DNA from: Okeania sp.
Lineage (GTDB): Bacteria > Cyanobacteriota > Cyanobacteriia > Cyanobacteriales > Microcoleaceae
Assembly (NCBI RefSeq): GCF_035285525.1
Contig: NZ_JAYKGW010000066.1
Coordinates: 1-12,153, forward strand
Length of the DNA stretch: 12,153 nt
Reading direction: 5' to 3'
The notes beneath the pieces are model-generated. The model was not told where the DNA came from. It made no database searches and saw only the letters and a program-made list of their open reading frames with translations. Position numbers and translations under genes: made by a program. Shown here one piece after another: positions 1 through 12,153 of the stretch. Numbering within the stretch: position 1 is the first letter of the stretch; the number at the start of each line of letters is the position of its first letter.

Positions 1-63
1 CTGGGGTGCTTTAACAAATGATAACATTTTATTAAATCCAGCTCTATAGAAAAATTCTTGAAT
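1..63. repeat. Direct repeat family X, copy 1 (may be truncated by the window edge)
   Basis: ctggggtgctttaacaaatgataacattttattaaatccagctctatagaaaaattcttgaat recurs at 289-352 with a 1-nt indel and scattered substitutions. All frames are closed. Confidence 0.8.
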
Positions 64-288
64 GTTTTGATGGCTTTTTAGTAGAAATAATTAGTTGAAC
101 AAAAAGTCATGTGTATAAACGAAAGACACCAGTTAACATTTATCATATCAGATTTTTGGTAAAAATGCAAGGGGCTTTTTTTGAGGCGCGTTTTTTTTCT
201 GGTAGCTCTCAGAGGATGAAAATGTTGATGTTTACCTGCTGCTATGAGGTTGATTGATATATTTGATCGGGATTAGATAAATAACTGG

Positions 289-352
289 CTGGGGATGCTT
301 TAACAAATGATAATATTTTATTGAACATGGCTCTATAGAGAAGTTATTGAAT
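289..352. repeat. Direct repeat family X, copy 2
   Basis: ctggggatgctttaacaaatgataatattttattgaacatggctctatagagaagttattgaat aligns with 1-63. Confidence 0.8.
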
Positions 353-363
353 TGAATATATAC

Positions 364-458
364 AGTTAAAACATTTCCTGAAGCACTCCACCCAAGGAGA
401 CGAGGGGTGAAAATTTCCTACTCTTGCACATCCCGTTAATTCATTTTATGAAGCTTCC
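364..458. repeat. Direct repeat family Y, copy 1 (made of two ~70-78 nt subunits)
   Basis: agttaaaacatttcctgaagca...ggtgaaaatttcctactcttgcaca...gttaattcattttatgaagcttcc aligns colinearly with 512-606 at an offset of exactly 148 nt. The core GTTAAnnCATTT(T/C) occurs at both ends of the unit. Confidence 0.75.
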
Positions 459-511
459 GACTAGAGAGGAGGTGAATGGTGAAAAATTTCAATTATTTCT
501 CTGTAGGCAAT

Positions 512-606
512 AGTTAAAACATTTTCTGAAGCATCCCAAAGGAGAAGGCGAGTGGTGAAAATTTCCTACTGTTGCGCATGGGGTTAACACATTTTATTAG
601 GAACCC
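512..606. repeat. Direct repeat family Y, copy 2
   Basis: agttaaaacattttctgaagca...ggtgaaaatttcctactgttgcgca...gttaacacattttattaggaaccc lies 148 nt downstream of copy 1 with no net indel. Confidence 0.75.
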
Positions 607-647
607 TAGCATAAAGGATGGATAGTTAACGAAGCACAACACACCAA

Positions 648-708
648 CCAAAACATCTGCGATCAAAATATCTCGCAGAGATGGTGCGTTAATGAAATGT
701 AACGCACC
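648..708 (-). terminator. Candidate ftsH transcription terminator (two consecutive hairpins)
   Basis: Both hairpins lie 65-125 nt downstream of the ftsH stop on the minus strand. The first has a 9-bp stem (683-691 / 700-708, ggtgcgtta/taacgcacc) and an 8-nt loop. The second has a 7-bp stem (656-662 / 673-679, tctgcga/tcgcaga) and is followed on the minus strand by UGUUUUGG. Confidence 0.45.
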
Positions 709-773
709 CTATAAAGATAACTACAAAATAGCTAACAACTTAATCCGTATATCCGTGGCATAATCCGTGTGAG

Positions 774-2615
774 CTAAATTAAAGCAGCCATTTTCACATC
801 ATTAGTTGCCAACAACTCCTGTAACTCATCAGAATCTACAGTCTCCTTATCCACCAACATTTCCGCCAACTTATCCAAAACATGACGGTTGCCTTCCAAA
901 ACTTCCTTCGCCCGACGATAAGCTTGGTCTACCAAATTACGCACCTCATCGTCAATAGCAGCAGCAGTTTCCTCAGAAAAATCTCGCTCAGACATAATAT
1001 CCCTTCCTAAGAACATATTACCATTCTGACGACCAAGAGCCACAGGACCCAAGCGATCGCTCATGCCAAACCGAGTCACCATTTGACGAGCAACACGAGC
1101 CACCTGCTGTAAATCATTAGAAGCACCAGTAGTCACCTCTTCATCACCAAAAACAATTTCCTCAGCTAAACGACCACCCAAAGCAACCGCCATTTGATTT
1201 TGGAGATAAGCACGGGAATACAAACCAGAATCCATCCGGTCTTCACTAGGAGTAAACCAAGTTAAACCACCAGCACCCCCACGAGGAATAATACTAATTT
1301 TCTGTACTGGGTCATAATCAGGCATTAACGCTCCGACCAAAGCATGACCAGCTTCGTGATATGCTACTAATTCCTTACGCTTCTCACTCATTACTCGGTC
1401 TTTCTTCTCTGGACCAGCTAATACTCGGTCAATAGCATCATTAACTTCGTCCATAGAAATTTCTGTTAAGTTGCGACGAGCTGCTAAAATAGCAGATTCA
1501 TTTAATAGATTAGATAAATCTGCTCCAGTAAATCCAGGAGTCCGACGGGCAATTTTTTCTAAGTCCACATCTTTAGAAAGACTCTTACCACGAGCATGAA
1601 CGTTGAGAATTTCTAGACGGCCTGCATAGTCAGGGCGGTCTACTACTACTTGACGGTCAAAACGGCCAGGACGTAGGAGGGCAGCATCTAAAACATCTGG
1701 ACGGTTAGTTGCAGCTATAATAATGATACCTGTGTTGCCTTCAAAACCATCCATTTCGGTGAGTAACTGGTTAAGAGTTTGTTCTCTTTCGTCGTTACCA
1801 CCTCCTAAACCAGCGCCCCTTTGACGACCTACTGCATCTATTTCATCTATAAATACGATACAGGGAGCGTTAGATTTGGCTTGTTCAAATAGGTCTCGAA
1901 CCCTAGAAGCACCAACACCTACGAACATTTCGACAAATTCTGAACCGGAGATGGAGAAGAATGGTACTCCTGCTTCTCCAGCAACAGCTTTAGCTAATAA
2001 AGTTTTACCTGTTCCGGGTGGTCCGACTAATAGTACGCCTTTTGGTATTTTGGCTCCTACTGCTGTGAAGCGATCAGCGTTTTTCAGGAAGTCCACTACT
2101 TCGGTTAGTTCTAGTTTTGCTTGCTCGATTCCTGCTACGTCGCTAAAGGTGACTTGGGTTTGAGGTTCCATTTGGACTCTAGCTTTGGATTTGCCAAAGT
2201 TCATTGCTTGGCTACCTGGTCCACTTTGAGCACGACGTAGTAGGAAGAATAATCCTACTAATAATAGGACGGGGAAGAATAGGCTACTTAATGCTCTAAC
2301 CCAGAAACCTTCTTCGTTTTGGGGCAGTACGGAAATATCTACTCTGTTTTGAGTGAGGATGTTAATTAGATCTGGGTCATTGGGTAGATTGACTCGGAAG
2401 ATAGTTCCGTCTGCTGCTTTGACTCTAGCTACTGTCCGGTCAGCGCTTATACTTACTTTATCTACGTTTTTGTTTTCTATTTGTTGAATGAATTGACTGT
2501 ATTTCCAGGTTTCACGAGTTTGGGGTTGTTGATCGAAGAATGCTGTTGCTAGGGCGATGACTACTATTGCTAGTAGGGCGTATAGACCAGCGTTTCTCCA
2601 TTTTTTATTGTTCAC
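774..2615 (-). CDS. ftsH: ATP-dependent zinc metalloprotease FtsH (membrane AAA+ protease, cyanobacterial/chloroplast type)
   Basis: The 613-aa ORF has an N-terminal TM helix, a periplasmic/lumenal loop and a second TM helix. It carries Walker A GPPGTGKT, Walker B IVFIDEID, the [22 protein letters not shown] and the zinc site HEAGH. The start is GTG at 2615-2613, with AAGGAG 9 nt upstream. Confidence 0.97.
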
Positions 2616-2624
2616 TAGGGGTTG

Positions 2625-2630
2625 CTCCTT
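2625..2630 (-). promoter_or_regulatory. Shine-Dalgarno of ftsH
   Basis: Plus-strand ctcctt is AAGGAG on the minus strand, with a 9-nt spacer to the GTG start. Confidence 0.7.
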
Positions 2631-2733
2631 TTAATCTTTTATGGTAAAGGGACTATAGTTATTAATCCTTATATATTAACTTATGTTAACTTGCTTCTCA
2701 TTATGTTATCACAGTTTTAGCGCTAATTAAAAA

Positions 2734-2751
2734 TCAGGAGTCAGGAGTCAG
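2734..2751. repeat. STRR-like tandem heptamer (TCAGGAG x2.5)
   Basis: The sequence is tcaggagtcaggagtcag. Short tandem heptamers are characteristic of intergenic DNA in heterocystous cyanobacteria. Confidence 0.7.
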
Positions 2752-2921
2752 AATTTTCAAGGTTTTTAGCTCAAGTTAACTATTATAAAACTTATTACAT
2801 CAGGACTTACGCAGTAAGGCTATACCTAGTATGGGATAATGACCATTAAGCTCTACAGATGGTGTATGATTTTGTTATTTGTGTAAGTCTTGTACATCCT
2901 ATTTTGGATTGCTATATAAGT

Positions 2922-3170
2922 GAAGTCAAAAGTTAAAATTTAGAATCTTTACTTCGACTTCTATAACTCGTAATTGATAACTTTAGAGTTAACTTGATAG
3001 ATATCACAAATATTTGTAGTTTCAAATTTTAAATATGAAATAATTTCCCGAACTACTCTGTCATCTTTATAGAAGTGAAAGTCAAAAGTTAGAGTCTTTG
3101 CTTCGACTGCCATTTGAGAATTCAAAAGTTAAAAGTCAAAATGCAAAAGTTAGAATTTTGGCTTTGACTG
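2922..3170. repeat. Three dispersed copies of an AAAGTCA/AAAGTTA heptamer-derived repeat
   Basis: Copy 1 is 2922-2961 (gaagtcaaaagttaaaatttagaatctttacttcgacttc). Copy 2 is 3073-3110 (gaagtgaaagtcaaaagttagagtctttgcttcgactgc). Copy 3 is 3121-3170 (ttcaaaagttaaaagtcaaaatgcaaaagttagaattttggctttgactg). Each pairs an AGTCAAAAG-type arm with a CTTCGACT / CTTTGACT arm, giving an imperfect hairpin. Confidence 0.65.
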
Positions 3171-3176
3171 TTATTA

Positions 3177-3223
3177 CTGATAACTGAAAAAGCTGATAAT
3201 TGAAAAAGCTGAGAACTGAAATG
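3177..3223 (+). repeat. 16-nt tandem repeat x3 running into the ATG at 3221
   Basis: The units are ctgataactgaaaaag, ctgataattgaaaaag and ctgagaactgaaatg. They are rich in TGA/TAA in several frames. Confidence 0.75.
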
Positions 3224-3784
3224 AATAATTTGAATTATCTAGAAACTTCAGGATGGCTAAGGTCATTAAAAGAGGGAAAGTCAATAGATTATAATTATAG
3301 TCCTTTGCCTTGGTATTCTTATCCTGCCATTGAATTTATTGAGGATAAATTAAAGGGTGATTTTCGAGTATTTTAATATGGGAGCGGACAATCAACTTTA
3401 TGGTATGCTCGGAGAGTTAAAGAGGTAATTTCTGTAGAACATAACTCTGATTATTTTATGGGAGTTTCTACTTCTATTCCTAATAATGTCAAGCTGGTTT
3501 TGAAAGAAGATAGGCAAAAATATGTTGAGGAAATAAGTAATTATGATGATGGTTATTTTGATGTAATTATTATTGATGGAATTGAGAGAGTTAAATGTGC
3601 TGAAGTATGTGGAAATAACCTCTCTAAATCTGGCTGGATAGTTTTTGATAATTCTGATAGAGAGGAAAATAATATAGCAATACTTTTTTGGCAAAGTCAA
3701 GGGTTTAAACGGATAGATTTTTATGGTTTAGTTGCTTCTCAAAGATATAAAACTTGTACTTCAGTTTTTTTTTCAAAGAGATGA
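3221..3784 (+). pseudogene. Small class I SAM-dependent methyltransferase-like gene with one in-frame nonsense codon (TAA 3374-3376)
   Basis: One frame is continuous from ATG 3221 to TGA 3784 (188 codons) apart from TAA at codon 52. The stop falls inside the glycine-rich motif RVF*YGSGQSTLWYA, where E (GAA) is expected. The downstream sequence DVIIIDGIERVKC...IVFDNSD is typical of the fold. ORF-track entry 3458-3784 is only the tail of this frame. Confidence 0.6.
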
Positions 3785-3827
3785 TTTTTGATCTGATTTA
3801 AAATTCCCAAGTCAAAAAAGGTCTTGT

Positions 3828-4696
3828 TTGAGTATTTCTCTTGGTCAAGGTGAGGCAATAGCTAGAAGAAATAATCAAAATGAAGGTAGTAAAAATAATC
3901 AAGTTTTGGCTTGTTACGAAGCTATTAAAAGTCAACCTGATTCTGCTGAAGTTTACCAGAAATTAGGGGATGTTTATTACTCTCAAGGTGAAATTGAAAA
4001 GTCTATTCGTTCTTACCAGAAAGCTATAGAATTACAACCTGATTTGGCAATACTTTATGGAAAGTTAGGCAAGTTTTATTCCCAAAAAGGTTAACTATGA
4101 CAGGCGATCGCTTGCTTTAAAAAAGTTATTAATCTTGAACGAAATTCGCCAGATATATATTGGAGTATTAGTCAGATTTTACAGCAACAAGGTAAGTTAT
4201 CTGAGGCTGAGGTTTATCAGGAAAAAGCATTAGAAATTAAACCCGATATAATTACAAAATCTTATGCTTTGAATCAGCTTGATTTTAAACTTACTCGTTA
4301 CCTAGCTTGGGAAAATGGATTTTTTATTGAAGTTGGTGCAAATGATGGAATAAGTTAAAGCAACACTTTATATTTTGAGAAGTATAAAAACTGGCAAGGT
4401 ATTTTGATTGAAGCAATACCGGAGTTGGCGGAAAAATGTAGAGTTAATCGCTCTAAGGTGGAAAATTATGCTTTAGTTTCTTTTAATTATGGTCAGGATT
4501 ATATATAAAAATGCACTATTGTAATTTGATGTCTTTTGTTGATGGAGCGATGAATTCGGAGGAGGAAAAAAGATTTCATTTACAAAGGGGATGTCAGGTT
4601 CAAAATATTAGTAATAGTTATGAAATAAGTGTTCCAACAATGACGTTAACTGGGATTTTTGACAAGTATGGAGTTAAAAATATAGATTTGTTTTCG
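3828..4696 (+). pseudogene. TPR-repeat / FkbM-family methyltransferase fusion gene, 5' part (multiple lesions, truncated by IS insertion)
   Basis: There are three TPR-like units (AEVYQKLGDVYYSQGEIEKSIRSYQKAIELQP...). The FkbM motif GFFIEVGANDG follows. In-frame stops are TAA 4092-4094, TGA 4098-4100 and TAA 4356-4358 (GIS*SN). A +2 frameshift sits in the tatatata run at about 4500-4507. The frame then continues as ...GIFDKYGVKNIDLFS up to 4696. The start is uncertain (TTG 3828 in the track). Confidence 0.7.
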
Positions 4697-4860
4697 GTGA
4701 AGTTCTCTCCCGTTAAATCGAAGATTATAACGGGAGTTTCTAAAACAGAGATGATTGAATCCAAGTTTCAGAAGTTTCTTGCTTCACAGGCTGACTAATG
4801 TCTAAGCCTCCACAAGCAGACAAGATGATACCCACCTCGTTTAATGCTTTATTTAATATG
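4697..4860 (-). ncRNA. Predicted omega-RNA (reRNA) scaffold of TnpB; the 5' limit is a guess
   Basis: By analogy with characterised TnpB systems, the guide RNA scaffold overlaps the tnpB 3' end and the RE and ends at the element boundary. This stretch contains the RE hairpin (4707-4736). The guide would continue into the flank as 5'-CGAAAACAAATCTATATTTT (reverse complement of 4677-4696). Confidence 0.35.
4707..4736 (-). repeat. RE subterminal hairpin of the IS
   Basis: The plus-strand sequence is ctcccgtta-aatcgaagatta-taacgggag, a 9-bp stem with a 12-nt loop. Its foot lies 10 nt from the right-end boundary (4697). Confidence 0.8.
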
Positions 4861-6005
4861 TTAATTGCAGCGTTCTCGTCTCTATCTAAAACCGTTTTAC
4901 ACTTAGGGCAAGAATGAGTTCTAACTGACAAAGATTTAGGTACTTTTTGACCACAATTACTACAATTTTGTGACGTATTTTGAGGGTTGACTTTGATAAA
5001 ATGAACACCGCGTTTTACCGCTACTGCATTCAATTTTTCCAGAAAAGTCCCCCAGGCTACATCATAAATTGATTTTGATAATTTAGTATTTCTAGCTAAA
5101 CCTTTAATATTAAGTTCTTCTACAGCAATTAAATCATACTCTTTAACTAATTTATGAGCAGTTTTATAGTGGAAATTTTCTCTTTGTCTAGCAATATGTT
5201 GATGCAATCTAGCTATTTTATTTTGTGCTTTTTTCCAGTTATTAGAACCAATTTCTTTTCTAGCTGCTTTACTTTGTTTTCTAGCTAAATTAGATTGGGC
5301 TTTTCTATAGAAATTTGGCACAGAAACAGTTTCTCCAATATTAGTAGTTAAAAACTCTTTTAAGCCTACATCAATACCTATCGCAGTTTTCATATTATCT
5401 TTAGGAATTAGACTGGGAACTGACTTATCTTCCAAACTAAAACTGACATAATAGCCATCAGCTTTTTTGATTATAGTTGCAGTTTTCATAGTAAATCCAT
5501 CTGGAATTGGTCTATGAACTATTACTGGAATAGCACCAAATCTGCTAATAATAATTTGCTTACCATCAAATTTCACTGCTGCTTTAGGATGATTGACCCT
5601 ACTAAAGCTTAATGACCTTAGTTTGCCAGACTTTTTAAACCTTGGTCTACCAAATCTTTTACCTGTTTTGTCAGGAATTAACCAACGTTTCCAAGCTTTA
5701 TCTAGTCTTTGTAGATTAATTTGTTGAACTTCAGAGTAAATTTCTTTATACTCAGGAAATAATTGTTTTGTTTCTTTAAGTGCTGATTGCTGAAAATAAT
5801 AATCTGGTCTACAAGGAATCTTGCCAATAGGACATGAAATTGTTGAGCATCGGTCTATTTGACATCTAGTTCTATTTAACCAATCTAATCTTTGAGAAAG
5901 GGCATAATTCCAATGTCTCCTCAAAAGTTCTAACCAATTATCTATCTTAGTCTTAGCTATTTGTTTTGGATTTGGTTTGATTTTGTAACAATGGCTTATT
6001 ATCAT
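4740..6005 (-). CDS. tnpB: TnpB (IS605 OrfB-family RNA-guided endonuclease), apparently catalytically intact
   Basis: The protein is 421 aa. The N-terminus YKIKPNPKQ...RRHWNYAL is OrfB-like. RuvC-I is IGIDVGLK, RuvC-II is IAVEELN, the zinc ribbon is CSNCG...CPKCK and RuvC-III is DRDENAAINI. Confidence 0.93.
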   Translation of the reverse strand: MIISHCYKIKPNPKQIAKTKIDNWLELLRRHWNYALSQRLDWLNRTRCQIDRCSTISCPIGKIPCRPDYYFQQSALKETKQLFPEYKEIYSEVQQINLQRLDKAWKRWLIPDKTGKRFGRPRFKKSGKLRSLSFSRVNHPKAAVKFDGKQIIISRFGAIPVIVHRPIPDGFTMKTATIIKKADGYYVSFSLEDKSVPSLIPKDNMKTAIGIDVGLKEFLTTNIGETVSVPNFYRKAQSNLARKQSKAARKEIGSNNWKKAQNKIARLHQHIARQRENFHYKTAHKLVKEYDLIAVEELNIKGLARNTKLSKSIYDVAWGTFLEKLNAVAVKRGVHFIKVNPQNTSQNCSNCGQKVPKSLSVRTHSCPKCKTVLDRDENAAINILNKALNEVGIILSACGGLDISQPVKQETSETWIQSSLF

Positions 6006-6043
6006 TTCTTTGCTCTTTCGACCAGAACTATATTATAATAGTT

Positions 6044-6066
6044 TGTGTAGAATTTGTCTATACACA
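6044..6066. promoter_or_regulatory. Inverted repeat in the divergent tnpB / RHH intergenic region (candidate operator)
   Basis: TGTGTA-11 nt-TACACA ends 1 nt before the ATG at 6067 and lies 39 nt from the tnpB start. Confidence 0.25.
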
Positions 6067-6237
6067 ATGAAGAAAACAGGATTAAATATACGAATAAGTC
6101 AGAACAGATTAAATAAGCTGAGATTATATGCAGCAGAAAATGAAAAAACGATGACCCAAGTAATAAGTGATTTTATAGATTCACTGAGACTTAAAGACAA
6201 GAAATCAGAAGAAAAACATCAATCGACACCTATTTAA
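6067..6237 (+). CDS. Small ribbon-helix-helix (CopG/Arc/MetJ-like) DNA-binding protein carried inside the IS
   Basis: The 56-aa product is MKKTGLNIRISQNRLNKLRLYAAENEKTMTQVISDFIDSLRLKDKKSEEKHQSTPI. It shows a beta-strand (LNIRIS), helix 1 (NRLNKLRLYAAENEK), helix 2 (TMTQVISDFIDSL) and a basic tail. I prefer the internal ATG 6067 to the track start at 6010. Confidence 0.55.
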   Translation: MKKTGLNIRISQNRLNKLRLYAAENEKTMTQVISDFIDSLRLKDKKSEEKHQSTPI

Positions 6238-6257
6238 TTTGCAGCTCGGCAATTCCC

Positions 6258-6287
6258 ATCCCGTTAAATCGGAGATTATAACGGGAT
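6258..6287 (-). repeat. LE subterminal hairpin of the IS
   Basis: The plus-strand sequence is atcccgtta-aatcggagatta-taacgggat, a 9-bp stem. The 26-nt core matches the RE hairpin at 25 of 26 positions. The outermost base pair covaries (A-T here, C-G at RE). The foot lies 18 nt from the left-end boundary (6305). Confidence 0.8.
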
Positions 6288-6305
6288 ACCCCTTGCCGAA
6301 TCTAG

Positions 6306-6467
6306 TTGGATATTGAAGGTTTTGAATTAAATGTTTTGCAAGGTATTAATTTTGATAAATATCAACCAAAATTTATGTTGATAGAGGTACGTTATGGAGA
6401 TAGAAAAGCTATTGATTATTTTTTAAGACCTTTATTTCAATCTATTGCGGTGTTTTATAATAACTAA
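6306..6467 (+). pseudogene. FkbM-family methyltransferase, 3' fragment displaced by the IS
   Basis: The translation is LDIEGFELNVLQGINFDKYQPKFMLIEVRYGDRKAIDYFLRPLFQSIAVFYNN*, with the stop at TAA 6465-6467. This is the canonical C-terminal FkbM block. Confidence 0.75.
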
Positions 6468-6589
6468 TAACTGAATTTTAACCATTTTAGTTCAGACATA
6501 ATAACTGATAACTAATAACTGAACTTTAAGCCTTTTGGTTCAGCAATAAAAACTGATAACTAATAACTGAAAGTTAACTCATAACTCAA
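6456..6589 (+). repeat. 48-nt tandem repeat x~2.8 (STRR-like heptamers ATAACTG/ATAACTA plus a short hairpin) immediately upstream of the giant ORF
   Basis: taactaataactgaa occurs at 6461, 6509 and 6557, giving an exact 48-nt period. In the first two units it is followed by a ctgaa(t/c)...gttcag stem. Confidence 0.8.
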
Positions 6590-7450
6590 ATGACTCAATT
6601 TCAATTAACAACTCCTGTAGTTCTAATTATATTTAATCGACCAGATACAACAGAAAAAGTATTTCAGATAATTCGTCAAGTAAAACCTCCTCAATTATTT
6701 GCAATAGCTGATGCTCCTCGTATTAATAAATCAGGAGAATTTGAGAAATGTATGGCAGCAAGAAAGATAATTAATCAAGTTGATTGGAAGTGCGAAGTTT
6801 TAACTAATTATGCTGAGATAAACTTAACTGGTAAAAGAAGAATTCCTAGTGGCTTGAACTGGGTTTTTAGTATGGTTGAATCAGCAATTATATTAGAGGA
6901 TGACTGTTTACCACATCTGACTTTTTTTCAGTTTTGCCAAGAATTATTAGATAGATATCGTCATAATAAAAAAGTAATGGCGATATCTGGAGATAATTTT
7001 TTGTTTGGTCAAAAATATATAGAATCTAGTTATTATTTTTCTCATTATTTTCATGGTTGGGGTTGGGCAACTTGGCGACGAGCATGGCAAAATTTTGACG
7101 ATAAATTGACATTATGGCCTCAATTACGAGATAGTAATAGGTTAAATAATATTCTCTCAAATACTCAGGCAGTTAAATATTGGTCAAACATTTTTGCTAA
7201 GTGCTATGAAAATTATTTAGCTTGGGATTATGCTTGGTTATTTGCTGGTTGGAGTCGTAATAAATTAACAATTATTCCTCGGATAAATTTAGTTTCTAAT
7301 ATTGGTTTTAGCCCAACTGCTACTCATACTAAAGATGTGAATAGTAAGTTTGCTAATATGTCTGTGGAGGAAATGATTTTTCCAATGAATCATCCTGATT
7401 CTATTATTCGTAATATTCAAGCTGACAAATTTACAGAAAAAATCATGTTT
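6590..7450 (+). other. Module 1: GT-A-fold glycosyltransferase (GT2/GNT-I-like, 'HlpA-like')
   Basis: Motifs seen are PVVLIIFNRPDTTEKVFQIIRQVKPPQLFAIADAPR, the acidic motif AIILEDDC and WGWATWRRAW. Confidence 0.6.
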
Positions 7451-10400
7451 AGTGGTAGTTTAGAAGTTCAAAATATTCATTGTAAAGTTTGTGGTTCGGT
7501 ATCTTATAATTTTGATACTGCTAAAGTTTTGAATAAATATAATGTTGATTATTTTCAATGTTCTAATTGTGGGTTTATACAAACGGAAAATCCTTTTTGG
7601 TTAGATGAAGCTTATCAGCAGGCGATCGCTAGTAGTGATGTAGGTTTGGTGTCTAGAAATCAGAATTTTTCTTTGATTACGGAAAATTTGATTCTTAATT
7701 TTTTTGATGCTGATGATAAGTTTTTGGATTATGGTTGTGGATATGGTTTATTTGTCAGGATGATGCGGGATTTGGGATTGGATTTTTATGGATATGATAG
7801 GTATTGTGAAAATATTTTTTATGAAGGATGGGAAGGGGGAATAAATGGGGAGGAAAAATATGAGTTAGTGACTGCTTTTGAGGTGTTTGAACATTTTATA
7901 AATCCTCTGGTAGAGATTGAGAGGATATTGCAAAAAACGAGAAATATTTTGTTTAGTACGAAGTTATTGCCCTCGGATAATCCTGGTGTTAATGATTGGT
8001 GGTATTATGCTTTGGAGGAAGGTCAGCATATTTCTATTTTTACTAGAAAAGCTTTATCTTTTATTGCTCAAAAGTTTAAACTTAATTTATGTTCGGATGG
8101 AGAATCTCTACATCTATTAACTGAGAAAAGTTTATCAAGTTCTGAGTTTTTCAGCATATTTAGGGTGGGTAGATATAAGCCTGAGAAAAGGAAGGAATCT
8201 TTAACGAGATTAGACCATGAAAAGGTGACTGAAAGAAAATCGAAAACTCAGCAGCAGTTAACTGAGGTAGGTTATAAAAATATTACAGAAAGAAAATTGA
8301 AAACTCAGCAGGAAATAACTGAGCTAGGCTATGAAAAATTTACAGAAAGAAAAGGAAAACCTCGGCAGCAACTAACCGAATTAGACTATGAAAATATTGC
8401 AGAAAAGAAACTAAAAAATCAGCAGCAACTAACCGAATTAGACTATGAAAATATTCCTGAAATAAAAGGAAGAGCTAGGCAGGAAATAACTGAAGTAGAT
8501 TATGAAAATCTAGCAGAAAGAAAAGGAATATCTAGGCAGGAAATAACAGAGATAGACTATGAAAATATTGCAGAAAAGAAACTAAAAAATCAGCAGCAAC
8601 TAACCGAATTAGACTATGAAAATATTCCTGAAATAAAAGGAAGAGCTAGGCAGGAAATAACTGAGCTATACTATAAAAATTTTACAGAAAAGAAACTAAA
8701 AAATCAGCAGCAATTAGATTTCAAGGTTCTGATTGATGGTGTATTTTTCCAAATCAATAATACGGGTATTGCTCGTGTCTGGAAGTCTTTGTTGGAAGTA
8801 TGGTCAAAAGATAGTTTTGGGAAAAATATTTTAGTGCTTGACAGATTAAAAACTGCCCCGAAAATTCCTGGCATAAACTATCGTGTTATCCCTGGATATA
8901 ACTACGGTAAAATCAATGAAGACCGTCAAATGTTACAACAAATATGTGATGAAGAAAATGCCGATATTTTTATTTCTACTTATTACACAACACCTATTTC
9001 AACGCCATATATATTTATGGCTTATGATATGATTCCAGAAGTTTTAGCTAAAAGTCTTGATAACCCTTCATGGCAAGAAAAACATCGTGGTATTAAACAG
9101 GCAATTTCTTATATTTCAATTTCTGAAAATACGACTCGCGATTTAGTAAAATATTTCCCTCAAATATCTGGAAATTCTATTAAGGTTGCTCATTGTGGAA
9201 TTGAATCTAAGTTTTCTAGAGCGACTCCTCAAGAAGTTGCTAATTTTAAACAAAAATATCAGATTAATTATCCATACTTTCTGATAGTTGGTGAGAGAAT
9301 AGGTTGGCTTGGTTATAAGAATACTATTTTATTTTTTCAAGCTTTTTATAAATTGGTAAATTCTTCAGAATTTGAGATTGTTTGTATTGGGGGAAGTAAA
9401 AAATTAGAGCCACAGTTAAGCAAATATATTTCTGGTAGTAAAATTCATTTATTGCAAGTAAGTGATGAAGAATTAAAGTCGGCTTATTCAGGAGCGATCG
9501 CTTTAATTTATCCTTCTAAGTATGAGGGTTTTGGATTGCCTATTTTGGAAGGAATGGCTTGTGGTTGTCCGGTTATTACTTGTAAAAATTCTTCGATTCC
9601 TGAAGTGGGAGGAAATGCAGTTTTATATATAGATGATAATGATGTTAATGGGTTAGTAAATGCTTTGGGTGAGGTGCAAAAACCTGAAGTTCGGCAAAGG
9701 TTGATTGCTGTTGGTTTAGCACAAGCTAAAAAGTTTTCTTGGTCGCGAATGGCTAAGATTATGACTGATGTATTTATTCAGACTTTTAATCAAATTAAAG
9801 AAAAGGAATTATCTGCTATTCAAAATAGTAAAAATTCAGATGAAATTACTTTTCAGATAAATCAAGGGCAGTTAAAAATGCAGGTTAAAGAAAAGGAATT
9901 ATCTGCTCTGGAAGATAGGAAAAATTCAGATAAAATTCCTTTTCCAATAAATCAAGAGCAGTTAGAAATGCAGGTTGAAGAAAAGGAATTGTTTGCTATT
10001 CAAGATAATAAAAATTCAGAAGAAATTCCTTTTCAGATAAATCAAGAGCAGTTAAAAATGCAGGTTGAAGAAAAGGAATTATCTGCTGCGGAATATAGGA
10101 AAAATTCAGATGAAATTATATTTCAAATAAATAAAGAATTATCTGCTGTGGAAGATAGGAAAAATTCAGATGAAATTCCTTTTCCAATAAATCAAGAGCA
10201 GTTAAAAATGCAGGTTGAAGAAAAAGAATTATCTGCTGTGGAAGATAGGAAAAATTTAGATGAAACTCGGTTGAAAATAAATCACGGACAGTTAGAAATG
10301 CAGCGTCATTTTGGGAATGTTAATTCTCTAGATGAAGCTATGTTTAAACGAGTAATTACTAAGAATAAAATTGACAATATGTCTCCTCAAGAACTAATGG

Positions 10401-12153
10401 TAGCTTGGGAAGATTCAGTCTTAGATTATACTCAAAAAATTCTTTTAGAAATTCCCGTAAAGCCAAAATGGAAAGTATTAGAAATTGGCTGCGGATTTGG
10501 TTGCTTCATCAAAAAATTCCGAGAAAAATTTGCACGGGTAGATGGTGTAGATATTTCGGAAAATATGATTAATTTTGCTAAACAATATTTGGCTGATGGA
10601 AAACAAAATGGAGAAGTTTATATTAATAATGGCTATGATTTACAACAATTTCCTGACCAAAATTATGACTTTGTTTATGCAACAATTGTATTTCAAAATA
10701 TTCGTTCTATTTCTATAGTCAAAAGTTATTTAAGAGAAACATTTAGAGTGTTAAAACCAGGAGGATATTTCCGACTTCAGGTACAGGATCCTAGCACTCC
10801 AGATTTAGAAAATTTTGATGAGGAAGATGCAAAAGATAAACAATATTATTTTTCTGGGAATGCTTATACTGAGGAACAATTAAAAGATTTATTAATGGGA
10901 GCAGGGTTTAATTTAGTTTCTTTAAAATCTGCTAAACCTTCGATTTGGGCAACGGTAAGGCGAGAAGAAAAAGTAGAAGTAGCTGTAGAACATTTTCCTC
11001 GAATAACTACTCTTAAAAATAATCAAATGAGTATTGAATATCCAGAAATTTCTCCATTGTCAGATAATAATCATCGACCTTTTTGGTCTGTGGTTATTCC
11101 TACTTATAAAAAGGTGAAATATTTAGAACAAACTTTGAAAAGTGTTTTGGAACAAGCTCCTTCTCCAGAGGAAATGCAAATAGAAGTAATTAATGATTGT
11201 CCTGATAATAAAATCCAAAATGAAATAGCAGCTATTGTCCGAAAGGTAGGGGGAGAAAGGGTTAATTTTTATCGGCATTTTCCTCAAGATATTGGTCAAG
11301 CTCCGATTTTTAATGTTTGTCTTCAAAGAGCAAGAGGATATTGGATTCATTTACTCCATGATGATGATTTTGTTTTGCCTGGTTTTTATGAAAAGTTACG
11401 TCGGGGAATAGAAAATAAAACAACTTTAGGAGCAGCATTTTGTCGCCACTATTATATAGATGAAAATGATAATAAAAAGTTTTTGTCTGTGTTGGAAAGA
11501 GACACTCCTGGAGTTATAGAAAAATTTTTAGAAAAGATTACTGTAGAGCAACGTATTCAAGTTGTGGGAATGGTGGTTAAACGTGAAGTTTATGAACAAT
11601 TAGGTGGTTTTTGTGACCAAGCTGTTTCTGCTGCTGACTGGGAAATTTGGAAGCGAATAGCTACTTTTTATCCTATTTGGTTTGAACCGGAAATTTTGGC
11701 TTGTTTCCGTTTACATTCTATTTCGGAAACTTCCCGTTTAATGCAGTCTGGAGGTAATATAGAAAATGCTAGGAAAGCTATAGAAATTACTGAAACTTAT
11801 TTACCAAAAAATATGGCTGAAAATTTATCGAATCAAGCTAGGGAACATTATGCTCTTGAAGCTATGAAAATGGCTGCTTCTATGTTGAAAGGAGGTAATA
11901 CTAATGGAGCGATCGCTCAGATTAGGGAGGGTCTTAGATGTAGTAAGTCTCTTACGGTAATTAATTTATTGGTTTCTATTTTAATTAATGCTGAAACAGA
12001 GGTTGAATCTTCTTTGAGTCAGACAAAAAGTCAGTCTGAAGTATCTTTAAAATCTCAGTCATTAGATTCTAATAAATCTGGAGATATTGATATTGAATCT
12101 TCTTTGAGTCAGACAAAAAGTCAGCCAGAAGTATCTTTAAAATCTCAGTCATT
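6590..12153 (+). CDS. Giant multidomain glycosyltransferase/methyltransferase (GT-A + MTase + GT4 + MTase + GT2 with three repeat regions); 3' end lies beyond the window
   Basis: My manual translation from ATG 6590 (in-frame TAA at 6575-6577 upstream) gives 1854 sense codons and no stop through 12153. The frame was checked at independent motifs: GYG 7727, EGFGLP 9524, EIGCGFG 10481 and VVIPTY 11090 all sit in the phase of 6590. This ORF is not in the supplied track. Confidence 0.9.
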   Translation, partial: MTQFQLTTPVVLIIFNRPDTTEKVFQIIRQVKPPQLFAIADAPRINKSGEFEKCMAARKIINQVDWKCEVLTNYAEINLTGKRRIPSGLNWVFSMVESAIILEDDCLPHLTFFQFCQELLDRYRHNKKVMAISGDNFLFGQKYIESSYYFSHYFHGWGWATWRRAWQNFDDKLTLWPQLRDSNRLNNILSNTQAVKYWSNIFAKCYENYLAWDYAWLFAGWSRNKLTIIPRINLVSNIGFSPTATHTKDVNSKFANMSVEEMIFPMNHPDSIIRNIQADKFTEKIMFSGSLEVQNIHCKVCGSVSYNFDTAKVLNKYNVDYFQCSNCGFIQTENPFWLDEAYQQAIASSDVGLVSRNQNFSLITENLILNFFDADDKFLDYGCGYGLFVRMMRDLGLDFYGYDRYCENIFYEGWEGGINGEEKYELVTAFEVFEHFINPLVEIERILQKTRNILFSTKLLPSDNPGVNDWWYYALEEGQHISIFTRKALSFIAQKFKLNLCSDGESLHLLTEKSLSSSEFFSIFRVGRYKPEKRKESLTRLDHEKVTERKSKTQQQLTEVGYKNITERKLKTQQEITELGYEKFTERKGKPRQQLTELDYENIAEKKLKNQQQLTELDYENIPEIKGRARQEITEVDYENLAERKGISRQEITEIDYENIAEKKLKNQQQLTELDYENIPEIKGRARQEITELYYKNFTEKKLKNQQQLDFKVLIDGVFFQINNTGIARVWKSLLEVWSKDSFGKNILVLDRLKTAPKIPGINYRVIPGYNYGKINEDRQMLQQICDEENADIFISTYYTTPISTPYIFMAYDMIPEVLAKSLDNPSWQEKHRGIKQAISYISISENTTRDLVKYFPQISGNSIKVAHCGIESKFSRATPQEVANFKQKYQINYPYFLIVGERIGWLGYKNTILFFQAFYKLVNSSEFEIVCIGGSKKLEPQLSKYISGSKIHLLQVSDEELKSAYSGAIALIYPSKYEGFGLPILEGMACGCPVITCKNSSIPEVGGNAVLYIDDNDVNGLVNALGEVQKPEVRQRLIAVGLAQAKKFSWSRMAKIMTDVFIQTFNQIKEKELSAIQNSKNSDEITFQINQGQLKMQVKEKELSALEDRKNSDKIPFPINQEQLEMQVEEKELFAIQDNKNSEEIPFQINQEQLKMQVEEKELSAAEYRKNSDEIIFQINKELSAVEDRKNSDEIPFPINQEQLKMQVEEKELSAVEDRKNLDETRLKINHGQLEMQRHFGNVNSLDEAMFKRVITKNKIDNMSPQELMVAWEDSVLDYTQKILLEIPVKPKWKVLEIGCGFGCFIKKFREKFARVDGVDISENMINFAKQYLADGKQNGEVYINNGYDLQQFPDQNYDFVYATIVFQNIRSISIVKSYLRETFRVLKPGGYFRLQVQDPSTPDLENFDEEDAKDKQYYFSGNAYTEEQLKDLLMGAGFNLVSLKSAKPSIWATVRREEKVEVAVEHFPRITTLKNNQMSIEYPEISPLSDNNHRPFWSVVIPTYKKVKYLEQTLKSVLEQAPSPEEMQIEVINDCPDNKIQNEIAAIVRKVGGERVNFYRHFPQDIGQAPIFNVCLQRARGYWIHLLHDDDFVLPGFYEKLRRGIENKTTLGAAFCRHYYIDENDNKKFLSVLERDTPGVIEKFLEKITVEQRIQVVGMVVKREVYEQLGGFCDQAVSAADWEIWKRIATFYPIWFEPEILACFRLHSISETSRLMQSGGNIENARKAIEITETYLPKNMAENLSNQAREHYALEAMKMAASMLKGGNTNGAIAQIREGLRCSKSLTVINLLVSILINAETEVESSLSQTKSQSEVSLKSQSLDSNKSGDIDIESSLSQTKSQPEVSLKSQS
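7457..8200 (+). other. Module 2: zinc-ribbon plus class I SAM-dependent methyltransferase
   Basis: The zinc ribbon is CKVCGS...CSNCG. Motif I is FLDYGCGYGLF, followed by LVTAFEVFEHF. Confidence 0.7.
8210..8722 (+). repeat. Repeat region R1: 57-nt (19-aa) in-frame tandem repeat x9
   Basis: Units begin at 8210, 8267, 8324, 8381, 8438, 8495, 8552, 8609 and 8666. The consensus is LDYENIAEKKLKNQQQLTE, alternating with LDYENIPEIKGRARQEITE. The 112-nt stretch 8382-8493 is identical to 8553-8664, which indicates a 171-nt higher-order duplication. Confidence 0.95.
8723..9793 (+). other. Module 3: GT-B-fold glycosyltransferase (CAZy GT4 / Pfam Glycos_transf_1 type)
   Basis: Motifs seen are KVLIDGVFFQINNTGIARVW and IALIYPSKYEGFGLPILEGMACGCPVITCKNSSIPEVGG. 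Confidence 0.85.
9797..10306 (+). repeat. Repeat region R2: 90-nt (30-aa) in-frame tandem repeat, 6 units with one 30-nt in-frame deletion
   Basis: Units begin at 9797, 9887, 9977, 10067, 10133 and 10217. The consensus is EEKELSAVEDRKNSDEIPFPINQEQLKMQV. Units 4 and 5 are 66 and 84 nt, so 10 codons are missing across their junction. Confidence 0.95.
10307..10985 (+). other. Module 4: class I SAM-dependent methyltransferase (Methyltransf_11/25-like)
   Basis: Motif I is KVLEIGCGFG, post-I is VDGVDIS, and RVLKPGGYFRLQ is also present. Confidence 0.8.
11075..11810 (+). other. Module 5: GT2-family (GT-A) glycosyltransferase
   Basis: Motifs seen are RPFWSVVIPTYKKVKYLEQTLKSVLEQ, EVINDCPDN and WIHLLHDDDF (DxD). 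A helical tail follows, including GNTNGAIAQIREGL. Confidence 0.85.
12002..12153 (+). repeat. Repeat region R3: 90-nt (30-aa) Ser-rich in-frame tandem repeat, at least 1.7 units, cut by the window end
   Basis: 12003-12063 matches 12093-12153 at 59 of 61 positions. The unit is (V/I)ESSLSQTKSQ(S/P)EVSLKSQSLDSNKSGDID. Confidence 0.85.

Follow-up and report, generated by a model that had tools for sequence, protein, structure and literature searches.

The window analysed here is a stretch of 12,153 nucleotides from Okeania sp. (contig NZ_JAYKGW010000066.1, positions 1 to 12,153), and it contains a gene for a TPR-FkbM methyltransferase that is split into two parts by an insertion sequence of the IS200/IS605 family (Table 1). 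Between its ends this element carries an intact tnpB gene and, divergent from it, a small arc-like gene. Throughout, the top (active) strand of the element is the sense strand of tnpB, which is the minus strand of the window. The element is an ordinary insertion sequence of the IS200/IS605 family from a marine cyanobacterium, yet it is defined very cleanly, and copies of its IS605-group family abound in Okeania, Dapis and Trichodesmium-like cyanobacteria. Nothing specific on this element in Okeania or Trichodesmium was found in the literature.

Table 1. Coordinates of the element, its parts and the interrupted gene, numbered along the window
Feature	Position	Strand	Remarks
Whole IS605-family element	4697..6305	-	1609 nt; 11 empty orthologous sites and >40 other copies
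TPR-FkbM methyltransferase gene, 5′ part	3828..4696	+	further lesions
FkbM gene, 3′ part	6306..6467	+	junction compared with orthologs
Flank predicted to be read as guide	4677..4696	-	5′-CGAAAACAAATCTATATTTT on the top strand; equals the empty-site protospacer
RE linker, AGAACTTCAC	4697..4706	-	10 nt; AG at its start, right cleavage site C_R (TCAC) at its end
Predicted omega-RNA (reRNA) scaffold	4697..4856	-	about 160 nt; overlaps the 3′ end of tnpB
RE imperfect palindrome	4707..4736	-	9-bp stem, 4707-4715/4728-4736
Right guide tetranucleotide G_R	4737..4740	-	GAAA here, consensus GAAG; the changed base is window position 4737
tnpB	4740..6005	-	421 aa, intact; domains OrfB_IS605, Cas12f1-like_TNB, HTH_OrfB
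Divergent intergenic region	6006..6066	.	promoter-like site and tandem repeats
arc-like gene (predicted ribbon-helix-helix)	6067..6237	+	56 codons, 56 aa; divergent from tnpB, in the tnpA slot
Left end (LE)	6238..6305	-	18-nt linker 6288-6305, G_L (GGGT) 6288-6291, and hairpin
LE imperfect palindrome	6258..6287	-	9-bp stem, 6258-6266/6279-6287; 12-nt loop
Target site and predicted TAM	6306..6310	-	5′-TCCAA on the top strand, outside the element; CCAA is C_L

The boundaries of the element can be read from natural empty sites. In 11 of 11 uninterrupted TPR-FkbM orthologs from related genomes, base 4696 abuts base 6306 exactly, with neither gap nor overlap, and the insertion therefore occurred without target-site duplication. 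When 4680-4696 is joined to 6306-6329 the translation reads NIDLFS|LDIEGFEL, and the orthologous genes read ...NIDLFS LDVEGFEL... across the same junction (n = 11); one of these uninterrupted orthologs encodes a protein of 569 aa with TPR repeats and a Pfam Methyltransf_21 (FkbM) match of 7e-20. The original prediction had fixed the ends to within 1 nt from the restored FkbM motif, and the remaining nucleotide is settled by more than 40 other copies of the family. Their right ends all stop at ...CTTCAC (written also ...AGAGAACTTCAC) and their left ends all start with C-TWGATTCGG (written also C-TWGATTCGGCAAGGGGT) after YCCAA. The assignment to the IS200/IS605 family that had been made from the letters of the window is borne out, with exact ends at 4697 and 6305. 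An alternative boundary, in which the element starts with TAGATT and the target is CCAAC, was rejected, because the right junction would then have to contain one C less than is seen, or else the final base of the element would have to be variable. The host gene has lesions besides the insertion, which it would have gathered since the element inserted: there are stops near 4092-4100, a TAA lies in frame near 4357, and the reading frame shifts near 4505.

Subterminal hairpins are located at both ends, in the same orientation and on one strand, and they are present in all copies with some compensatory changes; the element lacks terminal inverted repeats. Here too the first reading of the sequence was accurate, since the two 9-bp-stem hairpins were found at the positions it had given, with 26-nt cores that are identical at 25 of 26 positions and with closing pairs that differ (C-G in one, A-T in the other). 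It is the LE hairpin of this copy that closes with A-T, at a position where relatives have C-G. A search of the 6.5-Mb genome with the hairpin core, allowing up to 3 mismatches, matched only the two element ends, and a reversed control pattern gave 0 matches.

These features can be compared with those of IS608 from Helicobacter pylori, the mechanistic model of single-strand transposition in the IS200/IS605 family, in which each cleavage site base-pairs with the tetranucleotide just 5′ of its hairpin foot (PMC3201880). Both elements have subterminal imperfect palindromes at both ends on one strand, and both are inserted 3′ of a fixed tetranucleotide without duplication. The distance from hairpin foot to element end is 10 nt at RE and 18 nt at LE, close to the published 10 and 19 nt of IS608 (PMC3597680), and an asymmetry of this kind had been noted in the original prediction. 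Within the family, the left cleavage site C_L is CCAA in 21 of 23 distinct LE flanks and the left guide G_L is GGGT in 20 of 23 distinct LE copies, while at the right end C_R is TCAC in all 40 copies and G_R is GAAG in 33 of 40 distinct copies. Pairing of CCAA with GGGT and of TCAC with GAAG fits the -4:G2, -3:G1 and -1:G4 contacts of IS608, with the A at -2 left unpaired, and AG occupies the first two positions of the RE linker in 36 of 40 copies, as do A-10 and G-9 directly 3′ of the right hairpin of IS608. The published pairing rule thus holds in a distant lineage. The two elements differ in their target (CCAA here, TTAC in IS608) and in their right cleavage site (TCAC versus TCAA). Moreover, tnpA is co-directional with tnpB in IS608, whereas it is divergent in the autonomous sister copies of the present family (the IS605 arrangement), and the copy described here lacks any tnpA, no Y1_Tnp domain being present within it. 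Its G_R, GAAA, is unique among 40 copies and would no longer pair with the last base of TCAC, at the expense of one of the three RE pairs. By analogy with IS608, a Y1 (HUH) TnpA would recognise the hairpins together with the paired cleavage sites (CCAA on the left, TCAC on the right), and the element would have entered the TPR-FkbM gene as single-stranded DNA, 3′ of 5′-TCCAA and without duplicating its target.

TnpB matches the Pfam families PF01385 (1.3e-25), PF07282 (6.3e-22) and PF12323 (3.3e-6), and over residues 88-400 it aligns with the TnpB of ISDra2 from Deinococcus radiodurans (8exa, 8h1j) at E = 1.8e-40. The catalytic residues are kept in this alignment: the RuvC residues D212, E296 and D376 fall on D191, E278 and D361 of ISDra2, and the four zinc-ribbon cysteines (C348, C351, C366 and C369, in a CxxC...CxxC arrangement) are likewise matched, in agreement with the earlier statement that all RuvC and zinc-ribbon residues are retained. 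Conservation of these residues supports a catalytically intact TnpB, and as the D-E-D triad is retained the protein is not a TldR (a nuclease-dead, TnpB-like repressor). The N-terminal part of the protein is longer than that of ISDra2 TnpB and contains an insert rich in cysteine.

The likeness to the ISDra2 TnpB/reRNA system (PDB 8exa, 8h1j, 8bf8; for the reRNA and TAM of TnpB see PMC8612924) is predicted to extend beyond the D-E-D triad and zinc ribbon to a structured RNA block that overlaps the 3′ end of tnpB and the right end. An RNAalifold consensus of 26 copies places conserved helices at 4833-4840/4820-4827, 4812-4816/4778-4782 and 4800-4808/4789-4795, in addition to the RE hairpin. Scored on the same alignment from which it was derived, this structure shows compensatory changes in 11 of 42 pairs, compared with 4.6 ± 1.5 in shuffled alignments (0 of 500 shuffles reached 11), and 96.6% of the cells in the right-end RNA alignment are paired, as opposed to 35-46% when the partners are slid. 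RE-only fragments found in relatives begin at about the same point as the predicted scaffold. No Rfam family was matched at E ≤ 1 in a scan of 4500-6500. Such an RNA of about 160 nt, formed from the 3′ end of tnpB and the right end and reading into the flank, would serve to guide TnpB.

In ISDra2 the guide corresponds to the flank and the TAM to the transposase target, and the same is predicted here, although the TAM differs (TTGAT in ISDra2, YCCAA here). Other copies of the element, whose inspection had been proposed as a check, agree not only on the termini but also on the target motif: of 33 flanks, 31 to 32 have CCAA at positions -4 to -1 before the left end, and in 31 a pyrimidine occupies position -5 (T in 20 and C in 11), the other 2 having G there. 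The proposal that the bases flanking LE constitute the TAM is consistent with this conservation, and the strings that had been written out for guide and TAM correctly give 4677-4696 and 6306-6310 in reverse complement. Flanks diverge directly after CTTCAC in all copies, and variation between copies beyond the right end is as would be expected of a guide. In the empty sites of relatives the TAM and the protospacer lie side by side, as had been reconstructed by joining the flanks of the element, and in one ortholog (L082) TCCAA is followed by a sequence that matches the predicted guide at 20 of 20 positions. TnpB, together with the RNA that reads into the flank, is predicted to cleave the empty FkbM site (TCCAA, then CGAAAACAAATCTATA...). 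A search of the element's own genome for a second TAM-plus-protospacer site returned none beyond the occupied junction, where TCAC replaces CCAA, and one chance match with 3 mismatches that was equalled by the control.

The element had been described as tnpB-only, a label that overlooked the small plus-strand gene between tnpB and LE. This gene shares its last codons (...HQSTP) with the tnpA of sister copies. Its product gives weak Pfam matches to DUF6364 and 56B_RHH, both under the gathering scores, and its homologs form 32 clusters, all of them cyanobacterial where a source is named, with an invariant core of RLNKLRL...K.MT...ID. The AlphaFold2 model (pLDDT 82.5, core >93) has an extended N-terminus and, after it, two helices that span residues 12-24 and 29-39. 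The top Foldseek matches to this model are Arc (1baz), SvtR and CopG, all ribbon-helix-helix (RHH) proteins (probability 0.8-0.9, E about 0.6), with an rmsd of 1.2-1.4 Å to Arc and CopG, and the model thus points to an RHH fold. Homologs of arc are always located beside and divergent to tnpB, a pairing that is kept across distant cyanobacteria. Values of dN/dS between 0.06 and 0.3 (against the closest relative, dN 0.011 and dS 0.086) indicate that arc is under purifying selection.

A small RHH protein, Arc, has been shown experimentally to repress IS605 promoters (Moon, Zedaveinyte, Wiegand, Sternberg; bioRxiv 10.64898/2026.09.24.754181). The present element resembles the Arc-containing IS605 elements of that report in having a small RHH gene inside the IS boundaries and opposite to tnpB, and in an intergenic region that combines a strong promoter-like site with repeats to which a repressor could bind. 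The likeness is one of fold and layout, and there is a difference in arrangement, for in the reported elements tnpA and arc mostly lie together on one side, whereas here arc stands in place of tnpA and ends in the last codons of that gene. Of the promoter-like sites in the region, the best is a near-consensus one (11 of 12 matches) on the minus strand that faces tnpB (-35 at 6060-6055, -10 at 6037-6032). Just upstream of the arc ATG are tandem TTGTGTAGA / TTGTCTATA repeats, 11 nt apart, that can be regarded, by analogy with that report, as a candidate Arc operator (bioRxiv 10.64898/2026.09.24.754181), and Arc would most likely repress the divergent arc/tnpB promoter.

Sister copies of about 1810 nt with the same ends (L072, L039) have a Y1_Tnp gene (Pfam 1.8e-42) in the slot that is occupied by arc here, and from this it follows that mobilisation of the present copy must have been in trans. 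The tnpB-only form of the same family, about 1405 nt long, is commoner and mini-derivatives are encountered too; among copies the cargo slot alternates three ways, holding nothing, tnpA or arc. The arc-type copies fall into one well-supported tnpB clade (13 with arc and 2 without, support 99) and occupy at least 9 different sites. In being non-autonomous and needing TnpA in trans the element is like the tnpB-only (IS1341-type) elements and the PATE/MITE derivatives of IS200/IS605, but it differs from the tnpB-only elements by its second gene, arc, which is under selection. The reading we prefer, with a probability of roughly 85%, is that 4697-6305 is a non-autonomous member of the IS605 group (IS200/IS605 family) with IS608-like ends, arc in the tnpA slot, an intact TnpB and probably no present mobility. 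Three things make present mobility improbable: the element is single-copy in its own genome, where the next-best DNA match is 74% over 186 nt, its right guide tetranucleotide is mutated, and a cognate TnpA was not found. With regard to a trans-acting Y1 tnpA, which the original prediction had suggested looking for, five other Y1_Tnp genes reside in the genome, but one protein query against the 97%-complete, 260-contig draft found no relative of the cognate TnpA. Weak partial matches in the same genome consist of a diverged, frameshifted arc-tnpB pair (C98), an arc-like fragment (C148) and a degenerate solo RE-like hairpin (C17).

It could be argued that an unrecognised TnpA excises the element in trans, and that TnpB then restores it by cutting the donor joint, in which case the element would still be mobile and actively homing in this strain. 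The homing logic itself is not a new idea but the published TnpB model (PMC8612924; 10.1101/2023.03.14.532601), donor-joint cleavage by TnpB having been described in the latter, and TnpB and both ends are intact; furthermore, five Y1_Tnp genes reside in the genome, and in relatives it is clear that arc-type copies lacking tnpA have moved. Active homing is nevertheless improbable, given the three grounds for immobility set out above and the restriction of the hairpin core to the two ends of the element. The nearest tnpB in any genome is 93% identical, so that there was no recent burst, and other lesions have piled up in the host gene. The emphasis originally placed on ongoing retention or homing was overstated: either would need excision, the search of this draft found no relative of the cognate TnpA, and the element is single-copy, with a mutated G_R, in a decaying host gene.

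Equally doubtful is the opposite view that the copy is a dead relic, its tnpB and arc frames being young pseudogenes-to-be with neither expression nor activity. The copy does stand alone, its G_R is mutated and the gene around it is a pseudogene, and many of its relatives are frameshifted or truncated, but both genes are full length with all their motifs, the substitution pattern of arc shows purifying selection even against the closest relative, and the near-consensus promoter-like site faces tnpB. Very unlikely is a third view, in which arc and tnpB no longer serve a transposon but form a module that is domesticated or of the addiction type, TnpB being the toxin or an RNA-guided regulator and Arc the antitoxin or controller (compare RHH/MazE-TnpB and TldR), for although the pairing is conserved across distant cyanobacteria and an RHH-TnpB toxin-antitoxin idea has been proposed for an archaeal clade (PMC10691335), the D-E-D triad and zinc ribbon are canonical, neither rearranged nor dead, the pair lies inside intact transposon ends and its site varies from genome to genome, the copy described here is lineage-specific and within a decaying gene, and experiments on IS605 Arc found promoter repression (10.64898/2026.09.24.754181).

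The main value of a non-autonomous, probably immobile IS605-group element such as this one is as a clean worked example whose ends are placed to the base by natural empty sites. From YCCAA, the target motif of the whole family, the TAM of a so far uncharacterised cyanobacterial TnpB can readily be predicted, with possible use as a compact TnpB editor for filamentous marine cyanobacteria, and the defined ends can assist IS annotation in Okeania and Trichodesmium genomes. The alternation of nothing, tnpA and arc in one slot complements, as a detail of natural history, the recent report of IS605 promoter repression by Arc and opens no new question.

As a tentative and rather unlikely extension, the exchange of tnpA for arc may define a self-regulated, transposase-less IS605 sub-lineage that persists and spreads purely by means of TnpA borrowed from sister copies with identical ends. 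Arc might then quiet TnpB and its guide RNA, or also act on the TnpB-RNA complex, and arc and tnpB together would make up a two-gene unit that is stable among cyanobacteria (Okeania, Nodularia-like, Microcoleus, Crinalium) instead of a product of decay. If true, such a sub-lineage would provide a natural system for studying the taming of RNA-guided nucleases toward domestication. A search for repeats at the ends of distant arc-tnpB pairs (L097, L098 and L099) found no end structure shared among them.

Fusing position 4696 with 6306 restores the host-gene peptide NIDLFS-LDIEGFEL, and a search with a 62-amino acid host-gene query recovered orthologs from 11 related genomes, in all of which (11/11) the bases equivalent to 4696 and 6306 are immediately adjacent, so that the insert is exactly 1609 nt long and without target duplication. 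In the orientation of tnpB the empty site reads ...ACATCCAA directly followed by CGAAAACAAATCTATATTTT.... The window copy by itself leaves a one-base boundary ambiguity, since G4696 and G6305 are the same base, and this was settled by other copies, dozens of which were found in Okeania, Dapis, one Trichodesmium MAG and other Microcoleaceae by searching relatives with the element and with TnpB. In every copy the right end (RE) is ...AGAGAACTTCAC, with divergence directly beyond it, and the left end (LE) starts as C-TWGATTCGGCAAGGGGT; an alternative start at TAGATT was rejected because the final base of the element would then have to vary, or the sequence would have to contain one C less than it does. 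The ends are those of the original prediction, now made exact by the 11 empty orthologs and the termini of the other copies. The ortholog in a closed genome is a 569-amino acid TPR and FkbM protein (Methyltransf_21, 7e-20).

Coordinates of the insertion, its host gene and its internal features in the window
Feature	Position	Strand	Description
Element	4697-6305		IS200/IS605 family; RE at 4697, LE at 6305
Host gene	3828-4696 + 6306-6467	plus	TPR-FkbM methyltransferase, multi-hit pseudogene
tnpB	4740-6005	minus	421 codons; Pfam OrfB_IS605, Cas12f1-like_TNB, HTH_OrfB_IS605
Cys-rich stretch of TnpB	5830-5880	minus	residues ~43-66
arc	6067-6237	plus	56 codons
RE hairpin stem	4707-4715/4728-4736		9 bp
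LE hairpin stem	6258-6266/6279-6287		9 bp
Outer stem around LE hairpin	within 6238-6305		7 bp, TCGGCAA / TTGCCGA
Putative guide-RNA block	4697 to ~4856		suggested by fragment starts in relatives

The twin hairpins are as originally described, with 26-nt cores identical at 25/26 positions and with closing pairs that differ (C-G versus A-T); with up to 3 mismatches allowed, the core occurs at just these two sites in the 6.5-Mb genome, and the reversed control gave none. In IS608 a stretch of 19 nt separates the left cleavage site from the hairpin foot 3′ of it, and one of 10 nt separates the right hairpin foot from the cleavage site 3′ of it (PMC3597680, PMC3201880), and the corresponding distances of 18 and 10 nt here bear out the IS608-like asymmetry that had been proposed. 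Recognition of the cleavage tetranucleotides in IS608 falls to a four-base guide 5′ of each hairpin foot: T-4 is paired to guide base 2 and C-3 (at the left end T-3) to guide base 1, with A-2 left unpaired (PMC3201880); from the TTAC and AAAG given there, we infer that the last cleavage-site base would pair with the fourth guide base. By these rules the left site CCAA predicts G-G-x-T, and GGGT precedes the left foot in 20/23 distinct copies, the window copy included, while the right site TCAC predicts G-A-x-G, and GAAG precedes the right foot in 33/40. Two changes thus distinguish the left cleavage site from the right one, and two corresponding changes distinguish their guide tetranucleotides, which speaks for the mechanism as well as for the boundary chosen here. 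Immediately 3′ of the right foot stands the dinucleotide AG in 36/40 copies, as IS608 likewise has A-10 and G-9. The window copy alone carries GAAA at the right foot (changed base 4737), with loss of the pair to the last C of TCAC, and right-end cleavage would be weaker in consequence. The LE hairpin is enclosed by an outer stem, at whose position a distant copy (L058) has GTCGCGA / TCGCGAC, a compensatory change.

Among 33 left-end flanks, CCAA occupies positions -4 to -1 in 31-32, and position -5 varies (20 T, 11 C, 2 G), whereas no base is fixed among the eight positions past the right end. The transposase target is accordingly YCCAA, and by published logic (PMC8612924; 10.1101/2023.03.14.532601) the same motif is the predicted TAM of TnpB; the window copy, at TCCAA, fits the family with the TAM proposed from its LE flank. 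The guide string first given, the reverse complement of 4677-4696, is also correct. One host-gene ortholog (L082) holds TCCAA and a 20/20 match to the predicted guide, which points to natural targets in sister species. A search of the own genome for TAM plus protospacer returned nothing similar except the occupied junction, where TCAC rather than CCAA precedes the protospacer, so that the element would not target itself.

TnpB aligns to ISDra2 TnpB (8exa, 8h1j, 8bf8) with E = 1.8e-40 and retains, as had been claimed, its RuvC and zinc-ribbon residues: D212, E296 and D376 align with ISDra2 D191, E278 and D361, the first two of which are needed by experiment (PMC8612924), and the zinc-ribbon cysteines are C348, C351, C366 and C369. 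Relative to the part of ISDra2 TnpB that aligns, this TnpB has a Cys-rich stretch in its N-terminal region (C48, C53, C58, C65). An RNA consensus fold built from the last 240 nt of 26 copies consists of four local helices and the right-end hairpin, with compensatory changes in 11/42 pairs against 4.6 +/- 1.5 in shuffles, and the paired fraction of cells is 96.6%, compared with 35-46% after sliding of the partners; since the alignment that was scored also supplied the structure, this covariation is supportive and not decisive. The predicted guide RNA had no family match in an Rfam search. Right-end-only fragments in relatives start ~160 nt from the end, which suggests the extent of a functional guide-RNA block. 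Two such ~160-nt fragments, L048 (G003:C526) and L049 (G019:C368), keep the entire predicted block next to unrelated upstream sequence, and represent either free-standing guide-RNA modules or the remains of truncation.

The label "tnpB-only" was wrong, as the element also contains a plus-strand ORF, arc. Three forms of the family are separated by what lies between LE and tnpB: the commonest is gene-less (~122 nt; elements ~1405 nt), a second carries a divergent Y1 transposase gene, tnpA (~507 nt; Pfam Y1_Tnp 1.8e-42), and the third, that of the window, carries the small arc ORF (~300 nt). The last codons beside LE, ...HQSTP and stop, are common to arc and tnpA. In a tnpB tree (FastTree, SH-like support, midpoint root only for drawing) the arc-type copies, including the window copy, form one group with support 99 (13 with arc, 2 without) that is sister to the tnpA-bearing group, with the gene-less form as the third group. 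At least nine distinct right-end flanks occur among arc-type copies, which must therefore have moved, necessarily by a transposase in trans. As for the Y1 tnpA envisaged in that role, a cognate TnpA query found no match in the own genome (97% complete, 260 contigs); five other Y1_Tnp genes are present.

Arc homologs fall into 32 clusters, cyanobacterial wherever the source is named, with an invariant RLNKLRL...K.MT...ID core, and are always divergent to tnpB at a distance of 35-60 nt (Nodularia-like, Microcoleus and other genomes). dN/dS is 0.06-0.3 over the first 40 codons. In the AlphaFold2 model (pLDDT 82.5) an extended N-terminal segment is followed by two helices, and Foldseek matches the model best to Arc, SvtR, CopG and MazE-type ribbon-helix-helix (RHH) proteins, at the E of ~0.6 expected for 40 aligned residues. 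The 61-nt region between arc and tnpB contains the region's best promoter-like site, directed toward tnpB (11/12 matches), and two 9-nt repeats spaced by 11 nt lie directly before the arc start, with counterparts in distant pairs. Intergenic promoters of exactly this kind are bound and repressed by the Arc proteins encoded in IS605 elements, according to a preprint of October 2026 (10.64898/2026.09.24.754181), and archaeal RHH/MazE-TnpB pairs were surveyed earlier, with a toxin-antitoxin role proposed (PMC10691335). In L032 and L034 the same 20-22-nt GC-rich palindrome (GGGGCGATTCGCGAATCGCCCC-like), perhaps a small mobile repeat, lies inside arc, and the ATG is lost in both.

Family, geometry, guide and TAM were thus rightly read, and everything is consistent with known IS200/IS605 and TnpB biology. 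Homing, which had been expected to be favoured, is nevertheless unlikely at present in this genome: the element is single-copy, its cognate TnpA was not found there, its right guide tetranucleotide is mutated and the nearest tnpB anywhere has 93% identity, all of which argues that the copy is now stuck. Neither element gene has lost its open frame, and arc still appears to be under selection. The host gene, intact in 11 relatives, has lesions besides the insertion: it is interrupted by stops around 4092-4100 and by a TAA in frame around 4357 (GIS*SNT), and its frame shifts around 4505.

The own genome also holds a second, diverged arc-tnpB pair (G000:C98:18308-19619; L002, L003, L014, L016), with 74% DNA identity in the arc region and a tnpB of 40-46% protein identity split across two frames. 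A degenerate RE-like hairpin (G000:C17:1935-1973; L005:1501-1540) stands alone, with no tnpB in its vicinity, and has the tail ...AGATAACTTTAC; it is probably left over from the same family. In a relative, a 58-nt mini-element after CCAA (L034:4-61, G001:C194) is made up of an 18-nt LE linker, one hairpin and a 10-nt RE linker, and looks as if the two directly repeated hairpins had recombined; further internally deleted forms are L077 (~130 nt) and L078 (792 nt).

Follow-up and report, generated by a model that had tools for sequence, protein, structure and literature searches.

Does the tandem array that separates a methyltransferase from a glycosyltransferase module in a giant Okeania protein act as a molecular ruler, as a tunable spacer or as a passive tether, or does its apparent length come from the assembly? 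We addressed this question in a stretch of 12,153 nucleotides (the window), in which the array, designated R1, lies within an open reading frame (ORF) that continues to the contig end. The features on which the analysis draws are summarized in Table 1.

The giant protein and its modules

The ORF encodes, in order, a GT-A-like N-terminal domain, methyltransferase 1 (MT1), R1, a GT4 module, R2, methyltransferase 2 (MT2), a GT2 module and R3, and the full protein is longer than 1,854 aa. Judged by its sequence, the protein is orthologous to Tery_3753 of Trichodesmium erythraeum IMS101 (2,490 aa). The orthologues share 70-79% identity, with Tery_3753 and P0004 falling into one 90% cluster, and the ATG at 6590 agrees with their N-termini, MTQF(K/Q)LT. 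AlphaFold2 modelled the MT1 core at pLDDT values of mainly 62-89. For GT4, sequence searches of the PDB matched the MMP mannosyltransferase and GlgM, and Foldseek matched the orthologue model to MshA, GlgM and WaaG; among solved GT4 relatives, the closest in sequence is the mannosyltransferase from the mycobacterial pathway for methylmannose polysaccharide, in which methylation is not a chain stop.

Since the enzyme is built only from nucleotide-sugar- and SAM-dependent domains (Pfam) and starts directly with the GT-A-like domain, it is presumably cytoplasmic. Pfam and NCBIfam gave nothing specific for the whole protein, Rfam gave no match anywhere in the window, and a literature search for Tery_3753 found nothing. 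The neighbours of the ORF in the window are FtsH, a TnpB insertion and a TPR-FkbM pseudogene.

Table 1. Positions of the giant ORF, its modules and its repeat arrays in the window
Feature	Position	Strand	Description
Giant multi-module ORF	6590..12153	+	1,854 aa, cut off by the contig end; translation, Pfam
Methyltransferase 1 core	7691..8086	+	Pfam Methyltransf_23, aa 368-499, E = 5e-38
R1, amplified MT1-to-GT4 linker	8210..8722	+	nine in-frame 57-nt (19-aa) units, aa 541-711
112-nt identical tract, copy 1	8382..8493	+	units 4-5
112-nt identical tract, copy 2	8553..8664	+	units 7-8; offset 171 nt
GT4 module, retaining GT-B glycosyltransferase	8723..9778	+	aa 712-1063; Pfam Glycos_transf_1 (aa 894-1030) and Glyco_trans_1_4
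R2, amplified GT4-to-MT2 linker	9779..10306	+	~5.7 units of 30 aa (90 nt), one shortened to 20 aa; TRF period 90
R3, post-GT2 repeat	12000..12153	+	at least two 30-aa (90-nt) units; the contig stops within the array

R1 is an in-frame array of nine units

The first-pass annotation had placed nine 57-nt units between the first methyltransferase and GT4, and both the count in this contig and the position were borne out: the units are consecutive, keep the frame set by the ATG at 6590, and lie between the Methyltransf_23 and Glycos_transf_1 matches. TRF reported a period of 57 with 8.9 copies (score 415), as well as periods of 114 and 171. The unit consensus is [LVI]-D-Y-E-N-[IVLF]-x-E-x-K-x-K-x-x-Q-x-[LIV]-T-E, and the units come in two flavours, ...AEKKLKNQQQLTE and ...PEIKGRARQEITE. 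Proline is present in three units (3, 5 and 8), not in the two counted before; glycine occurs in five of the nine (six glycines in total), and the number of units with either residue is likewise five.

Outside the identical tract, the units share only 58-82% of their DNA sequence (10-24 differences per 57 nt). The pN/pS values among the unit paralogues were 0.59-0.87, a relaxed range, versus 0.17-0.35 for the catalytic modules. The invariance of E8, K10 and Q15 was considered as a sign of protein-level selection and rejected, since the codons are equally invariant. No family in Pfam or NCBIfam matched R1 or R2. A protein search with R1 alone gave no match at E ≤ 1e-3, probably owing to the composition filter, and a search with R1 plus its flanks yielded one further single-copy Okeania sequence in addition to partial sequences already known; a scan of JGI metagenomes found no relatives.

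The two copies of the long tract in units 4-5 and 7-8 are identical over exactly 112 nt with no extension at either side, and this identity cannot be explained by chance in 12 kb. It had been taken for a very recent duplication of 171 nt (three units). A fresh tandem duplication of this size would leave identity over 171 nt, whereas the identical tract covers just 112 nt and has sharp edges, beside which identity at offset 171 falls to 75% (unit 3 versus unit 6) and 58% (unit 6 versus unit 9). The dissimilarity of both flanks of the tract at that offset led us to reject an origin by one unequal crossover or by a plain tandem duplication of 171 nt. On this sequence pattern, gene conversion or intra-array exchange fits better than a clean 171-nt duplication.

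R1 copy number differs between species

The expectation that copy number varies was upheld between species (1, 2, 5, 9 and two assembly-breaking arrays), and the comparison of orthologues gave no picture of a fixed copy number with diverged units. R1 is present as one copy in Trichodesmium (including IMS101) and in Okeania SIO3B5, SIO3C4, P0006 and P0008, the single-copy linker being 24 aa long in Trichodesmium and some Okeania; as two copies in six Okeania sequences; as five in Dapis M126; and as nine in the window. In Dapis M172 and a sediment MAG, contigs end inside R1 from both sides, and the partial arrays, which do not overlap, point to at least ~8 and at least ~14 units, respectively. 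These length differences occur among orthologues whose flanking DNA is 84-93% identical. In distant homologues the MT1-GT4 linker is unrepeated and 19-38 aa long, and the D of its motif L-x-E-x-D-[YF] is nearly invariant in 44 sequences. The ancestor of the array is thus a single-copy linker.

The first R1 unit (LDHEKVTERK...) and the last (...KNQQQLDF) are kept across genomes, and unit 3 (LGYEK...) is common to the window and Dapis M126; old array edges combined with interior turnover are typical of recombining arrays. All four members of one sub-clade carry long arrays (5, ~8 or more, 9 and ~14 or more units), and some of the array arose before this sub-clade split (dS about 0.3-0.7). Since the array has been kept in all four members, partly from before their split, the distribution would fit selection for a long linker as well as drift. 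The dN/dS of positionally orthologous units was 0.25 (few units, 57 codons), not above that of the domains, which counts against a relaxed tether.

R1 is predicted to be a flexible tether

In the AlphaFold2 model of the window protein, 70% of R1 is helix, interrupted at the units that contain Gly or Pro, and pLDDT is 25-50 past unit 2; the model was a monomer run, which an oligomeric helical assembly would escape. The sequence-identical units 5 and 8 received different models, a coil in one case and a helix in the other. The single-copy linker of an orthologue formed one 16-residue helix (pLDDT 53-63) between domains at pLDDT 85-98. The predicted helix content of about 70% counts, for its part, against a plain flexible tether.

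The hydrophobicity profile of R1 showed no heptad or hendecad periodicity (power of 3.7 at period 3.5 and 2.5 at 3.67, versus 115-140 at harmonics of 19). Charged residues make up 39% of R1, opposite-charge i/i+4 pairs amount to 8.8 per 100 residues versus 11.1 for same-charge pairs, and the mean hydropathy of 0.345 falls short of the Uversky boundary (0.42), which places R1 among disordered sequences in the charge-hydropathy plot. The helical rod that had been thought plausible was not recovered, as helices are broken and of low confidence, neither heptad periodicity nor a charge pattern of single alpha-helices (SAH) is present, and Gly or Pro interrupts more than half of the units; the structure prediction essentially gave a disordered segment with no rod-like structure. 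A polar composition, low hydropathy, low model confidence, variable length and folded domains on both sides fit an amplified flexible or disordered linker. Taking model and sequence together, R1 looks like a polar, helix-prone, flexible tether of ~170 aa, not like a coiled coil or a rigid rod.

A probable amplification of the native linker

We consider it probable that R1 arose in a particular lineage when the native MT1-GT4 linker was amplified in tandem and in frame, and that it serves as a passive flexible tether whose length drifts. The modules would originally have been joined by one segment of 19-38 aa, as they still are in Trichodesmium, several Okeania and the distant homologues, made up of a short, low-confidence helix with the conserved motif and a polar coil after it. 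This segment, as a 57-nt unit, would then have multiplied to 5-14 or more copies in a marine sub-clade (the window contig, two Dapis strains and the sediment MAG), likely by slippage or unequal recombination. The edges of the array would be old and orthologous, while gene conversion would have renewed and homogenised its interior; the identical tract of 112 nt is the putative latest event. Length would drift because a passive tether between autonomous modules tolerates whole-unit insertions, which are always in frame; R1 would accordingly be flexible in vivo and nearly neutral. The same process may have acted independently on R2 and R3, in genomes generally rich in tandem repeats.

R2 and R3 are amplified independently of R1

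R2 consists of one unit in most orthologues, two in the sediment MAG and three in Dapis M126 and Okeania P0121, and the three units of P0121 compare with one in its cluster-mates (90% or more identity). R3, which shows exact repeats at 12003/12093 and 12038/12128 with a period of 90, is single-copy in every orthologue examined. In the AlphaFold2 model, R2 behaves like R1. The copy numbers of R1 and R2 are uncoupled, since the sediment MAG combines a long R1 with two R2 units and Okeania P0121 combines two R1 units with three R2 units. The equal lengths of the R1 and R2 linkers (176/176 aa in the window and 100/96 aa in Dapis M126) had prompted the idea of an antiparallel, length-matched helical stalk holding out GT4, which was rejected by the copy numbers of these two genomes. 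These data indicated that R2 and R3 were amplified independently of R1. Long-period tandem arrays are numerous in 28 kb of the Dapis locus and in the window, including intergenic DNA, and the Trichodesmium genome has been described as repeat- and IS-rich (PMC4143802).

The expansion of three linkers in one protein of the same genomes could reflect selection for wider module spacing. A selected, tunable spacer is an unlikely though still credible alternative: a longer semi-flexible tether would alter how the MT and GT4 sites, and by way of R2 and R3 the remaining modules, share the growing glycan, and lineages would differ in methylation pattern or product length according to repeat number, with no need for a rigid ruler. 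The retention of long arrays throughout the sub-clade, partly predating its divergence, the three separate expansions and the helical share of R1 in the model would suit such a role, as would the MT-spacer-GT order known from characterised terminator-ruler-polymerase proteins (PMC11231755). It is hard to reconcile with the uncoupled copy numbers of R1 and R2, the latter variable even within one 90%-identity cluster, with the sufficiency of one unit in most relatives, with the relaxed constraint on unit sequences and with the amplification of tandem repeats everywhere in these genomes, intergenic DNA included. MT1 itself may be either a terminator or a per-residue modifier, and the pathway of the closest GT4 relative has no chain stop by methylation, which also speaks against this alternative.

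Copy number and assembly

The window is one short-read contig, and its count of nine R1 units rests on a single assembly path. An independent Logan contig of run SRR19514071 is 100% identical to window positions 746-8394 and ends at 8394, exactly at the first repeated 31-mer in R1; because it stops there, the reads support the repeat, yet not the number nine. A k-mer graph with k < 112 is also compatible with 9+3n units. It is improbable that the nine-unit count and the placement of the 112-nt tract in this real array reflect a looped walk through the k-mer graph, the true array comprising 9+3n units or a mixture of strain variants. Junctions 3-4, 5-6, 6-7 and 8-9 are each distinct, and the minimal path through them gives the nine units in their present order; an assembler whose maximum k exceeds 112 would resolve the tract, and isolate genomes with complete 2- and 5-unit arrays mean that the phenomenon is biological. 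Such a walk would agree with the halt of the Logan contig, with the 3' end of the window contig inside R3, with the breaks inside R1 in two related assemblies (Dapis M172 and the sediment MAG), and with the left contig of the sediment MAG, in which unit 1 equals unit 6, as expected from a graph loop.

Comparison with known spacers and rulers

Repetitive flexible linkers include the Ala/Pro-rich linkers of 2-oxo-acid dehydrogenase E2 chains, the Pro/Thr linkers of cellulases and the (EP)n/(KP)n spacer of TonB. R1 resembles these as a low-complexity, polar, length-variable tether between autonomous modules in which unit indels are tolerated; it differs in having a 19-aa unit with the helix motif of the native linker instead of a Pro-rich motif of 2-4 residues, and in that three linkers of one protein are amplified with unit lengths of 19, 30 and 30 aa. 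ER/K SAH domains depend on dense Glu-Lys/Arg pairing from i to i+4 and on more than about 60% E/K/R. R1 is likewise charged, Q/E/K-rich and helix-prone, but its charged fraction is lower and its same-charge i/i+4 pairs outnumber the opposite-charge ones.

Periscope proteins and other variable-length repeat stalks of bacterial surface proteins (PMC8201768; bioRxiv 10.1101/2020.12.24.424174) share with the giant protein in-frame tandem repeats with identical DNA stretches, whose copy number alters protein length between relatives; here R1 varies between species, and within a 90% cluster only R2 does. Periscope repeats, however, are folded domains of ~70-110 aa and build the rods of secreted proteins anchored to the wall, whereas the R1 units are 19 aa long, have no Pfam family, are predicted to be flexible with pLDDT < 50, lie between catalytic modules and, the one 112-nt tract excepted, are far from identical in their DNA.

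Coiled-coil rulers operate in ABC-transporter-dependent O-antigen assembly, namely, WbdD of E. coli O9a/K. pneumoniae O3, WbbB of K. pneumoniae O12 and ORF6 of K. pneumoniae O7 (PMC11231755; PMC3482155). As in WbdD and WbbB, a noncatalytic segment separates methyltransferase-type and glycosyltransferase modules of one large, presumably cytoplasmic glycan-assembly protein and could in principle fix the distance between active sites by its length, and the order MT1-R1-GT4 resembles that of O7 ORF6 and O12 WbbB. The WbdD/WbbB rulers are heptad-based oligomeric coiled coils of defined length per serotype and are linked to wzm/wzt, whereas R1, with its Gly/Pro breaks and very low AlphaFold confidence, lacks heptad periodicity and goes back to a 24-aa linker of which most relatives have one copy. 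Such rulers should also keep their length within a product type, unlike R1, which ranges from 1 to ~14 or more units among orthologues.

PDB sequence searches of three segments gave no homology to WbdD, WbbB or ORF6-O7, and the top 50 Foldseek matches of the orthologue model were generic GT-B enzymes with no relation to WbdD or WbbB. No wzm/wzt was found in the ranges searched, the window and the 28-kb syntenic Dapis locus; the latter holds an isolated 213-aa ABC ATPase ~7 kb downstream. The analogy to WbdD/WbbB drawn in the first-pass annotation thus did not survive, as there is no sequence or fold relation and no wzm/wzt nearby, and the single linker of 19-38 aa, which is both the ancestral and the commonest state, is too short for a ruler.

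That the three junction arrays (19, 30 and 30 aa) are evolvable "length dials", which would move the MT and GT sites and alter the length or methylation of a surface glycan from one marine cyanobacterium to its close relatives, is distinctly doubtful; each would be a non-coiled-coil spacer that changes in one step of recombination, functionally analogous to the WbdD/WbbB rulers. A true coiled-coil or SAH ruler of the WbdD/WbbB type, in which a rigid R1 rod spaces a chain-terminating MT from a polymerising GT and sets chain length, is barely credible, for its module order and high helix propensity stand against absent periodicity at 3.5 or 3.67, the absent SAH charge pattern, Gly/Pro in five of nine units, broken helices at pLDDT 25-50, the lack of homology, the absence of ABC-transporter genes from the window and of a Wzm/Wzt pair from the 28-kb locus, and orthologues whose 24-aa linker leaves them with no ruler.

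Implications

Overall, R1 is best read as a flexible tether in a repeat-rich genome, its amplification being tolerated and left to drift. Should this reading hold, the family would provide a clean natural series of 1, 2, 5, 9 and 14 or more copies of a linker unit, with parallel series at two other junctions, and would show how tandem amplification lengthens the inter-domain linkers of giant multi-module enzymes where genomes are rich in repeats. In practical terms, such arrays break short-read assemblies and may pass for structural rulers. Our analysis found no support for an effect of linker length on the glycan product. The finding would gain wider importance only if linker length alters that product, in which case it would extend the concept of the molecular ruler beyond coiled coils.

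Structure of the R1 array

Repeat, frame and identity checks confirmed the nine in-frame 57-nt units that the first-pass annotation had described for R1, the array in the linker between the first methyltransferase (MT1) and GT4 glycosyltransferase modules of the giant ORF, and its identity of 8382-8493 to 8553-8664, which spans exactly 112 nt without one further identical base. No rival ORF crosses R1 on either strand. Outside this tract, the units show 10-24 differences per 57 positions; glycine occurs in five of them and proline in three, rather than the two first counted.

Coordinates of the features discussed (window positions unless stated otherwise)
Feature	Position	Strand	Description
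Giant ORF	ATG 6590 to past window 3′ end	+	1,854 codons
MT1, Methyltransf_23 (Pfam)	aa 368-499 of giant ORF		
GT4, Glycos_transf_1 + Glyco_trans_1_4 (Pfam)	aa 894-1030 of giant ORF		
MT2, Methyltransf_11/25/12 (Pfam)	aa 1296-1394 of giant ORF		Second methyltransferase
GT2 (Pfam)	aa 1500-1634 of giant ORF		
R1	8210-8722	+	Nine consecutive 57-nt units, frame of giant ORF, aa 541-711
R2	9779-10306	+	GT4-to-MT2 linker, about 5.7 in-frame 90-nt (30-aa) units, one shortened to 20 aa
R3	12000-12153	+	After GT2, in-frame, 90-nt period, at least 2 units of 30 aa
TPR-FkbM pseudogene	3858-4741 and 6305-6455	+	Split by 1.6-kb insertion, 4697-6304
TnpB/IS605 OrfB gene	4740-6005	minus	Within insertion
RHH-like ORF	6067-6237		56 aa, within insertion
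Subterminal hairpin	6246-6299		21-nt arms, within insertion
Dapis M126 arrays	L001 2738-3484; 2127-2524, 4884-5501		150-nt × 5.0; 76-77-nt intergenic

The identical tract had been ascribed to a recent 171-nt duplication. A fresh three-unit tandem duplication would give 171 identical nt, but identity at this offset dropped from 100% to 75% at the left tract edge (unit 3 versus 6) and to 58% at the right (unit 6 versus 9), and this origin was rejected, as was a single unequal crossover, since none from plausible ancestors yields unit 6. Copying of units 4-5 onto 7-8, or vice versa, by gene conversion or intra-array exchange fits better.

A Logan contig (SRR19514071_354348), from an independent assembly of a public run, was 100% identical to window 746-8394, placing the window's organism in run SRR19514071. 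This contig ends where the first 31-mer recurs within R1, showing that R1 limits assembly. Therefore, the repeat is present in the reads, yet the number nine rests on one assembler's path, and 9+3n units are also consistent with a graph of k < 112. At 12,153 bp, the window is one entire contig, and its 3′ end lies within R3, whose unit reads ESSLSQTKSQ(S/P)EVSLKSQS...

Relatives of the giant protein and linker copy number

The nearest relatives come from marine filamentous cyanobacteria and are giant "methyltransferase domain-containing proteins"; they include those of Dapis sp. BLCC M126 (70% identity, full length), Okeania hirsuta and Trichodesmium spp.; Tery_3753 of T. erythraeum IMS101 (2,490 aa) falls in the Trichodesmium 90% cluster. 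Residues 1-330 weakly resemble a GT-A/GNT-I-like domain. Complete orthologues extend further, into a helical stretch plus a GT41/SPINDLY-like domain. Upstream, the window and Dapis share FtsH followed by a TPR-FkbM methyltransferase gene, which is intact in Dapis M126 (353 aa) and in the window is a pseudogene with a frameshift near 4502, internal stops and an insertion.

Linkers were extracted from 60 homologues, eight genome loci and cluster members, using the conserved MT1 end and GT4 start as anchors. The predicted variation in copy number was supported between species, with R1 counts of 1, 2, 5, 9, at least about 8 and at least about 14, the last two being lower bounds because contigs of the draft genomes of Dapis M172 (L005/L007) and the sediment "Trichodesmium" MAG (L004/L006) end inside R1 from both flanks, leaving non-overlapping partial arrays. 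In L006, units 1 and 6 match exactly, pointing either to higher-order repetition every 5 units or to a loop in the assembly.

Repeat units in R1 and R2 across orthologues
Source	R1	R2
Trichodesmium incl. IMS101, MAG_R02	1 (linker KTLTQLDHEKVTEKKKKNQQQLDL, 24 aa)	1
Okeania SIO3B5	1	1
Okeania SIO3C4, P0006, P0008	1	1 (SIO3C4 partial, R2 outside its sequence)
Five Okeania sequences incl. O. hirsuta	2, same sequence in all	1
Okeania P0121	2	3
Dapis sp. BLCC M126	5	3
Window	9	about 5.7
Dapis sp. BLCC M172	at least about 8 (contig breaks within R1; R2 not recovered)	
Sediment "Trichodesmium" MAG	at least about 14 (contig breaks within R1)	2

R2 comprised 1-3 units in orthologues, and 1 versus 3 between Okeania sequences of one 90%-identity cluster, while the R3 segment was single-copy in every orthologue examined. 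The R1/R2 linkers measure 176/176 aa in the window and 100/96 aa in Dapis M126; length matching between them was nevertheless refuted by the sediment MAG and Okeania P0121.

Origin of the R1 unit

Distant homologues carry a single 19-38-aa linker, without repeats, bearing the motif L-x-E-x-D-[YF]-x-x-[AV]-[VI], whose Asp hardly varies across 44 aligned sequences. This conservation points to a retained function for the native linker, for instance in docking or in capping a helix. At the MT1-GT4 junction of the window (8198-8240), the motif is found and is reiterated in every R1 unit. The first (LDHEKVTERK...) and last (...KNQQQLDF) units have recognisable orthologues across genomes, and unit 3 (LGYEK...) is common to the window and Dapis M126. 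Given single linkers at the same site and orthologous edge units, R1 represents the native linker amplified in situ, with old edges and a recombining interior.

Predicted conformation of R1

AlphaFold2 monomer models of aa 330-1460, built on a 26-orthologue alignment, gave confident catalytic domains and low confidence across R1 (pLDDT 56-72 in the first two units and 25-50 in the others), with helices broken at Gly/Pro-containing units; units 5 and 8, identical in sequence, were modeled as one coil and one helix. R2 behaved likewise (pLDDT 27-48), and in a single-copy Trichodesmium orthologue the linker formed one 16-residue helix (pLDDT 53-63) between domains at 85-98. The hydrophobicity spectrum of R1 has its power at harmonics of 19 and none at periods of 3.5-3.67. 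Charged residues make up just 39% of the segment, and i/i+4 pairs are more often of like than of opposite charge. On the charge-hydropathy plot, its composition falls to the unfolded side. No Pfam family matched R1 or R2. Thus, the helical rod proposed earlier was not supported; these sequence statistics and models argue against a coiled coil, single alpha-helix or folded repeat and favour a helix-prone flexible tether.

Comparison with WbdD/WbbB rulers

The window protein resembles WbdD/WbbB in its order of methyltransferase, spacer and glycosyltransferase. Characterised rulers, however, are coiled coils with the terminating module at the distal end and the polymerase at the proximal end, and are coupled to Wzm/Wzt export (PMC11231755; PMC3482155), whereas R1 showed no coiled coil in monomer models or periodicity, and in most relatives the linker is too short for measuring anything. 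No homology of the giant protein to WbdD/WbbB-type proteins was found, nor any transporter gene in the window or 28 kb of the Dapis locus, and the suggested ruler mechanism therefore lacks support. GT4 is a generic retaining GT-B module, and since its best solved sequence relative is a mannosyltransferase of the mycobacterial methylmannose polysaccharide pathway, MT1 may methylate residues rather than terminate chains.

Repeat-rich background

Tandem repeats amplify freely in the window and Dapis genomes, and Trichodesmium is rich in repeats and IS (PMC4143802). The window holds several intergenic tandem arrays. The 28-kb Dapis M126 locus contains a 150-nt array (98% identity) inside tachylectin-like genes and several 76-77-nt intergenic arrays, indicating that long-period tandem amplification tends to occur genome-wide. 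Directly 5′ of the giant ORF start codon lies a 48-nt repeat × 2.5 (6460-6578) composed of the heptamers ATAACTG/TAATAAC plus a small hairpin (CTGAAyTTTAAsCCwTTTkrGTTCAG); the equivalent Dapis site has a different 48-nt × 2 repeat (L001 9448-9542). Between ftsH and the TPR pseudogene (3122-3221), a 16-nt unit, CTGATAACTGAAAAAG, occurs × 2.8 with 7-8-nt sub-repeats.

Selection on R1 and interpretation

Catalytic modules gave dN/dS values of 0.17-0.35 (window versus Dapis M126), and R1 unit paralogues gave pN/pS values of 0.59-0.87. Positions E8, K10 and Q15 of the unit are invariant in residue and also in codon; therefore, common descent or homogenisation explains their invariance as much as protein constraint. 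Positionally orthologous units gave a dN/dS of 0.25, from 57 codons only. Long arrays are kept by 4/4 members of the sub-clade (the window contig, two Dapis strains and the sediment MAG), whose flanking DNA shares 88-93% identity with the window; either tolerance or mild selection for length could account for this retention. The main rival reading, that R1 is a functional but non-rigid spacer, we consider rather unlikely. The most likely explanation, and on balance a probable one, is that recombination amplified a flexible inter-domain linker and that the added length was tolerated. R1 thereby adds a further case to an already known type of feature.
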